In this document: positions 1-42,927 of the stretch, one piece after another
Layout: each line of letters begins with the position of its first letter
Position numbering within the stretch: the stretch's first letter is position 1
Origin: Candidatus Altiarchaeota archaeon
GTDB lineage: Archaea; Altiarchaeota; Altiarchaeia; IMC4; SCGC-AAA252-I15
Length of the DNA: 42,927 bases
NCBI GenBank assembly: GCA_043813075.1
Contig: JBDRLL010000017.1
Coordinates: 1 to 42,927 of the forward strand
Reading direction: 5' to 3'
Position numbers and translations under genes: made by a program
The notes under the pieces: generated by a model
The model's database searches: none
What the model saw: only the letters and a program-made list of their open reading frames with translations
What the model was told of the DNA's origin: nothing

Positions 1-442
1 CCCTGACAATCCGCAACAGCTTATCCTTCTTCAACACGATATCCTCGTACTTATCCTTGAAGCCAACTGTAAAAGCCCTTAGTATGTCCTCACGCTCACT
101 GCCGGTTCGGAAGGATGGTATGTACTTCAGGTTGTTCAACTCGCATCCCGCAATCTCCCTCGTGTAGACATCATCCCCCGATAGTGTGGCCTCATGATCC
201 TCAGGCACCTCAAGGAAAGCCTCCTTGTCTATACGGGTCAGTATCTTGTTGAGTGGGTTGAACACGTAATTCGTCTGGAATCCGTCACGAACTCCAAACA
301 CATAAGCGTATGCCGAGTGTATGCCAAGCTGATATGCTATGCCTATCTTGTTCTCGTCAAGGACTTCCGGCCTGCGGTAAGTCAGCTCGTTAAGGGTTAC
401 TCCAGGAAGCCTGTCCATCACCACGTAATCCCTGTCAAACAT
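1..442 (-). CDS. Partial ORF (runs off window) resembling the C-lobe of a PI3/PI4-kinase or HipA-like atypical kinase
   Basis: Not in the ORF track; translated by hand from the ATG at 442: MFDRDYVVMDRLPGVTLNEL...HSAYAYVFGVRDGFQTNYVFNPLNKILTRIDKEAF..., open to the window edge. The D-x4-N catalytic loop (DGFQTN) and downstream ID (RIDKE) echo the PI3K motif YxLGxxDRHxxN...HIDFG. Confidence 0.6.
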   Translation of the reverse strand, partial: MFDRDYVVMDRLPGVTLNELTYRRPEVLDENKIGIAYQLGIHSAYAYVFGVRDGFQTNYVFNPLNKILTRIDKEAFLEVPEDHEATLSGDDVYTREIAGCELNNLKYIPSFRTGSEREDILRAFTVGFKDKYEDIVLKKDKLLRIVR

Positions 443-454
443 CGTTTAAGCAAC

Positions 455-1003
455 CTATTTTCGTTTAATACGCGCCTGCCGTGGGACAACCTGCATCCGG
501 AATACGGGCATGTTCAACTCGACTTCAAGCCTGTTTGACGACGCACCTCTAATGAGGCCAGAACCATCTTCATCACCCATCGGAGGCAACCCGAGGAACA
601 GCCTTATGTCGTCTTCCGCCACATACGGCTCTGACTCCCCACGCCTGCTTTGCACGCTACAATAGAATCCCCGCCCATCCTCCCTGTGGTCACGCTGGAC
701 TCCGGAGACGATAAGGTCATCTGTTTCACCCATATTCCTCATCCGCTTTACGGCGCCGAAAAACCGTCCCTGCTCATGACTCGCATTCACAAATTCCCTG
801 AGCTTATCGGCTTCCCCCTCAAGGTCTATACCAGGGTCGAACTTGCTCTTATCTGCAGTGGCAGAAGCTACTGACGGCTGTCCTACATAGACTACTTCAG
901 GCAGTCTCGTCTCAACATTGGCGTTCAGCCGCTCCGCCTCCCGGATAGACTCTTCCTTAGCAGCCTTGACTATCTCCATGAATGCCTCAAACGAGCCGGC
1001 CAT
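455..1003 (-). CDS. Hypothetical protein (possibly the N-terminal part of the downstream kinase-like ORF)
   Basis: 182-aa ORF with ATG and an AT-rich upstream region; same reading frame as the 1..442 ORF. Confidence 0.6.
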   Translation of the reverse strand: MAGSFEAFMEIVKAAKEESIREAERLNANVETRLPEVVYVGQPSVASATADKSKFDPGIDLEGEADKLREFVNASHEQGRFFGAVKRMRNMGETDDLIVSGVQRDHREDGRGFYCSVQSRRGESEPYVAEDDIRLFLGLPPMGDEDGSGLIRGASSNRLEVELNMPVFRMQVVPRQARIKRK

Positions 1004-1034
1004 TATATAGAATGAGGCGATTATTGAATAAATA

Positions 1035-1544
1035 TCATGCCGTCATGCACTCTGGACTGCCTTCCACGCAGACTTCCCCGATAGTGCATATCTCCAGTGT
1101 GTGGGAGCGTGTCTTACCCTTGCAGGCACTCTCCTCGGTACCTGGCTTGTAGCAGTAGAATGTCGTAGTCTCCTCAGTCACCAGTTTCTTGTCGTTGCCC
1201 CTGCATCTTATCTCCACAATCTGTTTGGGGCAGTCATCTAATGAATTGCATTCCCCCACCATCAACGTCGTCGTGGTGGTCGAAGTTCTCACAGTACTGG
1301 TTGTTGAAGTGGATGTTGTGAACGTGGTTGTCGTCGTGGACGGCCTGACTGTCGTAGTCGTGGTATACAATGTTGTCGTAGTCGTGGTCGTCTCACCTGG
1401 AGTGAAAACAGAGAATATTGACTTGAATAATCCTATTACCGGGTCCAGAAAACAGCATAGGCTGCCCTCATCAGCTGAAACAGAGGTTATGGACAGGAAG
1501 ATGAATACCGTTAAGGCAACCACCAATGAAGCCCGACTTTGCAT
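1035..1544 (-). CDS. Secreted Thr-rich protein with Cys-rich C-terminal domain
   Basis: Signal peptide, poly-Thr linker, CxxxDDC motif and further Cys residues. Confidence 0.75.
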   Translation of the reverse strand: MQSRASLVVALTVFIFLSITSVSADEGSLCCFLDPVIGLFKSIFSVFTPGETTTTTTTLYTTTTTVRPSTTTTTFTTSTSTTSTVRTSTTTTTLMVGECNSLDDCPKQIVEIRCRGNDKKLVTEETTTFYCYKPGTEESACKGKTRSHTLEICTIGEVCVEGSPECMTA

Positions 1545-1616
1545 GTAATCTTAACTACGTGGTAGCTTAAATACATTTCATATTTTAATGTCAATGTACT
1601 AATTGATAACCCGTAT

Positions 1617-3185
1617 ATGAAGTGTATTGTAGTTACGGGGGGAGTGTTGAGCGGCCTCGGTAAGGGGGTTGTAACTGCTTCTATCGGAAGAATCCTGTCG
1701 GACATGGGTTATTCCGTTAAACCTGTTAAAATCGACGGCTACGTGAACGTAGATCCAGGCACGATGAACCCATATGAGCATGGGGAGGTATACGTGCTGG
1801 ATGATGGTAGTGAAACAGACCTTGACTTGGGGCACTATGAGAGATTTCTGAACAAAGACCTGACTGGCCAGTCAAACATGACTACTGGAAGCGTATACAA
1901 GACGGTCATAGAGAAGGAGAGGAGGGGGGAATACCTCGGGAAGACGGTCCAGGTGATACCCCACATAACCGATGAGATAAAGAGGAGGATAAACCAGTTC
2001 GACACAGACATAGTCACCATCGAAGTAGGTGGGACTGTGGGAGACATTGAGAACCAGGTCTTCATCGAGGCATTAAGACAGATGAGCCTCGACGCGATAA
2101 ACGACTTCCTATTCATACACTTGTCTTATGTGCCCATAATCCTTAGTGGAGAGCAGAAGACTAAGCCCACACAGCACAGCGTGAAAGAGCTTCTCGGCAT
2201 GGGCATTCAACCAGACATACTGATTGGAAGGTGCAGTATACCACTTTCCAAATCTACAAAAAGGAAGATAGCCCTCTTCTGCGGTGTTGGGGAGGAATGT
2301 GTTCTCAGCAACCATGACCTTGAGGACACGTACTTACTGCCGAAAGAGCTTACAAAACAGGACATAGGGCTGCTGATAACAAAGAAACTTGGTTTAAGGA
2401 AGAGGAAGCCGAAACCGTCAAAATGGGATAAGCTGGTGAACAAGATGAGGAAGCCCAGTGAAGAGGTGACTATCGGCATAGTTGGCAAATACACTGGACT
2501 TGAAGACGCTTACCTCAGCATAAAAGAGTCGTTCAAGCATGCTGGAGCAGCCAACTCGTGCAACGTCAACATGAGGTGGATAGAGTCGGATGAGATGACT
2601 GACGGAGAACTCGACAAAGTCGATGGAGTCCTGGTTCCCGGAGGATTCGGCAGCAGGGGTGTTGAAGGGAAGATAGATGCGGTTAGATACGTCAGGGAGA
2701 ACAACATACCTTTCCTTGGGATATGCCTCGGAATGCAGGTTGCTGTGATAGAATATGCTAGAAACGCGTGTGGGATGGAAAAAGCGAACACAACAGAATC
2801 AGATGAGGATACGCCCTACCCGGTGATAGACTACATTCCTGAGCAAAAGGACATAAAAGACAAGGGCGGCACAATGCGTCTCGGAGCATACAGGTGCGCC
2901 ATAAAACCAGATACACTAGCGTCAAGACTATACGGGAAGAAAGAGGTTTCAGAGCGTCATAGGCACAGATACGAGGTGAACCCGGAATACGTCAATAAAC
3001 TCGAGGAGTGCGGCCTGGTGTTCTCAGGCATGAACCCGGAGAGGAACCTGGTCGAGATGCTTGAGATACCGTCACACCCATATTTCATTGCATCGCAATT
3101 CCACCCAGAATTCAAGAGCAGGCTAGAGGAGCCGGCCCCACTGTTCAACGGCCTTGTTAAGGCTGCCTTAAAGTCTAAGAAGTAG
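1617..3185 (+). CDS. pyrG: CTP synthase
   Basis: VTGGVLSGLGKG, NVDPGTMNPYEHGEV, KTKPTQHSV; glutaminase motifs GICLG, RHRHRYE, QFHPEF. Confidence 0.98.
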   Translation: MKCIVVTGGVLSGLGKGVVTASIGRILSDMGYSVKPVKIDGYVNVDPGTMNPYEHGEVYVLDDGSETDLDLGHYERFLNKDLTGQSNMTTGSVYKTVIEKERRGEYLGKTVQVIPHITDEIKRRINQFDTDIVTIEVGGTVGDIENQVFIEALRQMSLDAINDFLFIHLSYVPIILSGEQKTKPTQHSVKELLGMGIQPDILIGRCSIPLSKSTKRKIALFCGVGEECVLSNHDLEDTYLLPKELTKQDIGLLITKKLGLRKRKPKPSKWDKLVNKMRKPSEEVTIGIVGKYTGLEDAYLSIKESFKHAGAANSCNVNMRWIESDEMTDGELDKVDGVLVPGGFGSRGVEGKIDAVRYVRENNIPFLGICLGMQVAVIEYARNACGMEKANTTESDEDTPYPVIDYIPEQKDIKDKGGTMRLGAYRCAIKPDTLASRLYGKKEVSERHRHRYEVNPEYVNKLEECGLVFSGMNPERNLVEMLEIPSHPYFIASQFHPEFKSRLEEPAPLFNGLVKAALKSKK

Positions 3186-5259
3186 TCTTTTTCCTGGCTA
3201 TGAGGGCTACCGCAAGCAGGATAAAGACGACTGCAACCGCAATGTATAGGGGGTTTGCAGGAGTTTTAGTAATCTGGCCCGCATCCTCTTTCACGTCCAG
3301 GCCAGTGGAGCGTATAATGTCCTCCGATTTGAGCACGCCTATCTCATAGCCTAATTCAGTGTATATCTCACGCGCAGTCAAAGCGTATGACAGTGCCTGC
3401 CCCATATTCCCTGAATCAATGCTCTTAACAGCCTTTATCATCAAGTCATCTGCCGTAATCCTCCGGTCTATATCCCTGACCCGCCTTAAACCCTCAGTGT
3501 CATTAATCAGCTTGTAAGTGTCCTCCGCCTTGCTTATATAATGCCTTGCCTCTATCAGGTCTGTATTATTGAAGTATGTCAAGACGCCCAGGAAGTAATA
3601 CGAGTCAGCACTCATCTTGCCGTAAACCCGTTCAACCATCACGTCCGCCCCCAAAACACCCTCAGTGTAGTTTAGCACCCTGAAAATCCTGGATGCCTGA
3701 AGGATTTTAAACTTGGAATCATTGTACTTCCCTGACGTATAGTCCAGCTGAGACAGGTCTACGAGCTCTTCCGCCTCCATCTGGAGTGAAGACTTCTTCT
3801 GAAGAACCAATGCCCGCTCGATGCCAGGAGTGTATCCGATAGACTCAAAGATCTCAAGTGATCTTGCAGACAATTCTCCTGCACTGGTAAAATAGCCGAA
3901 CTCATAGTACACTTCACCCATGTTAAAGAACTCGTCAGCCTCAATCCTCTTCTCCATCCTTGACGCCTTCAACAAGCCCTCCGTGTCCCCTATCTTGGAG
4001 TATTCATTCCTAGCCAAATCATTGAAGGCAAGGGCGTTAGCGAAAGATCCTTTCCCATAGAAGTCCTCGGCCCTACCATACAAACGCTCTGCATTGGAGC
4101 GGTCAACCATGCTCCTACTGGAGTAAACCACTATACCCCCATTATTTAGGGTCACTATTATCTCTGGTTTATGGTCTCCGGTTATGTCTGCGACCAATGG
4201 CCGGCCATACAGGCTTGACTTGAATTCTCTTGACCAGATGGCACTTGAATGGTCCAGCATGTATAATGTGTCGCCCTGCGGATAAAGTATTTCCATTATC
4301 CCGTCCGAGTCGATGTCCCCTAGGACAGGTTCAACGTCAAGGGTTGACTGTGTAGTGTAATACCATAATCCGTCCCCAGTATGGTTGACTGCGTAAAGCG
4401 ACCTCTTTTTAGTCCCGACAAGCGCGTCCATAACACCGTCCGAATTAAGGTCCAATACGACCGAACCCGTTGAAACACCCCTTGAAACAGGATATACGTC
4501 TTCAACGTCAAAGCCTTTATCACCATAGCTGAGCGAGTATATTCTCCCGCCGCTCGTAGAATACACTATCTCCCTATTGAAGTCGCCGTCAAAGTCGACA
4601 ACATTTATCGGCTGCATCACGTCACCCACGTCAGAGTAGAATTCAGGCTCGTAGGGCGGTGTTTTAAGCAGATACATCAGGTCTCCTGCACCAAAGAGGA
4701 TTTCAACAACACCATCAGAATCAACGTCTGAAACAACAGGAGGCGTTGATATCATGCGGATGGACTTCACACCCCATATCAGAGATCCGCTAGATGAGTA
4801 TAGTGCCACATTATAACCCCCCAAAACCAGGACTTCAAGGCCTATCCTACCGTCAAGGTCAGCTATCCTAACATACCTGCCTCCCGCAATGAGGGTCTTA
4901 GACCATGCCTGGTCCCCAATGTCACCGTGCAGACGGACTTGATACACTTCAACACCTGACTCATGGCCAACAGCAACTTCCGTAACACCATCTCCGTCCA
5001 GATCACCGACGTCGACAGAGTATATCTCGCCACCCACCGGATATTCACCGACCTTCTCGCCCTTAGGATTCAATAGGTATAACACACCCTCAGAAGGATA
5101 GAACAACCAGGTTTCGTTAAGGCCTTTAACAAAACCGGGGATAGGATTTCCGGAGGGCCTTGTGTTTGGATTGAAATTCCAGTAGACTTCATAGTCCAGG
5201 ACTGCATTCGAGCTTCCAGCCAGCAACAGTATCGCGAGAAATGCAAAAAACGATTTCAT
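3175..5259 (-). CDS. Membrane-anchored FG-GAP/VCBS repeat beta-propeller protein with TPR-like helical stalk
   Basis: Signal peptide; repeated DxDGDGxxE motifs; helical repeats; C-terminal TM helix and basic tail. Confidence 0.85.
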   Translation of the reverse strand: MKSFFAFLAILLLAGSSNAVLDYEVYWNFNPNTRPSGNPIPGFVKGLNETWLFYPSEGVLYLLNPKGEKVGEYPVGGEIYSVDVGDLDGDGVTEVAVGHESGVEVYQVRLHGDIGDQAWSKTLIAGGRYVRIADLDGRIGLEVLVLGGYNVALYSSSGSLIWGVKSIRMISTPPVVSDVDSDGVVEILFGAGDLMYLLKTPPYEPEFYSDVGDVMQPINVVDFDGDFNREIVYSTSGGRIYSLSYGDKGFDVEDVYPVSRGVSTGSVVLDLNSDGVMDALVGTKKRSLYAVNHTGDGLWYYTTQSTLDVEPVLGDIDSDGIMEILYPQGDTLYMLDHSSAIWSREFKSSLYGRPLVADITGDHKPEIIVTLNNGGIVVYSSRSMVDRSNAERLYGRAEDFYGKGSFANALAFNDLARNEYSKIGDTEGLLKASRMEKRIEADEFFNMGEVYYEFGYFTSAGELSARSLEIFESIGYTPGIERALVLQKKSSLQMEAEELVDLSQLDYTSGKYNDSKFKILQASRIFRVLNYTEGVLGADVMVERVYGKMSADSYYFLGVLTYFNNTDLIEARHYISKAEDTYKLINDTEGLRRVRDIDRRITADDLMIKAVKSIDSGNMGQALSYALTAREIYTELGYEIGVLKSEDIIRSTGLDVKEDAGQITKTPANPLYIAVAVVFILLAVALIARKKTTS

Positions 5260-5308
5260 ACTAGTCTAAATCTATGGCGTATGAAAACTTAAATATCTGA
5301 AAAATGGT

Positions 5309-6034
5309 TTATCTGCCCTGTTTCTGCAGTTTCTCAAGATAATCGCCTATACGCTCTATAGCCCTCAGCAACTCTATCGGTATTGCATAGACTATTGTAT
5401 CAGACTGGTCGGACGACAAGTCGTTTATAGTATGAAGCGTCCGCAGGTGAAGCGCCCCTGGAGTGCCGTAGAGGTTTTTAGCAGCGTTCGCGATGTTCTC
5501 AGCAGCAACAACCTCGCCCTCAGAATTGATTATGACACCACGCTTCTCACGCTCTGCTTCAGCCTGTTTCGCCATCGTCCGCTTCATGTTCTCAGGAAGC
5601 TCGATGTCCTGAAGCTCGATTGCCGTGACGTCAATACCCCACGGGTCAGTGGCCTCGTCGACTATCTCCCTGAGTCGTTCAGAAATCTTCTGCCTCTCGC
5701 TCAAAAGCTCGTCGAGTGTCGCCTCTCCAGTAACGTTCCTCAATGCCGTTTGAGCGTATTTTGCGGTAGCATATATGTAGTCCCTAATGTTTATTATCGC
5801 CTTCTCAGAGTCAAACACCTTGAAGTATATGACCGCGTTAATGTTCACAGGGACATTGTCCCTACTCATAACCTCCTGCTTTGGAATGTCCAACGTCTTC
5901 ACACGCACATCAACCTTCTGTATGGAATGGTAGAATGGTATCTGAATGTGCAGTCCCGGCTCCCAAATCCCCTTAAACCTCCCAAAACCAAACACCACAC
6001 CCTTCTCATACTGTGTTATAACCCTGGGTATCAT
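5309..6034 (-). CDS. SPFH/band 7 (stomatin-like) protein lacking an N-terminal hydrophobic segment
   Basis: VDVRVKTLDIPKQEVMSRDNVPV, AQTALR, TDPWGI, MAKQAEAERE, LRTL motifs; SD GGAGGAGGTG upstream. Confidence 0.93.
   Translation of the reverse strand: MIPRVITQYEKGVVFGFGRFKGIWEPGLHIQIPFYHSIQKVDVRVKTLDIPKQEVMSRDNVPVNINAVIYFKVFDSEKAIINIRDYIYATAKYAQTALRNVTGEATLDELLSERQKISERLREIVDEATDPWGIDVTAIELQDIELPENMKRTMAKQAEAEREKRGVIINSEGEVVAAENIANAAKNLYGTPGALHLRTLHTINDLSSDQSDTIVYAIPIELLRAIERIGDYLEKLQKQGR
5541..5675. repeat. 135-bp near-identical direct repeat, copy 1 (partner 6234-6368)
   Basis: Manual alignment at offset 693 shows 3 mismatches in 135 bp. A further identical 41 bp occurs at 5821-5861 vs 6514-6554. 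Confidence 0.9.
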
Positions 6035-6820
6035 CTAATCCACCTCCTCCAGACTCCTAAGCAACTCCAATGGAACCATGAACACGACCTTATTGCTCTG
6101 GTCAGACGAGATGTCATTCAGAGAATGCAATGTACGCAGATGAAGGGCGCCCTTGACACCATATAATATCTTAGCGGCCTTAACAAGGTTCTCCGACGCA
6201 ACAACCTCGCCCGACGCTTTTATTATTGTCGCCCGCTTCTCACGCTCTGCTTCAGCCTGTTTCGCCATCGTCCGCTTCATAGTCTCAGGAAGCTCGATGT
6301 CCTGAAGCTCGATTGCCGTGACTTCAATACCCCACGGGTCAGTGGCCTCGTCGACTATCTCCCTGAGTTGTTCGGCAATCTTCTTCCTCTCGCTCAGAAG
6401 GTCGTCTAGCGTAGCATCACCAGTTACATTCCTCAGGGAAGTCTGGCCGTATTTGGCCACAGCGTACACATAATCCTCAACGTTTAGGACTGCTCTGACA
6501 GGGTCCTTGACCCTGAAGTATATGACCGCGTTAATGTTCACAGGGACATTGTCCTTAGTTATGACTTCCTGCTTTGGAACGTCTACAGTAGCGATCCGCA
6601 GGTCCACCTTAATAACCCTGTGGTAAATAGGGATTACGAAATTCAGTCCTGGAGTGAGGGTTCCGACATACTTTCCGAATGCGAACAGAACACCCTTCTC
6701 ATACTCCTTGATTATCTTTATGAAGGACGATAGTAAGCCGATTATGAAAGGGAAGGATATGAATAATATGGGGAGCGAAAAGAAGATTCCAGCACATAAT
6801 CCGTTAGCCATTGCCATCAC
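6035..6820 (-). CDS. SPFH/band 7 (stomatin-like) membrane protein
   Basis: Hydrophobic N-terminus; VDLR, QEVITKDNVPV, TDPWGI, MAKQAEAEREKRA motifs. Confidence 0.93.
   Translation of the reverse strand: MMAMANGLCAGIFFSLPILFISFPFIIGLLSSFIKIIKEYEKGVLFAFGKYVGTLTPGLNFVIPIYHRVIKVDLRIATVDVPKQEVITKDNVPVNINAVIYFRVKDPVRAVLNVEDYVYAVAKYGQTSLRNVTGDATLDDLLSERKKIAEQLREIVDEATDPWGIEVTAIELQDIELPETMKRTMAKQAEAEREKRATIIKASGEVVASENLVKAAKILYGVKGALHLRTLHSLNDISSDQSNKVVFMVPLELLRSLEEVD
6234..6368. repeat. 135-bp near-identical direct repeat, copy 2 (partner 5541-5675)
   Basis: Same alignment as copy 1. Confidence 0.9.
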
Positions 6821-6863
6821 CGATACAATAAGTATTGTAATCCCCCATATAAAACAGTATGGT

Positions 6864-7070
6864 CTAGTTGAAAAACTCGTCCAGAATCACTGCTATCGAC
6901 TGCCTTTGAGGCTCCTCGATATACGGGCAGTCACCCATCTTCTTCTCATCGCGAACGAGTTTGACTGCGAACATCCTGCACTTTGGGAGTCCGCATGGAG
7001 ACTCCATCCCACAGTTCTTGCCGGGAAGATGTTGAAGTATCCTCAACGCAAAATCCTTTTCATCATCCAT
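6864..7070 (-). CDS. Small stand-alone Fe-S cluster domain protein (RnfB / CODH-ACS gamma N-terminal-like)
   Basis: LPGKNCG-x4-CGLPKC...FA...CPY matches the LPxxNCxxCGxxxC...CP pattern with an insertion; ATG 1 nt after the argD stop, SD GGAGGTG. Confidence 0.75.
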   Translation of the reverse strand: MDDEKDFALRILQHLPGKNCGMESPCGLPKCRMFAVKLVRDEKKMGDCPYIEEPQRQSIAVILDEFFN

Positions 7071-7071
7071 A

Positions 7072-8214
7072 CTAAAGCACCTCCTTTAATGAATCTGAAA
7101 AAAGCTTTATATGCTCATCACCGATTATCAGCGGAGGCAGCACGCGTATGGTGTTGCCGGAGTATATCGTTAGCACCCGCTCTCTGATAAGTTTCATGAC
7201 AGTACCCCTACCGTCCTTGACATTGAATCCTATCATCAACCCCATGCCACGCGCATCAAGACCATGATCTAGCAAGACATCCAGTAGTATGCCCCCCATC
7301 TTCTTAGAATTCTCAGAGAGCTTCTCCCCCAGTATCACGTCAACAGAAGCGTTAGCAGCCGCGCATGCAAGCGGATTCCCGTTGAATGTGCCGCCCTGCT
7401 GGCCTGCCTCAAAGTCGAATCCAGAGTAGAGGGCTGCTGATATGGGAAAACCACCGCCAAGCGCCTTCGCAAGGACGAGTATGTCAGGTTTTACGTTTTC
7501 ATGCTGGAATGCGAATAGCTTTCCCGTTCTGCCGAAACCGGTCTGGCATTCATCAACAATCAACAGCACACCCTTGTCCGCAGTGAACTCCCTCAACTCG
7601 CTTAGAAACCCCTTTTCAGGTATGTTCACACCAGCCTCGCCCTGTATGGGCTCCACTATGACCGCTGCGGTGTCCCCCGTAACCTGCTCTTTCAGAGACT
7701 CCATGCTACCATAGTCTGCGAACCTGACTCCAGGCACTAATGGCTCAAAAGGCTTCCTATACCTCTCACCCCAAGTGAGGCTTAGGGAACCCATCGTACG
7801 GCCATGGAAGGAGTTCTTGAACGCGACAACCTCCTTCTTGCCGGTCGCCTTTCTCGCGAGCTTGAATGACGTCTCCACCGCGCCGGAACCGTCGTTAGAG
7901 TAGAACAAGCGTTCCATGCCAGTGATACTAGTCAGCTTCTCGGCCAGCTCCAGCTGTGGGAGGGTGTAATACCAGTTTGAAGTGTGCATCAGCTTTTCAG
8001 CCTGTTTTTTGACCGCATCAACAACTTTAGGATGGCAGTTGCCCACATTGTTAACTGCTATCCCAGAGAACATGTCCAGATACTCGTGGCCCTCTATGTC
8101 GTAGAGATACATGCCGTTGCCGTGTGATATGGCCACTGGAAGGCGTTTGAATACTTGAGCTAGATGGGTTGACTCCATCTTGACGACATCATTAAGACCC
8201 ATTTTTAACGCCAT
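7072..8214 (-). CDS. argD: Acetylornithine aminotransferase-like class III PLP aminotransferase
   Basis: YLDMFSGIAVNNVG, FHGRTMG, EPIQGEAGV, DECQTGFGRTG, AKALGGGFP, GGTFNGNPLACA. Start could be 8199. Confidence 0.85.
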   Translation of the reverse strand: MALKMGLNDVVKMESTHLAQVFKRLPVAISHGNGMYLYDIEGHEYLDMFSGIAVNNVGNCHPKVVDAVKKQAEKLMHTSNWYYTLPQLELAEKLTSITGMERLFYSNDGSGAVETSFKLARKATGKKEVVAFKNSFHGRTMGSLSLTWGERYRKPFEPLVPGVRFADYGSMESLKEQVTGDTAAVIVEPIQGEAGVNIPEKGFLSELREFTADKGVLLIVDECQTGFGRTGKLFAFQHENVKPDILVLAKALGGGFPISAALYSGFDFEAGQQGGTFNGNPLACAAANASVDVILGEKLSENSKKMGGILLDVLLDHGLDARGMGLMIGFNVKDGRGTVMKLIRERVLTIYSGNTIRVLPPLIIGDEHIKLFSDSLKEVL

Positions 8215-8244
8215 TGTCTAATAATAAGTCTAGGTCGATTAAAT

Positions 8245-8958
8245 ATGCGGGAAAGTGACTGGATCCGCTCTTGGGCGAGGGATTTCCTGGAGGTTGGGGT
8301 TACTGTCGCGGTCATAATAATAGTCTTGAAGGTGACTCTTGGCGCTGAAATGCTGGTGCCACTGGTGGTGGTGACGTCCGGCAGCATGACTCATAATCCC
8401 GGAGACACTGCATGGATTGACTGGCTTAATTTTAGGAATGTCACTGGGGAAACGATAGACTCCTTCCCGCTTTTGAACGGGTTTAAGAGGGGTGACATGA
8501 TAATCGTTAAGAGCCCTGAGTCAGAGCTTGGCGACGTGATAATATATGAGCGTGACCTGCACCACAGGGATTTCATGGGTAATGACCCCATAATCCACAG
8601 GACCGTCGGCGTCATACACGTTTCAGACTGGACGTACGCCAGGCACGATGGCACACTCGATTGCATAACCATGGCGGACATAGATGAGGCGATAGAGTCT
8701 GTGAAGTCATGCCAGTCGGGGGGTGAATGCCGCTACCCAATGTACCCAAGCTCAGGGTCATTCAAGCTTTACGTGACAAAGGGGGACAATAACCAGGGCA
8801 GCGACCAATGCTCTAACAGACTTAGGATAGCATACCTCGTTAATGAAGCGCAGATTACTGGCAGGGGTTTCATAAGGATACCGTATATAGGTTACGTTAA
8901 ACTACTGATGAACCTGATACTCAGCCCGATAATATTCGTTATAAGAAGCTTATTCTAG
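8245..8958 (+). CDS. Signal peptidase I (S26, archaeal Sec11-type)
   Basis: TM helix, then VVVTSGSM (Ser), GD, PIIHR (His), TKGDNN...D and a C-terminal IPYIG. Confidence 0.85.
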   Translation: MRESDWIRSWARDFLEVGVTVAVIIIVLKVTLGAEMLVPLVVVTSGSMTHNPGDTAWIDWLNFRNVTGETIDSFPLLNGFKRGDMIIVKSPESELGDVIIYERDLHHRDFMGNDPIIHRTVGVIHVSDWTYARHDGTLDCITMADIDEAIESVKSCQSGGECRYPMYPSSGSFKLYVTKGDNNQGSDQCSNRLRIAYLVNEAQITGRGFIRIPYIGYVKLLMNLILSPIIFVIRSLF

Positions 8959-10019
8959 ATCCACTTCAACCGCTTGAAGTAGGCTAGCATCGACAATGCT
9001 ATGAAAAGCATGAGAGACAATACGAGCGGGTAGCCGATATGCCACCCCAATTCGGGCATATACCTGAAGTTCATGCCGTAGACGCCGGCTATGAACGTCA
9101 AGGGGATGAATATCGTCGCTATGACGGTCAAAACCTTCATCACCTCATTCATCCTATTGCTTATGCTTGAGAGGTATATGTCCAACATACTTGAGATAAT
9201 ATCCCTGAATGATTCTATTGAGTCGATGACCTGTATGATATGATCGTACACGTCCTTGAGATATACTCTAGTGCTATTCTTCACTAGCTTCCCCTCAAAC
9301 CTCTGGAGCGAACTCACAACCTCCCTTAAAGGCCATACAGACCTGCGGAGGAAAATAAGCTCTCCCTTAATATCGTGGATTGTGTGGAGAGTCTTAGGCG
9401 TTGGCTGCCCGACAACCTCCTCCTCAACATCCTCTATGTCCTCACCAACCTTCTCCATGATGAGGAAGTAATTATCGACTATAGCGTCCAACAGCGCGTA
9501 AGTCAGGTAGTCTGAACCCATCTTCCGTATCTTGCCCTTCCCACCCCTGATGCGCTCCCTAACCCCATCAAAGACGTCGCCTTCAGTCTCCTGTATGGAG
9601 AGCACAAAATTAGGGCCCAATATTATGCTTATCTGCTCCGCATCAACAGATTCCTTTGATTCATTGTAAGTCAACATTTGAAGAACAAGAAAAATGTAGT
9701 CGCCGAAATCCTCCATCTTAGGCCGCTGGTCTGTGTTAAGTATGTCTTCCACGACAAGCGGATGCATATTGAACATGTCCCCTATCTTACGCAGGACTTC
9801 GATGTCGTGTATGCCTATGATGTTTATCCATGAGACAGTCGCGGATTTTGTGAACGGGCTGCACTCATGGATTTCTTTTATCGTCTTTTCCTGGAATTTG
9901 GATTCGTCATAGTCTATTACAGTGATTATGGTCTCATCTATTTTCCGGTCTCCTATGTGGACGAGGCTTCCGGGAGGCATCCCTGATTTCCTGGATCTTT
10001 TCTTGGTCAGCTTCTTCAC
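8955..10019 (-). CDS. corA: Magnesium/cobalt transporter CorA
   Basis: GMPPGSL, HPLVVEDILNTDQRPK, MNEVMKVLT, YGMNF signature, MPEL. Confidence 0.97.
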   Translation of the reverse strand: MKKLTKKRSRKSGMPPGSLVHIGDRKIDETIITVIDYDESKFQEKTIKEIHECSPFTKSATVSWINIIGIHDIEVLRKIGDMFNMHPLVVEDILNTDQRPKMEDFGDYIFLVLQMLTYNESKESVDAEQISIILGPNFVLSIQETEGDVFDGVRERIRGGKGKIRKMGSDYLTYALLDAIVDNYFLIMEKVGEDIEDVEEEVVGQPTPKTLHTIHDIKGELIFLRRSVWPLREVVSSLQRFEGKLVKNSTRVYLKDVYDHIIQVIDSIESFRDIISSMLDIYLSSISNRMNEVMKVLTVIATIFIPLTFIAGVYGMNFRYMPELGWHIGYPLVLSLMLFIALSMLAYFKRLKWI

Positions 10020-10059
10020 GTGAATTATTACTATGGCGGGTTGAAAAATGGATTTCTGC

Positions 10060-10554
10060 CTACGTGCATTGTCTTTTAGCCACTATGGCGAAGACCATTG
10101 TGCTATCGTCCACCGGGGTCACTATCTTGAGTGTGAAGTTCGTGAAATCGCCTTCACCCAGCTCGAACTCATTGTAGTTGGCAAATGGATACCCCTCGTA
10201 TTTACGCTGGGAGTCGTACAAGTGGGCTTTGAACGTCTTTTTCTCTCCCAGGCCACGCAGGTAGAATTCCGCGTAAGTGAAGCTCTCGTTCTCGTATAAC
10301 TGGAGTTCTTCAGGAGTCTCGTCTATGAAGTCGACTCCGTCCTCCCCGTAAACCCATGTGCACGATGAGTCGAAATAACTCTGCCCCAATGGGTCAGCAT
10401 AGTCCAGGTTAAGTGTTGTGGGAATGCTGGTCGTCGCAGTCGTCTGTGTAGTCTGCAGCGTCTGTACTGTTTTCATTCCCGCATCATCTGAAAGGCAGCA
10501 GGAAAACACGACAAAAATCGTTGATAACACTAATATACGGTAGTCCATTGCCAT
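10060..10554 (-). CDS. Putative secreted protein or lipoprotein with Thr-rich linker
   Basis: Hydrophobic N-terminus ending FSCCL (lipobox-like), then a T/Q-rich linker. Confidence 0.65.
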   Translation of the reverse strand: MAMDYRILVLSTIFVVFSCCLSDDAGMKTVQTLQTTQTTATTSIPTTLNLDYADPLGQSYFDSSCTWVYGEDGVDFIDETPEELQLYENESFTYAEFYLRGLGEKKTFKAHLYDSQRKYEGYPFANYNEFELGEGDFTNFTLKIVTPVDDSTMVFAIVAKRQCT

Positions 10555-10593
10555 CCACAGTAAATTATCTTATTAGAATAAAAATCACGGACT

Positions 10594-11400
10594 TCAGTGG
10601 TGCGGGACTATAAGCAGGTTGTCGTATCTCGTCTCCCTATTACCCTCCCACAGCTTCTGGAATTCCTCCCATGTGAAAACCCTCAATCCGAGAATCGGGT
10701 CTAAGGCATAAACGTTCAGTGCATCCATGCCGACGACGACACGGTAATGACCCCTATCCTTGTCGCCATAATCTATTCTTTGAAGGACTATTACGGGGGT
10801 TTTTTTCACGCACACTCTCTTGTTGAGTTCTATGAACCAGTCTTCAAAATCGTCTTCCTTGTACACGTCAGTGATGAAACCCTGTTTTTCAAGTATCTTA
10901 ACGAGCATGTCGACGGTTGTTATCTCGCCAGTCCTCATGCCAGTGGCAAGATTGGTCTGCAGCCGGTTTACCCCATAGTATCCGGACACCATCTGGATTA
11001 CTGCTGGACCACACCAATTGTCCTGCTCCTGCCGCATGTAGGGCACGTTAAGGAAACAGTCTGACGGAATGCATACATCATCCCCTAAAACTTCCCGCAA
11101 CTCAAATCCTTCAGAACACTCGAACAAGGTTGTGGAGGTTGTCGTGGACGAGGTTGTGGTTGTGGAAGTCGATGTTGTCGTGGTTGTCGTGGACGTGGAA
11201 GAAGTTGATGACGTAGTGGATTGAGTGGTGGTTGAAGTGGTGTTTGAAGTTGTTGAAGTCATGTGCCCAAATAGGATGCTACATGGCTGATGATAGGAGT
11301 CAGGGTATATTACGCAAGTTGAGACGCTTGAGACCAGGATGAATAGCATCAGAAGTGCAGTCATAACCAATGCAAGGGATATTAGCTGCCTTAGCCTCAT
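10594..11400 (-). CDS. Membrane-anchored C39-like (papain fold) cysteine peptidase
   Basis: N-terminal TM, Thr/Ser stalk, then VPYMRQEQDNWCGPA (Gln, Cys), GHYRVVVG (His), ALDP (Asp). Confidence 0.85.
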   Translation of the reverse strand: MRLRQLISLALVMTALLMLFILVSSVSTCVIYPDSYHQPCSILFGHMTSTTSNTTSTTTQSTTSSTSSTSTTTTTTSTSTTTTSSTTTSTTLFECSEGFELREVLGDDVCIPSDCFLNVPYMRQEQDNWCGPAVIQMVSGYYGVNRLQTNLATGMRTGEITTVDMLVKILEKQGFITDVYKEDDFEDWFIELNKRVCVKKTPVIVLQRIDYGDKDRGHYRVVVGMDALNVYALDPILGLRVFTWEEFQKLWEGNRETRYDNLLIVPHH

Positions 11401-11448
11401 CGTACATATAGACTAGTCAATGTTTATATAATAGTGGTCAGGAGTAGT

Positions 11449-11503
11449 TCAGGGAAATCGGGGGAGAAGGCGCCAGGCTTGTTCTCCCCCAGTATCCCCT
11501 TGA
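11449..11503. other. GC-rich intergenic stem-loop (possible small ncRNA)
   Basis: GGGGGAGAA 11460-11468 pairs perfectly with TTCTCCCCC 11482-11490; imperfect outer pairing of TCAGGGA with TCCCCTTGA. Confidence 0.45.
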
Positions 11504-11573
11504 GTCTAGCCTCAATCAGCCAGTAATAAGGAGTTGTATTTCTGTTTATAAAGACTAGAAGCTAGAGCATGGG

Positions 11574-11614
11574 AAAAATAAAAAAGAGGTTTTAGGGGTG
11601 TTTAGCCCCTAAAA
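11574..11614 (-). terminator. Hairpin plus U-tract terminator of the DUF4139 gene
   Basis: TTTTAGGGG 11590-11598 / CCCCTAAAA 11606-11614 just after the stop, followed on the minus strand by CTCTTTTTTATTTTT. Confidence 0.7.
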
Positions 11615-11616
11615 AT

Positions 11617-13056
11617 TCAGCAGTGGTTGTACCTTATCTTGTAGGTCAATATGCTTTCACCGTCCTTCTTAACAGGTATCCTCCACTTTATCTTCTCGTT
11701 GCTCTCCTTTATGTGCTCGTAGTTCTCGCTCACAATCTCCCAGTCCCAATACGCGTCCTCCAGGACAGTAACCACTACGTCCTCCTCCTTATGATTCCGC
11801 AGGGTTATCTGCCATGTAACCTCATACTGGCATCCTAGGTCCTTAACATTCATCTGCTTGCGCTCACCGACAACGTCGAATGCATTGCCCATGAGTATCC
11901 TTATCGTCTCATCCTTCGGAGTGTGATCTATGCTGTCCTCACCTATGAACTGAAGCTTGCCTTGACTGTCCTTCTTGAACACCCGCATAAGCCCCTTTGG
12001 CAAAGGCATTCCAAGACCATTCCCCTCGCTGTTCTTGAAGTTAAGCTTTACCTGTATCTTCTTGCTGTCCGTGCCAGAGTACCACCATCCGCCCTGATTC
12101 TCGTATATGAACTCCTTCTCAACAGGAGTTCCGGAAGCGGCAAGCAGGGAAATCTGCTTCTGCTCCCTGTCCTTAAGAGTCGTCTTACGCTGCAAGTCAT
12201 ACATGTGGTATTCGAACAGCTGCTCCTCAGCAAACTGTGATCCGCCAATACTGTCGGCCACTGCATAAGCCTTCTCCATCATGCGGACACTCGGCTCTTG
12301 AGCACGATTCACGTCACCAGCAACCAGTTTCAGCTTCGCATCCTGGAAAGCAGTGCCAGCATTATTATTCACCGTCACCCATCCATTCAAGTCCATGATA
12401 CTATCGTCCTTATTGACCACCGCGACATAGTCTGCACGCCACGTCATCCCTGAAGTCATATAAGACAACTCAGCGACCTTGCTTCCAGCACTACTGCTGG
12501 TTATCAACCACTCTAGCGTAGGTTTGGTTATCAGGCCTTCCGGCAGCTGTGGCAGCATCAGGTTCTGAACTGAGACAACCTCAAGGCCGCCATCAGATTT
12601 TTTGAGTATCAACTCGTTTCCGGAAGCTGCTAAAAGCACACCCTCAACAAGCTCCTTTGTGTCTCCAAGCACTTTGTAGCCGCTTATCTTCTTGTCTATG
12701 AACTTCTCCAGAAGCTTCTGCTTGCTAACCAGGTCGTACTGGTAGTTCTGCTCGAGAACGCTGAAACTTCCGTCAAGCGACTTGAGCTTAACGCTCGTCG
12801 TATCTATGCTGGATGCTACACCCGCAAATGGAATGGTGTTCAATCCAGTAGACAAGTCGATTTTCGTGACCTGCTTCACTATGCCAAGGTTGGAGTTGTA
12901 TACCGTGACCTCAACCCCTTCACTCACTGATTCACCAGAATCCTCTTGATAGAGGGCGGGAACCGGGTTATCATCTCCAGACAGACTTAGGGCCTGCACG
13001 CATCCAAGAATAAAAACGCAGGCGATCATCCATATGATAGTCGTGGTCCTTTTCAT
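11617..13056 (-). CDS. DUF4139/DUF4140 domain secreted protein
   Basis: VTVYNSNLGIV, EQNYQYDL, SYMTSGMTWRADY, KLVAGDV, LFEYHMYDL, LGMPLPKG, GEDSIDHTP, GNAFDV. Confidence 0.88.
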   Translation of the reverse strand: MKRTTTIIWMIACVFILGCVQALSLSGDDNPVPALYQEDSGESVSEGVEVTVYNSNLGIVKQVTKIDLSTGLNTIPFAGVASSIDTTSVKLKSLDGSFSVLEQNYQYDLVSKQKLLEKFIDKKISGYKVLGDTKELVEGVLLAASGNELILKKSDGGLEVVSVQNLMLPQLPEGLITKPTLEWLITSSSAGSKVAELSYMTSGMTWRADYVAVVNKDDSIMDLNGWVTVNNNAGTAFQDAKLKLVAGDVNRAQEPSVRMMEKAYAVADSIGGSQFAEEQLFEYHMYDLQRKTTLKDREQKQISLLAASGTPVEKEFIYENQGGWWYSGTDSKKIQVKLNFKNSEGNGLGMPLPKGLMRVFKKDSQGKLQFIGEDSIDHTPKDETIRILMGNAFDVVGERKQMNVKDLGCQYEVTWQITLRNHKEEDVVVTVLEDAYWDWEIVSENYEHIKESNEKIKWRIPVKKDGESILTYKIRYNHC

Positions 13057-13121
13057 GTAAAACTATTTCCTTCCACCCTTTTAAGGAGAATACGTTTCTT
13101 TCGGTCTGAGCCGAATGATGT

Positions 13122-14063
13122 TCAACGCGTCGCCCTTAACGCTAGACGGCCCATCTCGTCCACATCAAGACTGCATTGGTATCCGCTTAACCGGTGGGGG
13201 TCGTCGAATCGGAATTCCAGCCTCGCATTCCCGTCATGGCCGATGGTCTTCTTGATCTCAAAGAATTCAGCGGGCTTGAGAGAACCGCCTATCTCCTCAA
13301 CCCTCGAGAAGCCCATAGTCGTCTCACCAGTATCAGTGTTTCTGCGCACCAGGCATTTGCTCAGGAACGATATTAACGGACTATTGTGGCTGACGTCAAC
13401 CATTATCGCCCGCGAACCGTCCTTCAGGCTGTCGGCCATCCCAAGCTGCCTAAGCAATAGTCTTGCCACATTGCTTGCGGCCGTATCAACGAATCCCGGA
13501 TACTGTTGCAAAGCAAGATTGCAGACGTAGTCCTCGGCATCCTGCATCGCAGCCTTCCTCTGACGCTCATCATACTGCGCATAACCAGGATGATGCTCCC
13601 TCATGAAGGGCCCCTGAAGATTTGTGAGAGCGCCATCGCACAAGTGCACTAGACCCTCGTAGGAAAGCTCGTCCCGATTCCGGTGGACTAGGGGGTTGCC
13701 ACTGGAGTCGAAACGCGTTAAATGAGGGCTCGGCGAGTCTTCAATTGCCTGACTAGCACCCTCTGAAATCATCTGACCTGTGAAATGAGCCCTCTCTATA
13801 CCACTGCTATACACTTTAACGCCATACACTTCATCTGTGGGAGTGGTATGGTCCAGGCCGTATCCATATGAAAAAGCCTGCCGCTCACCACCCTCACTCA
13901 GCGGAGAATCACCTGTCTTATCCTTCTCACCATGTCTCCCCACCTTCAGCACGAGAACTACCTTAGGCACATCCTTCGTCTCCTGCCTGGCAAGCTCATC
14001 CTGAACGCCTACACGCCCCGCAGCACCGACCGGCTTCTGCCCCACACCAGACATGTCAACCAT
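13122..14063 (-). CDS. Histidine phosphatase superfamily protein (divergent)
   Basis: GRHGEK, LSEGGERQA, YSSGIERA and VSH motifs. The ATG at 14063 overlaps the upstream stop (TGATG) and is preferred over the GTG at 14099. Confidence 0.7.
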   Translation of the reverse strand: MVDMSGVGQKPVGAAGRVGVQDELARQETKDVPKVVLVLKVGRHGEKDKTGDSPLSEGGERQAFSYGYGLDHTTPTDEVYGVKVYSSGIERAHFTGQMISEGASQAIEDSPSPHLTRFDSSGNPLVHRNRDELSYEGLVHLCDGALTNLQGPFMREHHPGYAQYDERQRKAAMQDAEDYVCNLALQQYPGFVDTAASNVARLLLRQLGMADSLKDGSRAIMVDVSHNSPLISFLSKCLVRRNTDTGETTMGFSRVEEIGGSLKPAEFFEIKKTIGHDGNARLEFRFDDPHRLSGYQCSLDVDEMGRLALRATR

Positions 14064-16471
14064 CAGATACTTGTTATCGGCCGGGACTGCAGTATCCACA
14101 ACCTGCCTTCCCAGTCTATGGTAAATTCTACGTCTTGAGGGTATTTATAGTGTCTTTCAAGCCTTATGCCGGCCTTAGCGACCACCCTCAGCAGGGACTG
14201 GTCCACACTGAATGTCTCCATGGATTTTTCTATGGAAAGCGTCTTCCGGTTCAGCATGTATTCGTTTGGCGTCACAATGCCTGAAACAAGCTTGTCGCCA
14301 AGTCCCTTAACAACCTCAACAAGCATCTGCTGCGCCTCAATTGGGTCAATGGTGAACATGACCCCAGAATAACGCGGATTAATCATCTCCTGCACCACCA
14401 CTGCTATAAGGACGTCGTGACCCATACGATTGGACTCACGGTAATGTATAGCCCGCGGAGTGTATAGTGAAGCCCAACAGTATTTGACTGAATTAATGAG
14501 CTTTGAAGCGCCCTTAACGTTAAGCAGTGTGTCGTGCTGCCCGGCGAAACTTGCGTCAGGCATATCCTCCATTGTAGCAGAGCTCCTGACCGCGACCTTC
14601 TTTATGGAGAGTTTCCTGTAGAATGATATTATATCAGACTCGAGTTCTTTTGAGAGCTCGTTGGAGAGTATTACGTGCCTTATTCGCCTAGATGCCTTCT
14701 TTACCTCCAACGGATCCGTCATGTCACATTCGACAAGCACCTCCTTCACTCTCCCGTAAATGTTGTTCTGGATTATGAAGTCACGGTATGCCCGGGTTGT
14801 GACGCAGAAGCCGTTAGGAACATTGAAATTAGAGTGCATTTCCCCCAGGTTAGCGCCCTTCCCCCCGGCAGACGGGACGTCAGCCCTATCAAGCTCGTCA
14901 AGCCACACAACCCTCTCCTCCCGCACAGGGCTCAGAACAGATTTTGGCGTGCGCAACCTAGGCTTCCGCCTGACGACGCCATCACCCATGCGTATTATCT
15001 CCTTCTTCGTTATCTTCCTGACTATGCCCTTGTTCGCGTCAACCAGAACATAATCACCGTCCTTGAATATCTTTGTCGCCATCCGGGTACCGATAACACA
15101 TGGAACACCCAGCTCCCTGCTGAGTATGGCGGCGTGGGATGCTATACCCCCCTCATCAGTCACTATCGCCGATGCCTTCTTCATCGCGTATATCAAGTGT
15201 GGCCGAGTCATTCCCGTGACCAGGATCTGCCCCCGCTCCATCTTCCTGACTTCAGCCTCCTGATTCCGGGTTAAAGCGTTTATCACCTTGACCCGCCCGG
15301 AGACTATCCCCGGGTTAGCCACGCCACCACATACCTCGTTTATGTTACTATAGTCTGCCTCAACAAGTTCCCTTGACTCCAGACGACAGACCTGAAGTCC
15401 AGTGTAAAAGTATAACCTGCCTTTAATGAGGAGGAACGCGTATCTCTTCCGGTTTTGAACCTCCATAACGTCAATCTTCTTTTTCCTCAGCAAAAGCCGT
15501 CTCACATCCTTCAGCAGGTAGTATTCAAGCTCCCCACGCCTGACACCAGTCCTCCTGGAGATCTCCCGATGCACCTTACGCATCAGGAATCCGCTTTCAA
15601 TCCACGTGAACCTTATCTTAAGCCTAAGGTGCGCCAGCTCCCTGACTATAGCAAGCAGATAGTAGATGTCCTCGCTAATGTCCAGCCGGTTAATCAGTCG
15701 TGATTGACGCCGCCTTAACTGCTGTTTCCGAGTCTTCTTGGCCTTAATCCTCTCCATCAGCTCGTTCTTACCCAAGAGTATGTCCCTTGAAAGCAGTTCC
15801 TGATAGTGAGAGATGCTCCACGGACTCCTCTGCTCTGACGTACCAATCCAACCGTACTTCCTCTTATGCTCAGCCAATCTATTCTGGATTAATCCATCAG
15901 AACCAAGGCCTGCCTTCTTAACGTCAAGAACCATGTTCAGCCAGTCAAGCTCCTCATAATCCAAGAGAGTCATCTCAGTGCTCGTGGTCAGGACGCTGAA
16001 AACCTCATTAACCCTCTCCTCCCCAATCCCACTGGAGAGTAGATACTCCCTGACCTTATCCTCGACAGCAATGAAATATTCAGGCCTTGACAGGTCGTAA
16101 GTGCATTGAAGTATCCCAATCCGCCGTATGACTTCACCATACCGTTCAGCAAGCTCCCGGTTAGAGAGCTTCTTCTGCACCCGGATGGTTTCCCTTATCA
16201 GTTTTATTAGCCCAGTATAGTTCTCTATCGTGGACTCGACGTACCCCCTCATCAAGTCCTGGTCCTGGAGTATCTTAAGTGAGTGTCGAGTCTTACGTTC
16301 AAGGTCCTTCCGCGAGTAATACATGTGCATTACGTTATCCTTGCACAAGCCCATCAGCCGGCTGTAGTCGCTGCCAAGAACCTTACCCTCCCCATGGCCC
16401 ATGAAGAAGGCCTCCATCCTGTGGAGGGGGTGGACGGTCTCCCATCTCAGCACCCACTCTGTCTTTGCCAT
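14063..16471 (-). CDS. PEP-synthase/PPDK-family dikinase with permuted domain order (helical domain, phospho-His swivel, C-terminal ATP-grasp)
   Basis: TDEGGIASHAAILSRELGVPCVIGT (His at about aa 446), then GGKGANLG, VAVRSSATMED..SFAGQHDT, PQDVEF, ILQSRPIT at the C-terminus; no PEP/pyruvate TIM barrel. Confidence 0.85.
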   Translation of the reverse strand: MAKTEWVLRWETVHPLHRMEAFFMGHGEGKVLGSDYSRLMGLCKDNVMHMYYSRKDLERKTRHSLKILQDQDLMRGYVESTIENYTGLIKLIRETIRVQKKLSNRELAERYGEVIRRIGILQCTYDLSRPEYFIAVEDKVREYLLSSGIGEERVNEVFSVLTTSTEMTLLDYEELDWLNMVLDVKKAGLGSDGLIQNRLAEHKRKYGWIGTSEQRSPWSISHYQELLSRDILLGKNELMERIKAKKTRKQQLRRRQSRLINRLDISEDIYYLLAIVRELAHLRLKIRFTWIESGFLMRKVHREISRRTGVRRGELEYYLLKDVRRLLLRKKKIDVMEVQNRKRYAFLLIKGRLYFYTGLQVCRLESRELVEADYSNINEVCGGVANPGIVSGRVKVINALTRNQEAEVRKMERGQILVTGMTRPHLIYAMKKASAIVTDEGGIASHAAILSRELGVPCVIGTRMATKIFKDGDYVLVDANKGIVRKITKKEIIRMGDGVVRRKPRLRTPKSVLSPVREERVVWLDELDRADVPSAGGKGANLGEMHSNFNVPNGFCVTTRAYRDFIIQNNIYGRVKEVLVECDMTDPLEVKKASRRIRHVILSNELSKELESDIISFYRKLSIKKVAVRSSATMEDMPDASFAGQHDTLLNVKGASKLINSVKYCWASLYTPRAIHYRESNRMGHDVLIAVVVQEMINPRYSGVMFTIDPIEAQQMLVEVVKGLGDKLVSGIVTPNEYMLNRKTLSIEKSMETFSVDQSLLRVVAKAGIRLERHYKYPQDVEFTIDWEGRLWILQSRPITSI

Positions 16472-16538
16472 GCTTAGTCTTTACTTTAGAGGGCATGTTT
16501 AAAACCATTTAACCAGTGAATACCATAGTCAATCCATC

Positions 16539-18788
16539 ATGCGTCTGAACAGGATTACGCTTGAAAACTGGTCTTGCCACGAGAAGCTTGAGGCAGACTT
16601 GACTGAAGGCCTCCAGATACTCGGCAGGAACGGGACAGGAAAGACTAGCATACTTGAGGCCATAAAGTTCTTGTTCAAGAAGACCGCTTCAGGGTATTCT
16701 AACCGCGTACGTAATGGCGCTAGGAGTGCTTACGTCAGGCTTGCTTTCACACACGACAGTAGGGAGTACGTCGTTGAAAAGAAGATTCTTCTGGAGAAGC
16801 CTTCGACCGCATTAATGACGTGTGATGGAGTGCAGGTAGCAGACAACCCCACTTCAGTGTACAATAGCCTCAACAACATTCTAAGCGAAGACATGCTGGA
16901 GAGGCTGCTTTACGTCCCGCAATCGGGCCTCACTGGCATACTGGACAGACTGAGTGGAAGGGAAGGGAAGGTCGAGATGGACAGGCTCTTCGGGCTGGAC
17001 AGGCTCGAGAGGGTTTGGACTGGCGTGGGGGAGGACCTGAAGGAGCAGGATGCGAGGGTCTCTGTGCTCTCAGACCAGATAAAGAAACACCCTGAGGACG
17101 CTGAGGAATCCTACCGGAGAGACATAGAAGAGTTCAGGAAGGGTGAAGGCGAATTGCGGGAGAAGCTACTTAAGAACGAGGAATACAGGAAAAATGCCGA
17201 GTCAAACCTGAAAAAGTCTGAAGAGTCCCTCAAGGGGATTAATGAGGCGAAAAGGAGGATAGATTCGTTGAACACTGAATTTAATAGGACTAGTATCGGT
17301 CTCGCTGAAGCTGAGAAGGAGATAGAGTCAGCGCAAGCAAGGCTGGAAGAGCTGCGAAGCAAGGGGGAGGAGCTCGCTAAACTCGAGTCAGAGAAGAAAA
17401 AGCTGGATAAATACCCCAGATTCAGGGTTACTCTCAGCAGTATTATGGAAATAAATTCAAGGCTTGATGAGTTAAGCACTGTTGAAGAGGAAAAACGGAT
17501 TACGGAACTTGAAGAAACCCTTAAGAAGAAGCCTGAAGCGGAGAGGGAGTACGCTGAACTCGAGGGGAAATACCAGTCCCTCCAGAAAAGCCATACCGAA
17601 GCCGCGGTTGGGGTGAAGCAAAAGGTGGACTTCATAGACGAGCTGGACACGCTGGGAGGGAAAGCGAAATGCCCGAGGTGCGGTCAGAAACTCGACTCAT
17701 TCCACTTGACGAAGGAGAAACAGGATACTGCCGTGATGCTGGAGAGGATGTACGAAAACCTGAAGAAAATCGAGGCAGAGATGGCGAACATAAAAGCAGT
17801 ATACGATGACATGAAGGCGAGCATGGAGGAGTACCGGAAGGATGAGGCAGAATATGGGCAGCTAAGGAATCAGTTGGAGAAGGCTGTTAGAGAGAGAAAA
17901 AGGCTGTGTGACGAGCGCGACTCCAATATGATGACTCTAGAATCCATGGGCTATTCGGGAGAGACTATCGAATTCGTGGAGCAGAAGGTCGCTGACTCAA
18001 ACAGGATGGACGGAGCCATAAGAGAGCTTCGCAAGGAGATCATCCTGAAGGATAGGATATCAGAGGGTAAGGACGAGTCGGTTAAGAGAAAGATAATGCA
18101 CGAGTCCAGGAGGGATGAGCTACGAAAGGAGTTGGGCGAAATATCATATGACACCGGAGAGCATGAAAGGCTTCAGAACGAGAGAGACATTCTATCAAGC
18201 GAGAAACACCGCCTAGACTCAGAATGCAATACGCTCTCCGCAGACATTAAGAGAATCAGCGAACAGACGATGGAGCGGGAGAAAAAGCTTGTTGACTATA
18301 TGGAGTTGGTAAAAGAGCACTCGGATGCCGAGCGCATGTCCAGGAAACTCGCCCAGGCACGGGAGATATTCCACAGGGACAAGGGACTCGTGAAGTACGC
18401 GCGTGAAAGCTTTATAGGGGGCTTGAACTCCATACTAACAAACTACTTCAACAGGTTCAACCAAAACCCGAGATACCTCAACGTGTCATTCACAAGGGAA
18501 TATGACATAGAATTCAAGACCAGCAACGGAACACTCTCACTCGACCAGATTTCAGGAGGGGAAAAGATACAACTGGCATTAGCGTTGAGGATAGCCTTAA
18601 TAGAATTGATGTCACCAGTCAGGATGCTCATCCTGGACGAGCCCTTCGGAAGCCTTGACGAACCACACAGGGAGATACTAGGCGAAGCCCTGACAAAAAT
18701 CTCGGAGACAGGCCAGCTGATAATCGTTACCCATGTGGAAGTCGAAAGCCTCCAGCTACACAACAAGATCGAGCTGGAAGGCTACTAG
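16539..18788 (+). CDS. Rad50/SbcC-family SMC-like ATPase
   Basis: Walker A GRNGTGKTS, Q-loop YVPQ, coiled coil with central zinc hook CPRCG, signature SGGE, Walker B LILDEP..LD, H-loop VTH. Confidence 0.92.
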   Translation: MRLNRITLENWSCHEKLEADLTEGLQILGRNGTGKTSILEAIKFLFKKTASGYSNRVRNGARSAYVRLAFTHDSREYVVEKKILLEKPSTALMTCDGVQVADNPTSVYNSLNNILSEDMLERLLYVPQSGLTGILDRLSGREGKVEMDRLFGLDRLERVWTGVGEDLKEQDARVSVLSDQIKKHPEDAEESYRRDIEEFRKGEGELREKLLKNEEYRKNAESNLKKSEESLKGINEAKRRIDSLNTEFNRTSIGLAEAEKEIESAQARLEELRSKGEELAKLESEKKKLDKYPRFRVTLSSIMEINSRLDELSTVEEEKRITELEETLKKKPEAEREYAELEGKYQSLQKSHTEAAVGVKQKVDFIDELDTLGGKAKCPRCGQKLDSFHLTKEKQDTAVMLERMYENLKKIEAEMANIKAVYDDMKASMEEYRKDEAEYGQLRNQLEKAVRERKRLCDERDSNMMTLESMGYSGETIEFVEQKVADSNRMDGAIRELRKEIILKDRISEGKDESVKRKIMHESRRDELRKELGEISYDTGEHERLQNERDILSSEKHRLDSECNTLSADIKRISEQTMEREKKLVDYMELVKEHSDAERMSRKLAQAREIFHRDKGLVKYARESFIGGLNSILTNYFNRFNQNPRYLNVSFTREYDIEFKTSNGTLSLDQISGGEKIQLALALRIALIELMSPVRMLILDEPFGSLDEPHREILGEALTKISETGQLIIVTHVEVESLQLHNKIELEGY

Positions 18789-20116
18789 CCCCCACCAGAC
18801 CTCAGTTCTCTCGCTATCTCCTTGCTCCTGACGACGTCAGGCTGGTCAAACGGATTCAAGTCCCTTAGTAATGCAGGATACACGCCAAACGCATATTGGC
18901 TGAAAGCCATAAGGCATCCCGCAGCCTGCGGGGTCATCCCATCGACGGCCACTTTTAGGACAGGTATTGGCGGAATCCTTGACGCTGCGTCACCGATAGT
19001 CCCATCAGACTCGAAAGAAAGCGAGTCCTCAAGCAATACGCCGTCAAAAGCACTGAGCCCCCCCACTTCAGGCCTGGCTATCGTGAAGAATACGCCAGCC
19101 TTATTAGGCTTTCCGCCGAAGAACCATTGGTTGGTGTTGTGCTGTGACTCCGGGCCTGAAGCAGCTATCATAGCCTGCCCTTCACCTGACTTGCACCCGC
19201 TCTCGTGCTGTAACTGGGTTATGAGGTGGAGGAATCCGTCAAACCTGTGGGAATACATTGGCGCATAGATTATAACACAATCTTTCTTCAATTCAAGATA
19301 ACGCATTACTGAGGCGGTCATTAACGCAGGATTTGTCTCCTGCCCGGCATGCGGCCCTATCCTCCCATAGGCCTGCAAAGCCCCGTTGTTAAAGTCCAAT
19401 AATTCTTCCTTGGACATTCCCAGCAGCGCGAGGGGTAGTGTTCCTACAGACGTTCGGCCAGTGAACCGCCCGCCTATCGGAGGATGCTCCAGTATGAGAT
19501 CACCCACGTGTTCACCCACCATCCTCTTAAGCCGCTCGTATAGGGGCCTACCATCCTTTCTCGAGGTTATCCCACATACCTTGTATCCGGTGAACTGGCT
19601 TAGCGAGTCCATGACGCCCTGCGTCGTGCCTGACTTGCTTATCACCAGGACAATAGTGCTTTCAGGACTGCACTCCCGCTTTATGCTGGCGATGTTGTCG
19701 GGATCCATGTCGTCGACAACACATAATCTTTTACCATAGTATCTCTCATCAGTCGAATACTTCACTAGAGCATGGTATAGCGCTTTCGAACTGCTTATAG
19801 AACCACCGTTACCTATGACCACCACATTCCTGACATCAGTAACCCCATGAACATCAACTATCCTCTCCGCATCCTGGACAAGAGCCCCCACATCAAAGTC
19901 ATAGGCATGGAATATGGGTTCACCACCGACAACATGGTTTTCAACAGGATCCCGGCGTTCTGGAGATAACTCACGGTCGCTCTTAAACAGGTATCCTGGG
20001 CTTAACTGCGCTTGCACCCTCGATAACTCCGTTTTCAGTGTTTCTCTGACAGCATCCAACCCCACCGTAGCGTTCTTGAAATCGACTTTCAGGCTTTTTA
20101 GTGCTATCGAATCCAT
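18785..20116 (-). CDS. pgi: Glucose-6-phosphate isomerase (PGI family, divergent)
   Basis: VIGNGGS, ISKSGTT, GGRF, QLxxESxxK, SQH, LNPFDQPDV..SK. Confidence 0.8.
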   Translation of the reverse strand: MDSIALKSLKVDFKNATVGLDAVRETLKTELSRVQAQLSPGYLFKSDRELSPERRDPVENHVVGGEPIFHAYDFDVGALVQDAERIVDVHGVTDVRNVVVIGNGGSISSSKALYHALVKYSTDERYYGKRLCVVDDMDPDNIASIKRECSPESTIVLVISKSGTTQGVMDSLSQFTGYKVCGITSRKDGRPLYERLKRMVGEHVGDLILEHPPIGGRFTGRTSVGTLPLALLGMSKEELLDFNNGALQAYGRIGPHAGQETNPALMTASVMRYLELKKDCVIIYAPMYSHRFDGFLHLITQLQHESGCKSGEGQAMIAASGPESQHNTNQWFFGGKPNKAGVFFTIARPEVGGLSAFDGVLLEDSLSFESDGTIGDAASRIPPIPVLKVAVDGMTPQAAGCLMAFSQYAFGVYPALLRDLNPFDQPDVVRSKEIARELRSGGG

Positions 20117-20131
20117 TGCTGGTTATATTGA

Positions 20132-21010
20132 TTATACTCTGATTTTAAGTATCGAAGCATCATGATCCCCCGCGTTAACAAGAGTGCATGACTCCCCCAG
20201 GACTGCTGAATCAGATACGCCAAGAGGCGTATCCCCCAGCAATAGTCGTCCGCATATCACGACAACTGCCGATGAAGCAGCTTCCACAATGCCTCCCGGC
20301 GGGACATCAATCAATTCGAAATGAACCCTTGACTCTGAGTCAGGATAATCCAACAACCGCTCTAAAAGCTCACCACCCCTCGGAAACCTCTCATCAGACA
20401 CCCTCAAAGCCTCAACACCCAGACTGAAGTCCGCATAATCAAGCTCCCGCTCGACATCCCTAAGAACAAGATGGAAGGTCCTGTTGGATGCCTCCTGAGG
20501 CTCCACGATAACGAACCGGTCTTCCATGACGTGGTGGCCGACAACCCATACCTCATCCTTTGGTTCTACCAGCGGATGATGGACTTGGAGTGATAGTGAA
20601 TTTCCAGCCGCATGCGGGATTCCACAGGGTATGTAGATGGCCTTAACGTCACCCTGACGCAATTCAATCCGGTTGAGGTATTTATCACATAAACCATCGA
20701 CTTTTAGGCGATATTCCTTGAAATCCCCGTGGACGTACTCCTCTCTTTCACGATTCATATCCTCCATATCAGAGATGAAGTCATCTAGCTCAACGCCATC
20801 CCTCAACCCAACCCACAATACTGTCTCACCAGTGATGAAGAGGAATTTAACGTAAGCATCATTTGTCAACGGGATGGATACGGCCCCAACATTATCACCT
20901 TCCAAGGGGATGCGCCTCCCAAGAAAACTTCCCACCATGGCTGCCGGCCATCCCCAAAGCTTGCGCTCTATTTCTGGCGGCGTCCAAGAGCTTGTCTTTT
21001 CAGACATCAT
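20132..21010 (-). CDS. Type I phosphomannose isomerase-like cupin protein (motifs in non-canonical order)
   Basis: ERKLWG, VKFL, YIPCGIPHA, LSLQVH, KDEVW, EPQEASNRTF; SD GGTGATAC before the ATG; directly upstream of pgi. Confidence 0.7.
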   Translation of the reverse strand: MMSEKTSSWTPPEIERKLWGWPAAMVGSFLGRRIPLEGDNVGAVSIPLTNDAYVKFLFITGETVLWVGLRDGVELDDFISDMEDMNREREEYVHGDFKEYRLKVDGLCDKYLNRIELRQGDVKAIYIPCGIPHAAGNSLSLQVHHPLVEPKDEVWVVGHHVMEDRFVIVEPQEASNRTFHLVLRDVERELDYADFSLGVEALRVSDERFPRGGELLERLLDYPDSESRVHFELIDVPPGGIVEAASSAVVVICGRLLLGDTPLGVSDSAVLGESCTLVNAGDHDASILKIRV

Positions 21011-21052
21011 GTATCACCGTATGTAGGGGTAATTGAATTACAGGAATAAAAT

Positions 21053-22405
21053 CTACTTGAAACCTAGCTTACCTGTCTTGAACAAGTATACCACCAGTCC
21101 GAGCGGTATTGCCAGGGAGATTATGACCAGCGCAAGAACTATGACGGTTGCCGTCGAATAACCCTCCTGATAAACCACATTGCCTGCAGGATACTCATTC
21201 CCCGGCAACTCGGATGCGCCGGGTATGCCCACGCACTGGTAGCTGCTTGAACAGTAGCTTCCCTTAGGGCAGTCTCTGGTGGTACAACACCCCACCTCCC
21301 CTGCAACAGGTTTTTCACCGCACTGCTTATCCTCACTGCAGTATGGCTCAATAATACTCTTTGATGGCATGTCACACTTGACCGCAGTCCCACAGTCAGC
21401 GTCTTTCTCGCACTCTGCCTTCAGCACACACTTGGATTCCGTGTCAGTAATCCACTTGCAGTAGAAGTCTCCCGCACCCCGGCAGTCGTCGGAAGTGCAG
21501 CACTCGATGCCCGTGGTTATCTGCCTCACCATCGAACACGACTTCCTATCCTTCTGCTTGATGCAGTTGACGGTCCCGTCAGGCAGCACATCCTTCTCAA
21601 CGCAAATCTTCTGGCCTGTGGGCTCGCAGCCATAAAGCATGAGCTTATTACCGCTACATACGGCACCAAGCGTCCGGTTGCCCCACTTTCGCTGGTAAGG
21701 GTATATTGAAGCACAGTCACCGTCGCCAGAGCATTGGTCGCACGTGTTGTCGCACTGTCTCCTAAGGCTGAAGTCAGTCACCTCAAAACACTGGCCCTCG
21801 CCGATATTACTGCTCCCACCACCATACAAACCCCCTTTTGAGTCGTAAACCCTGTCATATCCTTCAGGGTTGAACGTACAGCCTACAGACCCGGGTATCT
21901 GCTTGCCGGCCGTGCAGTCCGCAGCCTTCCCCGTGCCCCTGAGAATGTACTTGTCTATGTAGGCTTCTTCAACCATGATGTTGCTGCCGGACCAGACGTA
22001 GATGCTCTCTCCAGGCTTGAGGTCCTTAGAAACTGACTGGCCTAACGCCAGGTGGAACTGCTTCTCTTCCGCGCACTTCCATCTGCTGTATCCCTCCGAC
22101 TCCACCTGCTGGGAGCAGACGCCAGACCCTATGAAGTAGTCGTATCCAAGCGCAAGCATGAGTTCACCCCGCAGGTGGACCCTGCATTTCTTAACGTCAA
22201 TGTCATCAGGGCATGTTACTGGGGGGTTGCCTGAGAGGGGATTCTTGTCCATCAGGGCCACCTCCATCGAGTCAGCGTCCTCACCGTAGGAACAACAGCA
22301 TACGTAGTTGAAGTCGTTGCAGTATATGTTCTGACAGTTCTCCGCTGCTGAAGCAGAGAATGCTAGAGACATAAGACACAGCAGAGATAAGACTATCTTC
22401 CCCAT
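21053..22405 (-). CDS. Cys-rich membrane-anchored surface protein
   Basis: Signal peptide from MGKIVLSLL (start 22405 or 22414; the ORF-track extension to 22630 overlaps the LEA gene); repeated CxxDxDC modules; C-terminal TM and Lys tail. Confidence 0.8.
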   Translation of the reverse strand: MGKIVLSLLCLMSLAFSASAAENCQNIYCNDFNYVCCCSYGEDADSMEVALMDKNPLSGNPPVTCPDDIDVKKCRVHLRGELMLALGYDYFIGSGVCSQQVESEGYSRWKCAEEKQFHLALGQSVSKDLKPGESIYVWSGSNIMVEEAYIDKYILRGTGKAADCTAGKQIPGSVGCTFNPEGYDRVYDSKGGLYGGGSSNIGEGQCFEVTDFSLRRQCDNTCDQCSGDGDCASIYPYQRKWGNRTLGAVCSGNKLMLYGCEPTGQKICVEKDVLPDGTVNCIKQKDRKSCSMVRQITTGIECCTSDDCRGAGDFYCKWITDTESKCVLKAECEKDADCGTAVKCDMPSKSIIEPYCSEDKQCGEKPVAGEVGCCTTRDCPKGSYCSSSYQCVGIPGASELPGNEYPAGNVVYQEGYSTATVIVLALVIISLAIPLGLVVYLFKTGKLGFK

Positions 22406-22430
22406 ACCAAACATTGAGTATTGTGAGCCA

Positions 22431-22441
22431 GGATATAAATA
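22431..22441. promoter_or_regulatory. Candidate bidirectional TATA box
   Basis: GATATAAATA lies about 20-28 nt from both divergent starts (22405 and 22461). Confidence 0.45.
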
Positions 22442-22460
22442 GCAGGAGATATAGTTAACA

Positions 22461-22958
22461 ATGGATAGGGATAAGGTCATCATACTGGCCGTGGTCACAG
22501 CATCATTGATCGCCATAACAGCCGGGTTCATTCTATGGCCGAAGGTATCCCAGCCTCCTGAAGTCAGGTTCTCAAGCGCGAGGATAGGTGATGTTGAGAC
22601 TGTCAGCCTCTTGGGTTTTGAAGTCCCCAAGTCCGTTGAAATCGCGGTTGAGCTGGAAGTCTATAATCCGAACATGATCAGCATCACAGTCAAGGGTGCT
22701 GAATACGGGGTTTCAGTTAACAACGCGCAGGTAGGCAAGGGCAGCCTCTCCAAGCCCATAGTCATACCGCCCGGGGAAAGCGTTAGTATCGAGACTGTTG
22801 TCGTAATCACCGCTGAATCCGGATTGAAGGGGATAATCGGAGTCATACAGAAGAAGTCATTCACAGTCAGGGTGCAGGGGGAGGTGGAGGTGGAAGTCCC
22901 CTTAATAGGCTCCATGAGGATTCCAGTGGACGCCAAACAGGATATAGCTAGCCTGTGA
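22461..22958 (+). CDS. LEA type 2 / WHy domain membrane protein
   Basis: N-terminal TM; LEVYNPN, Y-x-V-x-VNN..VGKG, IPPGES motifs. Confidence 0.85.
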   Translation: MDRDKVIILAVVTASLIAITAGFILWPKVSQPPEVRFSSARIGDVETVSLLGFEVPKSVEIAVELEVYNPNMISITVKGAEYGVSVNNAQVGKGSLSKPIVIPPGESVSIETVVVITAESGLKGIIGVIQKKSFTVRVQGEVEVEVPLIGSMRIPVDAKQDIASL

Positions 22959-23877
22959 GACCCAAACCCAGCCCAACAGCGTAATCCCATACCTCATTGA
23001 ATTCATCCGAACTCAGGCGGCGGTCAATACCATTAATACGAGAAGCCCTGTACTCAGGCCTATACTGGTCCATCACGTTAACCCGCACACTGTCGCCTAG
23101 ATTCAACCCTATCCAGTCCAACACAGGCTTGCTGCAGCATTCAACGTGGCCTGGCATCACGAGATGCCGTATTATCATGTCAGCCTGCTGTGACGCCATC
23201 AGATGGTTTCTGGAGACTACGTCAAAGTATCCTGGAGCGTCTGAGAGTCTTTTACCGCACCTGTCGTTGCCGTACTTGAAGTCAGTCAGATACAAGTCTA
23301 TGACGCCTTCAAGCAGGCTCATCGACTCTAGTGTGAGGTACATGTTGCTGTTCCAGACCTGGGGTATGCTCCTGTCAAGCAGCGACAACACCTCGAGCAT
23401 GTAGGGTATGTTGGGTGTGGGGTCTCCGCCAACCCAGTTCACATTCAGTCCGGCAGTCTCCAATATCATCGCAGCCAATTTTTCTGCTGTTATCTGAACT
23501 CCATTACTGGGGTCCTGGCTTGTATCCCAGTTCTGGCAGAAAACGCACTTGAACGTGCATCCTGCGAAGAAGATGGTGTAGCTGGGGATTATCTCAGGCT
23601 CCTCACCAGGATGTATGAATTGACTGCTCACCCTCGGCTCCAGCACACCGCAATAGCCCCTAACGCCTGAAGCCCTGTCCGCGCCACACTTACGCTCGCA
23701 GAAGGCGCAAGACCCGAGAATCTCTCTCGCCAGTGATATCTTCTCGCTTAGATTACCGCACTCCAAGAAGGATGCCCGGGAGTCGCCGTCCAATACGCTA
23801 AAATAATGGGTGAGAACACTTCTGGCTTCTTCAACCCCAATCGAAGAGCCTTTAATGAGTGATCTTAAAGCCCTCAT
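22948..23877 (-). CDS. PflX-like radical SAM protein
   Basis: CAFCERKCGADR..GYC, HPGEEPE, CTFKCVFCQN, NWVGGDPTP, VWNSNMY, DFKYG, IIRHLVMPGH, MDQYRP. Confidence 0.9.
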   Translation of the reverse strand: MRALRSLIKGSSIGVEEARSVLTHYFSVLDGDSRASFLECGNLSEKISLAREILGSCAFCERKCGADRASGVRGYCGVLEPRVSSQFIHPGEEPEIIPSYTIFFAGCTFKCVFCQNWDTSQDPSNGVQITAEKLAAMILETAGLNVNWVGGDPTPNIPYMLEVLSLLDRSIPQVWNSNMYLTLESMSLLEGVIDLYLTDFKYGNDRCGKRLSDAPGYFDVVSRNHLMASQQADMIIRHLVMPGHVECCSKPVLDWIGLNLGDSVRVNVMDQYRPEYRASRINGIDRRLSSDEFNEVWDYAVGLGLGLTG

Positions 23878-24130
23878 ACCTTCCAGTAGGCTTCCCCCAC
23901 TCCTCCTTCACGTCATCCACGCGAGAGTATCCGGGATTATCCCTGCAATAAGCGACGAACTCACTCACCTTATCCTCAGGACCCTCGGCAAAAGCCTCCA
24001 CCCTCCCGTCAGCCAGATTCCTCACCCAGCCGGATAGCCCGAGCCTTAAAGCCTTGTCCCTGGTGTTGGACCTGTAGAAGACTCCCTGCACTTTACCTGA
24101 CATCATCAGGTGAACGCTCTTATCATCCAT
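23852..24130 (-). CDS. acyP: Acylphosphatase
   Basis: SGKVQGVFYR, GWVRNLADGRVE. Confidence 0.95.
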   Translation of the reverse strand: MDDKSVHLMMSGKVQGVFYRSNTRDKALRLGLSGWVRNLADGRVEAFAEGPEDKVSEFVAYCRDNPGYSRVDDVKEEWGKPTGRYEGFKITH

Positions 24131-24165
24131 GTATGATTAATAATCGGAAATCATATTAATAGACG

Positions 24166-25089
24166 ATGAAGGCGACAGCAGAATCAGGGGGCGCTGCCAC
24201 CATAATCTGCGCTTTCGCGACCGGGAAGGGCAGTGCATTCGGGCTTGACTTCAAGGTAAGAGCAACCGTGGAGCTGGAGAAAAAGAGGGGAGTATTTATC
24301 AAGGACCTGAATAACCCCAGGGAGCCTACCACACTCGCAGAATACTGTGTAAAAGGGGCTTTAAGGAAGTATGGAGTCAAATGCGGCGCCAACGCGACAA
24401 TAGAATCTGAGATACCCATGGCGGCAGGCCTGAAGAGCAGCAGCGCGCTCGCCAACGCAGTAACCCTCGCCACCATCGGCGCAATCGCAAGGGACAGGGG
24501 CAGCATAACAGAGAAGAGGATCGTTAAAGGATACACCAAGCAGTTGATTGAGATAGAAGGCCGTCGTGTGGACCTCATTGATGCGGTAAACATCGGCGTT
24601 GACGCGGCATTCAAGGCGAAGACGACAGTCACAGGAGCGTTCGACGACGCTACGGCATCCATGTTGGGGGGTTACACTATAACAGACAACAAGAACAGGA
24701 TCTTGATTCATAGGGGTGAGATAGAGGATTTGAATGTTGTGGTCTACGTCCCCCGCAAGAAGTCATACTCCGGTGACGTGAACATCAAGCAGGTGAAGCC
24801 TTTCGCCAACGAAATCGACCTCGCGTGGAACCAGGCGCTAGCAGGAAGAGTATACCAGGCGCTGACGATAAACGGCTTAATACACTCCACCGTATTCGGC
24901 TACGACAACCGGATCGCCTACAATGCACTTGAGGCAGGGGCGATAGCGGCAGGACTCACCGGTAAAGGCCCCGCGGTAGTCGCACTAACACGCAAAAAAA
25001 CCAAACCCATCAAAGACGCGTGGAGCGGACTGAAAGGCAGGATAATCGAGTGCAAGACCAGCAACCTTGGGGGGAGGATTGTTGATTAG
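24166..25089 (+). CDS. aroK: Archaeal shikimate kinase (GHMP family)
   Basis: AFATGKGSA, SEIPMAAGLKSSSALANA, TVTGAFDDA, TDN, GLTGKGPA. Confidence 0.92.
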   Translation: MKATAESGGAATIICAFATGKGSAFGLDFKVRATVELEKKRGVFIKDLNNPREPTTLAEYCVKGALRKYGVKCGANATIESEIPMAAGLKSSSALANAVTLATIGAIARDRGSITEKRIVKGYTKQLIEIEGRRVDLIDAVNIGVDAAFKAKTTVTGAFDDATASMLGGYTITDNKNRILIHRGEIEDLNVVVYVPRKKSYSGDVNIKQVKPFANEIDLAWNQALAGRVYQALTINGLIHSTVFGYDNRIAYNALEAGAIAAGLTGKGPAVVALTRKKTKPIKDAWSGLKGRIIECKTSNLGGRIVD

Positions 25090-25091
25090 AG

Positions 25092-25511
25092 ATGCCGGTT
25101 GTGACTGACCACATCAACTTGAAGACCCATGCGGATGGAGGTATGCTGGACATAACAGGGAAGGTCCAGGAGGCGGTAGACAAGTCAGGCCTCAAGAACG
25201 GTATTGCCGTCGTCTTTGCTGGAGGGTCTACTGGAGCATTGAGTACCGTTGAATTCGAGCCCGGGCTTCAGAAGGACATCCCGGATGCCTTGGAGAGGAT
25301 TGCCCCGAGGGACTTGGATTACGCCCACCACCAGACGTGGCAAGACGACAACGGGAGGGGGCACGTTAGGGCCACACTCATAGGGCCTGACATAACAGTA
25401 CCATTCACTGACGGCCGACTGTATCTCGGAACTTGGCAGCAGATATGCTTCATCGAATGCGACACCAGGGACAGGGACAGGAGGCTGATCATCCAGATTA
25501 TCGGGGAATAA
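25092..25511 (+). CDS. YjbQ / UPF0047 family protein
   Basis: DIT..V, STGAL..E.EPGL..D, Y.H, DNG.GH, LGTWQQI...E.D motifs. Confidence 0.92.
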   Translation: MPVVTDHINLKTHADGGMLDITGKVQEAVDKSGLKNGIAVVFAGGSTGALSTVEFEPGLQKDIPDALERIAPRDLDYAHHQTWQDDNGRGHVRATLIGPDITVPFTDGRLYLGTWQQICFIECDTRDRDRRLIIQIIGE

Positions 25512-25515
25512 GTAT

Positions 25516-25549
25516 CTCCAGCCTAAAGGCTGGAGTATTCTGTGCTTTT
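25516..25549 (+). terminator. Hairpin terminator after aroK-yjbQ
   Basis: Perfect CTCCAGCC-TAAA-GGCTGGAG at 25516-25535, 4 nt after the stop, then TATTCTGTGCTTTT. Confidence 0.6.
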
Positions 25550-25591
25550 GTAATAAACAGGATATTAAGCTGTGATTCTTTTAGATAACAT

Positions 25592-26218
25592 ATGCCCTTA
25601 AAGAAGGTCACTATCCGGACCACACATTGGCGGAGGGATGACGACGCAGCATTTGATCTTATTGTTTCAGACACTAGGCTGGGCAATGACATAGAACACG
25701 CGTTCAGGTCCGCTTCTGACCGGAAATTTGACGCCCTCGCGGAACACGCTGTCGTACACCAGAGATTTCAAGACGAAAACGTGCTACACCAAGATGACTC
25801 GTTAATGTTCAATAGGCTAACTGAAGATGGTTTTTTCGATACAGGGGTGAGAAGGCCTGAGTCAGACGTCCAGGTATTCAATCTCTTAAGGAGGATACAG
25901 CAATTCGTCCCTGAATCGGACAGGGAATCGTTTTTCACTCGAGATGGTGTTGGCGGCAGATTACTGGCAACAGTCAGGGAACACCAGAAACTAGGGCCCC
26001 CGCCAGTTGAAGATGTGGGTAGGGGCCATGTCTCAGACTATCTCCGGAGGGTTGGTTCCATACTCCCGTTCATGCCTGAATCTGATAGACGCGGATTCCT
26101 ATCCAAGGAAGTTCCGGAGGTTTTAGCTGCTTCAACGTCATACGTGGACTTTCTGGAGAGGACTATGCCGTATGTGAGGAAGTACGTGAAGTCTACGCCA
26201 GTAAGGGAGACTAAATGA
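25592..26218 (+). CDS. Hypothetical protein with internal duplication
   Basis: 208-aa ATG ORF filling the gap; two copies of LRR...F(V/M)PESDRxxF. Confidence 0.65.
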   Translation: MPLKKVTIRTTHWRRDDDAAFDLIVSDTRLGNDIEHAFRSASDRKFDALAEHAVVHQRFQDENVLHQDDSLMFNRLTEDGFFDTGVRRPESDVQVFNLLRRIQQFVPESDRESFFTRDGVGGRLLATVREHQKLGPPPVEDVGRGHVSDYLRRVGSILPFMPESDRRGFLSKEVPEVLAASTSYVDFLERTMPYVRKYVKSTPVRETK

Positions 26219-26702
26219 TTTTTTCGAGCGCCTTAGCAACCGCATCCTCTGCCTTAGCTTCTATTATCCCCTTAACGCGATCATCCTCAGGGAACGCGTC
26301 CTTAACCCTGTCGGCTATTCCCCCGCTGCCTTCAACAACGACAACAGGCCTGCCATAGTTCAATGCCATAGCTATCTCAGAGAGTGTGCCAGAACTCCCA
26401 TTCAATGCTATCACCGCGTCGCCGGAAGAGACGACGAGAGTGTTCCTTGCGTAACCCATCCCTGTGGGTATGACGACGTCCACATACTCGTTAGCCTCAC
26501 TTCCATCAAAAGAAGGCACTATGCCGACGGTAAGGCCGCCAGCCTTCTTAGCGCCCCTGCATGCGGCCTCCATGACACCCCTCTTGCCGCCGCAGACGAG
26601 AACACATCCTGACCTTGCTATGTCTTCACCCACCTTCTCTGCCATTGACATGACTTCAGGAGTCAGTTCACCGTCCAAACCTATGACAGTTATCTTATTC
26701 AC
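26211..26702 (-). CDS. LOG-superfamily Rossmann-fold protein (TIGR00725-like)
   Basis: LVCGG.RGVMEAACRGA, GIVP, TGMGYARN, GTLSEIAMA. Confidence 0.9.
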   Translation of the reverse strand: MNKITVIGLDGELTPEVMSMAEKVGEDIARSGCVLVCGGKRGVMEAACRGAKKAGGLTVGIVPSFDGSEANEYVDVVIPTGMGYARNTLVVSSGDAVIALNGSSGTLSEIAMALNYGRPVVVVEGSGGIADRVKDAFPEDDRVKGIIEAKAEDAVAKALEKII

Positions 26703-28024
26703 CTGAGCCTGCCCCCGATCTTCCTGAAGAATTCCTTTATCTTATCGTCGGTGGACTTCAAGTCATCGTTTATGAATCCGACCCCAAAACACACGCTCTT
26801 CACGCCTTCACCCAGCTTCCCGCCAGAGTAGACGTCCCTCACTTCGACAGAACGAATGTTCTCGTCATGCTCCATGATAAGCTTTGACAGGAACTTCTCA
26901 TCCGCATCAGAAGGCATGACTATCGAATAATCCCTCGACACGACACCGTACTTCTCGGACTTGAACATTACCCTATCCTCGTCATCCAGCACAGACACGT
27001 TGGACAGCTTGAATCCATGATCCTTGCCCTTGTCAGAGATGACCACCTCGTCGGGGGAAACTGACTTCACAACACCAAGATGCTTCTTACCAGAGTATAT
27101 GTGCTTCAGGCATATCTCCCTGCCCACAGAGTCCTTGAGCTCCTGCAGCTCCGACGCGAGCGAAGAGATTGCCTTGTCCGAGCGGCCCATAGCACGGTCC
27201 ACGTCGTCGAAACTCCTGGCGGCGTCAACCATCATCTGGATGAATGATTTCTCGTCACCCTCCCGGACAATCTCGCTCAGTCTCTCCGCAGTCTTGAGGT
27301 AGGTCTTATGCACGCCAGGTATCCTCGGGTTCTGCATCTGTATTTCAGCGTAAAGGCTGGGGTCCTGCCCCACTATCCTGCCTATCATGTCTAGCATCAT
27401 CTCGTATATTGGGGATGAGAACTGTCTTGAACGCTTTATGTCAAAACCCAGCTCGTCGAACGTCTTGCCCAGAGAGATGTATGCGAAATGGGTGAGGCCC
27501 TGGACTACCGCCATGACCTCATCGTGCTCTGAAGGAGTGGACTCGAAGACGCGGGCATGATGCCGGACTAGTATGTCCTTAAGCCATTTAAACCATTTCT
27601 CACCGCGTATGGGGGTCAACACGAAGACCTGACCCTCAATAGAGTCTGTCCTAGGCCCGAAAACCGGGTGAGTCCCCAACACTTCCACACTCTTCTTTGA
27701 ATGCTCAGCCATCAGCCTGCATGGCTCCTCCTTTATGGAAGTCAAGTCCATAAGCAGGCAACCGTCTCTGACATGAGGGGCCACTTCTTTGATGACGTCA
27801 GGAGTCGCGAGTATCGGGACGGTTATGACAACAACGTCAGCGCTTGAAGCCGCGGCTATGTTATCCGGAGTGTATTCCACGCCAAACTCCTCCGCAGCCT
27901 TCAAGCCCTTGCTCTTTGTGGGGCCGGAAATGACGACCTCAGCACCCTCATCACGGAACAAGCGGACAAACAAACGGCCCATCCCCCCGTAACCACCGAT
28001 TATGGCAACCCTAACGTTATCCAT
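26699..28024 (-). CDS. tyrA: Prephenate dehydrogenase with C-terminal extension
   Basis: IIGGYGGMG, DLTSIK, THPVFGP, EHDEVMAVVQGLTH, SSP, LYAEIQ; about 160 extra C-terminal residues. Confidence 0.9.
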   Translation of the reverse strand: MDNVRVAIIGGYGGMGRLFVRLFRDEGAEVVISGPTKSKGLKAAEEFGVEYTPDNIAAASSADVVVITVPILATPDVIKEVAPHVRDGCLLMDLTSIKEEPCRLMAEHSKKSVEVLGTHPVFGPRTDSIEGQVFVLTPIRGEKWFKWLKDILVRHHARVFESTPSEHDEVMAVVQGLTHFAYISLGKTFDELGFDIKRSRQFSSPIYEMMLDMIGRIVGQDPSLYAEIQMQNPRIPGVHKTYLKTAERLSEIVREGDEKSFIQMMVDAARSFDDVDRAMGRSDKAISSLASELQELKDSVGREICLKHIYSGKKHLGVVKSVSPDEVVISDKGKDHGFKLSNVSVLDDEDRVMFKSEKYGVVSRDYSIVMPSDADEKFLSKLIMEHDENIRSVEVRDVYSGGKLGEGVKSVCFGVGFINDDLKSTDDKIKEFFRKIGGRLR

Positions 28025-28065
28025 GAATAGAATTATTTAAGAACTGTTCATTAATATCATAAGAG

Positions 28066-29640
28066 ATGGTCTACGACGACTATGGGGAGCTTAGCCTAGA
28101 GCACGAGTATCATAATCTGGGCAACGACTACTATAAGATAAACGAGTTCGACAAGGCCATCGAACACTACAATAAGGCGCTTGAACTCAGGCCTGACCTT
28201 CTTGAAACCTACTTCAACAGGGGTCTCGCGTACACCAGGAAGCAGATGTACGACAAGGCCTTGGAAGACATGACCAAGGTCATCGAGTTGAACCCCAACC
28301 TGGCTGAAGCATACTACACCCGCGGGCTAATCCACGAGTACAAGATGGACTACGAACGCGCCATCGGAGACTACGACAAGGCGCTTGAAGTAGACCCTAA
28401 GTACAGCAAGGCGGAGACGCAGAGGGATGTGGCAAGGAACAAGAAGGCGAGCATAGCCTCCGGTGGCGGTGGCGGGGGAGGAATGACTCCGGGAGCCCCC
28501 AGCGGCGAAGGAGGTGACGGGCAGAGCAACCTCACCAAGTTCGAGGTGATGGAGAAGCCGAAGATGCGCTTCAAGGATGTTGCAGGCCTTGACAAGGTGA
28601 AGGAGAAGATCCTAGAGTACATCGTATACCCGCTGTCGAATCCGGAACTGGCCAAGAGATACGGTAAGGAGGCTGGGGGAGGCGTTATAATGTACGGGCC
28701 CCCAGGGTGCGGTAAGACGTTCATAGCGAAGGCTTCTGCGGGAGAGTGTGCGGCAGCGTTCATAAGCGTTAAGGCGAGCGACATAGTCGACATGTACGCT
28801 GGTAACACGGAGAAGAACCTGCACAACGCGTTCGAGACGGCGAGGGAGCATAAGCCGTGCATACTCTTCTTCGATGAGATAGATGGTGTCGCAGGCAAGA
28901 GGGAGGGCATGGACCAGAGCTTTGAGAAGCGTGCCATCAACCAGTTCCTGGTCGAAATGGACGGGGCAGAATACTCTAATGAGGGAGTGCTTGCCGTAGG
29001 CGCCACCAACGCTCCATGGGACATTGACGCGGCGTTAAGACGTGCGGGCAGATTCAGCAGGATGATATTCATAGGGGAGCCGGACACCAAGACGAGAAGG
29101 GAGATAATAAAGATACACATGAGGAAGCGTCCTGTAAGCAAGAGACTCAATGTAGGGCGTGTGGCAAGAATGACGGAGGGATACTCTCCAGCAGACCTGG
29201 CGGCACTAGTCGACGCCGCAGCCACAATACCCTGGAAGGAGGCGCTCAAGACCGGAAAGGAGAGGGTCATAACGTTCGACGACTTCAGGAAGGCGAGCAG
29301 CGGGGAGGACGCGGTCACACCATCACTCCCGGCATGGTACGGGTCGGTCAAGAAGAAGCTTATAGAGGAGGAGGATGACGACAAAAACAAGTACGGTTCT
29401 GGCCTTAGGGGCGTGTTCATGGAGATACTTGACACGAACTTCAGCGACACCCAATCATCGTACTCCAGCAGCGGGTCCTCATCCACGACAGTCAAACACA
29501 AGTCAGAGCAGAAGGAGCTTATAAACGAGGAGGAGAGGCGCCAGTTCAGCCAGCTTATCAAGGACATAGAGAAGCGTACTGACGACCTTTATCTTATGCT
29601 CAAGAAGATGCGGACGATGACTGCGAGATACGTAATGTAG
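28066..29640 (+). CDS. TPR-repeat AAA+ ATPase (classical clade, Cdc48/Vps4-like single AAA module)
   Basis: Three TPRs, Gly-rich linker, FKDVAGL, YGPPGCGKT, FFDEID, SRH ATNAPWDIDAALRRAGRF. Confidence 0.92.
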   Translation: MVYDDYGELSLEHEYHNLGNDYYKINEFDKAIEHYNKALELRPDLLETYFNRGLAYTRKQMYDKALEDMTKVIELNPNLAEAYYTRGLIHEYKMDYERAIGDYDKALEVDPKYSKAETQRDVARNKKASIASGGGGGGGMTPGAPSGEGGDGQSNLTKFEVMEKPKMRFKDVAGLDKVKEKILEYIVYPLSNPELAKRYGKEAGGGVIMYGPPGCGKTFIAKASAGECAAAFISVKASDIVDMYAGNTEKNLHNAFETAREHKPCILFFDEIDGVAGKREGMDQSFEKRAINQFLVEMDGAEYSNEGVLAVGATNAPWDIDAALRRAGRFSRMIFIGEPDTKTRREIIKIHMRKRPVSKRLNVGRVARMTEGYSPADLAALVDAAATIPWKEALKTGKERVITFDDFRKASSGEDAVTPSLPAWYGSVKKKLIEEEDDDKNKYGSGLRGVFMEILDTNFSDTQSSYSSSGSSSTTVKHKSEQKELINEEERRQFSQLIKDIEKRTDDLYLMLKKMRTMTARYVM

Positions 29641-29676
29641 CTTTTATTCTAAGACAACACTATTAGTTGTTCGAAA

Positions 29677-30027
29677 ATGACTTCCATAACGCCCTGCCAG
29701 GAATGCACGTTATGCTGCAAGCACATAACCATCGAGATAGACGCTCCAGTGCAGGAGAAAGACTACGACGAGATAAGATGGTTTATCATGCACGACAACA
29801 TAATCGTGTTCATAGACCATGAAGACTGCTGGTACCTGGAGGTGAGGACCAAATGCAGTGCGCTGACGGAAGACGGGTTATGCAGCATATACGATAATAG
29901 GCCGGTCATCTGCAGGGAATACGATGTTGGTGAATGCGAGAGACACAACGAGTACTATAAGACGATATTCAGGAACATCGAGGACTTCAACAACTACATG
30001 ATGTTTAAGAGGGCGCTGCCATTATAG
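29677..30027 (+). CDS. YkgJ / CxxCxxCC cysteine-cluster protein
   Basis: CQECTLCC...C..L...GLCSIYDNRPVICREY. Confidence 0.88.
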   Translation: MTSITPCQECTLCCKHITIEIDAPVQEKDYDEIRWFIMHDNIIVFIDHEDCWYLEVRTKCSALTEDGLCSIYDNRPVICREYDVGECERHNEYYKTIFRNIEDFNNYMMFKRALPL

Positions 30028-30033
30028 TATTGC

Positions 30034-31515
30034 ATGGACGCAGCACTTGTCCTAACACCAGCCTGGCACAGGGACACTCCGCCACTCTCAACAGGCTATC
30101 TCGCCGCAGTACTGCGTGATGCCGGGTTCACTGCTAAGACATTTGACTTAAACATGGAGGTTGAGGAAAGCACATCCTCCAGGCTCCCGCTACCCTATCT
30201 TGAGGGGAGGTTCATGTCATACCTCCACCCAGAATTCTTTGAGCCTGAAGACGATGACGCGCGACTTCATGGGACTTCTGAAAGCCTATGCGAGAGATGG
30301 TGCGGTAGGATACTGGATGACGACCCGAATGTCATAGGCTTTTCCACCTACTACAACACGCTTCTGACTAGCCTCATGCTCGCGAAAAAGATAAGAGAGG
30401 AGGATGATTCAAGGATAATCGTGTTCGGAGGCCCTGAGGCAGACAGGCATAATAACGGCCGCTTCATCGCACACACCGGCTGGGTCGACTACACCGTGCC
30501 TCAGGAAGGAGAGCTGATACTCCCAGAGATAGTGGGAAAAGCCAGATCCGGTTTTAATGCAGGCCCTATAGCCGGCACGATAGTCAATCAAGACGGCAAG
30601 GTCGTGGATTTTGGCGACGGTCCGATACCTTTGGACCTTGACTCGCTGCCTTACCCGGACTTCTCAGACAACCCTGTTGAGGGATACCGTATCTCTCCGA
30701 TGACGCCAATAGTCTCAAGCAGGGGGTGCGTCGGAAGGTGTGTCTTCTGCGGTGAACGACCGTTCTTCAGGTGCTTCAGGCAGAGGAGTGTTGAAGATGT
30801 TGTTTGTGAGATGGAACATCAGGTTGACGCGCATGACGTGTGCGTCTTCCACTTTAACGACTCCATGATGAACGCCGACCAACAGTACCTCTCACGACTC
30901 TGCACGGGGATAATTGATTCCGGGCTGGATGTCGCCTGGGGCGGTAACGCGAGGGCAGACAAGCTCGATTCTGACATGATAACATCGATGTATGATTCAG
31001 GATGCAGGTTTCTGCTGTACGGCATAGAGAGCGGATCCCAGAGGGTGCTGGGCTCGATGAAGAAGGATATCAGCATCGTAGACGCCGAGAAGGTGCTGGA
31101 GAAGACTCATGATTCAGGAATCTTCACCCACACTTACATGATAACAGGCTTCCCCACCGAGACGAATGAGGATTTTGAAGAGTCGATGCTGTTTCTAGAG
31201 AGGAATAAGAAGTATATCGACAGCGCCCAGGCTAACGGATTCTACATGCCACTGAACTCGGATATGATGAGGGAACACGAGAAGTACGGCATAGGATTTC
31301 ATGAGGATAGGCTAGAATATCCTCGGGAGCTGGAGCAGTACGCGAGATACTTCAGGTCACCACACCCCAACTGGAGTGTGAGCGGATACGAGAGCACTAC
31401 AGAGTCACGGTCAAACAGGTACTGGAAGATGGCGGAGTACATAAAGGAAAACTTCCTCCAAGAGCTCCAGTTAAGGAACTTCCGGAAAAGCCTTATGCGG
31501 ATGGGAGGCCGATAA
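30034..31515 (+). CDS. Cobalamin-binding radical SAM protein (class B-like)
   Basis: PPLSTGYLAA..FDLN, IVFGGP, QEGE, LDSLPYPD, SSRGCVGRCVFC, GIESGS..VL..MKK, ITGFPTET. Confidence 0.92.
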   Translation: MDAALVLTPAWHRDTPPLSTGYLAAVLRDAGFTAKTFDLNMEVEESTSSRLPLPYLEGRFMSYLHPEFFEPEDDDARLHGTSESLCERWCGRILDDDPNVIGFSTYYNTLLTSLMLAKKIREEDDSRIIVFGGPEADRHNNGRFIAHTGWVDYTVPQEGELILPEIVGKARSGFNAGPIAGTIVNQDGKVVDFGDGPIPLDLDSLPYPDFSDNPVEGYRISPMTPIVSSRGCVGRCVFCGERPFFRCFRQRSVEDVVCEMEHQVDAHDVCVFHFNDSMMNADQQYLSRLCTGIIDSGLDVAWGGNARADKLDSDMITSMYDSGCRFLLYGIESGSQRVLGSMKKDISIVDAEKVLEKTHDSGIFTHTYMITGFPTETNEDFEESMLFLERNKKYIDSAQANGFYMPLNSDMMREHEKYGIGFHEDRLEYPRELEQYARYFRSPHPNWSVSGYESTTESRSNRYWKMAEYIKENFLQELQLRNFRKSLMRMGGR

Positions 31516-31589
31516 TTTTTCCAACGCAGTAGGACAAGACAGTTTATAAGACACTCCCAATCCATGACACCAAAAGACGGAGGTGATAC

Positions 31590-31610
31590 ATGGAGTATGC
31601 GATGGAATAA
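31590..31610 (+). other. Candidate micro-ORF MEYAME with its own promoter and SD
   Basis: TTTATAA at 31543-31549; GGAGGTGA at 31579-31586, then TAC and ATG GAG TAT GCG ATG GAA TAA. Confidence 0.3.
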
Positions 31611-31643
31611 GGAAGGGATCAGCACACATAAGAAAAATCAGGA

Positions 31644-31674
31644 GGGTGCTGACGCCTAAAAAGCGTCGGCACCC
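31644..31674. terminator. 12-bp hairpin between the convergent radical SAM and ppdK genes
   Basis: GGGTGCTGACGC / GCGTCGGCACCC (one G-U pair on the + strand); T-tracts flank it on the minus strand. Confidence 0.6.
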
Positions 31675-31706
31675 CACACAAGATAAAAATAAATAAAGAA
31701 GAAGGA

Positions 31707-34391
31707 TTACTTCTTCTTAGCCTTCTTCTTAGCGGGCTTAGCCTTCTTCACGGCCTTCTTGTTCCGCGGGTTCTTAATCTCCGCGTGCGCTGCCGCGAGA
31801 CGTGCTATCGGAACCCTGTAAGGGCTGCAGCTCACATAGTTCATGCCCACGCTATGGCAGAATTCCACTGAACTAGGCTCTCCACCATGTTCACCGCATA
31901 TGCCCACCTTCAGGCCGGGACGCGCTGCCCTTCCCCTCTTAACGCCCATCTCAACAAGCTGACCAACGCCTTTCTGGTCTAAAACCTGGAACGGGTCCTT
32001 CTCGAAGATTCCATTCTCAATGTATTCCTGTAGGAATTTTCCTGCATCATCCCTGCTGAATCCGAAGGTCATCTGCGTGAGGTCGTTGGTCCCGAAGCTG
32101 AAGAATTCAGCCGACTCCGCGATCTTGTCCGCAAGTAAAGCGGCCCGCGGTATCTCGATCATCGTTCCGACAAGATACTTTATCTTAACCTTCTTCTCCT
32201 TCATGACCTTGGCTGCAGTCTCGTCGACAACAGTCTTGAGTATCTGAAGCTCCTTGGGCTCGCCGACCAGGGGTATCATGACTTCTGGCACAACGTTCTG
32301 ACCCTTCTTCCGCAGGTTCGCGGCAGCCTCGAATATCGCCCTGGCCTGCATTTCCGCTATCTCAGGATAGGTTAAAGCTAGCCTGCATCCCCTGTGCCCG
32401 AGCATCGGATTCATCTCGTGGAGCGAGCTTATCTTGCTTTCAAGCTTCTCGACAGACACGTTCATGTCACGAGACAACTCCTCTATCTGCCTCTTCTCCT
32501 GCGGCAGGAACTCGTGCAATGGAGGGTCCAACAACCTTATTGTCACTGGAAGACCCTTCATGGCCTCGAATATGCCCTCGAAATCGCTCCTCTGCATTGG
32601 CAGCAGCTTGGCGAGTGCCTTGCGCCTGCCTTCCTCATCTTCTGAGAGAATCATCTCGCGGACCGACTTTATCCTATCCGCCTCGAAGAACATGTGCTCT
32701 GTCCTGCACAAGCCGATACCCTCAGCGCCGAAGTCTCTCGCAACCTTCGAGTCCTTCGGAGTGTCAGCGTTGGTCCTCACGCCCATGGCCCGTATCTTGT
32801 CCGCCCATGACATCAGCTCCCTGAACTCGCCCTTCAATTCCGGCTCCATGAGCTCTACCTTACCGAGGATTACCTCACCAGTATTACCGTTCAATGCTAT
32901 CATGTCGCCCTCCTTGATAACGTTATGCCCGCAGGTAAACTGCTTGTTCTTGTAGTCCACGTTTATCTTCTCGCATCCTGCGACACAACATTTGCCCATA
33001 CCACGGGCGACGACGGCTGCGTGAGAGGTCATTCCGCCGCGGGCGGTGAGTATGCCCCTTGCAGCAACCATCCCCTCGATGTCCTCAGGACTGGTCTCTA
33101 TGCGGACTAGTATTACGTTCTCATCCCGCTCGTGCTTCCAGTCGTACGCGTCCTCAGCGGTGAACACTACCTTACCTACTGCAGCGCCAGGAGATGCTGG
33201 AAGGCCCTTCGCGATTATGTTGCACTTCGCCTTCGGGTCTATGCACGGGTGCAGCAACTGGTCTAGTGTTGCGGGAGCAACCCTCATAATGGCCTCCTCC
33301 TTTGTTATCAAGCCCTCATTCACCATGTCTACCGCTATCTTCACTGCGGCTGCCGCAGTCCTCTTTCCGTCACGGGTCTGCAGGATGTATAACTCGCCCT
33401 CTTCGATGGTGAACTCGAAGTCCTGCATCTCATGATAGTGCTGCTCCAGCTTCTTGTACACCTGGAGGAGCTCCTCGTAAGCGTGGGGCATAGTGTTCTT
33501 CAGGCTCTCTATCGGAAGCGGAGTCCTGATTCCGGCGACAACATCCTCTCCCTGAGCGTTGACGAGGCATTCACCGTAGTACTCCTTCTCTCCGGTAGCC
33601 GGATTCCTGGTGAAAGCTACTCCAGTTCCGGAAGTATCACCCATATTCCCGAAAACCATCGTCTGAACGTTCACGGCAGTCCCAAGGTCGTCTGGAATGT
33701 CGTGTATTCTCCGGTATGACTTTGCCCTTGGGAGATCCCATGACTTGAATACCGCGTTGATCGCTAGATACAATTGCTTCTTCGGATCAAGGGGGAACGA
33801 CTTGCCGGCATGCTTGACGACAACCCTCTTATACTCGCCGCACAGCACCTTCAGGTCTTCGACATTCAATTCAGTGTCCAACCGGACACCCCTATCCCTC
33901 TTCAGCTTGCTTATCTCATGCTCGAAGTGCTCGTGATCCACTCCCATCACAACGTCCCCGAACATGTTTATGAAACGCCTGTACGAGTCGTATGCCATGC
34001 GTGGATTCCCAGTCTTCTTCGCCAGGCCCTCGACCGCGTCATCATTCAAACCCAGATTCAACACGGTGTTCATCATGCCGGGCATGGAGAACTTAGCTCC
34101 TGAACGGACTGAAACCAGCAGCGGGTTTTCCTTGCTGCCGAACTTCTTGCCGGTAACCTTCTCAAGCTTCTTCAAAGCATCATCCACCTGCTTCTCCATC
34201 CCAGCGGGATACTTCTTGTTCTTGGAGAAATGGATGCACGCCTCTGTTGTGATAGTCAATCCTGGAGGCACCGGAAGCTTCGCGTTCGTCATCTCCGCCA
34301 GGTTGGCTCCCTTGCCACCAAGCAGATCCTTCATTCTCCTATTTCCATCGGCCTTACCACCGCCGAAAAAGTAAACATATTTGTTAGACAT
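31707..34391 (-). CDS. ppdK: Pyruvate, phosphate dikinase
   Basis: [91 protein letters not shown] at 34391 (MSNKYVYFF) is preferred over GTG at 34406. Confidence 0.97.
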
Positions 34392-34483
34392 TTTCCCTAA
34401 ATTCACCCTTCATATTTTTAGAATAAAAAACTGGAAAAAAGAATTAAGCTTCCTAATATAAATAGTACTAAGACGCAAGGACT

Positions 34484-34591
34484 ATGTGGAATATGAGTGG
34501 TATAATGGGCAATATACCGGTTTTAGTTGGTTTTATCCTGGGAACGCTCACCGCACTAGCAGGCCTATACGCGTTTGCAGCCTGCATGTAA
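34484..34591 (+). CDS. Small single-TM membrane peptide (35 aa)
   Basis: Translated by hand: MWNMSGIMGNIPVLVGFILGTLTALAGLYAFAACM*; TATA-like AATATAAATA about 20 nt upstream. Confidence 0.5.
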   Translation: MWNMSGIMGNIPVLVGFILGTLTALAGLYAFAACM

Positions 34592-34730
34592 GCCAGGCCG
34601 GAACCGTGCAGCATATCACGTTTTTTAACGCCTAAAGCCTGAGGGGGGTAATGACAGTCAAGATAGTCGATAGCGGGAGATGTTGCGGTCTCGTGAAAAC
34701 TGACTTACTAATATAGAAACCGAATATATA

Positions 34731-36125
34731 GTGATGAGCAAGAAGACGAAGATCATCTGCACGATCGGGCCTGCTTCTGAGAGCAAGAGTGTTTTAAAGA
34801 GGATGTATGCTGCGGGGATGAACGCCGGCCGCCTGAACACCGCGCACGACACGTTCAGGGAATACAACCGGAGGGTGAGGAACATACGCTCAGTCGCGGA
34901 CATACCGATCATAGTTGACGTCAAGGGGCCTGAAGTCAGGATAGACTGCGACAAAGAAGTCGGGCTGACGAAGGGCGACGTCTTCACAGTAGGTTTCGGG
35001 AAGTCCGACCCCATACGGCTTAACAGGAAGATTTACAGTCAGGTGAGGAAGGACGATACCCTGATGATAGCGGACGGGATGATAAAAACCAGGGTCGTGA
35101 AGAAGGCTGATGGGAGGCTAAGGCTGAAGTGCGAAACCAAGAACTGTGTTATAGGCAAATCCAAGGGAGTTAACATTCCTGACAAGAGGCTTAAGGTGCC
35201 GCTGCTGTCTGAGAAGGACGAGAAGGCCATAGAATTCGCTATAAAAAACAGGATAGACTATATTGCACTGTCGTTCACAAGAGACAAGAGGGATCTGGAC
35301 CATCTTAAGGAGCACCTAGGTAAGGCGGAGATAGGTGTCATAGCAAAGATAGAGAACAAGGATGGTGTGGAAAACATCAGGGAGATAATAGACCATTCTG
35401 ACGGCGTGATGGTCGCCCGCGGAGACCTGGGCGTAGAACTTCCATCAGAGAGGATACCGATAATACAGAAGAGGATAATCGACATGTGCAACAGGCGTGG
35501 TAAGATAAGCATAGTCGCCACCGAAATGCTCCATTCGATGACGGAAAACCCGAGGCCCACGAGAGCGGAGACCAGTGATGTCGCCAACGCCATACTGGAC
35601 GGCGCTGATGCGGTAATGCTCTCTTCAGAGTCGGCTATGGGGAGATATCCGATGGAGTCGGTTAGGGTTATGTCTAGGATAGCGAGGGAGATAGAGGAGT
35701 TCGTGCCCACCAAGAGACTGTCTTACGCGAAGAACAATGTTTCCCTGGCGATAGCGAATGCAGTGAACACTGTGATAAACAGCATTGAAGTCGACAAGAT
35801 CATAGTGCTGACGAAAAGCGGGTACACTGCGAGACTCATATCCAACTTCAAGACAGACATTGACTTGATAGCGATAACAGAAGACAGGCGTGTGAGGAGG
35901 AAGCTGGAGCTGGTGTACGGGGTGAAGCCAGTATACCACAACTACTTCCCTGAAAAGAACAGGATAAAGGCTGTCGCAGAATACTGTTTGGACAGGAAGA
36001 TGGTCGGCAAGGACGACATAGTCCTGTTCACAGCCGGAGTATACACTCAGACACCGTCAACCAACATGGTCGAACTGCACAAGATAAGTGAAATCCTCAA
36101 GTACCATAAGGACCACAGGTACTAG
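34731..36125 (+). CDS. pyk: Pyruvate kinase
   Basis: KTKIICTIGPAS, DVKGPEVR, KGVNIP, IAKIE, MVARGDLGVE, NPRPTRAETSDVANAILDGADAVMLS. Confidence 0.97.
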   Translation: MMSKKTKIICTIGPASESKSVLKRMYAAGMNAGRLNTAHDTFREYNRRVRNIRSVADIPIIVDVKGPEVRIDCDKEVGLTKGDVFTVGFGKSDPIRLNRKIYSQVRKDDTLMIADGMIKTRVVKKADGRLRLKCETKNCVIGKSKGVNIPDKRLKVPLLSEKDEKAIEFAIKNRIDYIALSFTRDKRDLDHLKEHLGKAEIGVIAKIENKDGVENIREIIDHSDGVMVARGDLGVELPSERIPIIQKRIIDMCNRRGKISIVATEMLHSMTENPRPTRAETSDVANAILDGADAVMLSSESAMGRYPMESVRVMSRIAREIEEFVPTKRLSYAKNNVSLAIANAVNTVINSIEVDKIIVLTKSGYTARLISNFKTDIDLIAITEDRRVRRKLELVYGVKPVYHNYFPEKNRIKAVAEYCLDRKMVGKDDIVLFTAGVYTQTPSTNMVELHKISEILKYHKDHRY

Positions 36126-36529
36126 TCCCCGCCCTTTGCCTGCGTTATCTTCCTCTGCGCACCGATCTGCATGTACATCAGATCACTGCCCTCCTTAACC
36201 AGAGCCTTGATGTCGTCTTCCTTGGGCATGGGCATGTCAAAAGTCTCGTAGGACTCCATGTCCATCATCTGGATGGTTTCTCCGATGATTGTCAAAACCT
36301 GCGCACTGCTCTTCTTGACTATAGGAACGTCAGCCTTGTCGCTCGCAGGAAGGATCATGCTCTTCTTCTGTCCGTCAAATATCCCAGTACCATCTATCCT
36401 CACTCTTGCTCCGCCGTGTTTCCCAGGCTTTGAGTGGGTCATTCCAGAAATCCTGCAGGGTATGTCCTCTATCAGAACGTACTTACCCGGCTTCAGAGTC
36501 TTTACCTCGACAATCTTCTTATCCATCAT
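36122..36529 (-). CDS. eif5a: Translation factor aIF5A (eIF5A)
   Basis: Hypusination motif SKPGKHGGAR; GIFDG, QMMDMESYETF. Confidence 0.95.
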   Translation of the reverse strand: MMDKKIVEVKTLKPGKYVLIEDIPCRISGMTHSKPGKHGGARVRIDGTGIFDGQKKSMILPASDKADVPIVKKSSAQVLTIIGETIQMMDMESYETFDMPMPKEDDIKALVKEGSDLMYMQIGAQRKITQAKGGD

Positions 36530-36623
36530 ATATCCTCAAAAAATAGATTAAATATGTTTAAATACAAATAAAAATAGGATTTTAGTGAATCCATACGATT
36601 TTACATATCTGAGTGAATCCAGG

Positions 36624-38222
36624 ATGGACTCATTCCTTAAGCACATTAATAAAAACACGACATTAACCCTATTAACCCTGTTTTTGATAGCCTTTTCAGT
36701 CAGACTCTACGCCACCCCCTTCGACGTTGTATTGCGTAAGGACGCGGTGATATACCTGATGAAATCCATGGAGATTACAAGACATGACTTCTCCCCCATC
36801 CTAACCCACAACAGCGGATGGCCGCTTTTCATGTCACCTTTTTTGTTCCTCCTGGGAGGTAAATCGGTTTTAGGGAACATGGTTTATGCGAGGATGATGT
36901 CATGTCTGGTTGGCGCAGCGTGTGTCATACCCCTTGCATACATTTCCAGGGAGGTGCTAGAGCGGAAATACTATGCGATTCCGTTGTTTCTCTATGCTTT
37001 TTCGCCGTATATGGTGCTGTCAGCGTCAACAGCATACTCAGAGCCCTTATTCACTTTCATGCTCTTGACATCCATCTACTTTATTTACAAAGGCAGGGAA
37101 AACAGGGTTTACTTCATGGCATCATCCATAACTGCTTCGCTCGCATACTATGTCCGACCAACGGGCATATACGTGCTGGCGGCAGTCATACTGTCAATGC
37201 TCCATCACACCAGGGGGAAGACACGTAGGGGCTACATGCACGTCATGTGCGTTATACTGGTTTTTTTATTGGTTTCGCTACCGTTCCTCTACCAGAGGCA
37301 TGTGTTCTTCGGCTCGCCATTCTATTACGGGGAGAATAGCAAGTATTTCGTGGATGACCCTGAGGAGAAATGGAGTACGAATATTCCAGTGCCTTCAATA
37401 GGAGAGTATCTTACGACCCACACGTACTCGGACTACTACGACAAATTCCTGATCAACGGGCTTCTGAACATAATACTGGTTTTCATCTTGATGATAAACC
37501 CGGCACTGCTAGTCTTCTTCCCATATGGCATGATAAAGCATTTTAATGACGCGAGATACACTCCGATAATGATTGTGTTCGCATCATGGATTCTGGGACA
37601 CACACCCGCATGGAGCATACTCGGAACCATGAGACACCTCTGGGTGCTAATACCATTCATACACATCGTTAGTGTTGCCGCAATAATAGACTTGGTTAGG
37701 AGATACAGGCTGTTGACGACACTCCTACCAGTATTCCTGATTTTATTCGCATCCATATCCGTAAGTGAAGTTTCAGGATACAGGAATCAAGAGTCGAAGA
37801 GAGTGATAGATGACGGCCTTGAATGGAGTAGATGGATAGCGGAGAACGTTGAGGGTAATCTAGCGGTGATAGATGGCATGGATCTCATACTGATGAACTC
37901 AGAAAACATGACCATCGGGGGGTTTACTGGAGGCAGGTACCTTTATACGTCAAACAGGCTGAACATGACAAGACCAGGATATTTTAACGACTTCGAGCCT
38001 GCAATGCAATGGCTTGAGGAGTCAGGCATCACCCACATAGTACTAGACGAGAATAACATGGGGAGAAGGCCTTATCTAAGGGAGGTTAACCCTGCGGAGG
38101 GGGATACTGGGTATCTAACTGAAGTGTATTCAAACCAGGATACCGAATCCGCTTGGAAGATAAGGATATACCTCATTAATTGGTCGTTATACGGGGAAAA
38201 CAGGGGATACTCCCGCGTATAA
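36624..38222 (+). CDS. GT-C fold (family 39/PMT/ArnT-like) membrane glycosyltransferase, paralog 1
   Basis: Multi-TM; D-x2-Y first loop, GWPL, YSEPLF, YYVRPTG, RHLW; C-terminal soluble domain. Start is ATG 36624 or GTG 36585. Confidence 0.85.
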   Translation: MDSFLKHINKNTTLTLLTLFLIAFSVRLYATPFDVVLRKDAVIYLMKSMEITRHDFSPILTHNSGWPLFMSPFLFLLGGKSVLGNMVYARMMSCLVGAACVIPLAYISREVLERKYYAIPLFLYAFSPYMVLSASTAYSEPLFTFMLLTSIYFIYKGRENRVYFMASSITASLAYYVRPTGIYVLAAVILSMLHHTRGKTRRGYMHVMCVILVFLLVSLPFLYQRHVFFGSPFYYGENSKYFVDDPEEKWSTNIPVPSIGEYLTTHTYSDYYDKFLINGLLNIILVFILMINPALLVFFPYGMIKHFNDARYTPIMIVFASWILGHTPAWSILGTMRHLWVLIPFIHIVSVAAIIDLVRRYRLLTTLLPVFLILFASISVSEVSGYRNQESKRVIDDGLEWSRWIAENVEGNLAVIDGMDLILMNSENMTIGGFTGGRYLYTSNRLNMTRPGYFNDFEPAMQWLEESGITHIVLDENNMGRRPYLREVNPAEGDTGYLTEVYSNQDTESAWKIRIYLINWSLYGENRGYSRV

Positions 38223-38262
38223 TGCACCGACAGCTTTTTAAGGGCATAAATCTAGTATTTAA

Positions 38263-38394
38263 TAGGTGGGTTGGGGTTTACTCTGATAGTCGACTGGTAT
38301 TCAGGGGAAACACCTCCTATTACAGTAGTAAGCTGGATTACCACGCAAAAAGACCAACCTCGTTTGTGTTGTTCAGCCTCGCCCAACCCGCCTA
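38263..38394 (+). ncRNA. Candidate ~132-nt structured ncRNA of unknown class
   Basis: 13-bp closing stem 38263-38275 / 38382-38394; inner stem 38295-38304 / 38333-38343; TATA-like TTTTTAAG at 38235-38242; T-rich sequence downstream. Confidence 0.6.
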
Positions 38395-38440
38395 CTCTTG
38401 AGGAATCTTTTATTCTATCCTACACATATCATACCCAAGA

Positions 38441-38911
38441 ATGGCCCTAACAGAAGACGGTAAATTCCAGAGACCATCGTGGGACGAGTACTTCGCGAAG
38501 ATAGTTGAAGACGTTGCCAGACGTAGCACATGCTTTAAGAGGCAAATAGGAGCGCTCGTTGTCAGCAAGGACCATGAGATAGTGTCTACCGGATTCAACG
38601 GGAACGTGCGCGGCGCAAAACACTGTGACGACATAGGATGCATAAAGGATGAGATGGGCTTGAAGAGCGGTGAAGGCCAGGAATGGTGCACCGCAGTCCA
38701 CGCGGAGCAGAACGCCCTCCTGCAGGCCGGGAAGTCGAGTCGCGGCTCCACGCTATACGTGAACGCCTTCCCCTGCAAGATTTGCGCGAGGCTCATCGTC
38801 AATGCAGGCATAAGGAAGGTTGTTGTTTCAGGGGAATACACCGACAAGGACGGTCTGAAGACGCTGGCTGAATGCGGCGTGGAAGTGGTTCACGTCAAAC
38901 TGGGTAAGTGA
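38441..38911 (+). CDS. dCMP deaminase / ComEB family
   Basis: RPSWDEYF, RSTC, TGFNG, VHAEQNA, PCKIC. Confidence 0.93.
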   Translation: MALTEDGKFQRPSWDEYFAKIVEDVARRSTCFKRQIGALVVSKDHEIVSTGFNGNVRGAKHCDDIGCIKDEMGLKSGEGQEWCTAVHAEQNALLQAGKSSRGSTLYVNAFPCKICARLIVNAGIRKVVVSGEYTDKDGLKTLAECGVEVVHVKLGK

Positions 38912-38925
38912 GTTAGTCTCATAAC

Positions 38926-40557
38926 ATGGATTTCACGAGGGCGTTGGATTACGTTGAAGAGCGGGTGGGATCGGCTCTAAGGAAGTCTGAAAAGCATTTT
39001 GCAGCCACCGTTCTGACACTTTTCCTTGTAAGCCTGTGCGTGAGGCTGTGGGCCGCGCCTTCAGGCATTGTTTTAAGGGAGGACGGCTTCATCTACCTTC
39101 TGAAGGCTATTGAGATTACGAGGGGTAACTTCTCCCCATTGTTGTCTAGAAGCATAGGCTGGCCCCTGTTCATGTCCCCCATGCTCGGCCTTCTTGATGT
39201 TGAGGATGTGTTCCAGGGCATGCGTTACGCCAGGCTTATCTCAGAGTTCCTGGGAGCATTAACCATAATACCCTTAGCGTATGTTGGGTTACGACTCTTT
39301 GAATGCAGATACACGCTCATGCTTCTGGCGCTATTTGCCTTTTCCCCAGGACTAGTCGAGTCATCTGGTGCGGCCACCAGTGAATCGCTCTTCATCATTC
39401 TGCTGTTGATGATGGTGTACTTCATGATGAAATCGCTTGAAGACGTGAGGTACGCCCTGTTATCCGCAGTGTTCGGTGCTCTATCGTACTATGTCCGCCC
39501 CAACGGGATATTCTCTCTGTTTATCGTGCTATCTTCCATCCTGGTTCTAAGGGGAAACATCAATGGCCTGCGCATCAGACACTACGTCTACATCATCCTG
39601 GTTTTCTCGGTCGTGTCCGCGCCATTCCTGCTGCAGAGACACTCGTATTTCGGGTCAGCGTTCTACTACGGTGAGAACTCCAAGTATTTCGCGGATAGTT
39701 ACGAGCAGGTCTGGTGCGGCAACATCCAGCCACCCTCCCTGACAGAGTATGTTAGGACTCATTCCCTAAGCGAATACCATAGGAAATTCGTTTTTGACGG
39801 TTTAGCCAGGATTATCATCAACATCATGTATTCAACACACCCCGTGATAACAGCCCTATTTGCGTACGGCATATTCAGGCACGGCATTGAGGAGAAGTAC
39901 ATTCCAATGACAGCAGTGTTCCTAGCGTGGATAATCGGGTTCACACCCACATGGGATGTATTCGAGAGGATGAGGCACCTATGGCCGCTCATACCCTTCA
40001 TGCTAGTGTTTGCCACATCATCAGTCAGAGAACTTCTTTGGGGAAGAAGGCATGCTATGACGATCATCCTCATTCTACTTGCCGTTATGACATACCATTC
40101 GTTCATCGAGGTGGCGGGTAATCGAGACGTTATGCTGAGTGATGACAGGGAAGATGGCCTTGACTGGGGTGGGTGGGTTGCGGGGAACGTGAGGGGCAAT
40201 GCTGTTGTGGTTGAAGGCGAAGACCTGGTAATGATGAACCTCCCGGACACTATTGTCGGCGGAGTCGACGACACCATCCACACGTACATATCGCCTTCAG
40301 GCCTTAACACGTCACAGCCAGGTTGTTTTGAAGACTTCAATTCGTCCATGGAGTGGTTCAATGAGAATGGGGTGACACACATTATTGTTGAGGAGAGTCA
40401 CATGTACAAGCGGCCGTACTTGAGGGAAGTCTTGTACGGCAGTGGTAAGCCATATTTAACCGAGGTTTATTCAAATTATGATACAGGGAAGAGATGGAGG
40501 GTAAAGGCGTACCTAATCAACTGGACTTTATATGATGGTGTCTATGATGGAGGATAA
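38926..40557 (+). CDS. GT-C fold (family 39/PMT/ArnT-like) membrane glycosyltransferase, paralog 2
   Basis: Shares GWPLFMSP, YYVRPxG, FYYGENSKYF, MRHLW, RPYLREV, YLTEVYSN and YLINW with paralog 1. Confidence 0.85.
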   Translation: MDFTRALDYVEERVGSALRKSEKHFAATVLTLFLVSLCVRLWAAPSGIVLREDGFIYLLKAIEITRGNFSPLLSRSIGWPLFMSPMLGLLDVEDVFQGMRYARLISEFLGALTIIPLAYVGLRLFECRYTLMLLALFAFSPGLVESSGAATSESLFIILLLMMVYFMMKSLEDVRYALLSAVFGALSYYVRPNGIFSLFIVLSSILVLRGNINGLRIRHYVYIILVFSVVSAPFLLQRHSYFGSAFYYGENSKYFADSYEQVWCGNIQPPSLTEYVRTHSLSEYHRKFVFDGLARIIINIMYSTHPVITALFAYGIFRHGIEEKYIPMTAVFLAWIIGFTPTWDVFERMRHLWPLIPFMLVFATSSVRELLWGRRHAMTIILILLAVMTYHSFIEVAGNRDVMLSDDREDGLDWGGWVAGNVRGNAVVVEGEDLVMMNLPDTIVGGVDDTIHTYISPSGLNTSQPGCFEDFNSSMEWFNENGVTHIIVEESHMYKRPYLREVLYGSGKPYLTEVYSNYDTGKRWRVKAYLINWTLYDGVYDGG

Positions 40558-41089
40558 GAAGGTCATAGGGCTTATAGGGCGTATAGGATCTGGGAAGAGT
40601 ATTGTGGCAGAGCATCTTGTCGAGAATTACGGTGCGGTAGTGTATCGTTTCTCCGACGTCCTGAAGGACGTGCTGAATAGAGTGCACAAGCCGATCACAC
40701 GTGAGAACCTCCAGGACCTGGGCGTGGCCTTGCGCAGCGCATTCGACGACCAGGGCATACTCGCCGAAGTTCTGAGGGCGGACATAATGGAGTCCGACAG
40801 CAAGCTCATCATAGTGGATGGCATACGATACTATGATGAGGTGGAGATGGTTAAGGGTGTTGGAGGGGTCACGTTATACGTGAAAGCACCTCCTGAAGTA
40901 AGGTACGAGAGGGTTGTTAAGAGGGGTACTAGAGGAGAGAGGCATATAAGCTTCGATGAATTCAAGGTCAGTGAAGGCAGGGAGACCGAGAGGATGATAG
41001 ACGAGATAGGCTCCAATGCAGACTATACAATAGAGAACACTGGGACGCTTGACGAGCTAAAGTCTAAGGTGGATGAGTTAATGTCCTAG
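40544..41089 (+). CDS. P-loop nucleotide kinase (dephospho-CoA / dNMP kinase-like)
   Basis: IGLIGRIGSGKS, FSD, R..LQ..G..LR, IVDGIR...E, RYER..KR, ADYTIEN. Start 40544 or 40547. Confidence 0.85.
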   Translation: MMEDKKVIGLIGRIGSGKSIVAEHLVENYGAVVYRFSDVLKDVLNRVHKPITRENLQDLGVALRSAFDDQGILAEVLRADIMESDSKLIIVDGIRYYDEVEMVKGVGGVTLYVKAPPEVRYERVVKRGTRGERHISFDEFKVSEGRETERMIDEIGSNADYTIENTGTLDELKSKVDELMS

Positions 41090-41102
41090 AAACAGGTCAT
41101 AC

Positions 41103-41633
41103 TCAGTGGTTTACCTCAAGCGTGACCGAATTAACCCTGTCTACCCTGACGTCAGGGTATATCCTCACAACCTCCTCCTCAACACGGTCCAATATGGCTA
41201 TCTGCACCATGAGGTTGTGTAGTCGGGGGTCATGGATGAAGTCAGAGGCCTTGAAGTCGTGTGTCGTATACCTACGCTTGTTGTAGGCTTCTATGGCAGC
41301 CCTGGTGACCAGCTTAGGATCAACTGACTTGCCGTATATGGTGATAATCCTCCTGGGTTTCACGGGAAGCCTTTCTGGGACGATAATGCCGGAACTAAGC
41401 CGCTTAAGGCCCTTACTCATCTTTTTGGGTTTAGTTTTGACGGGTTTTTTACGGGTTTTAACCGCTTTTTTCACAGACTTCTTAGAAGCCTTCTTAACAG
41501 CCTTAGGCTTCTTAGAAGCCTTCTTAACAGCCTTATTAACCTTCTTGGTCTTTTTTGAGGTTTTAGAGGGTTTTTTAGCTTTTTTGGATGTTTTCACAGT
41601 CTTTTTCTTGGTAGATTTAGTTTTCTTTTTCAA
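41103..41633 (-). CDS. Lys-rich histone H1-like N-terminal tail fused to a small unknown domain
   Basis: About 75 aa of K/A/S/T/P/V repeats (KKASKKPKAVKKASKK), then about 95 aa of globular sequence; TTG start with GTGA upstream. Confidence 0.75.
   Translation of the reverse strand: MKKKTKSTKKKTVKTSKKAKKPSKTSKKTKKVNKAVKKASKKPKAVKKASKKSVKKAVKTRKKPVKTKPKKMSKGLKRLSSGIIVPERLPVKPRRIITIYGKSVDPKLVTRAAIEAYNKRRYTTHDFKASDFIHDPRLHNLMVQIAILDRVEEEVVRIYPDVRVDRVNSVTLEVNH
41478..41535. repeat. Tandem 28-bp exact repeat (30-bp period) within the Lys-rich tail
   Basis: CTTCTTAGAAGCCTTCTTAACAGCCTTA at 41478-41505 and 41508-41535. Confidence 0.9.
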
Positions 41634-41683
41634 CCCATCACACCCAGTTAGGTATATGACTTGGGGAATAAAAAGGGATTCTT

Positions 41684-42808
41684 TCAGCTTAAAAGACGCC
41701 CTATAAGGGATTTATTGAGGTCTACAGCATTATGCGGGCATAATTCATGGCAGCAGTAGCATCTTATGCACTTGCTTAAATCCATTCTAGCATGGCCATC
41801 CGACACTTCTATGGCGTTTACAGGGCAGTTTTGAGCGCAAATGCCACAACCAACACATTTTTCATTGGATTTTGGGGTTTGGATCATGTATCTTGAAAAA
41901 GGGACTAGGAAAGACATTATACTCCACCCCCCCTTAACAGCATGCTTGAAGTCAGGCATCACGTAATCCCCTATATTACCGCCCATAACTCTCACATCAT
42001 AGATTTTATCTGAGACAAGTCCGCGTGACATTGCAGCCTTTAGGGTTGAGACCCTAGCGGGGTTCATGCCCATGATGTGGGATACTATGAGGTCTAGGGC
42101 GAAAACATCCTCCCCAGTGATTATAAGGCCTATTTTACGCACTTCACCCTGGTTTGGCCCCTGTCCTTCCATGCCTTCTACTGCGTCTATTACGGTCAGG
42201 CGTGGCTTTACTAGTCGAGCCAAGTCCACCAGCATCTCTGAGAATTCACCGACATTATGGAGTTTCGAGTGGTATCCCGGCTTCTTTAAGCCAGGTATTA
42301 GCCCGAAGAGGTTCTTGTTCGCGCAGGTGATGCCGGTTAGCATGTGGGTCTTAAGCTTTGGTATAGAGACTACGCCGTCGACTTCACCGTATACGCCCAT
42401 AAGGTCGAATGCCTTGATGAGCATCCCATCCGGGTTTGACACAAGTATCTCGCTGGTGTCATAGTTCAACCGCGCCCCAGTCTCAACTGCTATTTTATCA
42501 TACCCAGCGGACTTGTAGACCATCTTCAGGTATGTCTTGTTCAGAGGCCCTCCAGGACTGTCTCCGATTATGACTTCACAGCCTGCGTCAATCAGGGCTT
42601 TCACTACCGCCCTTACGACGCTGGGGTGGGTTATTATGGCTTCGTCAGGCCTGCTGTTGCGGAGTAGGTTTGGTTTTACAAGTATCCTCTCGCCTTTAGT
42701 GACGAATTTGTCTATCCCTCCCAGCAGATTTATTGATTTTTCGACAGAGGCGGTTACGTTATCATTAGTGTAGTCCCCGCATTCTGACAGGGATACGGTA
42801 GGCTTCAT
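41684..42808 (-). CDS. DUF362 domain protein with C-terminal 2[4Fe-4S] ferredoxin
   Basis: ILVKPNLL, THP, GDSPG, PKLKTH, KNLFG..PG, MEGQGP; CVGCGICAQNCP and CIRCYCCHELCP. Confidence 0.92.
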   Translation of the reverse strand: MKPTVSLSECGDYTNDNVTASVEKSINLLGGIDKFVTKGERILVKPNLLRNSRPDEAIITHPSVVRAVVKALIDAGCEVIIGDSPGGPLNKTYLKMVYKSAGYDKIAVETGARLNYDTSEILVSNPDGMLIKAFDLMGVYGEVDGVVSIPKLKTHMLTGITCANKNLFGLIPGLKKPGYHSKLHNVGEFSEMLVDLARLVKPRLTVIDAVEGMEGQGPNQGEVRKIGLIITGEDVFALDLIVSHIMGMNPARVSTLKAAMSRGLVSDKIYDVRVMGGNIGDYVMPDFKHAVKGGWSIMSFLVPFSRYMIQTPKSNEKCVGCGICAQNCPVNAIEVSDGHARMDLSKCIRCYCCHELCPHNAVDLNKSLIGRLLS

Positions 42809-42865
42809 ATTCGCTTAAAACATGGTTTTAAGTGTATTTATCCTATTCAACACCCCCGTTTTACT

Positions 42866-42884
42866 TCTCACATTTTTTGTGAGA
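42866..42884. promoter_or_regulatory. Palindrome, possible operator upstream of the DUF362 gene
   Basis: TCTCACA-TTTTT-TGTGAGA perfect 7-bp inverted repeat about 60 nt upstream of the ATG at 42808. Confidence 0.35.
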
Positions 42885-42927
42885 GTTATTCGAGGTGGAA
42901 AATAAGTATTAACAATAATAGATATTA

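Follow-up and report, generated by a model that had tools for sequence, protein, structure and literature searches.

Organization of the locus and motif layout

The analysed window, 42,927 nucleotides of contig JBDRLL010000017.1 from a Candidatus Altiarchaeota archaeon, carries on its minus strand a gene for a 292-residue protein, here termed P0001 (Table 1). Its stop codon lies 15 nt before the start of a divergent pgi gene on the same strand, in agreement with an earlier note on this DNA, which had placed the gene directly upstream of pgi; the two genes are probably co-transcribed. The pgi product scores 73-76 bits with the NCBIfam glucose-6-phosphate isomerase models, far under their cut-offs, and in two genomes of the same family the pgi orthologue is preceded by other genes. 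In the spacer preceding P0001, the GGTGA element could act as ribosome-binding site and the A/T-rich ATTTTATT box as promoter, as far as can be read from the nucleotides.

Table 1. Positions of the P0001 gene, its neighbours and its motifs in the window.
Feature	Position	Strand	Remarks
pgi, divergent, 443 residues	18785..20116	minus	PF00342, E 2.1e-10
P0001 ORF, 292 residues	20132..21010	minus	ATG start; from the ORF list
C-terminal cupin domain, residues 226-292	20135..20335	minus	collinear in hhalign with the PMI C-terminal domain; model strands 230-291
Residues 165-185, RFVIVEPQEASNRTFHLVLRD, strand canonically following the His strand ('EIQQxSDxTYR' equivalent)	20456..20518	minus	
24-residue insert, residues 136-159, GNSLSLQVHHPLVEPKDEVWVVGH, motif-1-like hairpin with Q142/H144/K151/E153	20534..20605	minus	present in P0002, absent in P0003
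Cupin motif 2, residues 120-135, GDVKAIYIPCGIPHAA, with His133	20606..20653	minus	aligns to PMI 'GD..fIPaG.vHA'
Helical insert, residues 75-111	20678..20788	minus	DSSP helices 75-93 and 97-111 in the model
Residues 53-69, YVKFLFITGETVLWVGL, Lys strand (K55) followed by the strand preceding the helices	20804..20854	minus	canonical QxH/KxE strands missing between the two
K-L-W-G-W, residues 17-21, equivalent of PMI 'IWGG'	20948..20962	minus	W19 and G20 invariant in 28/28 rows (A3)
Upstream spacer, 42 nt	21011..21052	minus	GGTGA 4 nt before ATG; A/T-rich ATTTTATT box about 40 nt upstream; read directly

In the protein, the earlier note had described the motifs KLWG (residues 17-20), VKFL (54-57), LWVG (65-68), a helical insert, RIELRQGD...YIPCGIPHA with His133, LSLQVH with Gln142 and His144, KDEVW with Glu153 and EPQEASNRTF (170-179). 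On direct reading all of them are found at these positions, and the helical insert is borne out by two helices in the structural model described below (Table 1). This order departs from that of canonical phosphomannose isomerases (PMIs), in which the QxH/KxE hairpin precedes the helical insert and the distal His follows it.

The generic cupin signature, GX5HXHX3,4EX6G ... GX5PXGX2HX3N, is described as two motifs that each extend over two strands (PMC2684688). P0001 has both motif types, but in the order motif 2 then motif 1 and directly adjacent: G120-x7-P-x-G-x2-H133 is immediately followed by G136-x5-Q142-x-H144-x8-E153-x4-G158. The superfamily rule that motif 1 comes before motif 2 is thus broken in P0001.

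Relatives of P0001

Searched exhaustively with HMMER, 1.84 billion representative proteins contained only two relatives of P0001. One of them, P0002, is a domain (residues 4644-4939, approximately) within a 6,896-residue protein encoded on a 35.6-kb contig; the other, P0003, is a 356-residue protein from a 1.7-kb contig, labelled 'quercetin dioxygenase-like cupin' at its source. All three members of the family are metagenomic. Searches of Pfam, NCBIfam and PDB sequences with P0001, with its first 195 residues and with the three-member profile gave no matches or chance matches. With the whole protein no Pfam family reached E<=1, and with residues 1-195 none reached E<=10; P0001 falls short of the curated cut-offs of PF20511 and PF21621. 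Purpose-built PMI HMMs match P0001 with E 8.7, the match being split into two pieces that flank the insert.

A word-indexed homologue search returned P0001 itself as the only match to the P0001 query, and only P0001 and P0003 with the family profile. The same profile, scanned against contigs, gave 59 pattern hits in GTDB genomes and 120 in viral sequences, none of them confirmed, and 231 in metagenomes, among them one apparent relative. This candidate (L002) was rejected as a family member: its similarity is confined to 76 residues around CDKYLNRI in an A/T-rich 243-residue ORF, and none of the invariant family motifs is present. A HAD-like region upstream of the P0002 domain was also considered and set aside, as the idea finds no support in Pfam.

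Homology and fold

Two sets of canonical enzymes served as references, namely 85 long-type ManA sequences (E. coli, plasmid records and 79 of 80 GTDB loci) and 25 short-type PMIs from Spirochaetota genomes. Among the matches listed in a homologue search with E. coli ManA, at least 120 in number, only enterobacterial sequences of at least 87% identity occur. Compared by hhalign, the three-member family matches the long-type set with a probability of 97.3% (E 2.1e-11) and the short-type set with 97.4% (E 9.7e-12). In both cases the alignment runs collinearly through almost the whole chain, so that homology to PMIs is evident at the profile level.

As determined by AF2, P0001 is modelled with a pLDDT of 83.8 and a pTM of 0.82 on a 28-row alignment of the family and the short-type PMIs, in which only two rows carry the insert. 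The model obtained from the three-sequence alignment was unusable (pLDDT 46.3) and had no Foldseek match at E<=0.001. With the 28-row model, the best PDB matches are 1qwr, 1zx5 and Salmonella PMI entries, and in VIA-align type I PMIs occupy the first 16 rows without exception (Z 13.4-14.3, covering model residues 2-292), before Z drops to 9.7 in row 17. The AlphaFold model proposed as a check by the earlier note thus displays the PMI architecture of a catalytic cupin, a helical insert and a C-terminal cupin. P0001 is a very distant, highly diverged homologue with the type I PMI fold.

The best structural match is the short-type PMI of B. subtilis (1QWR; Foldseek E 3.5e-8, VIA Z 14.3, rmsd 3.1 A over 219 residues). 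The two proteins are collinear over the N-terminal strands, the Lys strand, the helices, the His strand, the ExQ strand and the C-terminal cupin, and they share the 'K-x-E-x-W' form of the Glu strand. They differ in that P0001 carries its hairpin after the His strand, has a His-to-Glu loop of 8 instead of about 17-20 residues, has no PF20511 match and lacks about 45 N-terminal residues. The long-type ManA structures (E. coli, Salmonella typhimurium 3H1M/2WFP and Candida albicans 1PMI) have the same fold (Z 13.4-13.9). Compared with these, P0001 has the equivalents of K86, H255 and E264 in place and look-alikes of Q97, H99, K132 and E134 in the insert, but its motif order is reversed, its helical domain is much shorter and the equivalent of Arg274 is uncertain. 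The archaeal putative PMI of Archaeoglobus fulgidus (1ZX5; about 300 residues, Foldseek E 7.1e-6, VIA Z 13.4, rmsd 3.0 A over 214 residues) is the solved structure of a different, larger family with the PMI fold, to which P0001 is likened by fold and not residue by residue; it gives no indication of sharing the insert.

Deletion at the canonical site and insertion after His133

In the hhalign alignments, the family stretch 'pfYxKFLFIxge-pViWvGlk' corresponds to canonical 'FPLLIKxIDA...' and '...kLixGLK', and the LSVQVHPDdeYA...GKtEmWYI..A..gA stretch between them is gapped out in the family. The earlier note had regarded a collinear full-length alignment to a known cupin family as evidence against a permutation. 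Such an alignment exists, but it does not refute the proposal, because the ligand hairpin is not carried in it.

At the second site, the residues that separate the invariant His from the invariant Glu in the ExQ strand were counted on the alignments. There are 9 in all 25 short-type and 8 in all 85 long-type PMIs, 12 in P0003, 36 in P0001 and 43 in P0002; the insert after the motif-2 His is hence absent from 110/110 canonical PMIs. P0002, which comes from another data set, displays the same motif order as P0001 and is the one homologue found of the kind that the earlier note had suggested looking for. P0003 has the hairpin at neither place and hence lacks its Gln, His, Lys and Glu, which implies that the family can exist without this metal site. 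P0001 thus combines a deletion at the canonical site with an insertion after the His, and the resulting order is kept in one independent relative.

Resemblance of the insert to the missing hairpin

In P0001 as well as in P0002, the insert agrees with the canonical motif at ten positions (L, S, Q, [VI], H, P, K, D/x, E, W). In the 1.97 million residues of the genome's six-frame segments, the pattern LS.Q[VIL]H.{4,30}K.E.W has a single match, at the P0001 insert, and it occurs once in the 6,896-residue P0002 protein, at the homologous place; this pattern was chosen after the site had been seen, and the profile transplant described below is less post hoc.

Besides the collinear match with the gapped hairpin, hhalign aligns the insert out of order to the canonical hairpin, with 'AAGxxLSxQiH' on 'aAxxpLSIQVH' (E 0.0016) and 'LSxQiH...KDExW' on 'LSVQVHP...GKtEmW' (E 0.0033); the earlier note had anticipated out-of-order local hits of this kind. 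Taken alone, these two alignments are weak, with probabilities of 16% and 9.6%. We therefore weighed them against a transplant, in which the insert columns were moved in silico to 55 positions of the family alignment and rescored with the short-type profile. The score of 87.4 in the native order (86.1 with the insert deleted) rises to a maximum of 123.0 (E 5.4e-17) when the insert is placed between F58 and I59, the exact site at which the canonical hairpin is missing, and the 16 positions outside alignment columns 97-169 give scores of 80-96. Shuffling of the insert columns at F58/I59 (n=176) yields a mean of 92.0 (SD 3.7, maximum 104.7), and the reversed insert scores 91.5. With the long-type profile, transplantation raises the score from 86.7 to 102.0. 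Each sequence responds on its own: P0001 improves from 38.3 to 62.6 (45 shuffles, maximum 46.9) and the P0002 domain from 55.9 to 80.0 (45 shuffles, maximum 67.9). In the transplanted alignment, Q142 and H144 fall on the canonical QVH, and K151 and E153 on the canonical KxE. Judged by these profile scores, the insert is specifically similar to the canonical hairpin.

Alternatively, the 24-residue segment might be an unrelated surface hairpin in a family that lost the canonical site once, so that the likeness to LSxQVHP...KxExW would be due to chance or convergence and no classical Zn site would be formed. This would suit the low probabilities of the out-of-order alignments and the absence of the hairpin from both places in P0003. 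It would also suit the short distance between His and Glu, 8 residues in P0001 and 10 in P0002 compared with about 17-20 in short-type and 34 in long-type PMIs, a loop much shorter than in any canonical PMI. Moreover, an HMM of the canonical hairpin alone (32 columns) does not score the insert as significant (domain score -0.1, rank 409 of 997 rows). We nevertheless regard an unrelated hairpin as unlikely, since the transplant scores 18 units above the best of the 176 shuffles and succeeds with either sequence by itself, the ten motif positions recur in both proteins, and the insert is more conserved between P0001 and P0002 (12/24 identical residues) than the rest of the chain (35.6%).

The phylogeny bears on the same question. 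With the insert set aside, P0002 and P0003 resemble each other most (44.9% identity), and P0001 is 35-36% identical to either of them. This pairing favours a loss in P0003 over two gains of the hairpin, although the three-way fork is unresolved in the maximum-likelihood tree, where P0001 sits on a long branch. Together with the 12/24 identity of the insert, it favours an ancestor that already had the relocated hairpin and a secondary loss in P0003.

Putative active site

The Zn ligands of C. albicans PMI are given as Gln111, His113, Glu138 and His285 (PMC3765361). In the long-type set, K86, Q97, H99, K132, E134, H255, E264 and R274 (E. coli numbering) are invariant in 85/85 sequences, and, to judge from PDB entry titles, mutants of Salmonella PMI have been made at most of them. 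P0001 has K55, H133 and E170 in the canonical places of K86, H255 and E264. All three are invariant in 28/28 rows, as are G130, A134, Q172, S175, T178 and D185. The residue types of the Zn ligands are present as Q142, H144, E153 and H133 and are conserved in P0002. The earlier claim that all putative Zn ligands are retained hence stands for P0001 and P0002; it fails for P0003, which has no hairpin. At the position of the phosphate-binding Arg274, the short-type alignment has H180 in P0001, and an invariant R184 follows four residues later, so that the equivalence is uncertain.

The jelly roll consists of the sheets B-I-D-G and C-H-E-F, in which strand C, with the QxH motif, runs antiparallel to strand H, with the motif-2 His, and strand D, with the Glu, pairs with strand I. 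In P0001, the QxH/KxE hairpin (cupin motif 1) would have been removed from between the Lys strand and the helical insert, B being connected directly to E, and a like hairpin, G-x5-Q-x-H...K-D-E-x-W, would now stand directly after the motif-2 His133, bearing three of the four metal ligands. Placed between H and I, it could reach both vacated positions via two tight turns. Because C pairs with H and D with I, the inserted hairpin can in principle refill the vacated places and rebuild a Q/H/E/H site. Consistent with this topology is the order of elements in the model: strands 52-60 and 64-69 at the YVKFLFITGETVLWVGL region, the helices, and strands 112-116, 125-127, 133-135, 141-144, 153-156 and 165-173, of which 141-144 and 153-156 lie in the insert (block pLDDT 74-85). 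By analogy with the canonical barrel, the hairpin would thus be spatially equivalent to the missing one and contribute to a putative Q/H/E/H site; metal binding and activity are likewise predicted.

Discussion

On the basis of these results, we incline to the view that P0001 is a diverged member of the type I PMI fold in which the order of the cupin metal motifs was reversed by relocation of a hairpin. Its cupin metal site has probably undergone a genuine non-circular permutation. The earlier proposal of a natural non-circular strand swap is supported in part: besides the motif order, the suggested checks run here (out-of-order matches, P0002 as a homologue with the same order, the PMI fold of the model) all favour it, and the hairpin-only HMM speaks against it. 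Most economically, the hairpin would have been duplicated within the gene, one copy entering the loop behind the His strand, and the copy at the canonical site would then have been lost.

Whatever the history of the hairpin, P0001 might be a decaying or non-catalytic PMI-like protein, for example a sugar-phosphate-binding or regulatory cupin. It is the most diverged member of the family (branch length 1.52, deviant composition) and, compared with P0002 and P0003, lacks about 45 residues of the N-terminal and about 10 of the C-terminal domain. A search of 40 related genomes, among them one of the same genus, did not recover the protein, and the different neighbours of pgi in the two related genomes point the same way. 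The deletions and the long branch leave real room for a non-catalytic protein. Set against this, the frame is intact, preceded by the Shine-Dalgarno-like GGTGA and tightly coupled to pgi, every residue that is invariant across the 28 family and PMI rows is kept, as are the Gln, His, Lys and Glu of the hairpin against a background of 35% identity, and the AF2 model is confident. We therefore judge decay or loss of catalysis to be rather improbable. Finally, an assembly artefact, such as a locally chimeric or rearranged stretch of this metagenome-assembled genome (41 contigs, 89% complete), is an extremely remote explanation. The only read contig obtained (162 nt, 20983-21144, from one DNA run, 9% of sampled words) does not reach 20470-20850, and no RNA run was among those listed. 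The same order in the independent P0002, from a different source and at 33-36% identity, makes misassembly very unlikely. Across the junctions the reading frame stays open and the model is folded with confidence, the insert has no flanking repeats (one 14-nt chance pair lies elsewhere), and the GC content of 0.50 matches that of the neighbouring genes.

As to function, the best candidate is a metal-dependent hexose-phosphate aldose-ketose isomerase, in the simplest case one that would convert mannose-6-phosphate to fructose-6-phosphate and would be expressed together with pgi. In the source genome, which is 89% complete, neither PF20511 (at E<=10) nor PF01050 was matched and no other PMI-like frame was detected; PF20511 was likewise not found in 41 relatives or in 61 searched genomes of the phylum. 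A more far-reaching version, possible in our view yet still doubtful, would make P0001 the first natural cupin-fold enzyme with the motif-1 hairpin beyond motif 2 and a working Q/H/E/H site, an active PMI that fills the undetected step, the absence of the hairpin from P0003 being a secondary loss.

A full-text search of the literature found no description of a permuted PMI or of a cupin with such a motif order. In known non-circular permutations, the relationship is usually seen only in structures, the sequence similarity having already faded. In P0001, the sequence of the moved element can still be recognized, and three of the four putative catalytic metal ligands lie on it. Natural non-circular permutations are described as rare, and the nearest analogue in kind is the major capsid protein of Bordetella phage BPP-1, reported as a non-circular permutation of the HK97 ('Johnson') fold in which elements keep their spatial places and swap their order in the chain (PMC3863775). 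It differs from P0001 in fold and function and, in the terms of that report, in having no remaining sequence similarity, whereas P0001 has a moved element that is recognizable by sequence and bears putative catalytic metal ligands.

If the relocation is true, the family would show clearly how much rewiring of its strand order a cupin barrel tolerates with the active site kept. As the rearrangement breaks the HMM match into two parts that both stay below threshold, enzymes of this kind go unannotated, and such permuted proteins may add to the 'missing' PMI steps in genome-based metabolic reconstructions. The source genome itself encodes two PGM/PMM genes and five sugar-nucleotidyl-transferase (NTP-transferase) genes.

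Relatives of the cupin with the probably relocated hairpin

The motif order of P0001, the cupin of the type I phosphomannose isomerase (PMI) fold in which a QxH/KxE hairpin of putative metal ligands follows the motif-2 His, recurs in one relative only, namely in a domain spanning approximately residues 4644–4939 of P0002, a 6,896-aa protein encoded on a contig of 35.6 kb. Around this domain, a Pfam search of a 600-residue stretch returned no family at E≤10. In the other relative, P0003 (356 aa), the hairpin is absent from both the canonical and the relocated sites; the His and the ExQ strand are retained. P0003 may represent a derivative devoid of the metal site. L002, an A/T-rich metagenome contig of 3.9 kb found by scanning with a profile of the three proteins, was retrieved via the word CDKYLNRI and was rejected as harbouring no kin of the P0001 family. 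Its ORFs resemble glycosyltransferase- or methyltransferase-type genes from an A/T-rich genome.

Genomic surroundings of the cupin gene

The glucose-6-phosphate isomerase gene (pgi) of the window is very divergent. Matches to pgi were observed in 8 of 20 related genomes, and the sole match in a same-genus genome is 26% identical. The neighbouring SMC/Rad50-like ATPase gene is convergent with pgi, their ends overlapping by 4 nt. Upstream of the cupin gene lies the cysteine-rich ORF, for which a Pfam search yielded no family at E≤1; 42 nt separate its end from the cupin start. Domain order in the PEP-utilising enzyme places residues 412–482, the mobile His domain (PF00391), ahead of the best PPDK_N ATP-binding stretch, PF01326 (533–749).

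Genes flanking the cupin gene in the window
Feature	Length (aa)	Position	Strand	Characteristics
PEP-utilising enzyme	802	14063–16471	minus	PF00391 and PF01326 matches
SMC/Rad50-like ATPase	749	16539–18788	plus	AAA_15, SMC_N, SbcC Walker B
pgi		18785–20116	minus	NCBIfam score 73–76 bits versus cut-offs of 350–487
Cysteine-rich ORF	525	21053–22630	minus	C-terminal stretch hydrophobic

Follow-up and report, generated by a model that had tools for sequence, protein, structure and literature searches.

The question raised by this locus is what occupies an unusually long gap in front of the dCMP deaminase gene (dcd) of a Candidatus Altiarchaeota archaeon. The window analysed here is the whole 42,927-nt stretch of contig JBDRLL010000017.1 from the source genome (G000, ~1.8 Mb, 89% complete), and positions refer to this window unless another contig is named. 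An ORF that ends at 38222 and the dcd ORF that starts at 38441 enclose 218 nt (38223-38440), whereas adjacent genes overlap or sit 0-55 nt apart, so that the ORF coordinates confirm what a first-pass annotation, made from the letters alone, had said of the gap; all the other coordinates given in that annotation also check out against the sequence. It had further proposed that the gap holds a structured element of ~132 nt, and such an element is indeed seen, with a length of ~130 nt (38263-38394, core 38265-38392) on the + strand.

The fold of this element is more than chance. When the minimum free energy (MFE) of the segment 38258-38400 was compared by RNAfold with 200 dinucleotide shuffles, a check that the annotation had suggested, the + strand gave -47.9 kcal/mol against -35.7 +/- 3.7 kcal/mol (z = -3.26), with 0/200 shuffles as good, and the - strand gave z = -2.36, with 3/200 shuffles as good. 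The element is present in a single copy, with no paralog found in G000 by blastn-short of its own genome and by motif counts, and no reading frame is open across all nine homologs (see below). The reading preferred here, which rests on sequence comparison, is that the gap on balance probably holds a stand-alone RNA gene, whose product would be a structured small RNA of ~130 nt, specific to its clade and transcribed from the + strand. That a real structured RNA gene lies on this strand is very likely and, if so, it is likely that the RNA stands alone rather than acting in cis; any specific mechanism in trans would have to be regarded as doubtful.

Distribution and comparative fold

Nine sequences carry the RNA, seven from the 61 genomes searched in the phylum and two from metagenome contigs. 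All seven genomes belong to one family, in which they make up a third of the genomes searched (7/21), and to three of its genera, g1 (2/2), g2 (2/2) and g4 (3/5). By blastn the region was recovered from 4 of 40 relatives, with matches that cover the RNA core alone, flanking non-coding sequence not being conserved between genera, and a first covariance model (R1) added two further genomes. Covariance-model searches of the order (49 genomes), the phylum (61) and the family (21, E up to 1) all returned the same seven genomes, and a structure-based model (R3) recovered only these seven, with the threshold relaxed to E up to 1. An exact-pattern scan of genome contigs gave five loci, namely four members of the family and one chance match in a Bacteroidetes MAG, while the same scan gave 0 matches in viral contigs and seven loci in metagenome contigs; among the latter, L023 and L025 are new members, L024 duplicates G018, and the rest were dropped as chance matches, L021, L022 and L026 having no R1 match and L027 a weak one (14.3 bits, E = 0.091). 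The RNA is thus specific to a small clade of related uncultured archaea (Altiarchaeales). Its conserved blocks are GGUGGGUUGGGG, UGGUAUUCAGGGAAACACCUCCUAU, GCUGGAUUACCAC and GACCAACCUCGUUU, and the word GCUG(G/A)AUU(A/G)CCA is retained in 9/9 homologs. The three sequences of genus g4 fit the P2 domain (described below) poorly, with R3 scores of 21.7-29.1 bits. Collecting the homologous intergenic regions, as the annotation had recommended, therefore yielded nine sequences, in which pairing is kept through sequence changes.

The fold is closed by P1, in which TAGGTGGGTTGGG (38263-75) pairs with CCCAACCCGCCTA (38382-94) over 13 bp with one U-G; this is the closing stem that had been proposed at the outset, and it is kept in the homologs. 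Across six sequences P1 is 98.4% paired, with two pairs changed on both sides, and, apart from the structural alignment A8 (see below), the P1 columns of the nine sequences show U-A, U-G, A-U, G-C and C-G at the same positions. Inside P1, the CUGA at 38283-86 and the UCAG at 38373-76, both present as had been noted, form P1b, for which a local UCAG (38301-38304) is an alternative partner. In other homologs P1 is extended by helices that are unrelated in sequence, of 9 bp in G018, 7 bp in G013 and 6-7 bp in G012, M023 and M025.

The second main stem of the annotation, TGGTATTCAG (38295-304) with CTGGATTACCA (38333-43), fared less uniformly: the positions are correct, but the helix is missing from the RNAfold MFE structure and shows no covariation except in G020. 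In the comparative model it corresponds to P2, formed by UGGUAUUC (38295-302) and GAUUACCA (38336-43) with one U-U mismatch. P2 is 100% paired in six sequences, yet 6/7 of its pairs never vary, so that its near-invariance neither supports nor refutes pairing there; G020 has one compensatory change from C-G to U-A, the helix is missing in G013, and its 3' strand falls inside the most conserved block of the RNA, CUGGAUUACCAC (38333-38344). P2 encloses two small hairpins. P2a (AGGGG 38303-07 with CUCCU 38314-18, loop AAACAC) is 82% paired and without covariation; neither G018 nor G020 has it, and that of G013 would face competition from a local hairpin. P2b (CAGU 38323-26 with GCUG 38332-35, loop AGUAA) is found in 7/9 sequences, and in the metagenome homologs it switches to CGGCA/UGCUG and CGGCAU/AUGCUG.

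The remaining arm is the P3 hairpin (CGCAAA 38344-49 with UUUGUG 38363-68, plus GA/UC at 38352-53/38360-61), whose loop, CCAACC, lies within the conserved GACCAACCUCG (38352-38362). P3 appears as a hairpin in 7/9 local folds, on stems that are unrelated in sequence: CACAAA/UUUGUG, ACAUCAGAA/UUUUGCUGU, CAAAAGG/CCUUUUG, CUAGAAGA/UCUUCUAG and GAAACU/AGUUUC. Two of the smaller helices suggested earlier have to be given up, since the GTC/GAC helix would fold GTCGAC, a palindrome without a loop, on itself, and the CAAC of the CAAC/GTTG helix sits in the loop of P3, which is supported by the homologs and with which that helix therefore conflicts.

P1, P2b and P3 thus keep pairing through changed sequences. 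In A8, an alignment of six sequences fitted to the structure derived from G000, 91.7% of 216 cells pair, compared with 37.6-50.0% when the partners are slid by 1-3 columns, and five pairs are altered on both sides, compared with 0-2 in the slid controls. The covariation score of A8 is 0.144 (<=0.070 in the slid controls) and was reached by 0/500 shuffles, a statistic that overstates independence because the nine sequences are close kin. By hand count, G-U makes up 23 of the roughly 198 paired cells in A8; such cells would be A-C on the - strand, which favours the + polarity that had first been read from the G-U pairs of the two main stems. As MAFFT misplaced the variable helices and a model built on a single sequence (R2) placed P1b and P3 wrongly in the divergent sequences, the helices of each sequence were assigned by hand and only their pairing was checked by script.

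For 38265-38392 the comparative model has an energy of -40.8 kcal/mol, against -44.4 kcal/mol for the RNAfold MFE structure. The latter retains the terminal stem and P3, and in G000 it pairs the CUGA of P1b with the local UCAG, so that a local CUCUGA/UCAGGG hairpin replaces P1b and P2; G013 has only the local hairpin (UCCGA/UCGGA). The P1b/P2 arrangement and the local hairpin could represent two conformations of the RNA.

Relation to known RNA families

A long stem that joins the two ends is shared by many stable RNAs, and the element could in principle be a known housekeeping RNA in disguise, such as an intron-bearing tRNA, a 5S rRNA, an SRP RNA, an RNase P RNA, a C/D or H/ACA guide RNA or a Y-like RNA. 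The Infernal search against Rfam that had been advised for this purpose identified no known family in the window or in six homolog loci. With Rfam 15 the whole window gave 0 matches at gathering level, and 38150-38500, searched at E up to 10, gave no match to a tRNA, guide RNA, ribozyme or riboswitch, the noise at this level consisting of mir-3578 (E = 0.77, - strand) and a fragment of a human lncRNA; in E-value mode nothing recurred among the six homolog loci. ARAGORN called 0 tRNA genes in the window. The earlier statement that no tRNA, SRP, 5S or hammerhead consensus is visible thus holds according to Rfam, ARAGORN and motif counts alike.

The families can also be considered one at a time. 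A tRNA is recognized by its cloverleaf, with a 7-bp acceptor stem, a T-arm (UUCRA loop) beside the 3' strand of the acceptor and an anticodon arm. An intron-bearing tRNA deserves attention because the conserved blocks of the RNA total ~75 nt and archaeal tRNA genes with long or multiple introns are many in G000; the element differs from them in that P1 is a continuous terminal helix of 13 bp without a T-arm, which rules out a tRNA of this kind, and no T-loop or anticodon arm is present, no cloverleaf can be built and no tRNA match was obtained with ARAGORN or Rfam. 5S rRNA and Y RNA resemble the element in size (~120-130 nt) and in having ends joined by a long stem, and differ from it in that neither family's consensus occurs in the RNA. 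The genome has its own 5S rRNA (RF00001) at C33:50458-50573 (71.2 bits), with no match in the window, and its archaeal SRP RNA (RF01857, 150.2 bits) and RNase P RNA (RF00373, 65.3 bits) are likewise encoded on other contigs and not in the window. The partner of Y RNA is the Ro/TROVE protein, whose gene is usually nearby, and the TROVE/Ro domain (PF05731) had 0 matches in G000, which is 89% complete.

In C/D box sRNAs a terminal stem adjoins a C box (RUGAUGA) close to the 5' end and a D box (CUGA) close to the 3' end. The C box was found in 0/9 homologs, and CUGA in 5/9, near the 5' end (positions 15-19) in four and at position 60 in G020, never beside the 3' strand of P1. H/ACA sRNAs consist of a single hairpin with a pseudouridylation pocket and a K-turn, whose basal stem is directly followed by an ANA (ACA) box. 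An ANA within <=8 nt after P1 occurs in 3/9 homologs and is absent in G000, and in place of one hairpin the RNA has a branched fold. As for self-cleaving RNAs, the hammerhead core consists of CUGANGA ... GAAA; CUGANGA was found in 0/9 homologs, and neither the hammerhead nor the other self-cleaving ribozymes of Rfam gave a match. In favour of a disguised housekeeping RNA it can be said that the long introns and the small number of tRNAs called by ARAGORN (21) make unusual tRNA genes plausible in this genome, that the terminal stem is a common trait and that CUGA occurs in five homologs; set against the negative searches at the locus and its homologs, the 5S, SRP and RNase P RNAs encoded elsewhere, the T-arm-free P1, the missing C box, the rare ANA box and the missing TROVE/Ro, this leaves such an identity scarcely credible.

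Some peculiarities of the other RNA genes of G000 may be recorded here. On contig C6 the genes for tRNA-Asn, tRNA-Ala and tRNA-Asp (2939-3135, 84490-84643 and 87750-87910) are interrupted at the anticodon loop by introns of 80-122 nt that share a pyrimidine/purine word, CCUUUUCUUUCUU..AGGAAAGAAAG ... GAAAAGAAAGAA. With introns allowed, ARAGORN finds only 21 tRNAs in the 1.8 Mb of G000, several of them artefacts, which suggests that many tRNA genes of this genome are probably unusual. On contig C24 (5051-6565) a complete tRNA-Met is followed ~1.4 kb on by a repeat of its 3' part, for which ARAGORN calls an intron of 1439 nt and which looks like an attachment site that was duplicated by an inserted element. 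The RNase P RNA match (L015, G000:C6:73061-73344, - strand) scores under the Rfam cut-off of 84 bits, which marks this lineage's RNase P RNA as divergent.

Predicted promoters and the genes around the RNA

Upstream of the RNA a TATA-like box, TTTTTAAG (38235-38242, + strand), lies 20 nt before the 5' arm of P1 and 22 nt before GGTGGG, in agreement with the distance of about 21-23 nt first reported for it. All nine homologs have a counterpart, an 8-nt T/A box (TTTTTAAG, TTTTATAT, TTTTATAA, TTTATTAA, TTTTAAAG or TTTTTATC) that ends 21-24 nt 5' of the first G of GGYGGG, a distance typical of archaeal TATA boxes relative to the start of transcription. A box at this distance points to a start at the foot of P1, and the 5' end of the RNA would accordingly be placed at about 38264-38265.

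This promoter-like box also bears on the possibility that the locus does not encode a functional RNA at all, the element being a decaying remnant, a DNA-level element in the promoter region between aIF5A and dcd, or sequence conserved through kinship only. Such readings would suit the narrow distribution over three genera, with the element in 3/5 genomes of g4, and the g4 copies, which have strongly diverged from each other and are losing parts of the P2 domain, as in decay. They are nevertheless very unlikely, given that the box keeps its distance in 9/9 homologs although the sequence of the spacer between it and the RNA is not conserved, that double changes preserve the pairing of the stems while the blocks in loops and junctions stay fixed, that the G-U pairs make the pairing strand-specific, and that the blastn matches between genera are confined to the RNA core.

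On its 3' side the RNA is followed by dcd (38441-38911, + strand; Pfam dCMP_cyt_deam_1, E = 8.8e-23), which lies outside the RNA and is found directly downstream of it and in the same orientation in 9/9 homologs. A gene for a P-loop kinase follows dcd in G001, G012, G018 and G002, and in G000 it comes after a second glycosyltransferase gene, these being the five loci that extend far enough. The other neighbour of the RNA varies: it is aIF5A, on the opposite strand, in G001, G018 and G020, a PMT_2 glycosyltransferase gene in G000 and a gene for a 229-aa protein in G012. In G000, paralogous genes for PMT_2-type glycosyltransferases (545 and 543 aa, at 36585-38222 and 38926-40557) flank the RNA and dcd, and they look like insertions because aIF5A, the RNA, dcd and the kinase gene are contiguous in relatives.

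A fixed downstream gene combined with a variable upstream neighbour is the pattern typical of cis-regulatory RNAs, and the main competing explanation is that the element is a 5' leader, either a riboswitch or a protein-binding attenuator, that controls the dcd and kinase genes. It would act by ligand-dependent termination at the T-tract that follows P1 or by masking of the dcd ribosome-binding site with its CCUCC. The build of the RNA is aptamer-like: P1 closes a multi-way junction, bases in the junction and the loops are conserved, and stems covary. Junction-type riboswitches such as the TPP (THI) riboswitch share these traits with it, as well as a place in front of a metabolic gene. The words CUGA... 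and CUGGAU-ACCA of the RNA presumably recall the THI-box, as a lead only, and to our knowledge dcd has no link to thiamine. What sets the element apart from riboswitches is that no Rfam riboswitch model matches it at E up to 10 and that, in 8/9 homologs, a promoter-like box precedes dcd, a riboswitch or other cis-acting leader being part of the 5' UTR of the mRNA that it regulates, with no promoter between the element and the gene.

In G000 a T-rich box, TTTTATTC (38408-38415, + strand), where a T-rich tract had been noted after the 3' arm, lies 25 nt before the ATG of dcd at 38441; it is likely to be the TATA box of a leaderless dcd mRNA and may possibly serve as an oligo-T stop for the RNA. 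By hand reading, a second TATA-like box is present between the RNA and dcd in 8/9 homologs, and in 4/9 (G000, G002, M025 and G020) it stops 23-25 nt short of the dcd ATG, a distance at which the dcd mRNA would be leaderless and the RNA left out of the transcript. G001 is the exception and fits a leader better, since neither a TATA-like box nor a T-run can be clearly made out between its RNA and dcd, its dcd has a Shine-Dalgarno (SD) sequence, and co-transcription of the RNA and dcd would be possible there. Further support for a leader comes from a T-run of at least four within 30 nt 3' of P1 in 7/9 homologs, only 2 nt away in G002, and from five dcd genes with an SD-like GGUGA/AGGUG that CCUCC could mask. 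Against it, the T-run follows P1 at anything from 2 to 17 nt, which is unlike a coupled terminator, and in the four leaderless cases there is no SD that could be masked.

Relatives without the RNA show how dcd is arranged in its absence. Ten such dcd loci have short gaps, and close reading of five of them placed a TATA-like box near the dcd start, ~23-27 nt ahead of the ATG in G010, G011, G014 and G006 and 22 nt ahead of a short dcd leader in G016. No remnant of the RNA was found in the ten loci, where the model matches are noise (best E = 0.35). Since these relatives share the layout of the dcd promoter, dcd appears to keep its own ancestral promoter, with the RNA gene placed upstream of it, and the gene does not need the element. 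Taken together, the second box in front of dcd and the dcd layout of the RNA-less relatives point to a stand-alone RNA and not to a dcd leader, and the latter is improbable. Of the two readings that the annotation had left side by side, the undescribed stable RNA is upheld by its conservation, its compensatory changes, its promoter-like box in 9/9 homologs and the lack of an Rfam match, and the leader of the dcd operon is disfavoured.

Two observations on dcd itself may be added. The dcd genes seem to alternate between leaderless ones, with the box 23-27 nt before the ATG, and ones with short leaders that carry a GGUGA/AGGUG SD, among them the gene of G018, which has a TTG start. In the RNA-less G006 (L037), whose gap is longer, direct repeats of a TTATATTCCCA-like word occur ~250 nt upstream of dcd, with TTTAATTCCCA nearby.

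Possible function and significance

For a stand-alone RNA the following course of events can be proposed. An archaeal TATA-type promoter 22 nt upstream would set the start of transcription at the foot of the 13-bp P1, and transcription would probably end in the T-rich box 14-21 nt downstream, which would double as the TATA box of dcd. In the predicted transcript, P1 and its extension would lead into a three-way junction, of which one arm would be the P3 hairpin, with the conserved ACCAACCUC in its loop, and the other the near-invariant P2 domain (UGGUAUUC ... AGGG-AAACA-CCUCCU ... GCUGGAUUACCA), branching into two small hairpins. We infer that such an RNA would act in trans and not as a dcd leader, most likely either within a protein complex, as its RNA component, or by presenting a folded surface for recognition. 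The conservation in sequence of whole helices, together with the nested junctions, favours an RNA that is recognized by protein or has a tertiary structure over a simple base-pairing sRNA.

In a less likely variant, the C-rich motifs CACCUCCU and ACCUC would contact purine-rich, SD-like RNA. The CACCUCC of P2a (38311-38317) is identical to 7 nt of the 3' end of the 16S rRNA of G000 itself, and the conserved block GCUGGAUUACCAC resembles the 16S words that precede the match. In all, the G000 RNA shares three seven-mers with the 16S tail, compared with 0.36 expected, and 28/1000 shuffles reach as many; in G012, 212/1000 shuffles are as high, and G020 shares no seven-mers. The likeness is therefore weak and not robust across homologs, and it was dropped as evidence. 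Complementary sites are not enriched in the genome, the complement of an 11-mer occurring once in 1.8 Mb against an estimated ~0.9 by chance.

Comparable archaeal RNAs are sRNA154 and sRNA41 of Methanosarcina mazei, which passages of one article (PMC5867862) describe as intergenic sRNAs in which an anti-RBS sequence in a loop masks the ribosome-binding sites of targets. As far as these passages go, the candidate would resemble them as a stand-alone intergenic archaeal RNA, and its CACCUCC may be compared with their anti-RBS sequence. It differs from them in that it has no sequence or Rfam relation to them, has a closing stem and nested three-way junctions, and holds its CCUCC motif partly paired in P2a.

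A more far-reaching, and unlikely, interpretation is that the RNA, with its nested three-way junctions and invariant core, belongs to a new class of complex-folded archaeal RNAs that do more than base-pair with targets. It could then be a sensor of a nucleotide or metabolite for the expression of dcd and the dNMP-kinase, conceivably by read-through or interference where terminator and promoter overlap, or a clade-specific subunit of a ribonucleoprotein, possibly as a mimic of the 16S 3' end.

The literature search found no paper on non-coding RNAs of Altiarchaeales, and the article text of a Ca. Altiarchaeum metatranscriptome study (PMC12133352), as searched by term, does not use non-coding, ncRNA, sRNA or intergenic. 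The sequences compared here would therefore define a previously undescribed RNA family, well delimited and of narrow distribution, which is testable in that it comes with a predicted promoter and 5' end and a comparative fold, and its invariant core points to a specific partner. Should the RNA be merely a lineage-specific sRNA, it would be of local interest; should it prove to regulate nucleotide metabolism or to form part of a new ribonucleoprotein, it would be one more example of a complex structured RNA in archaea, from which very few are known.
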